46,192 bases of DNA. Origin: Solirubrobacterales bacterium. Lineage in GTDB: Bacteria > Actinomycetota > Thermoleophilia > Solirubrobacterales > Solirubrobacteraceae. The stretch covers positions 1 through 46,192 of the forward strand of contig JAFMRN010000001.1 in NCBI GenBank assembly GCA_017354065.1, written 5' to 3'. The notes under the pieces are model-generated. The model worked only from the letters and a program-made list of their open reading frames with translations. It had not been told where the DNA came from and did no database searches. The position numbers and the translations under genes were made by a program. Below are positions 1 through 46,192 of the stretch, in pieces (the stretch's first letter is position 1; each line of letters starts with the position of its first letter).

Positions 1-1680
1 GCGGACGGCAACTCGGGGCCTGACTTCACTCAGGTGCGACACGAGGAGATGGCTGCCTTCATGGCCTGCGCGCACGCCAAGTTCACGGGTGAACTGGGTG
101 TCTGTGTCGCCACCTCCGGGCCCGGTGCGGTGCACTTACTGAACGGTCTGTATGACGCCAAGCTCGACCATCAGCCCGTGCTGGCGATCGTCGGTCAACA
201 GTCACAAGCCGGGCTTGGCGGCAGTTACCAGCAGGAGATTGACCTGGTCAGCCTGTACAAGGACGTCGCCCATGAGTACGTGCAGATGGCGACCGACCCC
301 GCCCAGGTCCGCCACCTGATTGACCGCGCCTGTCGCACCGCGTTGTCAGAGCGCACGGTGACAGCGGTGATCGTGCCGAACGACGTGCAGGAGATGGAGG
401 CCGTCAGCGAGCCGCCGCGTGAGCACGGCACCGTCCACTCGGGTCCGGGGTATGCCAGGCCGCTGGTGCTGCCACCGGAGGACGAGCTGGACCGCGCCGC
501 CGCACTGCTGAACTCAGGGCAGCGCGTCGCGATCCTGATCGGGCAGGGCGCGCTGGGTGCCGAGAAGGAGGTAACCGCCGTCGCGGAGATGCTCGGGGCC
601 GGAGTGGCCAAGGCGCTGCTGGGCAAGGCGGCGCTGCCCGACGACCTGCCGTATGTGACCGGTGCGATCGGGCTGCTCGGGACACGCCCCTCCTACGAGA
701 TGATGGAGCACTGCGACACGCTGCTGATGGTCGGCTCCTCCTTCCCGTACTCGGAGTTTCTGCCGGCCGAAGGCCAGGCCCGCGGCGTGCAGATCGACAA
801 CAACGCGCGGATGCTGTCACTGCGGTACCCGATGGAGGTCGGGCTGGTGGGTGACAGTGCCGAAACGCTGCGCGCGCTGCTGCCGCGTCTGGAGCGTGAG
901 CAGAACCGCGCCTGGCTGGACTGGATCCAGGACGAGATAGTGGACTGGTGGAAGCTGATTGACGAGCGCGCCGACATTCCGGCCGAGCCGATCAACCCGC
1001 AGCTGGTCTTCCGCGAACTGTCCCAGCGCCTGCCTGACCGCGCGATCGTCACCGCGGACTCCGGCTCGGCCGCCAACTGGTTCGCGCGTGACATCAAGCT
1101 GCGCAGCGGGATGATGGCCTCACTGTCAGGGACACTCGCGACCATGGGGCCCGGTGTGCCCTACGCGATCGCCGCGAAGTTCGCCTACCCCGAGCGTCCC
1201 GTGTTCGCGCTCGTCGGGGACGGGGCGATGCAGATGAACGGCCTCAACGAGCTGATCACGATCGCGAAGTACCGCGAGCAGTGGCAGGACCAGCGCCTGG
1301 TGATCCTGGTGCTCAACAACCAGGACTTGAACCAGGTGACCTGGGAGCAGCGCGTGCTGGCCGGCGATCCGAAGTTCAGGGGCTCCCAGGAGCTGCCCGA
1401 CTTCCCCTACGCCGCCTTTGCCGAGCTGATCGGGCTGACGGGGATCCGGGTATCGGAGCCCGGGCAGGTCGGGCCGGCCTGGGAGACAGCGCTGGCCGCG
1501 GACGGGCCGGTGGTGGTTGAAGCGGTGACCGACCCGGAGGTGCCGCCGCTGCCACCGCACATCACGATCGACCAGGCTCGGTCGATGTCCTCGGCGCTGT
1601 TGTCGAAGGACCCGAACTCCTCCAGGATCGTGAAGCAGGCGCTCCAGCACAAGCTCCCCGAGTTTGCTCCCGGCCGATGA
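1..1680 (+). CDS. Thiamine diphosphate-dependent enzyme (pyruvate oxidase/PoxB-like), 5'-truncated by window edge
   Basis: Frame open from base 1 (ADGNSGPDFTQVRHEE). RHEEMAAFMA and TSGPGAVHLLNGLYDAKLD N-terminal motifs; ThDP motif GDGAMQM...LNN near the C-terminus. Confidence 0.93.
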   Translation, partial: ADGNSGPDFTQVRHEEMAAFMACAHAKFTGELGVCVATSGPGAVHLLNGLYDAKLDHQPVLAIVGQQSQAGLGGSYQQEIDLVSLYKDVAHEYVQMATDPAQVRHLIDRACRTALSERTVTAVIVPNDVQEMEAVSEPPREHGTVHSGPGYARPLVLPPEDELDRAAALLNSGQRVAILIGQGALGAEKEVTAVAEMLGAGVAKALLGKAALPDDLPYVTGAIGLLGTRPSYEMMEHCDTLLMVGSSFPYSEFLPAEGQARGVQIDNNARMLSLRYPMEVGLVGDSAETLRALLPRLEREQNRAWLDWIQDEIVDWWKLIDERADIPAEPINPQLVFRELSQRLPDRAIVTADSGSAANWFARDIKLRSGMMASLSGTLATMGPGVPYAIAAKFAYPERPVFALVGDGAMQMNGLNELITIAKYREQWQDQRLVILVLNNQDLNQVTWEQRVLAGDPKFRGSQELPDFPYAAFAELIGLTGIRVSEPGQVGPAWETALAADGPVVVEAVTDPEVPPLPPHITIDQARSMSSALLSKDPNSSRIVKQALQHKLPEFAPGR

Positions 1681-2807
1681 ACGTTGTTGCCGCAAACCGT
1701 TTGCAGGTGCCGATCAGCGGGCTCGACGTCCAGGCCTACACGATCCCGACGGACGGACCCGAGGCCGACGGCACCCTGGCCTGGGACTCGACGACGATCG
1801 TCGTCGTACACGCCTACGCCCAGACCGGCCACACCGAAGAGCTGGCCGGGATCGGCTACACCTACACGGACGCTGTCGCCGCGGACCTGATCGAGAGCAC
1901 GTTGATGCCGGTGGTCATCGGCATGGACGCGCTGGCACCGCAGCGTGCCGCGGTCGCGATGGACCGCGTGGTACGCAACCTCGGGCGGCCCGGGGTCGCG
2001 TCCATGGCGATCTCCGCCGTGGACCTGGCGCTGTGGGACCTGAAGGCGCGGCTGCTGGATATGCCCCTGTACGCGGTGCTGGGCGCGGTGCGTGACCAGT
2101 TGGCGATCTACGGCTCCGGCGGGTTCACCTCCTACACCAACACCGAGCTGGCCGCGCAGCTGGCCGGCTGGGCCGCTCAGGGGATCGGCGCGGTGAAGAT
2201 GAAGGTCGGCTCGGACCCCGCGGCCGACCGAGACCGGGTGGCGATCGCGCGTGAGGCGATCGGGCCCAACGTCGAGCTGATGGTCGACGCCAACGGGGCC
2301 TACAACGTCAAACAGGCGCTGGCGCTGACCGAGCGGTTCGTGGAGGACGCGCAGATCTGCTGGCTGGAGGAGCCGGTGTCCTCAGAGGACACCGGCGGGA
2401 TGGCGTTTGTGCGCAACCACGTGCCGGCCGGAGTAGACGTCGCCGCCGGTGAGTACGGCTTTGACCTGGGGCACTTCCACGGGCTGCTGGACGCCGGAGC
2501 GGTTGACGTGCTCCAAGCCGACGTGACGCGCTGTGGCGGGATCACCGGCCTGCTGCGCCTGGCCGGCGTGTGTGCCGCCCACCAGATAGATCTCTCGCTG
2601 CACTGTGCGCCCGGCGCGCACCTGCACCCCGGACTGGGCCTGGAGCGGTTCAAGCACCTCGAGTACTTCCACGATCACGTACGTCTGGAGCGGATGCTGT
2701 TTGACGGCGTGGTCGAGCCGACCGGCGGCTTTCTGGCCCCGGACCCGGCGCGGCCGGGCAACGGCCTGGCGCTGCGCCGTGAGGAGGCTGATCCCTATGC
2801 GGTTTAG
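1677..2807 (+). CDS. Mandelate racemase/muconate lactonizing enzyme family (enolase superfamily)
   Basis: SAVDLALWDLKAR, KMKVG, MVDANG, WLEEP, AAGEY motifs. ATGA overlap with the upstream stop. Confidence 0.92.
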   Translation: MNVVAANRLQVPISGLDVQAYTIPTDGPEADGTLAWDSTTIVVVHAYAQTGHTEELAGIGYTYTDAVAADLIESTLMPVVIGMDALAPQRAAVAMDRVVRNLGRPGVASMAISAVDLALWDLKARLLDMPLYAVLGAVRDQLAIYGSGGFTSYTNTELAAQLAGWAAQGIGAVKMKVGSDPAADRDRVAIAREAIGPNVELMVDANGAYNVKQALALTERFVEDAQICWLEEPVSSEDTGGMAFVRNHVPAGVDVAAGEYGFDLGHFHGLLDAGAVDVLQADVTRCGGITGLLRLAGVCAAHQIDLSLHCAPGAHLHPGLGLERFKHLEYFHDHVRLERMLFDGVVEPTGGFLAPDPARPGNGLALRREEADPYAV

Positions 2808-3252
2808 GCGTGCCGCCATCGAGCCGCGGTCCTCGCTGTTCTCGGCCGCGCTGCCTAGCGAAACCGACGTTGCCCGCGGGCTCTCAGCGCTGACCGGGCT
2901 GAGTGCCGCCGGACTCGGCTTTGAGATCGCCGTAGAGCACTACCGCGGCTCCTTCGGCGACACCTGGATGTGGACGCCGGTCCTGCTCTCACCGCTGTTG
3001 AGCGGCGCCGGGTTCGCCGGGGCGCGCTCAGCGGTCGTCAGGCGCCGGTGGCTGGCGCCGCTGGCCGCCGCGTACCTGGCCGACGGCGTGATCGGCGTCG
3101 TCACCCACATCCGTGGCGTGATGCGCCGTCCCGGCGGCTTCTCCGAGCCGGTCTACAACATCGTGATGGGGCCGCCGCTGCTGGCGCCGGGCGCGCTGTC
3201 ACTGGTCGGAGGCATGGGGGTCGTCGCCGGCGCGCTGACACAGGCGGGCTGA
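2797..3252 (+). CDS. Small multi-pass membrane protein of unknown function
   Basis: ATG at 2797 with GAGGAGG at 2781-2787. About four hydrophobic segments with EHYRGSF, H and GPPLLAP. Overlap-coupled to both neighbours. Confidence 0.78.
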   Translation: MRFRRAAIEPRSSLFSAALPSETDVARGLSALTGLSAAGLGFEIAVEHYRGSFGDTWMWTPVLLSPLLSGAGFAGARSAVVRRRWLAPLAAAYLADGVIGVVTHIRGVMRRPGGFSEPVYNIVMGPPLLAPGALSLVGGMGVVAGALTQAG

Positions 3253-3785
3253 TGAGCTCGCTGCTCGATCAGGCCGGGCACTGGGACCCAGCCACCCGTG
3301 AGCTGGTTGAGTCGCGTGTCGCCAGTCCGCCACCGTTCCGGTTCTTCTCGGCGCTCGAGGTACGCACGCTGGAGCCCTTCTGTGACCTGGTGACCGGTCA
3401 GGGCGACCGGCGCGAGATCCCGGTGCTGCGGTTCATCGACGATGAGCTGTTTCGCGCGCGGCTGCCCGGGTTCCGCCACGCCGGCATGCCTGATGACCGG
3501 GATGTCTGGCGCCTGGTGGCCCAGGGGCTGGATGAACACGGGTTCGCCGACCTGTCCCATGAGGCTCAGCTCAAGCTGATCCAGGCCTTTGTCGACGGGG
3601 AGCTGCGCGGCGGCGCCTTCGCGCAGCTGGATGTCGGGCTCGCCTGGAAGGTCGTGATGGCGGCTGTGATCCAGGCCTTCTACGCGCACCCGCTGGCCTG
3701 GGAGGAGATCGGCTTCGGCGGGCCGGCGTACCCGCGCGGCTACTCACGGCTCGGCGCGGGACAGCGGGAGAGCTGGCAGCCGTGA
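3252..3785 (+). CDS. Gluconate 2-dehydrogenase subunit 3 (gamma)-like protein
   Basis: TGATG-coupled start at 3252. RFFS..E..TL, GFADLS...Q and FYAHPLAWEEIGFGGPAYPRGY patterns. Directly precedes a GMC flavoprotein. Confidence 0.8.
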   Translation: MSSLLDQAGHWDPATRELVESRVASPPPFRFFSALEVRTLEPFCDLVTGQGDRREIPVLRFIDDELFRARLPGFRHAGMPDDRDVWRLVAQGLDEHGFADLSHEAQLKLIQAFVDGELRGGAFAQLDVGLAWKVVMAAVIQAFYAHPLAWEEIGFGGPAYPRGYSRLGAGQRESWQP

Positions 3786-5395
3786 GGTTGCGCCCGCCCT
3801 CCGGCAACGACTCGGCGTACCTGCTCGATCCCCACCGGCGGGCGGTGCCCCACGAGCACATGGCCCGCTATCGCGGAACCGATCAGGTGGACCTGGTGAT
3901 CATCGGCGCGGGGGCGGGCGGCGCGACCCTGGCCCAGCGCCTGGGACGCCGGGGCTGGCGGGTTGTCGTGCTGGAGGCGGGACCGTTCTGGGACCCGGAC
4001 CGTGACTGGGTCTCGGATGAGGCCGGGTCGCACCCGCTGTACTGGACTGAGGAGCGCGTGATCGGCGGCAGCGACCCGGTCGAGCTGGGCAAGAACAACT
4101 CGGGCCGCGGGGTCGGCGGCTCAATGAACCACTACGCCGGCTACTGCCCGCGCTTTCACCCCTCCGACTTCGCGGTGCGGAGCGCTGACGGTGTCGGCGC
4201 GGACTGGCCGATCGACTACTCGGATTTACGGGCCCACTACGAGCTGTTGGAGCGCGAGCTGCCGGTAGCGGGCCAGCACTGGCCCTGGGGGGACCCGCAC
4301 TCCTACCCCCACAGCGCCCACCCGGTCAGCGGCGGCGCCGACGCGGTCTGGGACGGCGCCAACAAGCTCGGTATCGAGATGCGGGTCGGTCCGGTCGGGA
4401 TCACCAACGGCAGCTTCGGCAACCGTCCCCACTGCATCTACCGCGGCTTCTGCCTGCAGGGCTGCAAGGTCGGAGCCAAGGCCTCACCGCTCATCACACA
4501 CGTTCCCGACGCGATCGCGCACGGTGTCGAGTTCCGTACCGATTGCATGGTCTCTGCGATCGATGTCGATGGCCAGCGCGTAACGCGCGTGCGCTATTTC
4601 CGTGACGGCAGCGAGTACGTGCAGGCCGGTGCCGCAGTGGCGGTGGCCGGGTACTCGGTCGAGACCCCGCGGCTGTTGTTGAACTCCACGAGCCGGCGCT
4701 TTCCGAACGGACTGGGCAACGGGTCGGACCAGGTGGGCCGCTACATCATGGTTCAGGGGGCGCCACAGATCGGGGGTCGCTTTGAGCGGGAGATGGGGAT
4801 GTACAAGGCGCCACCGCCGGAGGTCACCTCCGAGCAGTTCTATGAGACCGATCCGAGCCGCGGGTTCGCGCGTGGCTTCGCGATCCAGACCGTCGGGCCG
4901 CTGCCGATCGGCTGGGCCGAGCACCTGCTTGCCAACGGGATCTGGGGCGAAGAGCTGCGCGAGCGGATGCGCGATTACAACCACTGGTACCCGTTGGGTG
5001 TGTTGGCCGAGCTGCTGCCCCAAGCTGACAACCGAGTGACAATCGCAAGTGACACCGTCGACCGTAACGGCATACCGGTCGCGCGCCTGGATTACTCACA
5101 GTGTGACAACGACCGCTTGAATATCGCTTGTGCCAAGCACACGCTGCGCGAGATTTTGGATGCGAGTGGCGCCTCTGAGACCCTGGAGATCGACCGTTAC
5201 GCGCACCTGGTCGGCGGGTGCCGGATGGGCACCAGTCCCGAGGACAGCGTGGTGGACTCAGACCATCGCGTCTGGGGCGTTCCGAACCTGTTCATCGCCG
5301 ACGGCAGCGTGATGCCGACACAGGGCAGCGCCAACCCCGCGCTGACGATCATGGCGCTGGCCTCACGGCTGGCGGAGCGGTTGGGGCGGAGCTAG
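3782..5395 (+). CDS. GMC family FAD-dependent oxidoreductase
   Basis: IIGAGAGG FAD motif, GRGVGGS, CIYRGFCLQGC Cys cluster, HLVGGCRMG, NPALTIMALA. Confidence 0.93.
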   Translation: MRLRPPSGNDSAYLLDPHRRAVPHEHMARYRGTDQVDLVIIGAGAGGATLAQRLGRRGWRVVVLEAGPFWDPDRDWVSDEAGSHPLYWTEERVIGGSDPVELGKNNSGRGVGGSMNHYAGYCPRFHPSDFAVRSADGVGADWPIDYSDLRAHYELLERELPVAGQHWPWGDPHSYPHSAHPVSGGADAVWDGANKLGIEMRVGPVGITNGSFGNRPHCIYRGFCLQGCKVGAKASPLITHVPDAIAHGVEFRTDCMVSAIDVDGQRVTRVRYFRDGSEYVQAGAAVAVAGYSVETPRLLLNSTSRRFPNGLGNGSDQVGRYIMVQGAPQIGGRFEREMGMYKAPPPEVTSEQFYETDPSRGFARGFAIQTVGPLPIGWAEHLLANGIWGEELRERMRDYNHWYPLGVLAELLPQADNRVTIASDTVDRNGIPVARLDYSQCDNDRLNIACAKHTLREILDASGASETLEIDRYAHLVGGCRMGTSPEDSVVDSDHRVWGVPNLFIADGSVMPTQGSANPALTIMALASRLAERLGRS

Positions 5396-6090
5396 TGCAC
5401 GAGTTGGACCTGGTCTGGCGTCTGGCGGTGGCACTCGGGCTTTCCTCGCTGATCGGGCTCGAGCGCGAAGTCCGCCAGAAGAGCGCGGGCCTGCGCACCT
5501 ACGCGCTGGTCGGCACCGGCGCCGCGCTGTTCATGCTCGTCAGTCAGTACGGCTTCGCGACCGCGAACGGCAAGAGCGTTATCCTCGACCCGTCCCGTGT
5601 CGCGGCCCAGATCGTGTCCGGCATCGGCTTCATCGGCGGCGGCCTGATCTTCGTCCACCGCTCCGACGTGCGCGGCCTGACCACGGCTGCCGGGGTCTGG
5701 GTGGTCGCCGCCATCGGCATGGCGGTCGCCGGCGACGAGGTGCTGCTCGCGCTGGCCGCGACCGGCCTGTACCTGATCGTCTCCTTCGGCTATCCGCTGC
5801 TGACCGAGCACTTGCCGCGCTCCCGCGGCGGGCCCTACGTGATGGATTTGACCTACCTGAACGGGAAGGGGGTACTGCGCGACCTCGTCGGAGTCTGCTC
5901 AGCGCAGGGCTTCGCGGTATCGGACATCAGTGTGCGCCATGACGACGGTGATCAGGTCACCGTGCGGCTCGAGTTGCGCGGCCGTGGCTCGGTGTCTGAG
6001 CTGGCCGGCGCGCTGGACGCCGCTGACGGAGTCACCAACGTGCACCTTGGAGCCAAGGACATCCCGGCGGAAGTATCTGGTCTGGGGTGA
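5395..6090 (+). CDS. MgtC/SapB family protein with C-terminal ACT-like domain
   Basis: GTG at 5395 overlaps the GMC stop (TAGTG). IGLERE, AGLRT, DPSRVAAQIVSGIGFIGGG and GLTTAA signatures. Confidence 0.92.
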   Translation: MHELDLVWRLAVALGLSSLIGLEREVRQKSAGLRTYALVGTGAALFMLVSQYGFATANGKSVILDPSRVAAQIVSGIGFIGGGLIFVHRSDVRGLTTAAGVWVVAAIGMAVAGDEVLLALAATGLYLIVSFGYPLLTEHLPRSRGGPYVMDLTYLNGKGVLRDLVGVCSAQGFAVSDISVRHDDGDQVTVRLELRGRGSVSELAGALDAADGVTNVHLGAKDIPAEVSGLG

Positions 6091-6116
6091 GGTCTTTGAG
6101 ACCCCACCCCAGGTGG

Positions 6117-6881
6117 TCAGTGGACGCGGCTCCCGGCGGGTGCGTTCAGCTCCAGGTCCATCAACCAGAAGTCCTGCCGGGTCACGGGGATCGCGACGTT
6201 GTAGACCGGGGTCGGGCCGATCTGGCCGGCGAACGTACCGCTGTGGGCGTGGCCGTGGAGCACTATGTCCGGCTCGTGCTCCGCGATCGGCGCGGCCAGA
6301 CGGTCTGAGCCGAGGAACGCCCAGATCCCCGGGTTCTCACCCTGGATCGTGGTGACGGTCGGGGCGTAGTGCAGCAGCACGATTTTTGTGGTGCACAGTT
6401 CGATCTGGGCGAGCCCGCGCTCCAGAGCCTCGACCTGGTTGCTGGTGGCGCTGTACAGCTCACGCAGGATCGGCTCCCCGAAGTCAGGGAGGTGCGAGCC
6501 GCTGAAGCCTCCGATGAAGCCCTTGACGCCGACGACGCCGACGTCATGATCCTTGACCTGGCAGCGGGCCACGTCGCCGTCGAGCAGCGTGATGCCCCCG
6601 TCAGCCAGCACCGCGGCGAGATCGTCGACGCGATCCGCGTGCCAGTCGTGGTTGCCCAGGACCGCGAGCACCGGGACATCAAGGGCGGCGCATGCCTCGG
6701 CCAGGGGCTTGGCCTGCTCGGGCTTGCCGTGGGTGGTCAGGTCGCCGGCCAGCAGCACGATGTCTGCGTCGCCAGGCAGTGCGTTTACGGCCGCGGCCAC
6801 TTGCTCGGCGCGTTCCTCATTGCAGTGGATGTCGCCGGCTGTCGCGAGCCGGAGCCGGTTGGGGTCTGCGTTGGGTTCCAC
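6117..6881 (-). CDS. Calcineurin-like metallophosphoesterase
   Basis: All five metal motifs present: GDIH, AGDL, GNHD, LLH, HGHAH. Confidence 0.92.
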   Translation of the reverse strand: MEPNADPNRLRLATAGDIHCNEERAEQVAAAVNALPGDADIVLLAGDLTTHGKPEQAKPLAEACAALDVPVLAVLGNHDWHADRVDDLAAVLADGGITLLDGDVARCQVKDHDVGVVGVKGFIGGFSGSHLPDFGEPILRELYSATSNQVEALERGLAQIELCTTKIVLLHYAPTVTTIQGENPGIWAFLGSDRLAAPIAEHEPDIVLHGHAHSGTFAGQIGPTPVYNVAIPVTRQDFWLMDLELNAPAGSRVH

Positions 6882-6884
6882 TCA

Positions 6885-6918
6885 GATTGCACTACCCGTG
6901 CGCCGGGTAGGCCTAATC
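6885..6918. promoter_or_regulatory. Bidirectional, mirror-symmetric SigB/SigF-like promoter
   Basis: GATT-gca-CTACCCG-tgcgc-CGGGTAG-gcct-AATC. Reads GATT-N16-GGGTA on + and GATT-N17-GGGTA on -, with GGGTAG 9-10 nt before each start codon. Confidence 0.6.
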
Positions 6919-6919
6919 C

Positions 6920-7513
6920 ATGAAGGCTGAGAACCGCCCGTTGCTGGATACGCTGCGTCTGTGCGCCGCGACTCTGCGCGACGCCCACATACCGTTCATG
7001 CTCGGCGGCAGCCTGGCCGTCTGGGCGCGCGGTGGACCGATGCCTGAGAAGGATCTCGACCTGATGGTCACTCCCGATGACGCCGGCGCCGCTTTGCAAG
7101 CGCTTGTCGACGGCGGGCTGGCGGCCGGGGACCCGCCCGAGGAGTGGCTGTACAAGGCCTGGCTCGACGACGTGATGGTCGACGTGATCTTCAGGCCCGC
7201 CGGGATTCCGGTCAGCGCCGAGATGATCGACCGTGCCGAGCGCATGGCGGTGGTCGCGGTCGAGATGCCGGTGATGTCGATCAATGACGTCCTGGCCACC
7301 AAGCTAGCCGTGATGGGGGAGCGCACGCTTGACTACGCGCCGGTTCTGGCGATGGCGCGGGCGGTGCGCGAGCAGATCGACTGGAACCGGCTGCGCGCAG
7401 ATGCTGCGGACTCGCCGTACGCGAAGCCGTTCTTCACCCTCGTTGAGGAGCTGGACATCGTCGGCGAGGGTGTGGACGCCGCGCCCGCGCGCGGCGTCCA
7501 TGTGCTGGGCTAG
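6920..7513 (+). CDS. DNA polymerase beta-superfamily nucleotidyltransferase (minimal)
   Basis: LGGSLA (hG[GS]) followed by DLD, plus a third acidic strand MVDVIF. Confidence 0.85.
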   Translation: MKAENRPLLDTLRLCAATLRDAHIPFMLGGSLAVWARGGPMPEKDLDLMVTPDDAGAALQALVDGGLAAGDPPEEWLYKAWLDDVMVDVIFRPAGIPVSAEMIDRAERMAVVAVEMPVMSINDVLATKLAVMGERTLDYAPVLAMARAVREQIDWNRLRADAADSPYAKPFFTLVEELDIVGEGVDAAPARGVHVLG

Positions 7514-7536
7514 AACGCGGCCGCGGAGCTACTCAT

Positions 7537-8106
7537 CTAGGCGTGACCGACGTGGGCCGGCTCCTGGGCGAAGCTCTCCAGGATCGTTGAGCAGAACGCC
7601 GGGAGGTCGTCCGGCTTCCGGCTGGAGATCAGTCCGCCGTCCACGTGCACGTTTTCATCGACCCAGTGGCCGCCGGCGTTCTCTATGTCGGTCTTCAATG
7701 ACGGCCAGGAGGTCAGCGTGCGGCCATGCAGGACGTCAGCCTCGACCAGCGTCCAGGGGGCGTGGCAGATGGCGCCGACCGGCTTGTTGTCTTCAAAGAA
7801 GCCGCCGATGAAGCGGACCGCATCCGGATCGCGGCGCAGCGCATCCGGGTTGGCGACCCCACCGGGCAGGACCAGCGCATCAAAGCTGGCTGCCTCGGTG
7901 TCCTTGACCGCCAGGGCCGCGTCGATCGTCTCGGCCTTGTCCAGATGGTTGAACATCTGCACCGGGCCCTGCTCGAGTGACACCAGGGCGGTGTCGGCAC
8001 CCGCGGCGCGGGCGGCGGCAAGCGGCGCTATCAGCTCCGTCTGCTCGACACCATCGGTGAACAGGAATGCAACGTGCTTACCGTCAAGTTTCTGCTCGGT
8101 CACCAT
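7537..8106 (-). CDS. PfpI/DJ-1 family protein (type 1 glutamine amidotransferase-like)
   Basis: DGVEQTE, LVLPGG..NPD.LR, AICHAPW, SRKPDDLPAF. Start moved to ATG 8106, which has a GAGGAGG RBS. Confidence 0.93.
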   Translation of the reverse strand: MVTEQKLDGKHVAFLFTDGVEQTELIAPLAAARAAGADTALVSLEQGPVQMFNHLDKAETIDAALAVKDTEAASFDALVLPGGVANPDALRRDPDAVRFIGGFFEDNKPVGAICHAPWTLVEADVLHGRTLTSWPSLKTDIENAGGHWVDENVHVDGGLISSRKPDDLPAFCSTILESFAQEPAHVGHA

Positions 8107-8107
8107 C

Positions 8108-8611
8108 TCAGTTCCTCCTCTCGGCTTCATATTCCCGCAGGAACCCTTCAAACAGCCTGCGGTGTCGCTGCTCGTCATGGAGGATCTCGATCACCATGTC
8201 ATTGGTGACCGGATCGGCGTGTTCGGTCCGGTCGACTATCTCGCGGTAGTACTTGACCGCCTCACTCTCGGCCTGGATCACGCCTTTGATCACGTGGACC
8301 ACGTCGGTCTGCTCGGCGGGCGGCGCGAGGAAGTCCTGCTCCGGACGGAAGTCTTCGGATGTCGGGACCACGCCGTAGAGCTCCTTGATCCGCTCCCCGA
8401 AACGGCGGGCGTGATCCAGCTCGTCCTGGACCTCGTCACGCAGGGAGGCGGCCACCTGCTGTGCAAGCACGCCGTCAGGGTTGATCGAGTTCGCCAGGTA
8501 GTTCATGACCGTCTCAATCTCCATCCAGTAGGCCTTGGCCAGCATTTCGATGATCGCCGGATCATCGCTCCTTGGGGCCTTGGTGCCGGGGGTGTCTTCA
8601 GTCAGCGTCAT
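8108..8611 (-). CDS. Ferritin-like (bacterioferritin-type) diiron protein
   Basis: E...DELDHA and AESEAVKYY...DEQRH di-iron helices. Ends 1 nt before the PfpI start. Confidence 0.88.
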   Translation of the reverse strand: MTLTEDTPGTKAPRSDDPAIIEMLAKAYWMEIETVMNYLANSINPDGVLAQQVAASLRDEVQDELDHARRFGERIKELYGVVPTSEDFRPEQDFLAPPAEQTDVVHVIKGVIQAESEAVKYYREIVDRTEHADPVTNDMVIEILHDEQRHRRLFEGFLREYEAERRN

Positions 8612-8789
8612 CAGGTAGCTCCTCCGGTTGGAATTGATCGCGCATCGCGCGCCTCGCGGCGTGCTGATCGCCGTGCGTCGCGTGCTCGATCAGCTCGCGT
8701 TCTGCCTGTTCGAAGCCCTCGCTCTCGCCCTCGCCGGCTTCCTCCAGCGGGCGGTCAGGCTCTCCTGGGAATTCCTCGAACTCCTTCAT
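8598..8789 (-). CDS. Small acidic hypothetical protein (63 aa)
   Basis: ATG directly downstream of a SigB/SigF-like promoter. Overlaps the ferritin start. Typical high-GC codon usage. Confidence 0.62.
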   Translation of the reverse strand: MKEFEEFPGEPDRPLEEAGEGESEGFEQAERELIEHATHGDQHAARRAMRDQFQPEELPDDAD

Positions 8790-8799
8790 GTGTGTTGGC

Positions 8800-8824
8800 T
8801 TCCCGATCGTCGTGGCCGGGAAAC
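8800..8824 (-). promoter_or_regulatory. SigB/SigF-like promoter for the small protein-ferritin-PfpI operon
   Basis: Minus strand reads GTTT-N16-GGGAA, 10 nt before ATG 8789. Confidence 0.6.
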
Positions 8825-8837
8825 GGGCGGCTGACCC

Positions 8838-8897
8838 GGCCCAAAAGTCCTAAGCCCCCTTGCCCGAAAGGCCCAAGCGAATTTGGGCCCGGCCCAA
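8838..8897. promoter_or_regulatory. Array of GGCCCAA heptamers (putative operator)
   Basis: GGCCCAA at 8838, 8870 and 8891; inverted TTGGGCC at 8883. Confidence 0.4.
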
Positions 8898-8955
8898 GCG
8901 TCGATTGAGCCCGGAGGCTCTTGTACAGGCAACCTTCAGACGGGAACATGGAGCA

Positions 8956-10224
8956 ATGTCTGTAAACAAGCTGGTGGTTCGCAGCAGCAGTGGCCAAAGC
9001 CTGATCGAGTACATCGGCGTGATCGCGGTCGTGGCCGTTCTCGTCGGTGGCGTTCTGTTCATTGCTCCTGGGCTGGCGGGTGCCGTCTCCCACGGACTGA
9101 GCTGTGCCGTGAAGGGCGTGCTGCACGGCGGCCGATGTGAGAAGTCACATGGGTCCGGTAAGCCGCCGTCGCGAGTCACCCCACCACAAGCAGACATCAC
9201 GGGCTCGGGATCACCGCCGAAGCTGACGCACTGGACGAAGTGTCCGCCAGGCTCGAGGCAATCGCTACCTCCCTATGCGCCCGGTACCTGCGTCAACGGC
9301 TCCGGCGGGTACGTTGAGCCGGTGCCCCAAGCGGTCTGTCCGGATGGCACCAGGCCGAACGCGCACGGCGCTTGCGTCGATCCCTACGGCCGGCCCGCGC
9401 CGCCTATGGATCAGCCCTGCTCGACGAAGGTGAATGCCCAGAGCAGGCTGGCTCCCGGCGAGGCATGCCTGCTGCCCGACGGACGTGAGCTTGCCGGCCC
9501 GCTGCGCCCGGGCGTCAAGCAGCTGGTCTGTCCGGCGGGCTCGCACCCCGCGGTCGGCGCCTACCAGCCGGACCAGCGCCCGTGCGTGACCGGCTCCGGG
9601 CAGTTACGCAAGTCCGCGTGTCCGCCGGGGACAGGCCCGAGTCCCGACGGCCAGAGCTGTTTGACGGCCGGTGACCAGTCGGTATCGCCCACGTGGCTGC
9701 CACCGGCCGTCCATCCCGAAGGCGAGGCGGCGCCCTGTGAAGCTGGCACCGATTACCACATCTTCGACGGTGAGGCCTATTGCCTGGACGCCGGGTTCGA
9801 TCCTGAGCCCAGCCAAGCAGAGCTTGATCCTCAGAAGGCGGTGGGCTTCGCCATTCACCCACCGCCGGGATATTCGCTGGGCCAGCTCCTGGCGGGCCAG
9901 AACCCCCGCCAACCCACTGGTCCGGCGCGCGTATCTGGGTCCGGCGAGAGTGAGGGGTCGGTCGGCGCCGCCGATCCGAAGGACCCCAAGGGGCCGCTCC
10001 AGTATTTCCCCGACGGCAATGCGGAGGAGGAGTGGTACGACCACTACATGGAGGTCTATGAGCAGGGCAGGCACGGCCTTCACGACACCCTGGAGGGGCG
10101 TGAGCAGATGGAGAAGGCCGAGCGCGAGGGGATGCGACAGGCCGCCGGGAGGTTCGACGGGGCCGATGGCAGCGATGAGGGCGATGATGGCGATGAAGAC
10201 CCAGAGGGCGAGGCCGACGGGTGA
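8956..10224 (+). CDS. Flp/Tad prepilin-like N-terminus fused to Cys/Pro-rich repeats and an acidic tail
   Basis: G|QSLIEY plus hydrophobic helix (class III signal-like). 14 Cys in paired CPxG[ST]...C[VL] units. Exact start uncertain. Confidence 0.72.
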   Translation: MSVNKLVVRSSSGQSLIEYIGVIAVVAVLVGGVLFIAPGLAGAVSHGLSCAVKGVLHGGRCEKSHGSGKPPSRVTPPQADITGSGSPPKLTHWTKCPPGSRQSLPPYAPGTCVNGSGGYVEPVPQAVCPDGTRPNAHGACVDPYGRPAPPMDQPCSTKVNAQSRLAPGEACLLPDGRELAGPLRPGVKQLVCPAGSHPAVGAYQPDQRPCVTGSGQLRKSACPPGTGPSPDGQSCLTAGDQSVSPTWLPPAVHPEGEAAPCEAGTDYHIFDGEAYCLDAGFDPEPSQAELDPQKAVGFAIHPPPGYSLGQLLAGQNPRQPTGPARVSGSGESEGSVGAADPKDPKGPLQYFPDGNAEEEWYDHYMEVYEQGRHGLHDTLEGREQMEKAEREGMRQAAGRFDGADGSDEGDDGDEDPEGEADG

Positions 10225-10226
10225 CG

Positions 10227-10970
10227 CTACTCCCCTTGCTCGGGGCGCAGCTTCAGTACCGGCGGCGGGACGACCGGCGGGTATTCACGCGGTTCGTTGA
10301 TCGCCTGTGCGGCCGACTGCAACGGCACGCCATCCTCGGTGGAGAGTTCGCGGAAGCCGGTCATCACAAACGGTTGCTCGCCGGGCGTGTCGGGGGCCGG
10401 GCTTGCCGGCTGATCGCCGGTGAGCCGGAGCAGGTCCTCAGGCGTATCCACGTCCGCACCCGAGCCGAGCTCGTCACAGGGGATCAGCTTGGCGTCCGCC
10501 AGGAGCCCGCGCGCGCCCTGATCACCGCTGAGCTCGCGCGCCGCGGCGATCTGCCGGGGCCCCAGCAGAACCGGGTGCCCGGGCTGGTCTCCGTAGCTGG
10601 CGCGTGCCGGCGTGCTGCGCGCCGCGATCACTCGCTGGATCGCGGCGGCTGAGACCAGCGGTTGGTCGGCCAGGGTGATCACTATCCGCTTCGAGTCAGC
10701 CAGCGCAGCCAGGCCGGTACGGAGTGACGCGGCCTGACCCTCGGCCCACGCGTCGCACATCACGATCTCAACGCGGCTGGGGGCCAGCACCGAGGACACC
10801 ATGTCCGCATAAGCGCCCAGTACCAGCACCACGCGGTCCAGCTCCTCTACCGCGCACTGGGCGTCAACCGCCCACTGGATCAGCGGCTGCCCGCGGAAGA
10901 ACGCGAGCTGCTTGGGCACCGCCCCAAAGCGTGAACCGGCGCCGGCCGCGAGGATCAGACCGTCGGGCAC
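10227..10970 (-). CDS. mocA: Molybdenum cofactor cytidylyltransferase (MocA-like NTP transferase)
   Basis: LILAAGAGSRFG..KQL, LADQP, GHPVL, GDQGAR, DVDTPED. Last gene of a xanthine-oxidase-family operon. Confidence 0.85.
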   Translation of the reverse strand: MPDGLILAAGAGSRFGAVPKQLAFFRGQPLIQWAVDAQCAVEELDRVVLVLGAYADMVSSVLAPSRVEIVMCDAWAEGQAASLRTGLAALADSKRIVITLADQPLVSAAAIQRVIAARSTPARASYGDQPGHPVLLGPRQIAAARELSGDQGARGLLADAKLIPCDELGSGADVDTPEDLLRLTGDQPASPAPDTPGEQPFVMTGFRELSTEDGVPLQSAAQAINEPREYPPVVPPPVLKLRPEQGE

Positions 10971-11995
10971 GCGCGGAGCCGCGGCTCGCCGATCGCTGAA
11001 AGCGGCGGAGCGACTGCGCCGCCGGCGTGGATCGTGCCCGAGCTACCGGTGAGGCTGCCGCCGTCTCTTCCATGTCTCACAGCCACGATCTCAGCCATTA
11101 TCGCCAAAGCGGTCTCCGCCGCGCCTGCGGCACCCAGGTCGAGACCGATCGGTCCGCGCACACGCGCCAGCTGCGGCGCCGAGACGCCGGCCGCTTCCAG
11201 GCGCCGGCGCCGCTCCGCGTCCGCGTGCCGGCTGCCCATCGCGCCGATGTAGAAGGCGTTGGAATCAAGCGCGGCGATCAGCGCGGCGTCATCCAGCTTC
11301 GGGTCATGCGTCAGCACGGCGACGGCGGTGCGGCGGTTGAGGCCGCCGAGCTGCGCGAACGCAGCCTCGGGCCAGAGGCCCAGCACCGCCTCCGCGTCGG
11401 GAAAGCGCTCGGCGGGCGCGAACCGGGTGCGGGGGTCGATCACAAATACGCGCCAGCCACAGCGCGCCGCGGTCTCACACAGCGGGCCGGTGAAGTCCAC
11501 CGCGCCGACGATCATCAGACGCGGCGCCGGCAGCGCCACGTCCACAAACACGTCGTCAGCGGTCAGCTCTGAGGGCTGCTCTGACAGCGCTGTCTCCAGC
11601 AGACGGCGTTCGCCCGAGCCGTTCAACGGCGTCAGCAGCATCGCTCCACGGCCGGCGGCGGCGAGCTTTAGAAACCGCGCGAGCTGCGCGTCGCAGCGCT
11701 CCACCATCACGGTGATGGCGCCGCCGCAAGGGAGCCCGGTACCGGTGATCTGCTCCTCCCCGAAGTGGAGCAACTGGCGCCGGCCGTCAACGAGCACGCG
11801 TTCAGCCACCTCCACCACGGCGCCCTCGACACAGCCGCCGGACACCGCGCCGACCAGCTCGCCGCTGGCGCTCAGGCCGAGCTTCGCACCGACCGGGCGC
11901 GGGCTTGAGTGCCGCGTGGCGACGACCGTTGCCACCGCGACCTCCTGGCCGGCTGCCAGCCAGTCACAGATCTGTCCCGCGATCTGATCGCCCAT
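10955..11995 (-). CDS. xdhC: XdhC/CoxI family Moco-insertion chaperone
   Basis: ATVV...SSPRPVGA, GAVSGGCVE, GLPCGG, LTHDPKLDD, YIGAMGSR, GPIGLDLGA. Start ATG 11995. Confidence 0.92.
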   Translation of the reverse strand: MGDQIAGQICDWLAAGQEVAVATVVATRHSSPRPVGAKLGLSASGELVGAVSGGCVEGAVVEVAERVLVDGRRQLLHFGEEQITGTGLPCGGAITVMVERCDAQLARFLKLAAAGRGAMLLTPLNGSGERRLLETALSEQPSELTADDVFVDVALPAPRLMIVGAVDFTGPLCETAARCGWRVFVIDPRTRFAPAERFPDAEAVLGLWPEAAFAQLGGLNRRTAVAVLTHDPKLDDAALIAALDSNAFYIGAMGSRHADAERRRRLEAAGVSAPQLARVRGPIGLDLGAAGAAETALAIMAEIVAVRHGRDGGSLTGSSGTIHAGGAVAPPLSAIGEPRLRACPTV

Positions 11996-11997
11996 GC

Positions 11998-12477
11998 TTA
12001 CTTCATCGCCGCGGCGCCGGCCTTGATCGCCTGGCGGATCCGCGGGTAGGTGCCACAGCGGCACACGTTGCGCAGGCTGTCGAGGTCCGCGTCGGAGACA
12101 TCGCGACCGGCGGCGTGGGCCTTGTTGACCAGGTCGACCGCGGCCATGATCTGGCCCGGCTGGCAGTACCCGCACTGGGCGACGTCGTTGTCAAGCCACG
12201 CCTGTTGCATCGGGTGGAGCGGCTGCTTGACGGTATCCGCCAGGCCCTCGATCGTGACCACCTGGTCTGTCGGTTTCAGGTCGGAGACCAGGATCCCGCA
12301 GAGCTGTTTGGCCTCACCGTTGATGTGTGACGTGCAGGCCTTGCACACCTCCAGGCCACAGCCGTACTTGGGGCCGTGCACGCCCAGCAGGTCTCGGACC
12401 ACCCACAGCAGGTGGACGTTGGGGTCACAGTCGACGCTGACTTTTTTGCCGTTGAGGATGAATGAGTAGCTGGGCAT
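11998..12477 (-). CDS. Two-[2Fe-2S] small subunit of a xanthine-oxidase-family molybdoenzyme (IorA-like)
   Basis: KYGCGLEVCKAC, QCGYCQPG, NVCRCGTY. Confidence 0.93.
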   Translation of the reverse strand: MPSYSFILNGKKVSVDCDPNVHLLWVVRDLLGVHGPKYGCGLEVCKACTSHINGEAKQLCGILVSDLKPTDQVVTIEGLADTVKQPLHPMQQAWLDNDVAQCGYCQPGQIMAAVDLVNKAHAAGRDVSDADLDSLRNVCRCGTYPRIRQAIKAGAAAMK

Positions 12478-12480
12478 GAT

Positions 12481-14796
12481 CTATGAGGCGGTGACGGGGG
12501 AGGCGGGGATCGGCGGGGTGGTCGGCACAGGGTCGAACCACAGCGGGTCGTTGTGGTTGATCGGGAACTCGGTGGGCAGCGTGCCGGTGGCGCGCGCGTA
12601 TGCGCAGGCGGTGGCGGCCATAGATGCCGGCACGCCCAGCTCGCCGGCGCCGCCGGGGGAGTCCGAGGTCGGGTCCATCACGATCACCTGCACGTCCGGC
12701 GGCGTGTTCCACTCGCGGGTATAGCCGACGTTGTCCCAGCTGCCCTCCAGGAAGTAGCCGTCCTGGAGGTGGAGGCTGTAGGACAGCGCCTGGGCGATCC
12801 CGTCCATGCAGCCGCCCATCATCTGGGCCTGGAGGCCGAGCGGGTTGATCGGCAGGCCGACGTCAACCGCGAACACGACCTTGGTCACGCGCGGGCCGCT
12901 GTAGCCGTCCTGGATCTTGCGGTTGACCGTGGCCGGGGTGCAGTCGATCTCCACCAGGCAGGCACCGAAGCTCTTGTACTCGTGATGCACACCGATCCCC
13001 TGGGCGGTGTTGGGTGCCATCTGCCGGCCCCAGTTGCCCGCCTTGGCGACGGCATCCAGCACCGCGACCATGCGCTTGTCGCGAGCGTAGGTGCGGCGGA
13101 ACTGGTAGGGGTCCTGGCCCATGGCCTTGGCGGTCTGATCGACCATCAGCTCGCCGGCGGTGCGGGTCTCGGGGCCGTAGATGTTGCGCACCGAGGAGGT
13201 GTTGAACGTGTCGTAGGCGTAGATCTCGTTCAACAGCTGGGTGGTGACGCCGAAGTTGTAGGGCGAGTTGACAGACAGGTTGAAGATCGCTTGGCTGTAG
13301 CCGAGTGAGTTGGCGGCCGGCAGCGTCGCCAGGTTGGCCGTCAGCAGCTCACCGAAACCGTGGCTGAAATCGGTCGCCACGCTGGTGTGGCGCTGCTCGA
13401 AGCTCAGCACGCTGTTGCCCAGGTGGTTCACCCGCACGCGTGACGTGCACATCGGGTGGACGCGTCCCTGGCGGAAGTTGTCGGTCCGATGCCACATCAG
13501 CTTCACCGGCTTGCCCATGGCCTTTGAGATCGACGCGGCCTCAAAGGCCGCGTCGCCAAACAGGTGTCGGCCGAAGCTGCCGCCACCCTGGGCGACGTGC
13601 ACCTTGACCTGCTCCTTGGACATCCCGAGGATCGTGCAGAGCTGCTCCTGCACCCAGACCGGCGTCTTCAGCGAGGACCACACCTCAGCGCTGTCAGCGG
13701 TCACGTTGGCGACCGCCGCGTTGGTCTCCAGCGGATCGCCGGGACGGAAGTGAAAGGTGAAGCGCTGGTCCAGGGTTATGCCGCTGACCGTCGGCACCCC
13801 GGGCAGCTCGGCGGCGATCAGGTCCTTCTTCACGTCGTCCGCGGACTTGCCGTCGACCGAACCGGGACCCCAGTCGACGTCCATCGCGCGGATCGCGTCT
13901 ATGCACTGACCGAAGGTCTGGGCGCGCACCGCCACGCCGCCGGCCACGAACTTGGTGTGGGGGATCAGCGCGATGTCACTGACGCCCGGCATCGCCTGTA
14001 CCTGGGCCTGGTTCTTGAGCGCCTTCGCGGTGGCGTTGATCGTCGGCGGGCGACAGACCATCGTCGGCAGCGCGTCCGGGACGTCGGTCAGGTCCATCGC
14101 GAACTGCTTCTTGCCGGTCACTATGTCCAGCGCGTCGATCCGCTTGGTCGGCTGGCCGACGTTCGCGTTTGCGGCGGCGTTGGCCGTCACCGGCACCTTG
14201 GTCGTCTGGCTGACCGCCGCCGGCTTTGCCAGCGCGCCAAGGTCGATCGACTTGCCGTTGCCGGCGTTCGCCTGGCCGTTGCTCAACGTCACCTGGGACG
14301 GGCTGACGCCGAGCTGGTCCGCGGCCGTTTTCGTCAGCTGCGCCCGGGCTGCCGCGGCGGCGCCCTGGACCGGCTTGTAGATCGCATGCAGCGTGTTGGA
14401 CCCGCCGGTGATCTGGTTCCAGATCAGCTCGGGGCGCGCGTCAGCCAGCGTGACGTTGACCTTGTCGACTGTTAGTGACAGCTGGTCGGCGATGATCTGG
14501 GCCACGGCGGTGGTGATGCCCTGGCCGACCTCGGCGCGGGGCAGGGCGAAGGACGCGGTGCCGTCGCTGTTGACGGTAACCGTGATCAGGTTCGAGGTCG
14601 GCAGCGCCGCGTCGGTCAGCAGATCGGACAGGTCGTATGCGTCAACCGGCTGTACGGTCGGCAGGCCGGCCGCCTGTGCCGGCGTCGCCCCGCTGCTCAA
14701 CTCGGCGGCGGCGACCAGTGTCGGCGCGGCCACCAGATAGGCGATGAAGTCCCGGCGTGATAGGTCCCTGCCGGGCTTATCAGTCATGTCACTCAC
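12481..14796 (-). CDS. Molybdopterin-binding large subunit (IorB/aldehyde oxidase type) with twin-arginine signal peptide
   Basis: SRRDFI Tat motif; RAEVGQGITT, GGGSFGR and GGAGELG (catalytic Glu). GTG start with GGAGGAG RBS. Confidence 0.92.
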   Translation of the reverse strand: MSDMTDKPGRDLSRRDFIAYLVAAPTLVAAAELSSGATPAQAAGLPTVQPVDAYDLSDLLTDAALPTSNLITVTVNSDGTASFALPRAEVGQGITTAVAQIIADQLSLTVDKVNVTLADARPELIWNQITGGSNTLHAIYKPVQGAAAAARAQLTKTAADQLGVSPSQVTLSNGQANAGNGKSIDLGALAKPAAVSQTTKVPVTANAAANANVGQPTKRIDALDIVTGKKQFAMDLTDVPDALPTMVCRPPTINATAKALKNQAQVQAMPGVSDIALIPHTKFVAGGVAVRAQTFGQCIDAIRAMDVDWGPGSVDGKSADDVKKDLIAAELPGVPTVSGITLDQRFTFHFRPGDPLETNAAVANVTADSAEVWSSLKTPVWVQEQLCTILGMSKEQVKVHVAQGGGSFGRHLFGDAAFEAASISKAMGKPVKLMWHRTDNFRQGRVHPMCTSRVRVNHLGNSVLSFEQRHTSVATDFSHGFGELLTANLATLPAANSLGYSQAIFNLSVNSPYNFGVTTQLLNEIYAYDTFNTSSVRNIYGPETRTAGELMVDQTAKAMGQDPYQFRRTYARDKRMVAVLDAVAKAGNWGRQMAPNTAQGIGVHHEYKSFGACLVEIDCTPATVNRKIQDGYSGPRVTKVVFAVDVGLPINPLGLQAQMMGGCMDGIAQALSYSLHLQDGYFLEGSWDNVGYTREWNTPPDVQVIVMDPTSDSPGGAGELGVPASMAATACAYARATGTLPTEFPINHNDPLWFDPVPTTPPIPASPVTAS

Positions 14797-14854
14797 GGAC
14801 GAGCTCCTCCCAGGCTCGAATGGACTGCCTTCGCGACCATATCGTGAATCTCGG

Positions 14855-15496
14855 TCAGTCGACCGCAGCCGAAAACAGGTCTGTCAGCGTCGCGACAATC
14901 TGGTCGCGGTCCGCTTGGGTGGGGTTGCTGCGCTTCGGGTCGGTCAGCCGGTCGATGATCAGGCCGTCCGTCGCGGACACCAGCGCGACCGCCGTGAGGT
15001 GCAGGCTGGCCCCGGGTGCCTGCTGGGTGGCGTCCATCAGCAGGCTGATCTGGGCGGCGATCATCTCCGCGTAGGTCCGCAGTACCTGACGGCGCCGCGC
15101 CTCCAGCTCGCGTGTGACGCCGACCATCTCGAAGTAGTTCACGCGCGCGGCGCGCTCGTCGGCGAGCGTCGCGTTGACGAACGTCTCCATACCGGCGGCG
15201 AGCCGTGCTCGCGGTGACGGTGCGGTCGCCTCCAAGGTGTTCAGCACCGCGGCGAACACGGCCTCCACGTGCCGGTCATAGACGGCCTGGAGCAGTGCGG
15301 TCTTGGTCCGGAACTCCTCATAGAAGTAACGGGGGTTGAGCCGGGCCTCGCTGCAGAGCATCTCGATCGTGGTGGCGGCGTAGCCGCGCGTGCCGAACAG
15401 CTCGAGGCCGGCGTCCAGCAGCTTCTCCCGGCGCTCTGAGCGGCGCTCACCACTGGTCTTGCCGCCGTAACGGCGGCCCGCGTCAGCGGCGGTCAT
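14855..15496 (-). CDS. TetR/AcrR family transcriptional regulator
   Basis: RRYGG...ERREKLLDAGLELFGTRGYAATTI...RYFYEEF HTH. Confidence 0.93.
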   Translation of the reverse strand: MTAADAGRRYGGKTSGERRSERREKLLDAGLELFGTRGYAATTIEMLCSEARLNPRYFYEEFRTKTALLQAVYDRHVEAVFAAVLNTLEATAPSPRARLAAGMETFVNATLADERAARVNYFEMVGVTRELEARRRQVLRTYAEMIAAQISLLMDATQQAPGASLHLTAVALVSATDGLIIDRLTDPKRSNPTQADRDQIVATLTDLFSAAVD

Positions 15497-15534
15497 GGGA
15501 GCGATCCACGGTCGTCATGGGAGCAAGCTAGCAA

Positions 15535-15558
15535 ATCTGGAAAGGAGTCTTGACAGAT
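15535..15558. promoter_or_regulatory. Putative TetR operator 1
   Basis: ATCTGGAAAG-N4-CTTGACAGAT imperfect palindrome; same motif as 15690-15713. Confidence 0.65.
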
Positions 15559-15565
15559 CCTTTCG

Positions 15566-15682
15566 GCCCTGGAACTTCTCAACCCCTCCGCGAGTGGCGG
15601 GGTTTGCGCCGCTACCCCGGCTGAGCAACGGTAAACCGCACAACCCTCTCACGATCGGCGCACCCTTGGAAAGTTGCAGGGC
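15566..15682. repeat. 117-bp dispersed element with terminal inverted repeats (MITE/REP-like), copy 1
   Basis: GCCCTGGAACTT...AAGTTGCAGGGC. Aligns by eye at roughly 80-85% identity to the reverse complement of 38965-39081. Confidence 0.85.
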
Positions 15683-15689
15683 TAACCGA

Positions 15690-15713
15690 ATGTGGTAAGG
15701 TCGCTTACCAGAT
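15690..15713. promoter_or_regulatory. Putative TetR operator 2, overlapping the desaturase start codon
   Basis: ATGTGGTAAG-N4-CTTACCAGAT (9/10 palindromic). Confidence 0.7.
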
Positions 15714-16593
15714 GTTCGATCTGGTTTTGTACGCGGTCCCGTTCTTCATCGCGCTGGTGCTGGTGGAGTGGTTCCAGTTCCGCCATGACCGCGCTGAGGA
15801 GCGCGAGCAGCTGGTCGGCTATGAGGGTCATGACACCGCCACCAGCCTGACGATGGGGGTCGGCTACGCGGTCATCAACACCGGCTGGAAGCTGGTTGTC
15901 GCGACCGCGTACGCGGGCATCTACGAGCTGACGCCGCTGCGCATCTCGCCGCAGGACTGGTGGGCGTGGCCGCTGCTGTTCTTCGCTGATGACCTGGCCT
16001 ACTACTGGTTCCATCGGATCAGCCACGTGTGCCGGATCTTCTGGGCCAGCCATGTGGTCCACCACTCATCCCAGCACTACAACCTGTCCACCGCGCTGCG
16101 CCAGACCTGGACGCCGATGGGCACCTTCATCTTCTGGATTCCGCTGGCGCTGATCGGGTTCAAGCCGTGGATGATCCTGCTCGAGCAGTCGGTCAGCCTG
16201 ACGTACCAGTTCTGGATCCACACCGAGCGGGTCGGGACGCTGTGGCGCCCGATCGAGCTGATCTTCAACACGCCGTCACACCACCGCGTCCACCACGGCT
16301 CCAACGACCAGTACCTGGACAAGAACTTCGGCGGGATCCTGATCATCTGGGACCGCCTGTTCGGCAGCTTCATCGCCGAGCGTGAGCAGGTCCAATACGG
16401 CCTGACCCGCAACATCGGGACGTTCAACCCCCTGAAGGTCGCCACGCATGAGTACGTGGCGATCTACAACGACGTGCGCCACGCGCGGACCTGGTCAGAC
16501 CGCTTCAACTTCCTGTTCCGGGGGCCGGGCTGGGCCTATGACCACCGGGACCCGGCGGACCTCGGAGAGCTCACCGAGCGCCAGCCTGCCTGA
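15712..16593 (+). CDS. Sterol desaturase/fatty acid hydroxylase family protein (alkylglycerol monooxygenase-like)
   Basis: His boxes YYWFHRISH, WASHVVHHSS, WIH, HHRVHH; LSTALRQ; DKNFGGILIIWDRLFG. Confidence 0.92.
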   Translation: MFDLVLYAVPFFIALVLVEWFQFRHDRAEEREQLVGYEGHDTATSLTMGVGYAVINTGWKLVVATAYAGIYELTPLRISPQDWWAWPLLFFADDLAYYWFHRISHVCRIFWASHVVHHSSQHYNLSTALRQTWTPMGTFIFWIPLALIGFKPWMILLEQSVSLTYQFWIHTERVGTLWRPIELIFNTPSHHRVHHGSNDQYLDKNFGGILIIWDRLFGSFIAEREQVQYGLTRNIGTFNPLKVATHEYVAIYNDVRHARTWSDRFNFLFRGPGWAYDHRDPADLGELTERQPA

Positions 16594-16601
16594 CCCAGCG
16601 G

Positions 16602-17117
16602 CTAGGACTTGCTTCCGGCACGCTGCCAGCGGTCCAGCACCACGTGGGTGACGGTCTCATGGATCCCGTCCATCTCACGGGCCCTGAGCACGGCCGTGCG
16701 CAGGTGGTCCATGTCATCGACGGACAGGCGCACCAGTGCGTCATGGTCGCCCGCGGTCATCAGCACCTCGCGCACCTCGGGCAGCTTCTTGAGCTGGTCG
16801 ACGGTCGCCGACATGCCCGCGCCCGAGGCGAGCCGGACCTGCATGAAGGCCTCAATCGCGGCGCTCGACCCCGGCGCGAGCACCGTCGTGTAGCCGGAGA
16901 TCACGCCGGCCTGCTCCAGGCGCTGGATGCGGCGTTTGACGGGCGCGACGGACAGGTTCACCCGCGCCGCTACGTCGGACAGGCTGCGCCGCGCGTTCTC
17001 GGTCAGCAGGCTGAGGATTTGCCGGTCGACCTGGTCGATCGGTGAGTTCAGAGATGGTGTGACTTGCGCGACGGGCGCCGTGGTCAAGTTGCCCAAGATC
17101 GGATCCTTCCGCTCCAC
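16602..17117 (-). CDS. Lrp/AsnC family transcriptional regulator
   Basis: DQVDRQILSLLTENARRS...RRIQRLEQAGVISGY HTH plus RAM domain. Confidence 0.92.
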   Translation of the reverse strand: MERKDPILGNLTTAPVAQVTPSLNSPIDQVDRQILSLLTENARRSLSDVAARVNLSVAPVKRRIQRLEQAGVISGYTTVLAPGSSAAIEAFMQVRLASGAGMSATVDQLKKLPEVREVLMTAGDHDALVRLSVDDMDHLRTAVLRAREMDGIHETVTHVVLDRWQRAGSKS

Positions 17118-17237
17118 CGCTTCCCCTTCTGGTGGCCAAGGCGGATTACAAAGTGAAAGTACATTGTCGCAGACTTCGAGAAAGGGCGTGTCGCACGCAA
17201 CTTTTTTGCGCTGGATCTTGCAGAACTGCGCGGGCGG

Positions 17238-17735
17238 TCAGGGCACGATCACCGTGATCGGGGCGTCACGCGCGTTCGACAGCCGGCGCCCGAGCGACCC
17301 CGCGATCCGGTGATGGAGCTGTGTGGAGCGGCCCACGGCGATCACGTCGGCGCGGACACAGCGGGCGATCGCCAGCAGCTGATCGGCGGGGTCGCCCTGG
17401 CGGTGGATGAAGCGGACCGGGACTCCGAGCTGCGCGCCGGCCTTGGCCGCCGCGGCCTGAAGCTCGGCCGCGCGGTCACGCACGGCGGCGTCGTTGCTGG
17501 CCAGGTACACGCTGGTGTCGAGGCCGGCCACCGCGGTTGTGGCAAGTCCCATGTCGGCCACGTAGCTGACGAACACCGCCACGATCTGACCATCGGTGCG
17601 CTGTGCCTCCCCGGCGGCCCACCAGAAGGCGTCCCAGGACGGTCGCGAGCCATCCAGTCCGACAACCGCCGTCGGCCTGTCGCCGTCATGCACCGGCACG
17701 CCGGTCTCGGTATCGGATGGGTATGTGCTGTCCAT
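17238..17735 (-). CDS. Universal stress protein (USP)
   Basis: VVGLDGSRPSWDAFWWAAGEA, GDPA, DVIAVGRS...IAGSLG, VIVP. Start ATG 17735 with GAGGA RBS, just after the MarR stop. Confidence 0.88.
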   Translation of the reverse strand: MDSTYPSDTETGVPVHDGDRPTAVVGLDGSRPSWDAFWWAAGEAQRTDGQIVAVFVSYVADMGLATTAVAGLDTSVYLASNDAAVRDRAAELQAAAAKAGAQLGVPVRFIHRQGDPADQLLAIARCVRADVIAVGRSTQLHHRIAGSLGRRLSNARDAPITVIVP

Positions 17736-17739
17736 GTCC

Positions 17740-18186
17740 TCAGCTACCCAGGGCATCGTTGATCTCGACCAGGCGGCTGAGCACCGGCAGCGCGTCGTGC
17801 AGACGGCGCTTGTCCGTCTCGTCGAGGTGCTCGTAGAGCCGGCCGAACAGCGCCAGCCGACTGGCGTCGCGCTGGTTGAAGAGCTTGCGGCCCCGGGGGC
17901 GGGCTACTACGCGTACCGCACGGCGGTCGGCCGGGTCCGGTTCGCGCGCGACCAGTCCGTCGCGTTCCATCCGCGTGATCAGCTGGGTCATGCCCGGCTG
18001 GGTCATCCCCTGCATGTCGGCGAGTTCGGAGATGCGCATCGCGTGCTCGCCGATGACCCCGTTGAGGACCCCCAGTTCGGACAGCGTCAGGCCCTCGGTG
18101 TGGGGCAGGGTCACCATGAAACGCATGAAGTCGGACAGCACGCCGACCGTCTCGGCGACCTCCGCTGACGGTGCCGTAGAAAGCAT
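17740..18186 (-). CDS. MarR family transcriptional regulator
   Basis: MRISELA...TQPGMTQLITRMERDGLV.REPDPADRRA. Leaderless arrangement TATACT-N6-ATG. Confidence 0.92.
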   Translation of the reverse strand: MLSTAPSAEVAETVGVLSDFMRFMVTLPHTEGLTLSELGVLNGVIGEHAMRISELADMQGMTQPGMTQLITRMERDGLVAREPDPADRRAVRVVARPRGRKLFNQRDASRLALFGRLYEHLDETDKRRLHDALPVLSRLVEINDALGS

Positions 18187-18191
18187 AAGTA

Positions 18192-18204
18192 CAGTATATA
18201 ACTG
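18192..18204. promoter_or_regulatory. AT-rich near-palindrome over the marR -10 (putative autoregulatory operator)
   Basis: CAGT-ATATA-ACTG. Confidence 0.45.
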
Positions 18205-18261
18205 CCAAATGTAATTGGGGGCGCCGGAGGCGGGCGGGTGGCGACGGGTAGCCTGCGGTTC

Positions 18262-19266
18262 ATGTCAGACACCGCGCAACGGCTGCTGGACGCCCAGGTC
18301 CGGTTCTTCCTCACGCAGCTGGAGCCCGAGCAGTTCAACGCGTTGCTGGAGCCGGAGCTCGATCACGCGCTCGAGCTGGCCGGCGAGCTTCAGCTGGAGC
18401 AGGTCGTCACGCGTGAGCAGATCAAGGCGACCGCGCGCAAATGGGCGGTCCAGGTCCGGGTTCCGGGATCGATCCCGGAGCTGGCGTCCGAGATCGCGAA
18501 CCGGCTCTACAACCACCCCGCCCAAGCGGAGAACCGGCTGGATCAGGTGGTCGCCGCCCAGCACGTGGAGGCGTTCACGGCCAAGTTCCTGGAGCTGCCG
18601 CTGGTACAGGAGCGCCTGTTGGAGAGCCCGCTGATGGTTGAGATCGCCTCGGAGTGGCTGTACCGGCTGGCGAGCGACGCGATCTCCCAGAACCGGAACC
18701 TCGCGGGCCGGGTACCAGGCCTCAACACATTGCTGGGGACCGGTGAGCAGCTGCTGGGCGCGGTGGCGCCGGACGCCTCAGCCGAGTTCGACGTGCGCCT
18801 GCGCGAGCTGGCCGAGCCCATGGCGCGCGTGCTGCTGAGCCGCAGCAAGCACGCCCTGGCCGGCAACACTCATGAGCCGTGGGCGCGGGAGACCGTGGTT
18901 GAGGCCTGGCGCGAGCAGTCTTCCCGGCCGGTCAGCTCGCTGCGCTCCTACGTGACCCAGGACGACCTGGAGGACCTGCTGGTTCTGGTTTACGAGTTCT
19001 GGCTGTCCCTGCGTGAGACCGAGTACGTACACGTGCTGATCGCCGACGGTGTCGACTTCTTCTTCGACAAGTACGGCACGGCCAGGCTGCTTGAGCTGCT
19101 GGGCGAGTTCGGCGTCACCCGCGCGGACATGCTCGAGGAGGCCCGCCGCTTCGGACCGCCGGTGTTGGCGCTGCTCAGGGAGAACGGCATGCTCGAGCAG
19201 CTGATCCGGCGCCGGTTGGAGCCGTTCTTCGAGTCACCGGCGGCGCGCGAAATTATCGGGGACTAG
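18262..19266 (+). CDS. Hypothetical all-helical, acidic protein
   Basis: Long ORF with typical codon bias. TAGCCT-N7-ATG leaderless start at 18262. No motif recognised. Confidence 0.8.
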
Positions 19267-20473
19267 TCCGGCCCAGTTCGGCCCGCGCGAGTGAGGCCTT
19301 GTGGACCTCGTCCGGACCGTCGGCAAAGCGCAGCGTGCGGATCCCGGCGTAGGCACGCGCCAGCGGGAAGTCCTGGGAGATGCCGGCGGCGCCGTGCACC
19401 TGGATCGCCTTGTCAAGGATCCACTGCACGGTGGCCGGCGTTGCGATCTTGATCGCCTGGATCTCCGTGTGGGCGCCGCGGTTGCCGACCGTGTCCATCA
19501 GCCACGCGGCCTTCAGCACCAGCAGGCGCAGCTGCTCTACGCGGACGCGTGATTCGGCTATCCAGTCGCGGATGACCCCCTGGCGGGCCAGCTCCTTGCC
19601 GAACGCCACGCGCGAGGCGGCCCGCTGGCACATCAGCTCGATAGCCCGCTCGGCCAGCCCGATTGAGCGCATGCAGTGGTGGATTCGCCCGGGCCCGAGC
19701 CGCGCTTGGGCGATCGCGAAGCCGGCGCCCTCATGCCCGATCAGATTCTCCGCGGGCACCACGACGTCGCTGAAGCGCAGCTCCGCATGGCCGCCGTGCT
19801 GGTGGTCGTCATAGCCGAACACGCGCATCGGCCTGAGCACCTGCACGCCCGGTGTGTCACGCGGCACCAGGATCATCGACTGCTGGCGGTGGCGGTCGGC
19901 GTCCGGGTCGGTCTTGCCCATCACGATCAGGATCTTCGCGTTGGGGTTCATCGCGCCGGTGATCCACCACTTGGAGCCGTTGATCACGTAGCGGTCCCCG
20001 TCGCGTTCGATCCGCGTGGCGATGTTCGTCGCATCGGATGAGGCCACGTCCGGCTCGGTCATCGCAAAGGCGGACCGGATCGATCCGTCGAGCAGCGGAT
20101 CGAGCCAGCGTTCCTGTTGCTCCGGCGTGCCGAACTGGTCGAGCACCTCCATGTTCCCGGTGTCGGGCGCGGCGCAGTTGATCACCGCCGGCGCGAGTTC
20201 CAGGCTGTATCCGCTCAGCTCCGCCAGCGGCGCGTATTGAAGGTTGGAGAGTCCGCCGCCGCGCTCACCCGGGAGAAACAGGTTCCACAGGCCGCGGCGC
20301 CGCGCTTCGGCGCGCAGTTCAGCCAGCACCGGCACGCTGTCCCAGGCCCAGCGGTCAGTCGCCGCGTCCAGCTGCTGTTCGAAGCGCGTCTCACTCGGGA
20401 CGATCTGGTGTTCCAGCAGCTCGCGGAAGTCCTCAATCCGCTCCTGGGTGAGCTTGTCGTGCGCGAAATCCAT
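19253..20473 (-). CDS. Acyl-CoA dehydrogenase (ACAD10/11 / LvaC-like)
   Basis: [53 protein letters not shown]. Confidence 0.93.
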
Positions 20474-21487
20474 TTACATCGCCTCCAGGCCGGCCTGTAG
20501 CAGTGTGTCGATCGCGTCGCCCAGGCCCTCGAAACCCTCGCCGACGGTTTGGCCCTGGAGGAAGCGGTAATGGATCCCCTCGAGGATGCTGGCCAGCTTG
20601 TATGCGGCGAGGCCCAGGTAGAAGCCGAACTGCGACATGTCGCGCGGGCTGGCCGCGCGGTAGCGGTCGATCAGCTGCGCTTCAGTCGGGAAGCCGGGCG
20701 CGGAGGCCGAGTCGGAGACCAGGTTGTTTGCCATCAGCTTCGCCAGCCGGTCATACATCACCATCAGCGCCAGATCGGTCAGCGGGTCACCGAGCGTGGC
20801 CATCTCCCAGTCGACCACGGCACCGATCTCGTCGTCGGCTCCGACCAGCAGGTTGTCCAGGCGGTAGTCACCGTGGACGATCGCCGGGGCGCTGTCCTGA
20901 GGGACGTTGGCCGCCAGCCGCCCGTGCAGCTCCTCGGCCAGGGGCAGGTCGCGGCTGTGGGAGGCCGCCATCTGCTTGCGCCAGCGCTCCACCTGACGCG
21001 CGAGGAACCCGGCCGGGCGACCGAACTCGGACAGGCCCACGGCGTGCGGGTCTACCCGGTGGAGCTCCACCAGCGTGTCGATCATCCGCTCGGCGATGGC
21101 CCGCGTGCGCTCCGCTCCCAGCGCTTCCAGCTCGGATGCCCAGCGGTAGGGTCGTCCCTCCACGCGCTCCATCACGTAGAACGGCGCGCCGATCACGCTC
21201 TCGTCCTCACACAGCGCCAGTGTCCGGGGCACCGGCACACGCGTGTCGGCCAGTGCCGACATCACCCGGTACTCGCGGCCCATGTCGTGCGCGGTGGCCA
21301 GCACGTGGCCGAGCGGCGGGCGCCGCAGGATCCAGCTGCCCTGGGCAGCGTGCAGCTCGTAGGTGAGGTTTGACTTGCCGCCGGTGATCAGGCTGGCGCT
21401 GGCGGGCTCGAACTCCAGATGGCCGCCCGCCCAGACACGCAGCTGCTCCAGGTCCAGTCCGGGTGGGTCCTGCTGGTTCGTGCTCAT
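20474..21487 (-). CDS. APH-like phosphotransferase (ACAD10/11 kinase domain / LvaA-like)
   Basis: GGKSNLTY, LRRPP...AHDMGREY, HGDYRLDN, DWEMATLGDP. Abuts the ACAD start. Confidence 0.92.
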   Translation of the reverse strand: MSTNQQDPPGLDLEQLRVWAGGHLEFEPASASLITGGKSNLTYELHAAQGSWILRRPPLGHVLATAHDMGREYRVMSALADTRVPVPRTLALCEDESVIGAPFYVMERVEGRPYRWASELEALGAERTRAIAERMIDTLVELHRVDPHAVGLSEFGRPAGFLARQVERWRKQMAASHSRDLPLAEELHGRLAANVPQDSAPAIVHGDYRLDNLLVGADDEIGAVVDWEMATLGDPLTDLALMVMYDRLAKLMANNLVSDSASAPGFPTEAQLIDRYRAASPRDMSQFGFYLGLAAYKLASILEGIHYRFLQGQTVGEGFEGLGDAIDTLLQAGLEAM

Positions 21488-21502
21488 CCGCCCCGATTGT
21501 GC

Positions 21503-21523
21503 CGCGCGCCTATTAGGCGCGCG
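21503..21523. terminator. GC-rich inverted repeat after the GS-HQ reductase stop (terminator or operator)
   Basis: CGCGCGCCTA-T-TAGGCGCGCG; no U-tract. Confidence 0.4.
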
Positions 21524-22462
21524 TCAGCCCAGGTGCTCGCGGCCGGGCGGCGCGTCGAAATCCAGCTCCGGCATCACGGCCACGATCCCCAGCGGGTTCA
21601 CGGTCGGATGCGTGCCGTAGTAGTGCCGGCGGATCTCCTCGAAGTCGACCGTTCCTTTCACGCCCGGCCACTGGTAGATGTCGCGGCAGTAAGGCCACAG
21701 GTTCGGGTATTCGGCGAGCTTGCGGACCGAGCACTTGAAGTGGATCTGGTAGACGGCGTCAAAGCGCACGAGCGTCGTGAACAGGCGGATGTCCGACTCA
21801 AGCAGGCGGTCGCCGAACAGGAACCGGCTGATTGCCAGCCGCGCATCCAGCTCGTCGAGCTTCGCGAACAGCTCCCGCACGGCGCGCTCATAGGCCCGCT
21901 GGTTCTGGGCGAAGCCCGCCTTGTAGACGCCGTTGTTGACCGGCTCATAGAAGCTCTCAGACAGCGCGTCTATCTCGCTCGCGCGCTCAGCCGGGTACAG
22001 CTCAACGGGGTGCTTGGCCAGCGGCGCCAGCACGGTGGAGAGCATCCGCAGGATCTCTGAGGACTCGTTGTTGACGATCCGGCCGTGCTTGCGATCCCAC
22101 AGCACCGGGACCGAGACCCGGTGCCTCCCATCCGGGTCGCTGGCCAGGTACGCCTGCTCGAGAAACTCGAACCCGTTCAGGGGGTCCACATAGGCCCCGC
22201 CGGTGAAGGCCCAGCTGCGCTTGTCCCGGATCGGGTCGACATATGAGATCGAGATCGCGTCCTGGAGGCCCATCAGCTCCCGCGCGATCATCGTCCGGTG
22301 CGCCCACGGACAGGCGCGGGCGACGTACAGGTGATAGCGCCCGGCCTCCGGTGTGTAGGGCCCGTCGGTGGTGATCCACTCGCGGAAGCGGCTGGGCGGG
22401 CGGTTGAAGGAGCCGTCATCCTTGCCCGGCCCTTTGGGGATCTCCCAGTTGGTGCTGGCCAT
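21524..22462 (-). CDS. Glutathionyl-hydroquinone reductase (YqjG/ECM4, GST Xi class)
   Basis: YHLYVARACPWAHR, VPVLWD...IVNNESSEILRML, NNGVYKAGFA, RFDAVYQIHFKC, HYYGTHPTVNP. Confidence 0.93.
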   Translation of the reverse strand: MASTNWEIPKGPGKDDGSFNRPPSRFREWITTDGPYTPEAGRYHLYVARACPWAHRTMIARELMGLQDAISISYVDPIRDKRSWAFTGGAYVDPLNGFEFLEQAYLASDPDGRHRVSVPVLWDRKHGRIVNNESSEILRMLSTVLAPLAKHPVELYPAERASEIDALSESFYEPVNNGVYKAGFAQNQRAYERAVRELFAKLDELDARLAISRFLFGDRLLESDIRLFTTLVRFDAVYQIHFKCSVRKLAEYPNLWPYCRDIYQWPGVKGTVDFEEIRRHYYGTHPTVNPLGIVAVMPELDFDAPPGREHLG

Positions 22463-22649
22463 GGCGTCCTACGGTACAGCCGAACTTTGTGAAGACGCAC
22501 GTAGTTGTGTACCCGCTTGTCATCGGCTCGTAGAAACGTACCCCCAGATGGGGTTATAGATGGGGGTATAAAAGTGCGAGCCTGGCGGCGGTGGTAGTCG
22601 CAGCGCGGGGCCGGGCGCCGGCCTGACCCTGTGTGGATTCGCGTTTCCC

Positions 22650-22688
22650 TGCGCGCCAGCCGCGGTCCCTCCCCGCGACCGGCGCGCA
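22650..22688 (-). terminator. Imperfect GC-rich hairpin downstream of narK
   Basis: TGCGCGCC...CGCGG / CCGCG...GGCGCGCA, 9 nt after the narK stop. Confidence 0.4.
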
Positions 22689-22697
22689 AAGCTCTTC

Positions 22698-24224
22698 CTA
22701 GACCCGCTCTATGCGTCCGCGCATGTACGCGGCCCAGGTCAGCACCCCAAGTAGTACGTAGACCGCGCAGAACACCCACAGGGCGGGTACCGACCAGTTC
22801 TGGTTGGCGTGAGCTATGTGCGCCTTCGCGAGTGCCAGCGCGTGCTTGTTATGGATCGACGCGGTGGCCTTGGTCATCAGCGCGGTCGACTTCAAGGACG
22901 CCTGGCGGAAGACCACCTGGATCAGGAAGCCGCCGAAGGCACCGATCGACCCGGCGATGCCGATTACGGCCGCCGCCTGGCGCCGGTAGTTCGCCAGCAG
23001 CGGACCGCTGTCGTCGCCGGAGCGCCGGGCGCGCCTGACAGCCAGCGAGCTGAAGATTGCCGGGATCATCCGGTAGGTCGACCCGTTCCCCAGCCCGGAC
23101 AGCGCGAAGATCACGATGAAGGACGCCAGGAACAGCCCGAATGACCCGTCCTGGACGCCGATCGCGGCCGGCACCACGCACGCGGCCATGCCGAGGAACG
23201 ACACCAGCGTGACCGACGCTCCGCCCAGCCGATCAGACAGCCAGCCGCCCAGCGGTCGGGTCAGGGACCCGACCAGGGCGCCCAGGAAGGCGAAAGCACC
23301 CAGGTAGTTGGCGATGTCGGAGTGGTGGGCGAGGAACGCCGGGAACGTGTTCTTGATCACCAGCGGCAGCGCGAAGCTGTAGCCGATGAAGGACCCGAAC
23401 GTCCCGATGTAGAGCGCGGAGACGATCCAGGTGTGGGCGTTCCCGAGCGCCAGCTTGTATGCCTCGGTGTCGGTGTGGGCGGTAGACAGTGAGTCCATCC
23501 GAAACCACGCCAACGTCGCCGCGACCACGATGAAGGGCAGCCACACGAGCCCGGCGTAGGCCAGGTGCACGTGGTGAACCGGCAGCGCGACGGCCGCGGC
23601 GGGCACCCCGAGGATCAGGATCAGCGGGACCAGCAGCTGGGTCACCGCCACGCCGAGGTTCCCGCCGGCGGCGTTGATGCCGAGCGCCAGTCCCTTCTTG
23701 CCCTCCGGATAGAAGAAGGAGATGTTCGCCATTGAGCTTGAGAAGTTGCCGCCGCCGACACCTGCTGTGGCCGCGCAGGCCATCAACACCCACAGCTGGG
23801 TGCTGTGTGACTGGTGCGCGAGCCAGCCCGAGGGCACCAGCACAGCCGCAAGCAACGCGGGGATCAACAACAGCATCGCCGAGGTGAACGTCCACATCCG
23901 GCCGCCAAAGCGCGCGATCGCGAACGTGTAGGGGATCCGCAGCCCGGAGCCGATCAAGTTCGGGATCGCCGTCAGCCAGAACAGCTCCGGCACCGACAGC
24001 TTGATCCCGACGTTCACGAGGTTCACCGCGATCACCGTCCACAGAACCCAGATGCAGAAGCCCAGGTGCTCACAGAACACGGACAGCGCCAGATTGCGCC
24101 GTGCGATCGCCTTGCCCCGCTGTTCCCAGAAGACCGGGTCATCCGGCCGCCAATCCGTGATCCAGCGGCCTTTGCGCTCGGTGACTGCCTCAAGCGCTTG
24201 CGGTAGTTCAGTGGTCGTGCTCAT
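22698..24224 (-). CDS. narK: Nitrate/nitrite MFS transporter (NarK/NasA family)
   Basis: WRPDD..FW, LRIPY, GVGGGNFSSSMANISFFYP, AAGGNLG, TFGSFIGYS, GLGNGST, GAFGG. TAGCTT-N7-ATG start at 24224. Confidence 0.93.
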   Translation of the reverse strand: MSTTTELPQALEAVTERKGRWITDWRPDDPVFWEQRGKAIARRNLALSVFCEHLGFCIWVLWTVIAVNLVNVGIKLSVPELFWLTAIPNLIGSGLRIPYTFAIARFGGRMWTFTSAMLLLIPALLAAVLVPSGWLAHQSHSTQLWVLMACAATAGVGGGNFSSSMANISFFYPEGKKGLALGINAAGGNLGVAVTQLLVPLILILGVPAAAVALPVHHVHLAYAGLVWLPFIVVAATLAWFRMDSLSTAHTDTEAYKLALGNAHTWIVSALYIGTFGSFIGYSFALPLVIKNTFPAFLAHHSDIANYLGAFAFLGALVGSLTRPLGGWLSDRLGGASVTLVSFLGMAACVVPAAIGVQDGSFGLFLASFIVIFALSGLGNGSTYRMIPAIFSSLAVRRARRSGDDSGPLLANYRRQAAAVIGIAGSIGAFGGFLIQVVFRQASLKSTALMTKATASIHNKHALALAKAHIAHANQNWSVPALWVFCAVYVLLGVLTWAAYMRGRIERV

Positions 24225-24247
24225 CCACCGCAAGCTATGGACGCCCG

Positions 24248-24285
24248 GTCACCAGCCGGTGACGGGCATGTTTCGACACGATTAC
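24248..24285 (-). promoter_or_regulatory. GlnR box upstream of narK
   Basis: Minus strand GTAAT-n6-GAAAC-n6-GTCAC-n6-GTGAC; matches gTnAc-n6-GaAAc periodicity. Confidence 0.8.
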
Positions 24286-24941
24286 GGATCGAACCTGTAA
24301 CCCACCCGCCGCACGGTGTGCAGTTTGTCTGCGTACTCCGAGCCGAGCTTCGCGCGCACGCGCCGCACGTGCACGTCGACCGTGCGCGCGCCGCCGTAGA
24401 AGTCATAGCCCCAGACACGGCTCAGCAGCGCCTCACGGCTGAAGGCACGGCGGGGGTGAGTGACCAGGAACTTCAACAGCTCGTACTCCATGTAGGTGAA
24501 ATCCACTGGCCGGCCGTCGACTGTCACCTGGTAGGTGGCGACGTTCAGCTCCAGTCCGCCGACACGGACCACGTCACCGTGCTCGACGCCGTGCACGGTC
24601 CGGCGCGCGCGGACGATCCGCGCCTCCAGCTCGTTCGCCGAGAACGGCGTGACCAACAGCTCGGTCGCGTCCAGCACGCCGTTGCCCAACGCCAGCGCGT
24701 CGGAGTCGACGCTGACCACGACCGGCACGCCGGCGAGGTCCTCATCGTCGCGTAGGCGCGTGCACACCGACGTGTCGCCCAGTACCAGCGCAACCTCGGG
24801 GATGCCGCTGCCGGTGTCACTGGGCCGCAGCTCCGGTGCGTCAGAGGCAACCCGCCGCGGGCTGAAGCCGAGCTCGGCGAGCATGCCCGCCAGCGGATCG
24901 CCACCGTCGGCGTCAGGTGTGTAAATCCAAGCGTCACCCAT
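24282..24941 (-). CDS. glnR: GlnR-like OmpR-family nitrogen regulator with atypical receiver domain
   Basis: VWGYDFYGGARTVDVHVRRVRAKLG..TVRRVGYRF matches the actinobacterial GlnR wHTH. Flanked by GlnR boxes and nitrate genes. Confidence 0.8.
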   Translation of the reverse strand: MGDAWIYTPDADGGDPLAGMLAELGFSPRRVASDAPELRPSDTGSGIPEVALVLGDTSVCTRLRDDEDLAGVPVVVSVDSDALALGNGVLDATELLVTPFSANELEARIVRARRTVHGVEHGDVVRVGGLELNVATYQVTVDGRPVDFTYMEYELLKFLVTHPRRAFSREALLSRVWGYDFYGGARTVDVHVRRVRAKLGSEYADKLHTVRRVGYRFDP

Positions 24942-24947
24942 GGTGCC

Positions 24948-26264
24948 TCAGAGCGATCGCAGGTAACGGCGACGCTCGAACTCCGTGACCGTCCGCCGGT
25001 ATGCATCCCACTCTGCACGCTTGTTGCGCACGTACCACTCGACCAACCCGTCACCCAGCGTCTCACGCACCAGCTCGGAGTTGTCGAACAGGTTCACGGC
25101 CTCACCGAGGTTCTCCGGCAGCCGCGCGGCGGCGGCCGGCGCACCGTCATCGATCGTCTCGGCCGGCAGCTGGTAGCCGCGCTCGATCCCGCGCAGCCCC
25201 GCGGCCAGGGTCAGCGCGAACACCAGGTACGGGTTCGCCGCGCTGTCAGGTGAGCGCAGCTCGATCCGGGTCGCGCTCTCACGGTCCGGCCGACTGCCTG
25301 GGATCCGCACCAGCGCCGCCCCCGAGTTGGTCGTCCAGGTGATCCGCTCGGGCGCCTCAAAGCCGTCGGCCAGGCGCTTGTAGGAGTTGACCCACTGGTT
25401 GGTGACGGCGGTCAGCTCGGCGGCGTGTGCCAGCACGCCGGTCAGGAACGCGCGGCCGGTCTCTGACAGCGGCCCGTTGTCGGGGTCGAAGAACACGTTG
25501 CGCTCACCCTCGAACAGGCTCAGGTGCACGTGCATGCCCGAGCCCGACTCATGCTCCAGCGGTTTGGGCATGAACGTCGCGTACACACCCTGTTCACGCG
25601 CGACCTCCTTGACCACCAGCCGGAAGGTGGTGACCGCGTCCGCCATCGACAGCGCGTCCGTGTGGGCCAGCTTGATCTCATGCTGGGAGGGGGCGACCTC
25701 ATGGTGGGAGGCCTTCACCGGGATGCCCATCTGCTCGAGGTAGTCGATCGTCGCCCTGCGGAAGTCGGACCCGTCATCCAGCGGGGTCAGGTCGAAGTAG
25801 GCGCCCTGGTCGAGCGGGACCGGCGGGCGTGTCGGGTCGTCCTCGTCCTTGAACAGGAAGAACTCGATCTCGGCGCCGACCGACAGGGTTAGGCCCAGCT
25901 CAGCCGCGCGCGAGAGGACCCGCGCCAGCGCATGGCGTGAATCGCCGGCGAACGGGGTGCCGTCCGGCAGCCTGATGTCGGACATCATCCGCGCCACGAC
26001 CGAGCCGGGACGCCACGGAAGCACCTGGAAGCTGTGCGGATCGGGATGGGCGATCACGTCGCGCTCGGCCAGGCGCGCGAAGCTCTCCAGTGCCGAGCCG
26101 TCCAAGCCGACGCCGTCTGACAGCGCGGCCTCCAGCTCGGTCGCCGGGATCGCAAAGCTCTTCAACAGGCCGAGCACGTCGACGAACCACAACCGCACGA
26201 ACCGGACGCCGCGTTCAGAGACGGTCCGCAGCACGTACTGACGGTTGGCGTCGGTCAGCTCCAT
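24948..26264 (-). CDS. Glutamine synthetase family protein (GlnA2-like)
   Basis: YVLRTVSERGVRFVRLWFVDVLG, EIEFF, HHEVAPSQHE, GSGMHVH, NSYKRL, RIELRSPD..ANPYL. Start ATG 26264. Confidence 0.9.
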   Translation of the reverse strand: MELTDANRQYVLRTVSERGVRFVRLWFVDVLGLLKSFAIPATELEAALSDGVGLDGSALESFARLAERDVIAHPDPHSFQVLPWRPGSVVARMMSDIRLPDGTPFAGDSRHALARVLSRAAELGLTLSVGAEIEFFLFKDEDDPTRPPVPLDQGAYFDLTPLDDGSDFRRATIDYLEQMGIPVKASHHEVAPSQHEIKLAHTDALSMADAVTTFRLVVKEVAREQGVYATFMPKPLEHESGSGMHVHLSLFEGERNVFFDPDNGPLSETGRAFLTGVLAHAAELTAVTNQWVNSYKRLADGFEAPERITWTTNSGAALVRIPGSRPDRESATRIELRSPDSAANPYLVFALTLAAGLRGIERGYQLPAETIDDGAPAAAARLPENLGEAVNLFDNSELVRETLGDGLVEWYVRNKRAEWDAYRRTVTEFERRRYLRSL

Positions 26265-26299
26265 GGGCGCGAGCGTGTCACCAGCGGGCGGCGATGTCT

Positions 26300-26338
26300 T
26301 TGGACAAATGTCGAAGCCGACCTGTTGCATATGTCCAA
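26300..26338. promoter_or_regulatory. Wide-spaced inverted repeat (putative second regulator site)
   Basis: TTGGACAAATG-N17-CATATGTCCAA (10/11 match). Confidence 0.5.
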
Positions 26339-26343
26339 GGCTG

Positions 26344-26381
26344 TTCACGCGTTGTTCATCTGCACGTCGCTGTTGAGAAAC
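26344..26381 (+). promoter_or_regulatory. GlnR box upstream of nitrate reductase
   Basis: TTCAC-n6-TTCAT-n6-GTCGC-n6-GAAAC at 11-nt period. Confidence 0.68.
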
Positions 26382-26403
26382 CCCGGGGCTGCACGATCGT
26401 CAT

Positions 26404-29400
26404 GTGTCTGAGCGGACCCTATGTCCCTATTGCGGCGTCGGCTGCGGTTTGCGTGTCAGCGTCGACGGCGGTCGTGTGTCAGCTATCACAGGTGACGACG
26501 ATTACCCGGTTAACCGTGGGCGCACGTGTCGCAAGCCGCTGGAGCTTGCTGCCGCGGTGCACGCCCCGGACCGCGCGACAAAAGTCTTGAAACGCGCTGG
26601 TCCAGGTGCTGGCTTTGAGTCCAGCACCTGGGATGTGGCCTTGGCGGAGCTCGGTTCCAGGCTGGCGGCCTACGCGCCGGAGGAGATCGGCTTCTACATC
26701 TCCGGGCAGCTGCTGACCGAGGACTACTACGCGGTCAACAAGCTGGCCAAGGGCTTCCTGGGCACTAACAACGTCGACTCGAACTCGCGCCTGTGCATGT
26801 CCTCGGCGGTCGCCGGCTACAGCGGCGCGTTCGGGTTCGACGGCCCGCCCTGCTCCTATGAGGACATAGACGTCGCCGACTGCTTCCTGTTGCTCGGCTC
26901 AAACACGGCTGCCTGTCATCCAATCGTGTTCTCCCGGATCCGCGACCGCCAGCGGGAGGGGGCTTCGATCATCTGCCTGGACCCGCGCGCGACGCCGACG
27001 GCCCGAGCCGCGGACCTGCACGTGCCGCTGGCGCCGGGCACCGACTTGGCATTCCTCAACGCGATGCTGTGCGTGCTGGATGCCGAGGGCCTGCTGGACC
27101 AGAGCTTCATCGCCGCGCATGTCAGCGGCTTTGAGGAGGTCCTGTCGGTCGCACGCGAGTGGACCCCCGAACGGGCCGCGGAGGTCTGCCGCGTGCCAGC
27201 CGCGCTGGTGGTGGAGGCCGCCAACCGGTTCGGCTCCGCCGGCGCGGCCATGGCGCTGTGGTCGATGGGCGCAAACCAGTCCACGGTCGGGACGCTGAAG
27301 AACCGGGCGCTGATCAACCTGTGTCTCGGCACCGGCAACTTCGGCCGTGCCGGTGCGGGCCCGTTCTCCCTGACCGGACAGCCGAACGCCATGGGCGGCC
27401 GTGAGACCGGCGGTCTGGCACACCTGCTGCCCGGCTACCGCCGGATCGACGATCCTGCGGCGCGGCGCGCGGTCGCGGAGCACTGGGGCGTGCGCGAGCT
27501 CGATCCCACGCCCGGGCTGCCCGCCGTCGAGATGTTCGAGCCGGGCCGTCTGAAGGCGATCTGGATCGTCGCGACCAACCCGGTCGTGTCGATGCCCGAC
27601 AGCGCTCGTGTGCGTGAGGCGCTGCGTCGCGCCGAGCTGGTCGTGGTCCAGGACGCGCACCACCCGACCGAGACCAGCGCCTTTGCCGACTACGTGCTGC
27701 CCGCCGCCGCCTGGCCGGAGAAGGAGGGCACGATGACCAACTCCGAGCGGCGCGTCGGGCTGGTCAGGAAGCTGCTGAACCCGCCCGGGGACGCGCGTCC
27801 CGACTGGCAGATCTTCGCCGGTGTCGCGGCCGAGCTGGGCCACGCTGAGGCGTTCGCCTGGCCTGACGCGGCGGCCGTCTACGCCGAGTACGCGGCACTC
27901 ACCGCCAACCGGCCCAACGACGTCTCAGGCCTGACGCACTCGCGCCTGCGCCGTTCCGGCCAGGGCGTGCAATGGCCCTGTCCGGCGCCGGGCCATCCCG
28001 GGACCGCAAGGCTCTATGCCGGCGGTGTGGTGCCCGGCGCGCCCGACGGCCGCGCGGTCGCGACCGGCACACCGCACACTGACCCGGCCGAGACTCCCGA
28101 TGCGAAGTTCCCGCTGCTGTTGACCACCGGCCGCGTGGCCGACCAGTGGCACACGATGAGCCGCACCGGCAAATCCGAACGCCTGCGCGCCGCGGCCGGA
28201 GACCCGCTGCTTGAGATCCACCCGGACGACGCCAAGCGCTGCGGCGTCAAGGACGGCGGGCACGCGCTGGTGCGCTCACGCCGTGGCGAGCTGAGCATGC
28301 GCGTGAAGGTTACGGACGCGATCACGCGCGGCGTTGTCTTCGCGCCGTTCCACTGGGGCGGGCTGTTCGCGGACGCCGGCTCTGGAGCGTTGAACGCGGT
28401 ATCGCATCCGAGCGTCGATCCCACCTCCAAGCAGCCGGAGCTGAAGGCGATCGCGGTCTCCGTCGCCGCGACGGTGCGGAACCGGCCGGTGCGCTCGGTC
28501 GACTCGCACTCGGTCGCGCGGCTGACCCGGGAGCTGGTGATAGTCGGCACCGGCATGGCCGGCATGGCCGTCGCGGAGGAGGTCGTGCGGCGCCGCTCCC
28601 CGGCGGAGTGGCATGTGACGATGCTCGGGGCCGAGCCGGCCCGGCCGTATAACCGGATCATGGTCTCCAAGCTGCTGGCCGGCACCCTGAGCCGGCCCGA
28701 CCTGGACCTGAAGCCGGTCGAGTGGTTTGACCAGCGCCGCATCAGCCTGGAGACCGGCGTCAGCGCCGAGGCGGTTGACACTGACGCGCAGGTGGTACAC
28801 GACAGCCACGGGAACGCCCACCGTTATGACGCGCTGGTGATCGCGACCGGGTCACGCCCGTTCGTGCCGCCCGTACCGGGTGTCGAGTCCGAGCATGTGC
28901 ATTCCTTCCGTACGGTTGACGACGTCGCCGAGTTGCATCGGCGCGTCGACGCCGGTGGGCGCCGGGCCGTCGTGGTGGGCGGCGGCCTGCTGGGCCTGGA
29001 AGCAGCCGCGGGCCGCAAGGCCCGCGGCGCAAGTGTGACCGTCATCGAGCGCGGTGACCGGCTGATGCCAGCGCAGCTGAACGCCGGTGCGGGCGCGCTG
29101 CTCTACAGGGAGCTTGCCGCCCAGGGCTTTGACCTGCGCGTGAGCTGCAGCGTGGCCGGGATCGAAGCGGACGCCGTGTTGCTGGACGACGGTGAGCGGA
29201 TCGACGCGGACCTGGTGGTGATGGCCGCGGGCGTGGCGCCGGAGACCGGCCTGGCCCAGCGCGCGGGGCTGCGCTGTGGGCGCGGGATCGTGGTTGATGA
29301 CGAGCTGCGGACGTCCGCGCCGCACGTCTATGCCGTCGGAGAGTGCGCGGAGCACGCCGGCCGCGTTTACGGGCTGTGGGCCCCGCTGGCCGAGCAGGCC

Positions 29401-29934
29401 CGGGTCGCCGGTGCGGTGCTGGTCGGCGATCCGGGCGCCTTCCGCGGGCTCGACACCGCCACGACCCTGAAGGTCGCCGGGGTCGAGCTGTTCGCCGGCG
29501 GCGAGGTTGAGGGCGGACTCGACCGTGATGAGGTGGTCGTCGCGAACACGCGTGAGGGCCGCTACCGGCGGCTGTTGCTGCACGGCGACCGCCTGGCCGG
29601 AGCGATCCTGTTGGGTGATGCGGCCGACGGCCCGACCCTGGGCCAGCTGCTGCGGACCGGGGAGCCGGTGCCCCAGGGGCTGCTCGACGGCGGCGGGTCC
29701 CCTAACGCGCCCGATCCCAGCCAGGTCGTCTGTTCCTGTAACTCTGTGACACGTGGCACGATTTGTGACGCGATCACCCAGAGTGGGTGTGACAGCGTCA
29801 CAGCGGTAGGTGAACAAACGCGCGCCGGAACCGGTTGTGGGTCATGTCAGGGTGAAATCCAGTCGCTGATTTCATCTGCTGGAAACATGCAGGACGCGTT
29901 GGCGAAACCGGCCGGCCTCAGTATGGATACATGA
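26404..29934 (+). CDS. Assimilatory nitrate reductase catalytic domain fused to an FAD/NADH oxidoreductase and a BFD-like [2Fe-2S] domain
   Basis: N-terminal CPYCGVGCG...C [4Fe-4S], SGQLLTEDYY, DSNSRLCMSSA, TGQPNAMGGRE, TTGR..QWHTMSRTG. Then IVGTGMAG, ATGS, VVGGGLLGLEAA, AVGECAE and CSCN...GTGCGSC. Confidence 0.9.
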   Translation: MSERTLCPYCGVGCGLRVSVDGGRVSAITGDDDYPVNRGRTCRKPLELAAAVHAPDRATKVLKRAGPGAGFESSTWDVALAELGSRLAAYAPEEIGFYISGQLLTEDYYAVNKLAKGFLGTNNVDSNSRLCMSSAVAGYSGAFGFDGPPCSYEDIDVADCFLLLGSNTAACHPIVFSRIRDRQREGASIICLDPRATPTARAADLHVPLAPGTDLAFLNAMLCVLDAEGLLDQSFIAAHVSGFEEVLSVAREWTPERAAEVCRVPAALVVEAANRFGSAGAAMALWSMGANQSTVGTLKNRALINLCLGTGNFGRAGAGPFSLTGQPNAMGGRETGGLAHLLPGYRRIDDPAARRAVAEHWGVRELDPTPGLPAVEMFEPGRLKAIWIVATNPVVSMPDSARVREALRRAELVVVQDAHHPTETSAFADYVLPAAAWPEKEGTMTNSERRVGLVRKLLNPPGDARPDWQIFAGVAAELGHAEAFAWPDAAAVYAEYAALTANRPNDVSGLTHSRLRRSGQGVQWPCPAPGHPGTARLYAGGVVPGAPDGRAVATGTPHTDPAETPDAKFPLLLTTGRVADQWHTMSRTGKSERLRAAAGDPLLEIHPDDAKRCGVKDGGHALVRSRRGELSMRVKVTDAITRGVVFAPFHWGGLFADAGSGALNAVSHPSVDPTSKQPELKAIAVSVAATVRNRPVRSVDSHSVARLTRELVIVGTGMAGMAVAEEVVRRRSPAEWHVTMLGAEPARPYNRIMVSKLLAGTLSRPDLDLKPVEWFDQRRISLETGVSAEAVDTDAQVVHDSHGNAHRYDALVIATGSRPFVPPVPGVESEHVHSFRTVDDVAELHRRVDAGGRRAVVVGGGLLGLEAAAGRKARGASVTVIERGDRLMPAQLNAGAGALLYRELAAQGFDLRVSCSVAGIEADAVLLDDGERIDADLVVMAAGVAPETGLAQRAGLRCGRGIVVDDELRTSAPHVYAVGECAEHAGRVYGLWAPLAEQARVAGAVLVGDPGAFRGLDTATTLKVAGVELFAGGEVEGGLDRDEVVVANTREGRYRRLLLHGDRLAGAILLGDAADGPTLGQLLRTGEPVPQGLLDGGGSPNAPDPSQVVCSCNSVTRGTICDAITQSGCDSVTAVGEQTRAGTGCGSCQGEIQSLISSAGNMQDALAKPAGLSMDT
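29871..29908 (+). promoter_or_regulatory. GlnR box inside the nitrate reductase 3' end, upstream of nirB
   Basis: TTCAT-n6-GAAAC-n6-GACGC-n6-GAAAC at 11-nt period. Confidence 0.72.
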
Positions 29935-32333
29935 GTTCCAAGCGTGTGTTGATTATCGGCGGGGGCATCGCCGGGCAGGCAGCCGCGGAGTCGATTCGCG
30001 AGCACGACCAGGACGCCTCGATCACGATGATCTGTGGTGAGCCGCGCCTGCCCTATGACCGCGTGCGCCTGTCAGAGATACTCGTTGACGGCAGCTCCGC
30101 GGACACGCTCGCCCTGCGTCCCGCCGAGTGGTATGAGGACCAGCGTGTCGAGACGATCACGGGCGCCTGGGTGATCGCCGTCGACAGCGACGCGCGGACC
30201 ATCACGCTCGCCGACGGGCGGGAGCTCAGCTACGACGCGCTGGTGCTGGCAACCGGATCGGTACCGCTGATGCCGCCGATCCCCGGGATCGATCTGCCCG
30301 GCGTGCACGCGTTCCGCGGACCCGAGGACTGTGAGCAGATCCGGGTCGCGGCTTCGCGGCCCGGCGTGCGCGCGGTCGTGATCGGCGGTGGCCTGCTGGG
30401 GCTTGAGGCGGCGCGTGGCATCGTCGCCCAGGGCGCGCCGGTGACCGTCGTGCACCTTGTGGACCGTTTGATGGAACGCCAGCTTGACGCCGCGGCGGCC
30501 GGGCTGCTGGTGCCGAAGTTCGCCGAGATGGGCGTCTCCGTCGAGCTGGAGCGCGCGACCGATCAGATCTTCAGCCGCCCGAGCGGCGCGGTCGCCGGGC
30601 TGAACTTCGCTGACGGCGAGTCGCTTGACGCCGACCTGGTGGTCGTGTCGATCGGCATCCGGCCCGAGCTGACCCTGGCGCGGGAGGCCGGGGTGGAGCT
30701 TGACCGCGGGATCGTCGTGGACGACACCATGGCCACCTCGCTGCCCGGGATCTGGGCGCTTGGCGAATGTGCCCAGCATGACGGGATCGTGCACGGGCTG
30801 GTCGCGCCGATCCACGACCAGGCCCGGGTGCTGGGAGAGACGCTGACCGGCGCGGGCGCCGCACGCTACCGCGGCTCGACGCCGTCGGCGAAGCTGAAGG
30901 TCGCGGGCATCGACCTGGTCTCAATCGGCCACGCCGAGGGCGACTCCGAGGTGATCTCCTCCGATACCGCCGCGGGCGTGTACCGCAAGCTGGTGGTGCG
31001 CGACGGTCGCGCGGCCGGCGCGGTGCTGCTGGGTGACATCCGCGGCCATGAGGCGCTGCTCGCCGAGATCACCGCCGCCGCCGAGGTCGAGGACCCGCTG
31101 GGGCGCCTGGCGGAGGCCGCCGTGGCGACCCCCGCCGACCTGCCGGACGACGCACAGATCTGTAACTGCAACGGTGTCTGCAAGGGTCAGCTGGTCTCCG
31201 CTGTCGTCGAGGACGGCTGCAACACGCCGCTCGAGGTGATGTCGCGGACCCGTGCGGGGACCGGCTGTGGCTCCTGCAAGCCCGCGGTGATCGAGATCGT
31301 CCAGTCGGCCGGCGGCGGCGCCAACGAGCCCGCCTATCTGTGCGCCTGTGCGAAGCAGACGCGCGAGCAGCTTGCGGCACGGATCCGTGAGGACGGCCTC
31401 CAGTCCGTGTCCGACGTATCGGGCGCCTGTGGCACCGGGCGTGAGTGCGGCGCCTGCAAGCCGGCGCTCGCCTACCTGGTCTCGGAGGTCAACGACAACC
31501 GCCACCGCGAGGAACGCCACGCGCGCTTCATCAACGACCGGGTTCACGCCAACATCCAGAACGACGGCACCTTCTCCGTCGTGCCGCGTATGTACGGCGG
31601 CGTCACCAGCCCGGATGAGCTGCGGCGGATCGCCGACGCGGCCGAGAAGTACAACGTGCGGATGGTGAAGGTCACCGGCGGTCAGCGGATCGATCTGCTC
31701 GGTGTCGACAAGGAGGACCTGCCCGCGATCTGGCGAGATTTGGGGATGCCCTCCGGCCACGCCTATGCCAAAGCGGTCCGGACCGTGAAGACCTGTGTCG
31801 GCCGTGACTTCTGCCGCTTCGGGATCGGCGACTCGGTCAAGCTCGGGATCGACTTGGAACACGCCTGGGAGGGGCTCTACACGCCCGCCAAGGTCAAGGG
31901 CGGTGTGTCGGGCTGTCCGCGCAACTGCGCGGAGGCGACTGTCAAGGACATCGGCGTGGTCGCGGTTGAGGGCGGCTGGCAGGTCCGCGTCGGCGGGGCC
32001 GCCGGCGCCAACGTGCGTGAGGCGGACATCCTCACCACCGTCGAGACGCGCGCGGAGGCGCTGCGGATCTCAACCGTGTTCCTCCAGTACTACCGCGAGA
32101 ACGCGGACTACAAGGAGCGCGCCTATGACTTCGTGCCGCGCATCGGCCTCGAGGAGATCCGCGCCGTTGTGGAGGATGAGACGCGCGCCGGCGAGCTGCT
32201 GGAACGCTTCCGGATCGCCAAGGCGGCGGCCTTTGACCCCTGGCTGGAGCGCGACGAGCCCTACCACGAGCGCCAGTTCAGTGATCTCGATGATGTCGAA
32301 CTGGTCGGTCCGCCGGCCGGAGGTGAACGATGA
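29931..32333 (+). CDS. nirB: NADH-dependent nitrite reductase large subunit (siroheme)
   Basis: FAD and NAD motifs, two BFD Cys clusters, INDRVHANIQNDGTFSVVPR, KTCVGRDFCRFG, SGCPRNC. Confidence 0.95.
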   Translation: MSSKRVLIIGGGIAGQAAAESIREHDQDASITMICGEPRLPYDRVRLSEILVDGSSADTLALRPAEWYEDQRVETITGAWVIAVDSDARTITLADGRELSYDALVLATGSVPLMPPIPGIDLPGVHAFRGPEDCEQIRVAASRPGVRAVVIGGGLLGLEAARGIVAQGAPVTVVHLVDRLMERQLDAAAAGLLVPKFAEMGVSVELERATDQIFSRPSGAVAGLNFADGESLDADLVVVSIGIRPELTLAREAGVELDRGIVVDDTMATSLPGIWALGECAQHDGIVHGLVAPIHDQARVLGETLTGAGAARYRGSTPSAKLKVAGIDLVSIGHAEGDSEVISSDTAAGVYRKLVVRDGRAAGAVLLGDIRGHEALLAEITAAAEVEDPLGRLAEAAVATPADLPDDAQICNCNGVCKGQLVSAVVEDGCNTPLEVMSRTRAGTGCGSCKPAVIEIVQSAGGGANEPAYLCACAKQTREQLAARIREDGLQSVSDVSGACGTGRECGACKPALAYLVSEVNDNRHREERHARFINDRVHANIQNDGTFSVVPRMYGGVTSPDELRRIADAAEKYNVRMVKVTGGQRIDLLGVDKEDLPAIWRDLGMPSGHAYAKAVRTVKTCVGRDFCRFGIGDSVKLGIDLEHAWEGLYTPAKVKGGVSGCPRNCAEATVKDIGVVAVEGGWQVRVGGAAGANVREADILTTVETRAEALRISTVFLQYYRENADYKERAYDFVPRIGLEEIRAVVEDETRAGELLERFRIAKAAAFDPWLERDEPYHERQFSDLDDVELVGPPAGGER

Positions 32334-32647
32334 TCCGTGTCTGTGCAGTTGAGGACGTCCCTCCCGGTGAGGGCCGCAACGTCTCAGTCGGTGACCTGCG
32401 CCTGGCGGTGTTCCGCACTGACAGCGGCTGGTATGCGACGGAGGCCGGCTGTCCGCACATGCAGGGCCCCCTGGCTGATGGCATCGTCGCCGACGCGAGC
32501 GTGATCTGCCCGCTGCATGAGCGTCGCTTCTCGCTCCAGACCGGCGCTGAGATCAACGGCTCGCTGTGTGTCAAGACCTACCGTGCGGTGGTCCACCGCG
32601 ACGACGTGTACATCCTGGCCGACGTGCCCGTGCTGGCCGGGGCCTGA
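32330..32647 (+). CDS. nirD: Nitrite reductase small subunit (Rieske)
   Basis: CPH...GPLADG...CPLH Rieske motif. ATGA overlap with nirB. Confidence 0.9.
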   Translation: MIRVCAVEDVPPGEGRNVSVGDLRLAVFRTDSGWYATEAGCPHMQGPLADGIVADASVICPLHERRFSLQTGAEINGSLCVKTYRAVVHRDDVYILADVPVLAGA

Positions 32648-32650
32648 GCC

Positions 32651-33010
32651 GTGGCGGCGACGATCTATGACGCGATCGGCGGGGAGCCGGCGGTCAACGC
32701 CGCCGTCGAGAGCTTCTATGAGAAGGTCTGGGCTGACCCCGACCTGCTGGAGTACTTCGCCACCGCCGACCGGGAACGGTTGAAGGGCCATCAACGCGCG
32801 TTCCTGACGACCGCGCTGGGCGGTCCGACCGCCTATGCGGGCAAGTCGATGGCCGAGGCGCACAAGGGCCGGGGGATCAGCGCGGCTGCCTTTGACCGCG
32901 TGGTCGAGCATCTGGTCGCCACGCTGAAAGAACTGGGTGTCGGCGAGGACACCGTCTCGGCGATCGGGGCCAAGCTAGGGCCGCTGAAGCCCGAGGTCGT
33001 CGAGGCCTGA
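32651..33010 (+). CDS. Group I truncated haemoglobin (trHbN-like)
   Basis: IYDAIGG..AV...V..FY, LKGHQ..FL..ALGGP..Y.G..M..AH, FD.V..HL..TL. Confidence 0.92.
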   Translation: MAATIYDAIGGEPAVNAAVESFYEKVWADPDLLEYFATADRERLKGHQRAFLTTALGGPTAYAGKSMAEAHKGRGISAAAFDRVVEHLVATLKELGVGEDTVSAIGAKLGPLKPEVVEA

Positions 33011-33019
33011 GCGGCGAGC

Positions 33020-33370
33020 TCAGCCCCGCGCGGCTGCCAGAACCCAGGCGATGAACCCGGCCTGCAACGGCAGGCGGGCCTTCAGCGCCGAGGCGGGGAT
33101 CGGGTAGTTCTCGGGGTGCAGGGCCATGTGAAGGTTGGCGGGGAAGATGGCGAGCAGGGTGGCGACCAGCCACCAGCCGGCGCGCCTCTTGCTGGCGGGG
33201 ACCATCAGGCCCAGGCCGCCGGCGGCCTCCGCCACGCCGCTGGCGTAGACAAGCTGGCGTTTGGCGGGAAGGTAGGGCGGGATGATCGCCTCATAGGGGC
33301 GCGGGAACGCGAAGTGCATCAGTCCGGCGGAGATGAAGAATGGGCCACAGGCCTTGCGCAGTCGTGTCAC
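33020..33370 (-). CDS. DoxX-like small membrane protein
   Basis: AGLMHF..P..Y..IIPPYLP, SGVAE, AIFPANLHMA, ARLPLQ. Confidence 0.85.
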   Translation of the reverse strand: MTRLRKACGPFFISAGLMHFAFPRPYEAIIPPYLPAKRQLVYASGVAEAAGGLGLMVPASKRRAGWWLVATLLAIFPANLHMALHPENYPIPASALKARLPLQAGFIAWVLAAARG

Positions 33371-33435
33371 GTGGCCGTCAGCCTAACCGATCCTGAGCGG
33401 CGTGTTTGACCACAAACCGGGCGATACTGCCCGGC

Positions 33436-33963
33436 GTGAACCCCGCTCAAGAGTTCAGCGTGTCGCACCTGATCCAGCCGTTGCTTGGGGTTCTGGGCGT
33501 GCTGGCGCTGATCGGGGTCCTCATGCTGGTGCGCAAGTGGCGTACGCGGGCGCTGGCGGCGACGGTGGTCGCCCTGGCGTGCGTTCCGTTCGTGGTCTCC
33601 GCCGCGCTTTCAAGCAGCCGCCAGCTGAAGCAGGCGCGCGCCAGCTCGACCAGCGCGCGCGCCGGCGCGACGGCGTGTCTGGCCGAGGATCACGCGGCGC
33701 GGCTCGCGCCGTTCCTGAACTGGGCCCGGCCCCAGCTTGGCGACGATGTCTACGCGGAGATCCCGCCGCCGAAATCCCTGCCGCTCGACGTTTGGTGTGT
33801 GACCACCGCGCTGTTACCGGCGCTGCCCCAGGGCCCCGGCGGCGTCAACGCCAAATGGACGATCACGATGGGCGTGGTCCCGGCCGACATCCGGGCGCGG
33901 ATCCGCCGGCATGACCCGAGCGTCAAGGTGTTCGCGCCCGGTCTTGTGCTGGCGAGGAACTGA
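33436..33963 (+). CDS. Hypothetical membrane-anchored protein
   Basis: GATACT-N7-GTG start at 33436. Two N-terminal TM segments. TGATG-coupled to the next gene. Confidence 0.65.
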   Translation: MNPAQEFSVSHLIQPLLGVLGVLALIGVLMLVRKWRTRALAATVVALACVPFVVSAALSSSRQLKQARASSTSARAGATACLAEDHAARLAPFLNWARPQLGDDVYAEIPPPKSLPLDVWCVTTALLPALPQGPGGVNAKWTITMGVVPADIRARIRRHDPSVKVFAPGLVLARN

Positions 33964-35300
33964 TGCTCGGGCTGATCGGACTGCACATCGTCTTTGTGCT
34001 CTGTGGCGCCGCGGTGCTGCGAGCGCTGGGCCTGCTTCGCGGCAGGTTGCTCGCGCTGGGACCGGCGCTGTTGACCGGCGTGATGGTGCTGTGCCCGCCG
34101 CTGATCCTGCTGTTGATCCTCGGGGTCGGGCTGCGCGCGCCGACGGTGATCGCCGTCGTGGTGGTCGTGCTGGTGCTCGCGGAACTGGTGGCGCGGCGCC
34201 GCCGGGGAGTGGCCGCGCCCGCGCGGCCGAACTGGGGCGTGTTGCTGATCGGCCTGTACGCGGCCCTCGGCGCCTACTCACTGGCCCGCCTGCCGACGAT
34301 TGAGGATGACGCGCGGATCTGGTCGCTGCGCGGGCTGGCGCTCAGCTACCACCACGTGCTCGCGCCCCAGATCTTCCAGAACCCGTATGAGTCCGGTACT
34401 CACCCGGTGTACCCGCTGTTCGGACCGGTGATCGAGGCGCTCAACGCGATCGCCGCCGGCGCGCCGCAGCTGCGCTTCTACCACGCGGAGCTATGGATCC
34501 TGTTCGCCGCGATCATCTGGACGGCCGCGTATCTGTTGGGTGGCCGACAGCGGCCGTGGGTCGCGCCGCTGGTGCTGCTGGCCGTCTCACCCGCGGTTGC
34601 ACAGAACCTGATCTCCGGTTACGCGGACGTGCTCGGCGCCGCGCTGATGGGGCTCGGCTGCCTGGCCCTGGGCCTGTGGCAGACCCGCGGTTCGGCCGGC
34701 TATCTCGCGTTCGGCACGGTCGCGCTGATCGCCGCCGCCAACACCAAGGATGAGGACCTGCTGGGCGCGATCATCATCTTCGTCGTGGCCGTAGCCGCAA
34801 ACCACCGGCGCTGGCGGGAATGGGTGGCGGCCGGCGTGGCGCTTGCGGTGTTCATCGCGCCCTGGCGGCTCTGGACGGCGGCGCATCACCTGTCCGACTC
34901 GGTCCAGCCGAAGCTGGGCCAGGCGCTGTCCCCGTCGTATCTGATCAGCCGCCACCACGAGGTCCACTGGGTGCTGGAGTGGGTCGGCGCCAAGGTGGTG
35001 GAGGAGTGGAGTTGGATCGCGGTGACGTTCCTGGTGCTGTTTGTGCTCTGCATGGTCACCAGGACCGCGCGCCGGATTGCCGCCTTCTACCTGATCGCGC
35101 TGGGGCTGATCGCGCTGATGCTGACCTGGCTGTATGCGACGACACCCATGAGCCTGGCCTTCCTATTCCCGACCAGCATGTTCCGGACCGTCGATGACTT
35201 CATGATCCCGGCCGCCTTCGCGAGCGCGCACCTGCTGTGGCTGTTGTCGGGTTACAAACCGCGTCCAAGTGTTACGTTAGGGTCATGCCAGGACCGCTGA
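33963..35300 (+). CDS. Polytopic membrane protein, probable GT-C fold glycosyltransferase
   Basis: About 12 hydrophobic segments. EDDARIW acidic loop, HPVYPL, GYAD and TKDE motifs. Confidence 0.65.
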   Translation: MLGLIGLHIVFVLCGAAVLRALGLLRGRLLALGPALLTGVMVLCPPLILLLILGVGLRAPTVIAVVVVVLVLAELVARRRRGVAAPARPNWGVLLIGLYAALGAYSLARLPTIEDDARIWSLRGLALSYHHVLAPQIFQNPYESGTHPVYPLFGPVIEALNAIAAGAPQLRFYHAELWILFAAIIWTAAYLLGGRQRPWVAPLVLLAVSPAVAQNLISGYADVLGAALMGLGCLALGLWQTRGSAGYLAFGTVALIAAANTKDEDLLGAIIIFVVAVAANHRRWREWVAAGVALAVFIAPWRLWTAAHHLSDSVQPKLGQALSPSYLISRHHEVHWVLEWVGAKVVEEWSWIAVTFLVLFVLCMVTRTARRIAAFYLIALGLIALMLTWLYATTPMSLAFLFPTSMFRTVDDFMIPAAFASAHLLWLLSGYKPRPSVTLGSCQDR

Positions 35301-36415
35301 CCGGCCTCAAGGTCGTGGAGATCGCAAGCCTCGGGCCGGGCCCGTTCGCGGTGATGATGCTCGCCGACATGGGCGCCGACGTGATCCGGCTGGAGCGCGC
35401 CGGCGGCGGCGCGGCGCTCGGTTCCGGCGCCTGGAACCTGACCAACCGGGGCCGCCCCTCGGGCGGCGTGAACCTGAAGCAGCCGGAAGCGGTCGAGCTG
35501 ACCCTGTCACTGGCCGAGCAGGCCGCGGTCCTGGTCGAGGGGTTCCGGCCCGGGGTGATGGAACGCCTGGGCCTCGGGCCTGAGGTCGCGCTGGACCGCA
35601 ACCCGAAGCTCGTGTACGGGCGGATGACCGGCTACGGGCAGGACGGGCCGATGTCCCAGCGCGCCGGGCATGACATCAACTACATCTCGATCGGCGGCGC
35701 GCTCGGCGGGATGGCCCGCGCCGGTGAGCGCCCGCTGTTCCCGATGAACCTGGTCGGCGACTACGGCGGCGGCGCGATGATGCTCGCCTTTGGCGTGCTG
35801 GCGGCGGTCTATGAGGCCCAGCGCTCGGGACAGGGACAGGTCGTAGACGCCTCAATGGTCGAGGGCACGGCGGTGCTCAGCACGCTGATCCACGGCATGA
35901 TCAACGCCGGCATCTGGAACGGCGAGGCGCCCGGCACCAACATCCTGGACTCCGGCGCGCCGTGGTACGAGGTGTATGAGACCGCGGACGGCAAGTTCAT
36001 TTCGGTGGGTGCGCTGGAGCCTCAGTTCCACGCGAGGCTGATGGAGTTGCTGGGTCTCGATCTGCCCCAGTACGACATGCCCAACTGGCCCGAGCACAAG
36101 CAGCGCTACGCCGAGGTCTTCAAGACCAAGACGCGCGATGAGTGGGCTGCTCTGCTGGAGGGCGAGGAGACCTGCGCCACCCCGGTGCTCGGCCTGTCCG
36201 AAGCTCACGAGCATCCCCACAACGTCGCCCGCCAGGTGTTCGTCGAGCACAACGGCACGCGTCAGCCGGCGCCCGCGCCGCGCTTCAGCCGGACCCAGCC
36301 GGAGCTCGGCCTGCCGCCACGCGAGGCCGGTGCCGACACGGACACCGCGCTGAGCGCCTGGGGCCTGGACCGGACGAAGCTGGACTCTCTGCGCGCTGCC
36401 GGCGCGATCAGCTGA
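35285..36415 (+). CDS. CaiB/BaiF family III CoA-transferase, alpha-methylacyl-CoA racemase-like
   Basis: GPGPF..MMLADMGADVIR, EGFRPGVMERLGLGP, AGHDINY, NLVGDYGGG, PAPAPRFSRT. TACGTT-N6-ATG start at 35285. Confidence 0.92.
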   Translation: MPGPLTGLKVVEIASLGPGPFAVMMLADMGADVIRLERAGGGAALGSGAWNLTNRGRPSGGVNLKQPEAVELTLSLAEQAAVLVEGFRPGVMERLGLGPEVALDRNPKLVYGRMTGYGQDGPMSQRAGHDINYISIGGALGGMARAGERPLFPMNLVGDYGGGAMMLAFGVLAAVYEAQRSGQGQVVDASMVEGTAVLSTLIHGMINAGIWNGEAPGTNILDSGAPWYEVYETADGKFISVGALEPQFHARLMELLGLDLPQYDMPNWPEHKQRYAEVFKTKTRDEWAALLEGEETCATPVLGLSEAHEHPHNVARQVFVEHNGTRQPAPAPRFSRTQPELGLPPREAGADTDTALSAWGLDRTKLDSLRAAGAIS

Positions 36416-36427
36416 GCGCCACATTTC

Positions 36428-36452
36428 GGCGCTGGCCTCAAAGGCCAGCGCC
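36428..36452. terminator. Perfect 11-bp hairpin after the racemase gene
   Basis: GGCGCTGGCCT-CAA-AGGCCAGCGCC. Confidence 0.6.
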
Positions 36453-36473
36453 AGAACAGAGTATGTTGGGCGG

Positions 36474-37613
36474 ATGCCGGTTGAAAGCGGTGCCCGCCCG
36501 CACGTGCCGGGACTACAACGCCGACTGCTGGAAGCCGCGAAGGCGCTGACCTTTCCGCTGCTGCCAGACGACTACCTGGCGCTGATCAACCCGATGTGGT
36601 CCTCACGCGAGTTGCAGGGGACGATCGTTGAGCTGCGCCCCGAGACCTCGCGCGCCACCACCGTCGTGATCCGCCCCAGCTTCCGCTGGCCCGGTCACCG
36701 CGCGGGCCAGTACGTGCGGATCGGCGTGGCCCACGGCGGCGTGCGCCACTGGCGCGCATACACGCTCACCTCCGACTACCCGCACCCCGACGGCCTGATC
36801 AGCATCTCGGTCCGGCGTGTGGACGGCGGCCGCGTCTCCAGCTTCCTCAACGACGAGGCCAGACCCGGAATGTCGGTGTCACTCGGTGAGGTGGAGGGGA
36901 CGTTCTGCCTGCCCGAGTCGCCCGAGACCCCGCTGTTGATGATCAGCGCCGGCAGCGGTGTCACGCCGATCTTCGCGATGCTGCGCGAACTGGCCCGCCG
37001 CGGCGCGCGGACCGACGTCGTGCACATCCACTGCGAGCACCGCGCCGAGGACATCATGTTCGGAGAGCTACTTGGCGCGCGGCTGTCCGGCTACCGGAGG
37101 ATCGACCGGATCAGCGGTACGGAGGGACGGCTGGCGCCCGCCGAGCTCGATGCGCTGTGCCCCGACTGGCGTGAACGCGCTTCGTTCCTGTCGGGCCCGC
37201 CGGAGATGCTCAAAGACTTCAGCGGCTTTTATGAAGCACAGAGCTGCCGGGATAGGCTCGCGCTTGAACACTTCCAGCCGTTCATCGGTGATGGCGGTGC
37301 CGGCGGGCTTGGCCAGGGCGGCCGGATCCACTTCCGTGGCCGTGACCTGAGTGCCGAGGCCGACGGCCACACCCCGATCCTGGATGCCGGCGAAGCAGCC
37401 GGCGCACCGCTCAGCTACGGCTGTCGCATGGGCATCTGCCACACGTGCAACTGCAAGCTCGTCAGCGGACGGGTCCGGGATCTGCGCACCGGGCAGGTTC
37501 ACGGCGAGCCGGGCCAGATGGTGCGGATCTGTATCTCGGCGCCGGAGGGCGACGTCGAGCTGGAGGAGGGCCACATCGTGATCGACGGAACCGGACCGAG
37601 GAGCAAAGCATGA
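36474..37613 (+). CDS. Ferredoxin reductase partner of acyl-CoA desaturase (Rv3230c-like)
   Basis: PLLPDDYL.LINP.W, GQYV, RAYTL, GGRVS, SAGSGVTP; C-terminal GCRMGICHTC...C [2Fe-2S]. Confidence 0.92.
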   Translation: MPVESGARPHVPGLQRRLLEAAKALTFPLLPDDYLALINPMWSSRELQGTIVELRPETSRATTVVIRPSFRWPGHRAGQYVRIGVAHGGVRHWRAYTLTSDYPHPDGLISISVRRVDGGRVSSFLNDEARPGMSVSLGEVEGTFCLPESPETPLLMISAGSGVTPIFAMLRELARRGARTDVVHIHCEHRAEDIMFGELLGARLSGYRRIDRISGTEGRLAPAELDALCPDWRERASFLSGPPEMLKDFSGFYEAQSCRDRLALEHFQPFIGDGGAGGLGQGGRIHFRGRDLSAEADGHTPILDAGEAAGAPLSYGCRMGICHTCNCKLVSGRVRDLRTGQVHGEPGQMVRICISAPEGDVELEEGHIVIDGTGPRSKA

Positions 37614-38950
37614 GCACCATCGTCTATGACGGAACCCTTCCCGACGGACACCCGCTGCACCGGCTGACGCCCGAGCAGCTGGACGCGTTGGGCCGCGAGT
37701 TCCAGGCCGTGCACGACGACGTCTACGCCGACCTCAACGACGCCGACGCGCAGTACATACGCCGGATGATCCGGATCCAGCGTTCGCTCGCGGCCGGCTC
37801 GCGTGCCGTGCTGGTCGCGTCGCGCTTCTGGCCCGCGTGGGTGCTCGGTACCGCCGGGCTGGGGGTGGCCAAGATCCTGGAGAACATGGAGATCGGGCAC
37901 AACGTGATGCACGGCCAGTGGGACTGGATGAACGATCCCTACATCCACTCCTCCACCTGGGACTGGGACACCGCATCACCGGCCTCTGCCTGGAAGCACT
38001 CGCACAATTACCTGCACCACACCTACACCAACATCGTCGGCAAGGACAAGGACGTCGGCTATGAGATCTTGCGGGTCGACGACAAGCAGCCGTGGGAGCC
38101 GCGCTTCCTCGCTCAGCCGATCTACAACGCGCTGCTGGCGCTGCTGTTCGAGTGGGGCGTGGCGGTCCACGATCTTGACATCGAGGCCGTTAGCGAGGGC
38201 ACGAAAGACCCCGAGGAACTGCGTCAGCAGGGCCGGGAGATCGTCCAGAAGGTACTCGGGCAGGTGCTCAAGGACTACTTCGCCTGGCCGGCGATCTCCG
38301 GCGTGATCATGACGCTCGTGGAGGTCGGCGTGATCGGGCTGTTCGACCCCGCCTCCCAGGAGGTCCTGCCCGGCGAGAGCCGGCCGCGCAGGCGCGTGCT
38401 GGGACGTCGCGGCCGGGGGCTGCGCAGCGGCAACGTGGTCGCGCGCCTGGGACGGCGGCGCTCCTTCCGCGAGCCGTTCCGCTCGACTATGACCGCGAAC
38501 ATAGTCGCCAACCTGATCCGCAACGTGTGGGCCTACGCGATCATCTTCTGCGGGCATTTCCCGGAGCAGGCGTGGACCTTCACCGAGGAGGAGGTCGCCG
38601 ATGAGACCCAAGGGGGCTGGTACCTGCGCCAGCTGATCGGCTCGGTCAACATCGAGGGCGGCCCGCTGTTCCACATCATGAGCGGCAACCTGTCCTTCCA
38701 GGTCGAGCACCACCTGTACCCGGACATGCCGAGCTCCCGCTACCAGCAGATCGCTCCGCGCGTGCGGGCGATCTGCGAGCGCTACGAGCTCCCCTACAAC
38801 ACCGGCCCGTTCCTCAAGCAGGTGTGGTCGGTGCAGAAGAAGATCCTGCGGCTCGCCTTCCCGGGCCGTGTTGACTGGCCCAAGCCGGGGCCCTGGCGGG
38901 AACCGGCTGTGGCTGAAGAGCCGGACGCGGCGCTGCCGGCGTTCCCGTAG
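37610..38950 (+). CDS. Membrane acyl-CoA desaturase (DesA3-like)
   Basis: ENMEIGHNVMHGQWDW, WKHSHNYLHH, FCGHFP, QVEHHLYPD. ATG 37610 with GAGGAG RBS, overlapping the upstream stop. Confidence 0.92.
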   Translation: MSTIVYDGTLPDGHPLHRLTPEQLDALGREFQAVHDDVYADLNDADAQYIRRMIRIQRSLAAGSRAVLVASRFWPAWVLGTAGLGVAKILENMEIGHNVMHGQWDWMNDPYIHSSTWDWDTASPASAWKHSHNYLHHTYTNIVGKDKDVGYEILRVDDKQPWEPRFLAQPIYNALLALLFEWGVAVHDLDIEAVSEGTKDPEELRQQGREIVQKVLGQVLKDYFAWPAISGVIMTLVEVGVIGLFDPASQEVLPGESRPRRRVLGRRGRGLRSGNVVARLGRRRSFREPFRSTMTANIVANLIRNVWAYAIIFCGHFPEQAWTFTEEEVADETQGGWYLRQLIGSVNIEGGPLFHIMSGNLSFQVEHHLYPDMPSSRYQQIAPRVRAICERYELPYNTGPFLKQVWSVQKKILRLAFPGRVDWPKPGPWREPAVAEEPDAALPAFP

Positions 38951-38964
38951 GTCGGCAGTCGTGT

Positions 38965-39081
38965 GCCCTGAAACTTCCCAAGGGTGCGCGGATCTGGAGG
39001 GGGTTGTGCAGTTACCGTTGCTGAGCCGGGGTAGCCGCGCGACCCCCGTCTCGCGCGGCGGGCGTCGGGAAGTTTCAGGGC
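38965..39081. repeat. 117-bp dispersed element with perfect 15-bp terminal inverted repeats, copy 2
   Basis: GCCCTGAAACTTCCC ... GGGAAGTTTCAGGGC; inverted relative to copy 1. Confidence 0.87.
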
Positions 39082-39178
39082 TCGACCCCCTTCTTTAGGA
39101 CCGACTTCCAAGCGGCCGGCGCCGGGCTTTTGTGGGCAGGTTACGGTTGCCTGGAGAGGGTTTATCTGGAGGAGGGTT

Positions 39179-41065
39179 TTGGTGAGCTACGAGCAGGTGT
39201 TCTCTGCAAGCATCGGTGACCCGGAGGCCTACTGGGCGGGTAACGCCGAGGCGATTGACTGGATCAGGAAGCCGGCACGGGTCCTCGATAACAGCCGGCC
39301 GCCGTTTGCCCGCTGGTTCCCCGACGGGGTGCTGAACACGGCCGCCAACGCACTTGATCGACACGTCGATGCAGGTCGTGGTGAGCAGGCGGCGCTGATC
39401 TACGACAGCCCGGTTACCGACACCAAGAAGACGATCAGCTACCGCGAGCTGCGCGACCAGGTGGCGCGCTTTGCCGGGGCGCTGGCCCGGCTCGGTGTCG
39501 TCAAGGGCGACCGGGTCGTGATCTACATGCCGATGGTCCCGGAGGCCGCGGTCGCGATGCTCGCCTGCGCGCGGCTGGGCGCGATCCACTCGACCGTGTT
39601 CGGCGGCTTCGCCTCACCCGAGCTTGCGGTCCGGATCGATGCCGCCGCGCCAAAGGTCGTCGTGTCGGCCTCCTGCGGGGTCGAGGGCAGCCGCGTGCTC
39701 CCCTACAAGCCCCTGCTCGACCGTGCGATCGAGCTCTCCTCCTACAAGCCCGAGCACTGCGTGATCCTGCAACGGCCCCAGGCCGAAGCCGAACTGCAGG
39801 CCGGGCGCGACCACACCTGGGCGGACTCCGTGGCCTATGCGGAACCGGTCCCTCCGGCCGAGGTGGCCGCGACGGACCCCCTGTACATCCTCTACACGTC
39901 CGGCACGACCTCGACGCCGAAGGGTGTCGTGCGTGACAACGGCGGACATGCCGTGGCGCTGTGCTGGAGCATGGAGGCGATCTTCGACACCCAGCCCGGT
40001 GACGTGTTCTGGGCCGCGTCCGACGTCGGCTGGGTGGTCGGACACTCCTACATCGTCTACGGGCCGCTGCTGGCAGGCGCGACCACGGTGCTGTATGAGG
40101 GCAAGCCGGTGGGCACACCGGACCCGGGTGCCTTCTGGCGAGTGATCTCCGAGCACAAGGTCAACAACCTGTTCACGGCGCCGACGGCGCTGCGCGCGAT
40201 CAAGAAGGAGGACCCTGAGGGCACGCACACCCGTCGCTACGACCTCTCGAGCCTGCGCCACCTGTTCCTGGCCGGCGAGCGCCTGGATCCGGACACCTAT
40301 CAGTGGGCTTCGGACCTGCTGGGCGTGCCGGTGATCGACAACTGGTGGCAGACCGAGACAGGCTGGCCGGTTGCGGCCAACTGTCTTGGCCTGGGCGCTC
40401 AGCCGCTGAAGGCCGGATCGCCGACCAAACCGGTCCCGGGTTATGACGTGCGGATCCTGAAGGAGGACGGGACCGACGCGGCGCCCGGCGAGGAGGGCGC
40501 GATTGCGATCCGCGAGCCGCTGCCGCCCGGCACTCTGCAGACGCTGTGGCAGGACGACGAGCGCTGTAAGCGCTCCTACTTCACAACCTACCCCGGCTAT
40601 TACCTGACCGGTGACGGCGGCCGGTTCGACCAGGACGGGTACCTGTTCGTGCTGGGGCGCATGGACGATGTGATCAACGTCGCCGGGCACCGGCTCTCCA
40701 CCGGAACGCTGGAGGAGTCCCTGGCCCGGGATCCGGAGGTCGCCGAGGCCGCGGTGATCGGCGTGGCCGACGAGCTGAAGGGCCAGGTGCCGGTCGGCTT
40801 CGTGGTGCTGAAAGCCGGCGAGCACGGCGATCCTGAGGCGCTGCGTAAAGCGCTGGTGGCGCGTGTCCGCGCGGACGTCGGTGCCGTCGCCGCGTTGAAG
40901 CAGATCGAGATAGTGCCGCGGCTGCCGAAGACACGCTCGGGCAAGATCCTGCGTGCGACCATGCGCGCGATCGCCGAGGGACGGGAGTACAAGGTGCCCT
41001 CGACGATCGACGACCCGGCCGTACTGGATGAGATAGCGGCTCTGTTCAGCGCCTCAGCCGCGTGA
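39179..41065 (+). CDS. prpE: Propionyl-CoA synthetase
   Basis: YILYTSGTT..PKGVVRDNGGH, WAASDVGWVVGHSYIVYGPL, DNWWQTETG, LPKTRSGK. GGAGGA RBS; start TTG 39179 or GTG 39182. Confidence 0.88.
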   Translation: MVSYEQVFSASIGDPEAYWAGNAEAIDWIRKPARVLDNSRPPFARWFPDGVLNTAANALDRHVDAGRGEQAALIYDSPVTDTKKTISYRELRDQVARFAGALARLGVVKGDRVVIYMPMVPEAAVAMLACARLGAIHSTVFGGFASPELAVRIDAAAPKVVVSASCGVEGSRVLPYKPLLDRAIELSSYKPEHCVILQRPQAEAELQAGRDHTWADSVAYAEPVPPAEVAATDPLYILYTSGTTSTPKGVVRDNGGHAVALCWSMEAIFDTQPGDVFWAASDVGWVVGHSYIVYGPLLAGATTVLYEGKPVGTPDPGAFWRVISEHKVNNLFTAPTALRAIKKEDPEGTHTRRYDLSSLRHLFLAGERLDPDTYQWASDLLGVPVIDNWWQTETGWPVAANCLGLGAQPLKAGSPTKPVPGYDVRILKEDGTDAAPGEEGAIAIREPLPPGTLQTLWQDDERCKRSYFTTYPGYYLTGDGGRFDQDGYLFVLGRMDDVINVAGHRLSTGTLEESLARDPEVAEAAVIGVADELKGQVPVGFVVLKAGEHGDPEALRKALVARVRADVGAVAALKQIEIVPRLPKTRSGKILRATMRAIAEGREYKVPSTIDDPAVLDEIAALFSASAA

Positions 41066-41105
41066 ACGGAGGAGTGGTAGGTTCTCGGAGAGTGAGAGGA
41101 GCGCG

Positions 41106-42221
41106 ATGGGACGGCTTGCATCTGTCGCGATCGGAGATACCCCGGACGAAATCATCAGCGCTGCGGTCCAGGCCAGCCGGGAGCACCTGGGCATCGATGC
41201 TGCCTTCGCCGCGGTAGACACCAGCGCTGACGGCTATGCGATGTCGGCGCTGGCCGGCGTCAACAACGAGCGGATCTTCCGCCAGCTCGTGGTCCAGTCC
41301 GGCCGCGGACTGGGCGGGCGGGTGCTGGTCGAAGGTCACCCCATGTGGCTGCCGAGCTACCCGGCCGCCGACAACATCTCCGACCACTACAAGCCGATCC
41401 TGGCGGCCGACCGGCTCCAGGCGGTGGCCTGCGTGCCCGTGGTCGGCCCGGACGGATACGTGTGCCTGCTGTATGCCGCCTCCCGCGCCGAGGAGAACTT
41501 CGGTGACAGGTTCCTGGCCGAGCTGGAGCGGATCGGTGACTACACCTCAGTCGGACTGCACAGTCTGGCCTCACGCAAGCAGGAGCTGGAGCTGGAGCGT
41601 CTGCGCGACCGCGAGCGGATCGCCACGCGCGTGCACGACTCGGTGGCGCAGCTGCTGTTCGGAATCGGCGTGCTCGCGCGCCAGTCCCGGGAGGAGGTCA
41701 ACCCAGACGTTCTGACCGAACGGATGGCGGAGATTGAGGCGACCTCCGCCGACGCGCGGCGCGAGCTGCGCGAAGCGCTCAGCTCGCTCAGCCAGTTTCC
41801 GGAGGAGGTCTCGTTCCTGGCGGTGTTCGACGCCGAGGTTCGCGTCTGGCAGCGCAGCACCGGGCGGCAGGCCTACATCACCCGCTCCGGTGAGCCCTGT
41901 GTTATGGCACCCGCGGTGGAGGAGCTGTTGATCGACACGCTGCGCGAGGGGTTGCGCAACGCCGACAAGCACACCCGCGCGGGGCTGGCGGTCGTCCATC
42001 TGGGCTTTGAACAGGACCGCGTAGTGCTGGCGATCCAGACGGAGCGTCCCAACGCATACGCGGGTGAGACCGCCGATCGCGCGGCGGTGCTCGTCCCGGG
42101 GTCGGGCCTCTGGGCGTTACGTGAGCGGGTCCGGCGCCTGCGCGGCGAGCTGGAGCTGGCGATCCGTGAGGAGCTTGCCGCGTTGCGGGTTGAGCTCCCG
42201 GCCGCAGCTGCCGGCGCCTGA
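41106..42221 (+). CDS. Soluble GAF-domain sensor histidine kinase (HisKA_3, NarX/DosS class)
   Basis: GAF (GRGLGGRVL...VACVPV), H-box DRERIATRVHDSVAQ, N-box REGLRNADKH, GSGL..LRERV. No TM segment. Confidence 0.87.
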   Translation: MGRLASVAIGDTPDEIISAAVQASREHLGIDAAFAAVDTSADGYAMSALAGVNNERIFRQLVVQSGRGLGGRVLVEGHPMWLPSYPAADNISDHYKPILAADRLQAVACVPVVGPDGYVCLLYAASRAEENFGDRFLAELERIGDYTSVGLHSLASRKQELELERLRDRERIATRVHDSVAQLLFGIGVLARQSREEVNPDVLTERMAEIEATSADARRELREALSSLSQFPEEVSFLAVFDAEVRVWQRSTGRQAYITRSGEPCVMAPAVEELLIDTLREGLRNADKHTRAGLAVVHLGFEQDRVVLAIQTERPNAYAGETADRAAVLVPGSGLWALRERVRRLRGELELAIREELAALRVELPAAAAGA

Positions 42222-42859
42222 TGCGGGCCCTGGTCGTAGACGACCATCCGGTCGCCCGCAGCGGCGTACGCGCACTTCTGCAGCTCGGCTTCAGGCCCGA
42301 GCCGGTGGACGTCGTGGAGATCGAGCGCGGCGACCAGGCGGTGCAGAGCGCCCGCGCGCACCGGCCCGACGTGATCACGCTCGACCTTGACCTGCCGGGC
42401 GAGCCGAACTCAAACACGCTGTGTGGGCTGCTGCATGCGGCCGTGCCCTCGGCGCGGATCCTGATCGTGACCGCGTTTGACCGTCCGACGGAGATCAAGC
42501 GCTGCCTGGCGGCCGGCGCCAACGGCTGCCTGCTGAAGGACACGCGTGAGTCCGACCTGGTTGACGGCGTCCGCGCCGTGTTGCGCGGGGAGACGGTGAT
42601 GGATCCGCGGATAGCCCAGGAGCTGGCGACTGACATGGTCGGGATCCTCCAGCACGGTGAGGAGCCTGTGCACCTGACGCCGCGTGAGCGCGAGGTGTTG
42701 GCTTTGCTGGCGGAGGGGTGCTCCAACAAGGCGATAGCGGACCGGCTGTACCTGTCCGAGCCGACGATCAAGGGACACGTCCGCAGCCTGCTGGAGAAGC
42801 TCGGCGCCGAGTCCCGGCTCCAAGCCGTGGTCGGCGCGATCAAACGCGGACTGCTATGA
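42221..42859 (+). CDS. NarL/LuxR family response regulator
   Basis: VVDDH, PDVITLD, LLK; HTH LTPREREVL.LLAEGCSNKAIA..L.LSE.TIKGHV. TGATG-coupled to the kinase. Confidence 0.94.
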   Translation: MRALVVDDHPVARSGVRALLQLGFRPEPVDVVEIERGDQAVQSARAHRPDVITLDLDLPGEPNSNTLCGLLHAAVPSARILIVTAFDRPTEIKRCLAAGANGCLLKDTRESDLVDGVRAVLRGETVMDPRIAQELATDMVGILQHGEEPVHLTPREREVLALLAEGCSNKAIADRLYLSEPTIKGHVRSLLEKLGAESRLQAVVGAIKRGLL

Positions 42860-44668
42860 GCTGAGCAGCGCGCTCAGCTCCGCGAGCGCGTCCGGCAGCG
42901 CCGCCGCAAAGGCCTCCAGGCCGGCTGCCGCGGATTTGGGGGTCGCGAGATACAGGTCAAAGCGGTTGCGCCGCAGCGAGTAGCCGACGCCGAGGCAGTC
43001 ACCGCCAGTCGCGCCGAAGCCGAACACCTGGATCAGGTCGGAGGGCAGGGAGCTGGTGGACATCGCATCGGCGCGCATCACGCGCCAGCCCGGCGAGTCA
43101 TACAGGGCCGGCGTCGGTTCGCCGTGGCGCTGGATGCGCAGGCCCAGCTCCCAGAGGTGCTGTTCGGGGGCGTCACCTGACTGGCACTGCTTGACCCGCG
43201 CGATGTGCGCCGCCGCGGCGGCGTCAAACGCGGCGCGGCGCGCCTCTCTGGGGCTCGCCGGGTCACCCATCAGCTCGACGAAGTGGGCCAGCTCCGGGGT
43301 GATGACGCGCATCGCCTCGGTGCGCCCGTGCTTGTAACCGCGCGTCGCGATCGACTCATAGGTGGCGCCGATCCGGCCCTTCGCGCGCACATGCGCCAGC
43401 TGGAAGGCGATCTGGACGAACGCATCCGGTGAGACACCCAGGGCTTTGCTGTTCTCGCTGGTGAAGTCCTTGACGCGCAGCAGCCGGGTCGCGGTGTCGG
43501 CGCTGTAGGCGGCGAACTCCTCCGCCGCGCGAGTGACGGTCGCCGTCAGCGCACGGTCCATCGTGAACTCGACCTGGGTCAAACGCGGGACCGCCTGACC
43601 GCTGGCGATCGCGCGGGGATCGGAGGTTTCATCTGACGGCGGGTCCCAGGCGAGCATCGCCTCGGCGGCCGCCAGCAGCGAGGTGCCATCCAGCAGCGAA
43701 TGCTCCCCGTTGAGACCTGCCGTCCCGTCGGCGAACACGATCAGGGACAGCGCCTTGTCAAAGAAGCGGTTCGTGCTGTCGCCGGCCAGCAGGTCATGGC
43801 AGGCGGCGTCCGGGTCAGCGGGCGTGTGGTCATCGAGCGACAGGCAGAACAGCGCCCGCTCAACCATGTCCAGCTGGTGCTTGTTGTGCTCATCACAGGC
43901 CAGCAGCGCGCTGCGGGCGTTGGCCCAGTCGGCCCTGGCCATGGTGGTCAGCGGGCCGATCGATGTGCCGGCCGGCGCGTGCTCGGCGCCGGCCGTGATG
44001 ATGCTCTGGAGCTCCGCGGTCAGCGCCCGCATCGGAAACGGGTTCCCCTGCTGGTCGAGTACATCCATGGCGAACAGGTGCCCGCGGCGGAACACGACGA
44101 TGTGGTGCGCGTCTGAGGGATCGCGCCAGTCTGCGCTGTAGGGAGTACGCACCGTGTCCTGCTCTAGACCCGGGATCCGGGTGGTCGAGAAGACGTGCTT
44201 GAGTTGCACCATCGACTGTGGGCGCCCGCCGCGGACGGTTGGTGGGACGCTGCCTGCCTCGATCGCCCGTTTGAACTCCACGGCCGAACGGATCAGCTCG
44301 GCCGCGCGGGTGATCTGATCAGAGGTGCCGTCCCGAAACAGGAAGAAGAAGTTCGCGTTGAGCGCGATCCGGTCCCGGCGCCCCAGATAGCGGCTTCTCC
44401 AGAAGTCATCCAGCCAGCTGGCGCCGCGCTGCTCGGCTTCCTCGCGCTCGAGTTCCGCCTGGGCGCGGCGAGCAGGTCCATCCGCTGCCTGGAACTCGGC
44501 TGCCGCCCGGCGGGTGTCAGCGCGTTGCTCCGCGTCCAGCAGCGGGTCTGACCATTCCAGGAACCGCTCAACGGATCGCTCCAGCGTCGGCAGCGGGACC
44601 CGCGGAAGCGAGTCCTCATTTCCGAACGTCCGCGGCGAGATGTCGCTCGTGGGCATCTGAGCGGTCAA
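42854..44668 (-). CDS. Choline/carnitine O-acyltransferase
   Basis: SLPRVPLPTLE, WLDDFW..YL, TRIPG, NRFFDK, GLNGEHSLLDG (catalytic His), SPDAFVQIAFQLA, TYES, GRTE, STS. Confidence 0.92.
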   Translation of the reverse strand: MTAQMPTSDISPRTFGNEDSLPRVPLPTLERSVERFLEWSDPLLDAEQRADTRRAAAEFQAADGPARRAQAELEREEAEQRGASWLDDFWRSRYLGRRDRIALNANFFFLFRDGTSDQITRAAELIRSAVEFKRAIEAGSVPPTVRGGRPQSMVQLKHVFSTTRIPGLEQDTVRTPYSADWRDPSDAHHIVVFRRGHLFAMDVLDQQGNPFPMRALTAELQSIITAGAEHAPAGTSIGPLTTMARADWANARSALLACDEHNKHQLDMVERALFCLSLDDHTPADPDAACHDLLAGDSTNRFFDKALSLIVFADGTAGLNGEHSLLDGTSLLAAAEAMLAWDPPSDETSDPRAIASGQAVPRLTQVEFTMDRALTATVTRAAEEFAAYSADTATRLLRVKDFTSENSKALGVSPDAFVQIAFQLAHVRAKGRIGATYESIATRGYKHGRTEAMRVITPELAHFVELMGDPASPREARRAAFDAAAAAHIARVKQCQSGDAPEQHLWELGLRIQRHGEPTPALYDSPGWRVMRADAMSTSSLPSDLIQVFGFGATGGDCLGVGYSLRRNRFDLYLATPKSAAAGLEAFAAALPDALAELSALLSS

Positions 44669-45519
44669 CCGGCCAGCCCGTCGCTGGAGGCCTCATCGCC
44701 CCTGTGCAGGTCGGAAAGCCGGCCGAACAGCTGACGCGTGCGGGTCGGTGTGCCGACCACGCCGGGGGCAGACGCGTAGGCGAAGATCGCGGTGTGCCGC
44801 TCCTGGTGCCCTTCCACGGTGGTCACGCGGTGCAGGGAATAGCGGCCCCGGAACAGCTGTAGGTCGCCGATCCGCGGGCGCATCCGCCGGACCAGGTGCG
44901 GTGCTCGGCCGGCCAGCACGTCGGCCACGGCGGACTGGTTCTCGCTCTGGGGAGACCGGATCCCGGGGCAGAACTGGAACTCGCCACCGGCCTCCGGTGC
45001 CTGGGTCAACATGCTGACCGTGAACTCGTTGGTGTCGAAGTGCCAGGGGTGCGCGTTCCCGGGCTCCAACACGTTGAACACCAGCGCAGACAGGGGGTCG
45101 GCCAGCTCATGGATCTCGGGCAGCTCAAAGCAGTCGGCCAGGAACCGCTGGAACGCGCGGTTGGTGTACAAGCTCTGTACCACCGAGTCCTCGGGGATCA
45201 GGTCCCGCGCGACAAACGCGTTGCCGCGTCTCAGGGCTACGTGCGCCGGATGCTCCGCCGGGAGCGACGGGTCCGGCGCGGTGTTGTAGACATTGACGGT
45301 CTCAGTCCCGTGGTGCGCCCAGGGCGCGACACCGACGCCGGCCTCGGTGAACAAGTCCAGCTTGTCCGGTGCGACGAAGTCCGCCAGCACGCTGCAACCG
45401 CTGGCGCGAAGCTGTCTGCGGATGGCGGTGACGACGTCCGCGTAACCTGGTGAATCGGGCTCTGAGAGCGGGTAGCGGTCCTCATTGATGATTGCCGCGC
45501 TGGGGCTCAGAGTGCTCAT
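44665..45519 (-). CDS. Fe(II)/2-oxoglutarate-dependent dioxygenase (BesD/HalD-like fold, HxD hydroxylase type)
   Basis: WHFD, GGEF, GDLQLFRG, LHRVT..R facial-triad and 2OG motifs. Start set at ATG 45519. Stop overlaps the acyltransferase start (TTGA). Confidence 0.83.
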   Translation of the reverse strand: MSTLSPSAAIINEDRYPLSEPDSPGYADVVTAIRRQLRASGCSVLADFVAPDKLDLFTEAGVGVAPWAHHGTETVNVYNTAPDPSLPAEHPAHVALRRGNAFVARDLIPEDSVVQSLYTNRAFQRFLADCFELPEIHELADPLSALVFNVLEPGNAHPWHFDTNEFTVSMLTQAPEAGGEFQFCPGIRSPQSENQSAVADVLAGRAPHLVRRMRPRIGDLQLFRGRYSLHRVTTVEGHQERHTAIFAYASAPGVVGTPTRTRQLFGRLSDLHRGDEASSDGLAG

Positions 45520-45539
45520 CTGAACGACCGTCTCAGGTG

Positions 45540-45555
45540 TGTGCCCTTGCTCACA
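45540..45555. promoter_or_regulatory. CRP/GlxR-like site upstream of the dioxygenase
   Basis: TGTGC-N6-TCACA (9/10 match to TGTGA-N6-TCACA). Confidence 0.5.
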
Positions 45556-45663
45556 AGAGAGCGGGGTGAACCCCTCCCAACGGATGGGACCCATTAGGTC
45601 CAAAGGAACGGAGATCGCCCGGTTGTATGAACGCGCGGTGAATTCGCGCGAGCTTTGGCGAAC

Positions 45664-45681
45664 TGTGAGACGCTTCTCACA
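45664..45681. promoter_or_regulatory. Palindromic operator upstream of the acyl-CoA synthetase
   Basis: TGTGAGA-CGCT-TCTCACA, 9 nt before ATG 45691. Confidence 0.5.
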
Positions 45682-45690
45682 ACGAGTCAG

Positions 45691-46192
45691 ATGAGCGCTA
45701 ACCCGCAAACCCCCGCCTTTGCCGACCACCTCCGACCGGGCCGCGACGCCGCGCCGCGGTCAGGCGACTACGCCGGTGAGCGCGCACGCTTCAGGGTCGA
45801 GGCCCGCGAGCGCTACAACCCGGTCCTGGCGATCGTCGAATCCTGGGCCAGGGAGGACCCTCAAGCCCCGGCCGTGCTGTCACTCGACGCCGCCGGTGAG
45901 ATCGTCGCCGAGCAGACCGCGGCCGACTTGGCCGCGGCGTCGCGCAAGGCGGCGCGGGCGCTGCTGGCGGCCGGGATCGGCAAGGGTGACCGGGTGTTCG
46001 TGATGCTCGGCCGGGTGCCCGCCTGGCATGCGGCGATGCTCGGGGCTATGCGGATCGGTGCGGTGCCGATGCCCGGCCCAAACCTGCTGACGCCAAAGGA
46101 CATCGCGGACCGGCTGACACGCGCCGGGGCCAAGGCCGCGATCACGGACACGGCCGGTGCGGAGAAGGTCGACGCCACCGGGGTGGAGCTTC
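45691..46192 (+). CDS. Acyl-CoA synthetase (ACSM/medium-chain type), 3'-truncated by window edge
   Basis: Not in the ORF track; translated by hand: MSANPQ...RYNPVLAIVESWARED...GIGKGDRVFVMLGRVPAW...RIGAVPMPG...LTPKDIADRL, open to the window end. Confidence 0.85.
   Translation, partial: MSANPQTPAFADHLRPGRDAAPRSGDYAGERARFRVEARERYNPVLAIVESWAREDPQAPAVLSLDAAGEIVAEQTAADLAAASRKAARALLAAGIGKGDRVFVMLGRVPAWHAAMLGAMRIGAVPMPGPNLLTPKDIADRLTRAGAKAAITDTAGAEKVDATGVEL

What the first reader, a model, noticed from the sequence alone, without database searches (positions are those of the whole stretch)
42854..46192. Fe/2OG hydroxylase coupled to a carnitine/choline acyltransferase, flanked by acyl-CoA synthetases: candidate bacterial acyl-carnitine-like pathway
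Seen: the dioxygenase (HFD...H) stop overlaps the start of a full-length acyltransferase that retains the catalytic EHxxxDG and the STS motif. A divergent ACSM-type ligase, PrpE and a two-component system are adjacent. Known: this acyltransferase family is mainly eukaryotic and sparse in bacteria; STS contacts carnitine; BesD-fold enzymes act on free amino acids such as lysine; eukaryotic carnitine synthesis uses Fe/2OG hydroxylases of a different family. Inference: the dioxygenase installs a hydroxyl on an amine or quaternary-amine substrate and the transferase acylates it, giving an acyl-CoA buffer or a new small molecule. I know of no characterised example.
Basis: partly seen in the sequence, partly recalled or inferred. 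Interest (0 to 1): 0.75.

Follow-up and report, generated by a model that had tools for sequence, protein, structure and literature searches.

The report
Actinobacterial carnitine-like acylation gene cassette
An iron hydroxylase gene and an animal-type carnitine acyltransferase gene sit back to back here and in many other actinobacteria, usually with a methyltransferase gene that this copy lacks, and together they likely build and acetylate a carnitine-like molecule that is probably not carnitine itself.

Summary
A BesD/HalD-fold Fe/2OG hydroxylase (D, 45519-44665, HFD...H) runs into a full choline/carnitine acyltransferase (AT, 44668-42854). Linkage is very tight: 79 of the 80 closest D loci have AT within 1.4 kb, and in 381 genomes of one actinobacterial class all 24 close D copies lie just upstream of AT. 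It also missed a Crp-type site upstream (52 of 78 loci against 23 of 461 controls; three matches here). The flanking ligases and two-component system are not conserved. AT has Gln in place of the carnitine-carboxylate Arg (56 of 56) and a bulky acyl-pocket residue. Sister hydroxylases sit with betaine/DMSP-type transporters, DddP-like lyases and a CntA-like oxygenase. Best reading: methylate, hydroxylate, then O-acetylate a betaine, giving a carnitine analogue that buffers short acyl-CoA. The substrate is inferred, not shown. No paper found.

The parts
44665..45519 (-). D: BesD/HalD-fold Fe(II)/2-oxoglutarate dioxygenase, 284 aa, hydroxylase-type H160-x-D162...H230; R98 aligns with the substrate-carboxylate Arg83 of HalB; Thr163 in place of the alpha-amine Asp
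   Evidence: HalB Arg83 from PMC10041140 passages
42854..44668 (-). AT: choline/carnitine O-acyltransferase family, 604 aa; catalytic H323, STS 537-539, RTE 449-451; Q503 at CrAT R518, F549 at CrAT M564, T554 at CrAT V569; family-invariant R93
45540..45555 (.). Crp/GlxR-type site (TGTGA-N6-TCACA, one mismatch), 21-36 nt upstream of the D start codon
   Evidence: consensus recalled; binding untested
45664..45681 (.). two overlapping Crp-type matches (45664-45679, 45666-45681, one mismatch each) inside an 18-bp near-palindrome just upstream of the divergent ligase
   Evidence: only 39 such matches in the 2.5 Mb assembly
45688..46192 (+). divergent AMP-binding (acyl-CoA ligase) gene, cut by the contig end; shares the intergenic region here but is not part of the conserved cassette
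41106..42859 (+). GAF histidine kinase and NarL/LuxR-type regulator (MadS/MadR-like), convergent on AT; local neighbour, not conserved with the cassette
39179..41065 (+). acetate/propionate-CoA ligase (PrpE-like); local neighbour, not conserved with the cassette

Best explanation
The hydroxylase and acyltransferase are the two-gene form of a conserved actinobacterial cassette (hydroxylase, SAM-methyltransferase, acyltransferase) that likely makes an O-acetyl or O-propionyl ester of a hydroxylated betaine, a carnitine analogue predicted to buffer short acyl-CoA under probable Crp control. Shown: gene identity, linkage, the third gene, the Crp-type site, the active-site changes. Inferred steps: (1) the methyltransferase fully N- (or S-) methylates an amino (or thio) acid to a betaine; (2) D, anchoring the carboxylate on Arg98/His157, hydroxylates the carbon two atoms from the onium centre; (3) AT reversibly moves a short acyl group from CoA to that hydroxyl. 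AT has lost the carnitine-carboxylate Arg and gained an invariant Arg93 and a polar G-[SA]-T-S loop, so the carboxylate probably sits elsewhere than in carnitine. Candidates: 4-hydroxyproline betaine, 4-hydroxy-5-trimethylammoniovalerate, 5-hydroxy-trimethyllysine, 2-hydroxy-beta-alanine betaine or 2-hydroxy-DMSP; carnitine itself is the lesser option (about a third of this reading). This copy, without the methyltransferase, would use an imported or separately made betaine.
For: Linkage: 79 of 80 D loci have AT within about 1.3 kb downstream, 78 on the same strand and one convergent; the remaining locus ends 1.1 kb after D. Unbiased draw of 381 genomes: 25 carry PF00755, 24 carry a close D, and all 24 D lie 546-1533 nt upstream of AT on the same strand; the one genome with AT alone has a distant AT that keeps DRH. 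AT-linked D form one clade (19 rows, SH-aLRT 96, quick tree). Methyltransferase: 65 of 80 loci and intact in 23 of 24 cassettes; class I SAM fold, best Z 13.3; one open frame with AT in L060 and L226; 74 of 80 methyltransferase-centred metagenome loci hold D and/or AT. No transporter, exporter or assembly line recurs around the cassette, which fits an intracellular product. Crp-type site in 52 of 78 upstream regions against 23 of 461 other upstream regions and 3.9 in shuffles; this genome encodes a Crp-family protein. Onium context of sister D: DddP-like lyase plus a ProXWV-type transporter whose binding protein is closest to DMSP-binding DmpX (L198); DddP-like neighbours in L104, L106, L107, L199 and by eye L111; CntA-like Rieske plus MttB (L263); MttB (L262). 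AT keeps H323, STS, TYES and RTE; F/W at the M564 position in 56 of 56 suggests short acyl chains. The genome has OpuAC-type ABC binding proteins.
Against: No activity data; no step is shown. The methyltransferase's closest folds are generic and tied, so N-methylation is unproven, and stand-alone homologues at 34-49% occur without D or AT. This genome shows no methyltransferase homologue (76.6% complete); 13 full-length loci also lack it, and of 5 such genomes searched 2 have none and 3 only a distant paralogue. The onium contexts are from D at 30-50% identity in other clades. Deeper D (about 30%) sit in histidine-utilisation-like and arginase clusters or beside formaldehyde-activating enzyme, which suggests N-demethylation instead. 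One test of the proline-betaine idea failed: the enolase-family gene in L199 is not HpbD-like. T554 and nearby polar residues replace the hydrophobic trimethylammonium wall, which could mean a non-quaternary amine. The window's AT departs from the family at 21 of 209 near-invariant columns (others 0-12; a low-GC, probably gammaproteobacterial copy 18), so this copy may have drifted.
Confidence: 0.55

Rival explanations
1. The cassette makes a small specialised metabolite from a non-quaternary substrate, in gene order: D hydroxylates an amine or amino acid, the methyltransferase adds one or more methyls (N, O or C), and AT O-acylates; or D hydroxylates the newly added methyl group, which AT then caps.
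For: Gene order is usually D-MT-AT. MT and AT share one frame in L060 and L226, and G473 has an MT-AT copy without D. The AT amine pocket is more polar than CrAT's. Deeper D relatives look like N-methyl hydroxylases (Fae and hut-like contexts). Stand-alone MT homologues also lie beside other 2OG oxygenases (L202 annotated; L205 and L193 by motif).
Against: No exporter, resistance gene or cluster regulator recurs. A Crp-type site suits carbon-status control better. The MT can be lost while D-AT stays (13 loci, this window, G820), which is easier to explain if D takes an already methylated substrate. The nearest non-AT D clades are in onium-uptake clusters.
Confidence: 0.22
2. D and AT scavenge environmental gamma-butyrobetaine or carnitine: D is a non-homologous BBOX, AT is a true carnitine acetyltransferase, and the methyltransferase is an optional add-on.
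For: A D homologue (30%) lies directly before a CntA-like carnitine monooxygenase, and others follow beta-hydroxyacid dehydrogenases (L103, L108). AT keeps the Tyr, Ser and Thr of the carnitine site and STS. Two-gene forms exist.
Against: Gln replaces the Arg found in CrAT, CrOT and CPT2 (DRH) in 56 of 56 cassette ATs, whereas a stand-alone bacterial AT keeps DRH. No betaine transporter is linked to the cassette. The methyltransferase is present in 23 of 24 unbiased cassettes, so it is hardly optional.
Confidence: 0.13
3. The cassette is real elsewhere, but this horizontally gained copy is decaying or repurposed: it has lost the methyltransferase and its AT is drifting.
For: AT was found in 0 of 40 relatives and 1 of 140 family members. 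It shows 21 departures at near-invariant columns, including W302F, C324S and Y535A. No MT was found in the assembly.
Against: Both frames are intact and coupled; all catalytic motifs are kept; D has only 2 departures (family median 1); the Crp-type site is kept; another transferred copy (L167) departs almost as much and shares Y535A; G820 in the same family also has the two-gene form.
Confidence: 0.1

Closest known systems
Eukaryotic carnitine system: gamma-butyrobetaine hydroxylase (BBOX) plus carnitine acetyltransferase CrAT (PDB 1ndb, 1nm8), CrOT (1xl7), CPT2 (2h4t)
   Same: An Fe/2OG hydroxylase would create the acceptor hydroxyl and a PF00755 enzyme with catalytic His and STS would move acyl groups to and from CoA; AT matches CPT2 at E 1e-69 and CrAT at about 1e-59.
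   Different: The hydroxylase is BesD-fold, not BBOX/TauD-type; a dedicated small-molecule methyltransferase is in the operon; AT has Gln for the carboxylate Arg518, Phe for Met564, Thr for Val569, and an invariant Arg93; bacteria have no organelle shuttle to serve.
BesD/HalA/HalB/HalD amino-acid halogenases and lysine hydroxylase Hydrox/LDO (PDB 6nie, 7u6i, 7u6h, 7jsd)
   Same: Same fold (Z 22.0; Foldseek E 1e-15), H-x-W-H motif, and carboxylate Arg position (HalB Arg83).
   Different: 15-21% identity; HxD hydroxylase triad; Thr163 for the alpha-amine Asp and Leu143 for the distal-amine Glu (roles recalled); a different lid (RQLFG); not in a halogenated-amino-acid cluster.
Choline acetyltransferase: animal ChAT (PDB 2fy2) and commensal hexapeptide-repeat ChATs (PMC13391359)
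   Same: AT shares the animal ChAT fold (E 2e-49) and, like ChAT (Asn, recalled), lacks the carboxylate Arg.
   Different: AT keeps the carnitine-type R-T-E motif; the bacterial ChATs in that paper belong to the hexapeptide-repeat family, an unrelated fold; making acetylcholine would need no hydroxylase.
Bacterial onium catabolism: DddP DMSP lyase, DmpXWV transporter (PMC10030565), CntA carnitine monooxygenase, MttB demethylases
   Same: Sister clades of D are encoded beside homologues of these proteins.
   Different: Those clusters carry transporters and LysR regulators and no acyltransferase; the DddP-like neighbours score 287-355 bits against a cut-off of 600; the cassette here looks biosynthetic.

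Membership tests
BesD/HalD-type Fe/2OG enzymes | BesD fold and Pfam PF23169 above cut-off | tested here: met
   53.5 bits against 26; Z 22.0, rmsd 3.4, 233 aligned to 7u6i; top Foldseek rows all BesD family
BesD/HalD-type Fe/2OG enzymes | Halogenase HxG/A triad | tested here: not met
   H160-F-D162, Asp invariant in 124 of 124 aligned sequences: hydroxylase-type, as in 7jsd
BesD/HalD-type Fe/2OG enzymes | Substrate-carboxylate Arg on the lid hairpin (HalB Arg83) | tested here: met
   R98 aligns with the R of Hydrox RNLSVV and HalA RRMSVV, at least 90% conserved; by sequence alignment, not superposition
BesD/HalD-type Fe/2OG enzymes | Asp after the triad that binds the alpha-amine of a free amino acid (role recalled) | tested here: not met
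   WH-G/D-D in BesD-family chains against WHFDT here; T163 at least 90% conserved
BBOX/TMLH (eukaryote-type carnitine hydroxylases) | TauD/GBBH Pfam domains | tested here: not met
   only HalD and WelO5 models hit at E up to 0.1
Choline/carnitine O-acyltransferase superfamily | Full-length PF00755 with catalytic His (CrAT H343) and STS | tested here: met
   511 bits; H323 and STS in 56 of 56; role of H343 read in PMC11852590 section 3
Carnitine acyltransferases (CrAT/CrOT/CPT2) | Carboxylate-binding Arg in DRH (CrAT R518; role recalled) | tested here: not met
   EQH in the window and Q in 56 of 56 cassette ATs, against DRH in 1ndb, 1xl7 and 2h4t
Carnitine acyltransferases (CrAT/CrOT/CPT2) | TYES and R-T-D/E motifs (CrAT Y452, S454, T465; roles recalled) | tested here: met
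   ATYES and GRTE; Y and T in 56 of 56, S in 53 of 56
Carnitine acyltransferases (CrAT/CrOT/CPT2) | Acyl transfer to L-carnitine | not testable with these tools
   needs an enzyme assay
Choline acetyltransferase (animal type) | Val-Asp-Asn in place of Thr-Asp/Glu-Thr together with loss of the Arg (motif recalled) | tested here: inconclusive
Class I SAM-dependent methyltransferases (partner gene, not in this window) | Rossmann-like class I fold with acidic residues of motifs I and II | tested here: met
   model pLDDT 91.7; the 50 rows listed are class I methyltransferase-type folds at Z 11.9-13.3; D62 and D123 invariant in 27 of 27; Pfam hits under cut-off or marginal
Class I SAM-dependent methyltransferases (partner gene, not in this window) | Repeated N-methylation of a small amine | not testable with these tools
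   fold matches are tied and mixed in chemistry

The most novel reading that the evidence does not exclude
Soil actinobacteria make their own carnitine-like acyl carrier from scratch with three enzymes (a new betaine-forming methyltransferase, a BesD-fold betaine hydroxylase and a retuned animal-type acyltransferase) and use it as a cAMP/Crp-controlled acetyl-CoA buffer: a bacterial, independently assembled counterpart of the acylcarnitine system built on a different molecule. The same hydroxylase family would also open unknown breakdown routes for betaines or DMSP-like compounds together with DddP-like lyases.
Probability: 0.35. Interest if true: 0.85.

Novelty: new variant of a known kind. 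Interest (0 to 1): 0.68.

Why it matters
Carnitine synthesis and acyl-carnitine buffering are usually treated as eukaryotic, with bacteria only importing or degrading carnitine (own knowledge). A compact three-gene cassette in Streptomyces, Amycolatopsis, Lentzea, Pseudonocardia, Actinomadura, Frankia and others would give bacterial PF00755 enzymes a defined pathway, and name a function for two large unannotated families ('arpA'/HalD-like, 2238 hits; the methyltransferase, 3499 hits). It is directly testable with three soluble enzymes. An acyl-CoA buffer in antibiotic producers would bear on precursor supply. It also warns that NCBI's 'HalD/BesD family halogenase' label for these proteins is wrong in chemistry, since they carry the hydroxylase triad.

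Tried and rejected
Flanking ligases and two-component system as part of the pathway: rejected (the kinase also has no match at E 1e-20 in 40 relatives). Halogenase: rejected (HxD). Long D-MT and D-AT 'fusions' P0256 and P0279: read as frameshifted gene calls, not fusions. A search for longer AT forms (1058-3020 aa) gave only one fish protein; weak evidence, and it could not see the roughly 900-aa MT-AT form. Proline-betaine support from the L199 enolase-family gene: not found. Rfam: 0 matches in the window. Sigma-70 promoter scan: 0 sites; one terminator-like hit inside AT, at chance level. BCCT transporter: not found in this incomplete genome. AT on plasmids: no match. Sequencing runs: no RNA holder listed. 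BBOX/TMLH chains were not among the 50 fold matches listed for D, which does not exclude them. The careful tree did not finish; the quick tree was used. No structure of AT was predicted (both jobs went to D and MT), so the role of Arg93 is inference only. No complex prediction was run, as binding is not claimed. Literature searches found no paper on this cassette, judged from listings and abstract starts; one search was swamped by genus names and is weak. Two searches for CrAT residue numbers found nothing, one search gave one review, and the primary CrAT/ChAT/CPT2/BesD structure papers were not held. Subscription papers and supplements were not seen.


Full report
Observation. The window is a whole 46,192-nt contig of a 76.6%-complete assembly. 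On the minus strand, 45519-44665 encodes a 284-aa protein (D) and 44668-42854 a 604-aa protein (AT). D's TGA overlaps AT's TTG (TTGA); an ATG at 44656 is the alternative start. D hits Pfam HalD (53.5 bits, cut-off 26) and AT hits Carn_acyltransf (511 bits, near full model). D's model (pLDDT 92.4) is closest to HalB (Z 22.0, next row 15.9) and the BesD family. AT is closest to CPT2, CrAT, CrOT and then ChAT. The neighbours are a truncated AMP-binding gene, a MadS/MadR-like pair and an acetate/propionate-CoA ligase, each under the cut-off of its best-named family.

Linkage. 79 have it within about 1.3 kb downstream, 78 on the same strand and one convergent (L079); L066 ends too soon. As an unbiased check, 381 genomes of one actinobacterial class were searched both ways. 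PF00755 occurs in 25 and D homologues in 26, of which 24 are close (over 440 bits). All 24 lie 546-1533 nt upstream of AT on the same strand. The two distant D have no AT, and the one genome with AT alone (G265) has a distant AT. A phylum-wide draw of 400 gave the same picture: 3 AT, 2 of them beside D, and 16 genomes with D, 14 of them distant and without AT. AT-linked D form one clade in a quick tree of 82 rows (support 96). In the window's own lineage the pair is rare: AT in 0 of 40 relatives and 1 of 140 family members, G820, where it again follows D. Patchiness suggests horizontal gain; no donor is claimed.

The missing third gene. Clustering the neighbours showed only one other recurrent gene, about 270 aa, lying between D and AT or after AT. 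It is in 65 of 80 loci; 2 of the 15 without are cut short. In the unbiased set it is intact in 23 of 24 cassettes; G473 has a remnant there and a second MT-AT copy elsewhere. It shares one open frame with AT in L060 and L226. Its model (pLDDT 91.7) is a class I SAM-methyltransferase with no close solved relative (Z up to 13.3, tied). Starting from this gene, 74 of 80 metagenome loci hold D and/or AT and six stand alone at 48-49%. It was not found in the window's assembly or beside the pair in G820. Of five cassette genomes lacking it locally, three have a distant paralogue and two none. The ligases and two-component system do not travel with the cassette, and no transporter, exporter or assembly line is a fixed neighbour; ABC ATPase genes occur in 18 of the loci but at varying positions and strands.

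Regulation. Upstream of D, TGTGA-N6-TCACA (the Crp/GlxR consensus, recalled) with at most two mismatches occurs in 52 of 78 loci, against 2.7 in random windows, 3.9 in shuffles (maxima 8 and 10) and 23 of 461 other upstream regions. Spacers of 4 and 8 also score (37 and 28), probably because the sites are TG/CA-rich and overlap. The window's 168-nt intergenic stretch holds three of the 39 one-mismatch matches in the 2.5-Mb assembly, and the assembly encodes a Crp-family protein. Binding is untested.

Active sites. D has the hydroxylase triad H160/D162/H230 and R241. R98 aligns with the hairpin Arg that binds the substrate carboxylate in HalB (Arg83; PMC10041140, passages seen; alignment). The Asp that binds the alpha-amine and the Glu that binds the distal amine in BesD (roles recalled) are Thr163 and Leu143; Tyr78 and Asp141 are invariant. 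So the substrate is likely a carboxylate without a free alpha-ammonium. AT keeps H323, TYES, RTE and STS. Numbering 1ndb with an offset of 29 reproduces H343 (role read in PMC11852590, section 3 part 1) and puts Q503 at R518, F549 at M564 and T554 at V569. CrAT, CrOT and CPT2 all have DRH there; 56 of 56 cassette ATs have EQH, F or W at 549, T554, and an Arg at 93. The distant stand-alone bacterial AT keeps DRH. The roles of R518, M564 and V569 are recalled; the primary papers were not held. The reading is a short acyl chain and an acceptor whose carboxylate sits differently from carnitine's, or has none. The window's AT is the most divergent tested (21 of 209 near-invariant columns, L167 18, others 0-12), while its D is typical.

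What the wider D family does. The nearest non-AT contexts are catabolic. On a Caballeronia plasmid, D (50%) follows a divergent LysR and precedes a DddP-like M24 enzyme and a ProXWV-type transporter whose binding protein best matches 7yle, the DMSP-binding RnDmpX (PMC10030565 passages). DddP-like neighbours recur in L104, L106, L107 and L199 (287-355 bits, under the DddP cut-off of 600). Others follow beta-hydroxyacid dehydrogenases (L103, L108) or sit with MttB and a CntA-like Rieske enzyme (L263, L262). Against a simple story, the deepest clade (about 30%) sits by formaldehyde-activating enzyme, arginase or what look by eye like histidine-utilisation genes, which suggests N-demethylases. The common thread is N- or S-methylated acids.

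Mechanism. Most likely (0.55): the methyltransferase forms a betaine, D hydroxylates it two atoms from the onium centre, and AT reversibly O-acetylates it, giving an intracellular, Crp-tuned acyl-CoA buffer or solute. A carnitine analogue fits better than carnitine. 4-Hydroxyproline betaine would satisfy BesD-like C4 chemistry, the lost alpha-amine contact and a relocated carboxylate, but my one test of it failed. A 2-hydroxy three-carbon betaine or sulfonium would tie in with the DddP/DmpX contexts but needs a different binding mode in D. Rivals: a specialised metabolite from a non-quaternary amine (0.22), carnitine scavenging (0.13), and a decaying local copy (0.10).

Comparison and novelty. 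It works like the end of eukaryotic carnitine synthesis plus CrAT, but D is not BBOX and AT fails the carboxylate-Arg test, so it is not filed as a carnitine acetyltransferase; D is BesD-fold but fails the halogenase and alpha-amine tests. Known bacterial choline acetyltransferases are hexapeptide-repeat proteins (PMC13391359, passages). The BesD-like lysine hydroxylase can oxidise twice, to the ketone (bioRxiv 2025.01.27.635104, first part of two read), which could matter for the DddP-like clusters. A SAR11 island paper names BBOX and carnitine genes but, in the passages seen, not this family (PMC12421898). Searches showed no description of the cassette; closed-access papers were not searched. 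Earlier scan notes on other bacterial acyltransferases and on SAR11 hydroxylases were leads only. Verdict: a real, tightly conserved, apparently undescribed three-gene pathway, here in a two-gene form; new variant of a known kind; interest 0.68.

Noticed in passing
L198:5930-12059 (Caballeronia plasmid); also L104, L106, L107, L111, L199: LysR, D homologue, DddP-like M24 enzyme under the DddP cut-off and, in L198, a DmpX/ProX-like ABC transporter: a candidate undescribed hydroxylase-plus-lyase route for a betaine or DMSP-like compound.
   Followed up: partly
L290:6173-12876, L291:3845-7696, L266:7193-10434: Distant D homologues (about 30%) next to genes that look by eye like histidine utilisation (ammonia-lyase, urocanate hydratase, imidazolonepropionase): candidate methylhistidine demethylases. 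Not scanned against families.
   Followed up: no
L200:5114-9841 (Pantoea plasmid): LysR-D pair beside arginase, citrulline hydrolase and an amino-acid ABC transporter; D homologues are on 70 Pantoea plasmid records: candidate methylarginine demethylase.
   Followed up: no
L115:6180-7593, L116:6126-7456: Distant D directly followed by formaldehyde-activating enzyme (Pfam Fae confirmed for L116).
   Followed up: partly
L263:4326-10721 (Mesorhizobium plasmid): MttB, Ldh-family oxidoreductase, D homologue, CntA-like Rieske oxygenase and a binding protein in one run.
   Followed up: partly
L167:5070-8657, L169: The full three-gene cassette on a 56% GC metagenome contig that looks gammaproteobacterial (by eye, not tested); its AT shares Y535A with the window's.
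   Followed up: partly
L202:1097-12228, L205:6883-10400, L204:6385-9684: Stand-alone methyltransferase homologues lie beside sarcosine oxidase/purU and a 2OG oxygenase, beside a DMT exporter, an HxD...H protein and an EutA-like gene, or beside a P450-like gene and another methyltransferase.
   Followed up: no
P0365, P0390, P0362: Long D homologues that look eukaryotic (algal-like extensions); P0362 joins a PhyH domain to a HalD-like domain.
   Followed up: no
window:26404-33010: Nitrate/nitrite assimilation-like genes (large molybdo-oxidoreductase, NirB/NirD-like) followed by a truncated-globin-like ORF, read by eye; another one-mismatch Crp-type match lies at 26475.
   Followed up: no
window:35237-38950: CoA-transferase family III gene, then a ferredoxin-reductase and fatty-acid desaturase pair: the contig end is rich in acyl-CoA metabolism.
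   Followed up: no
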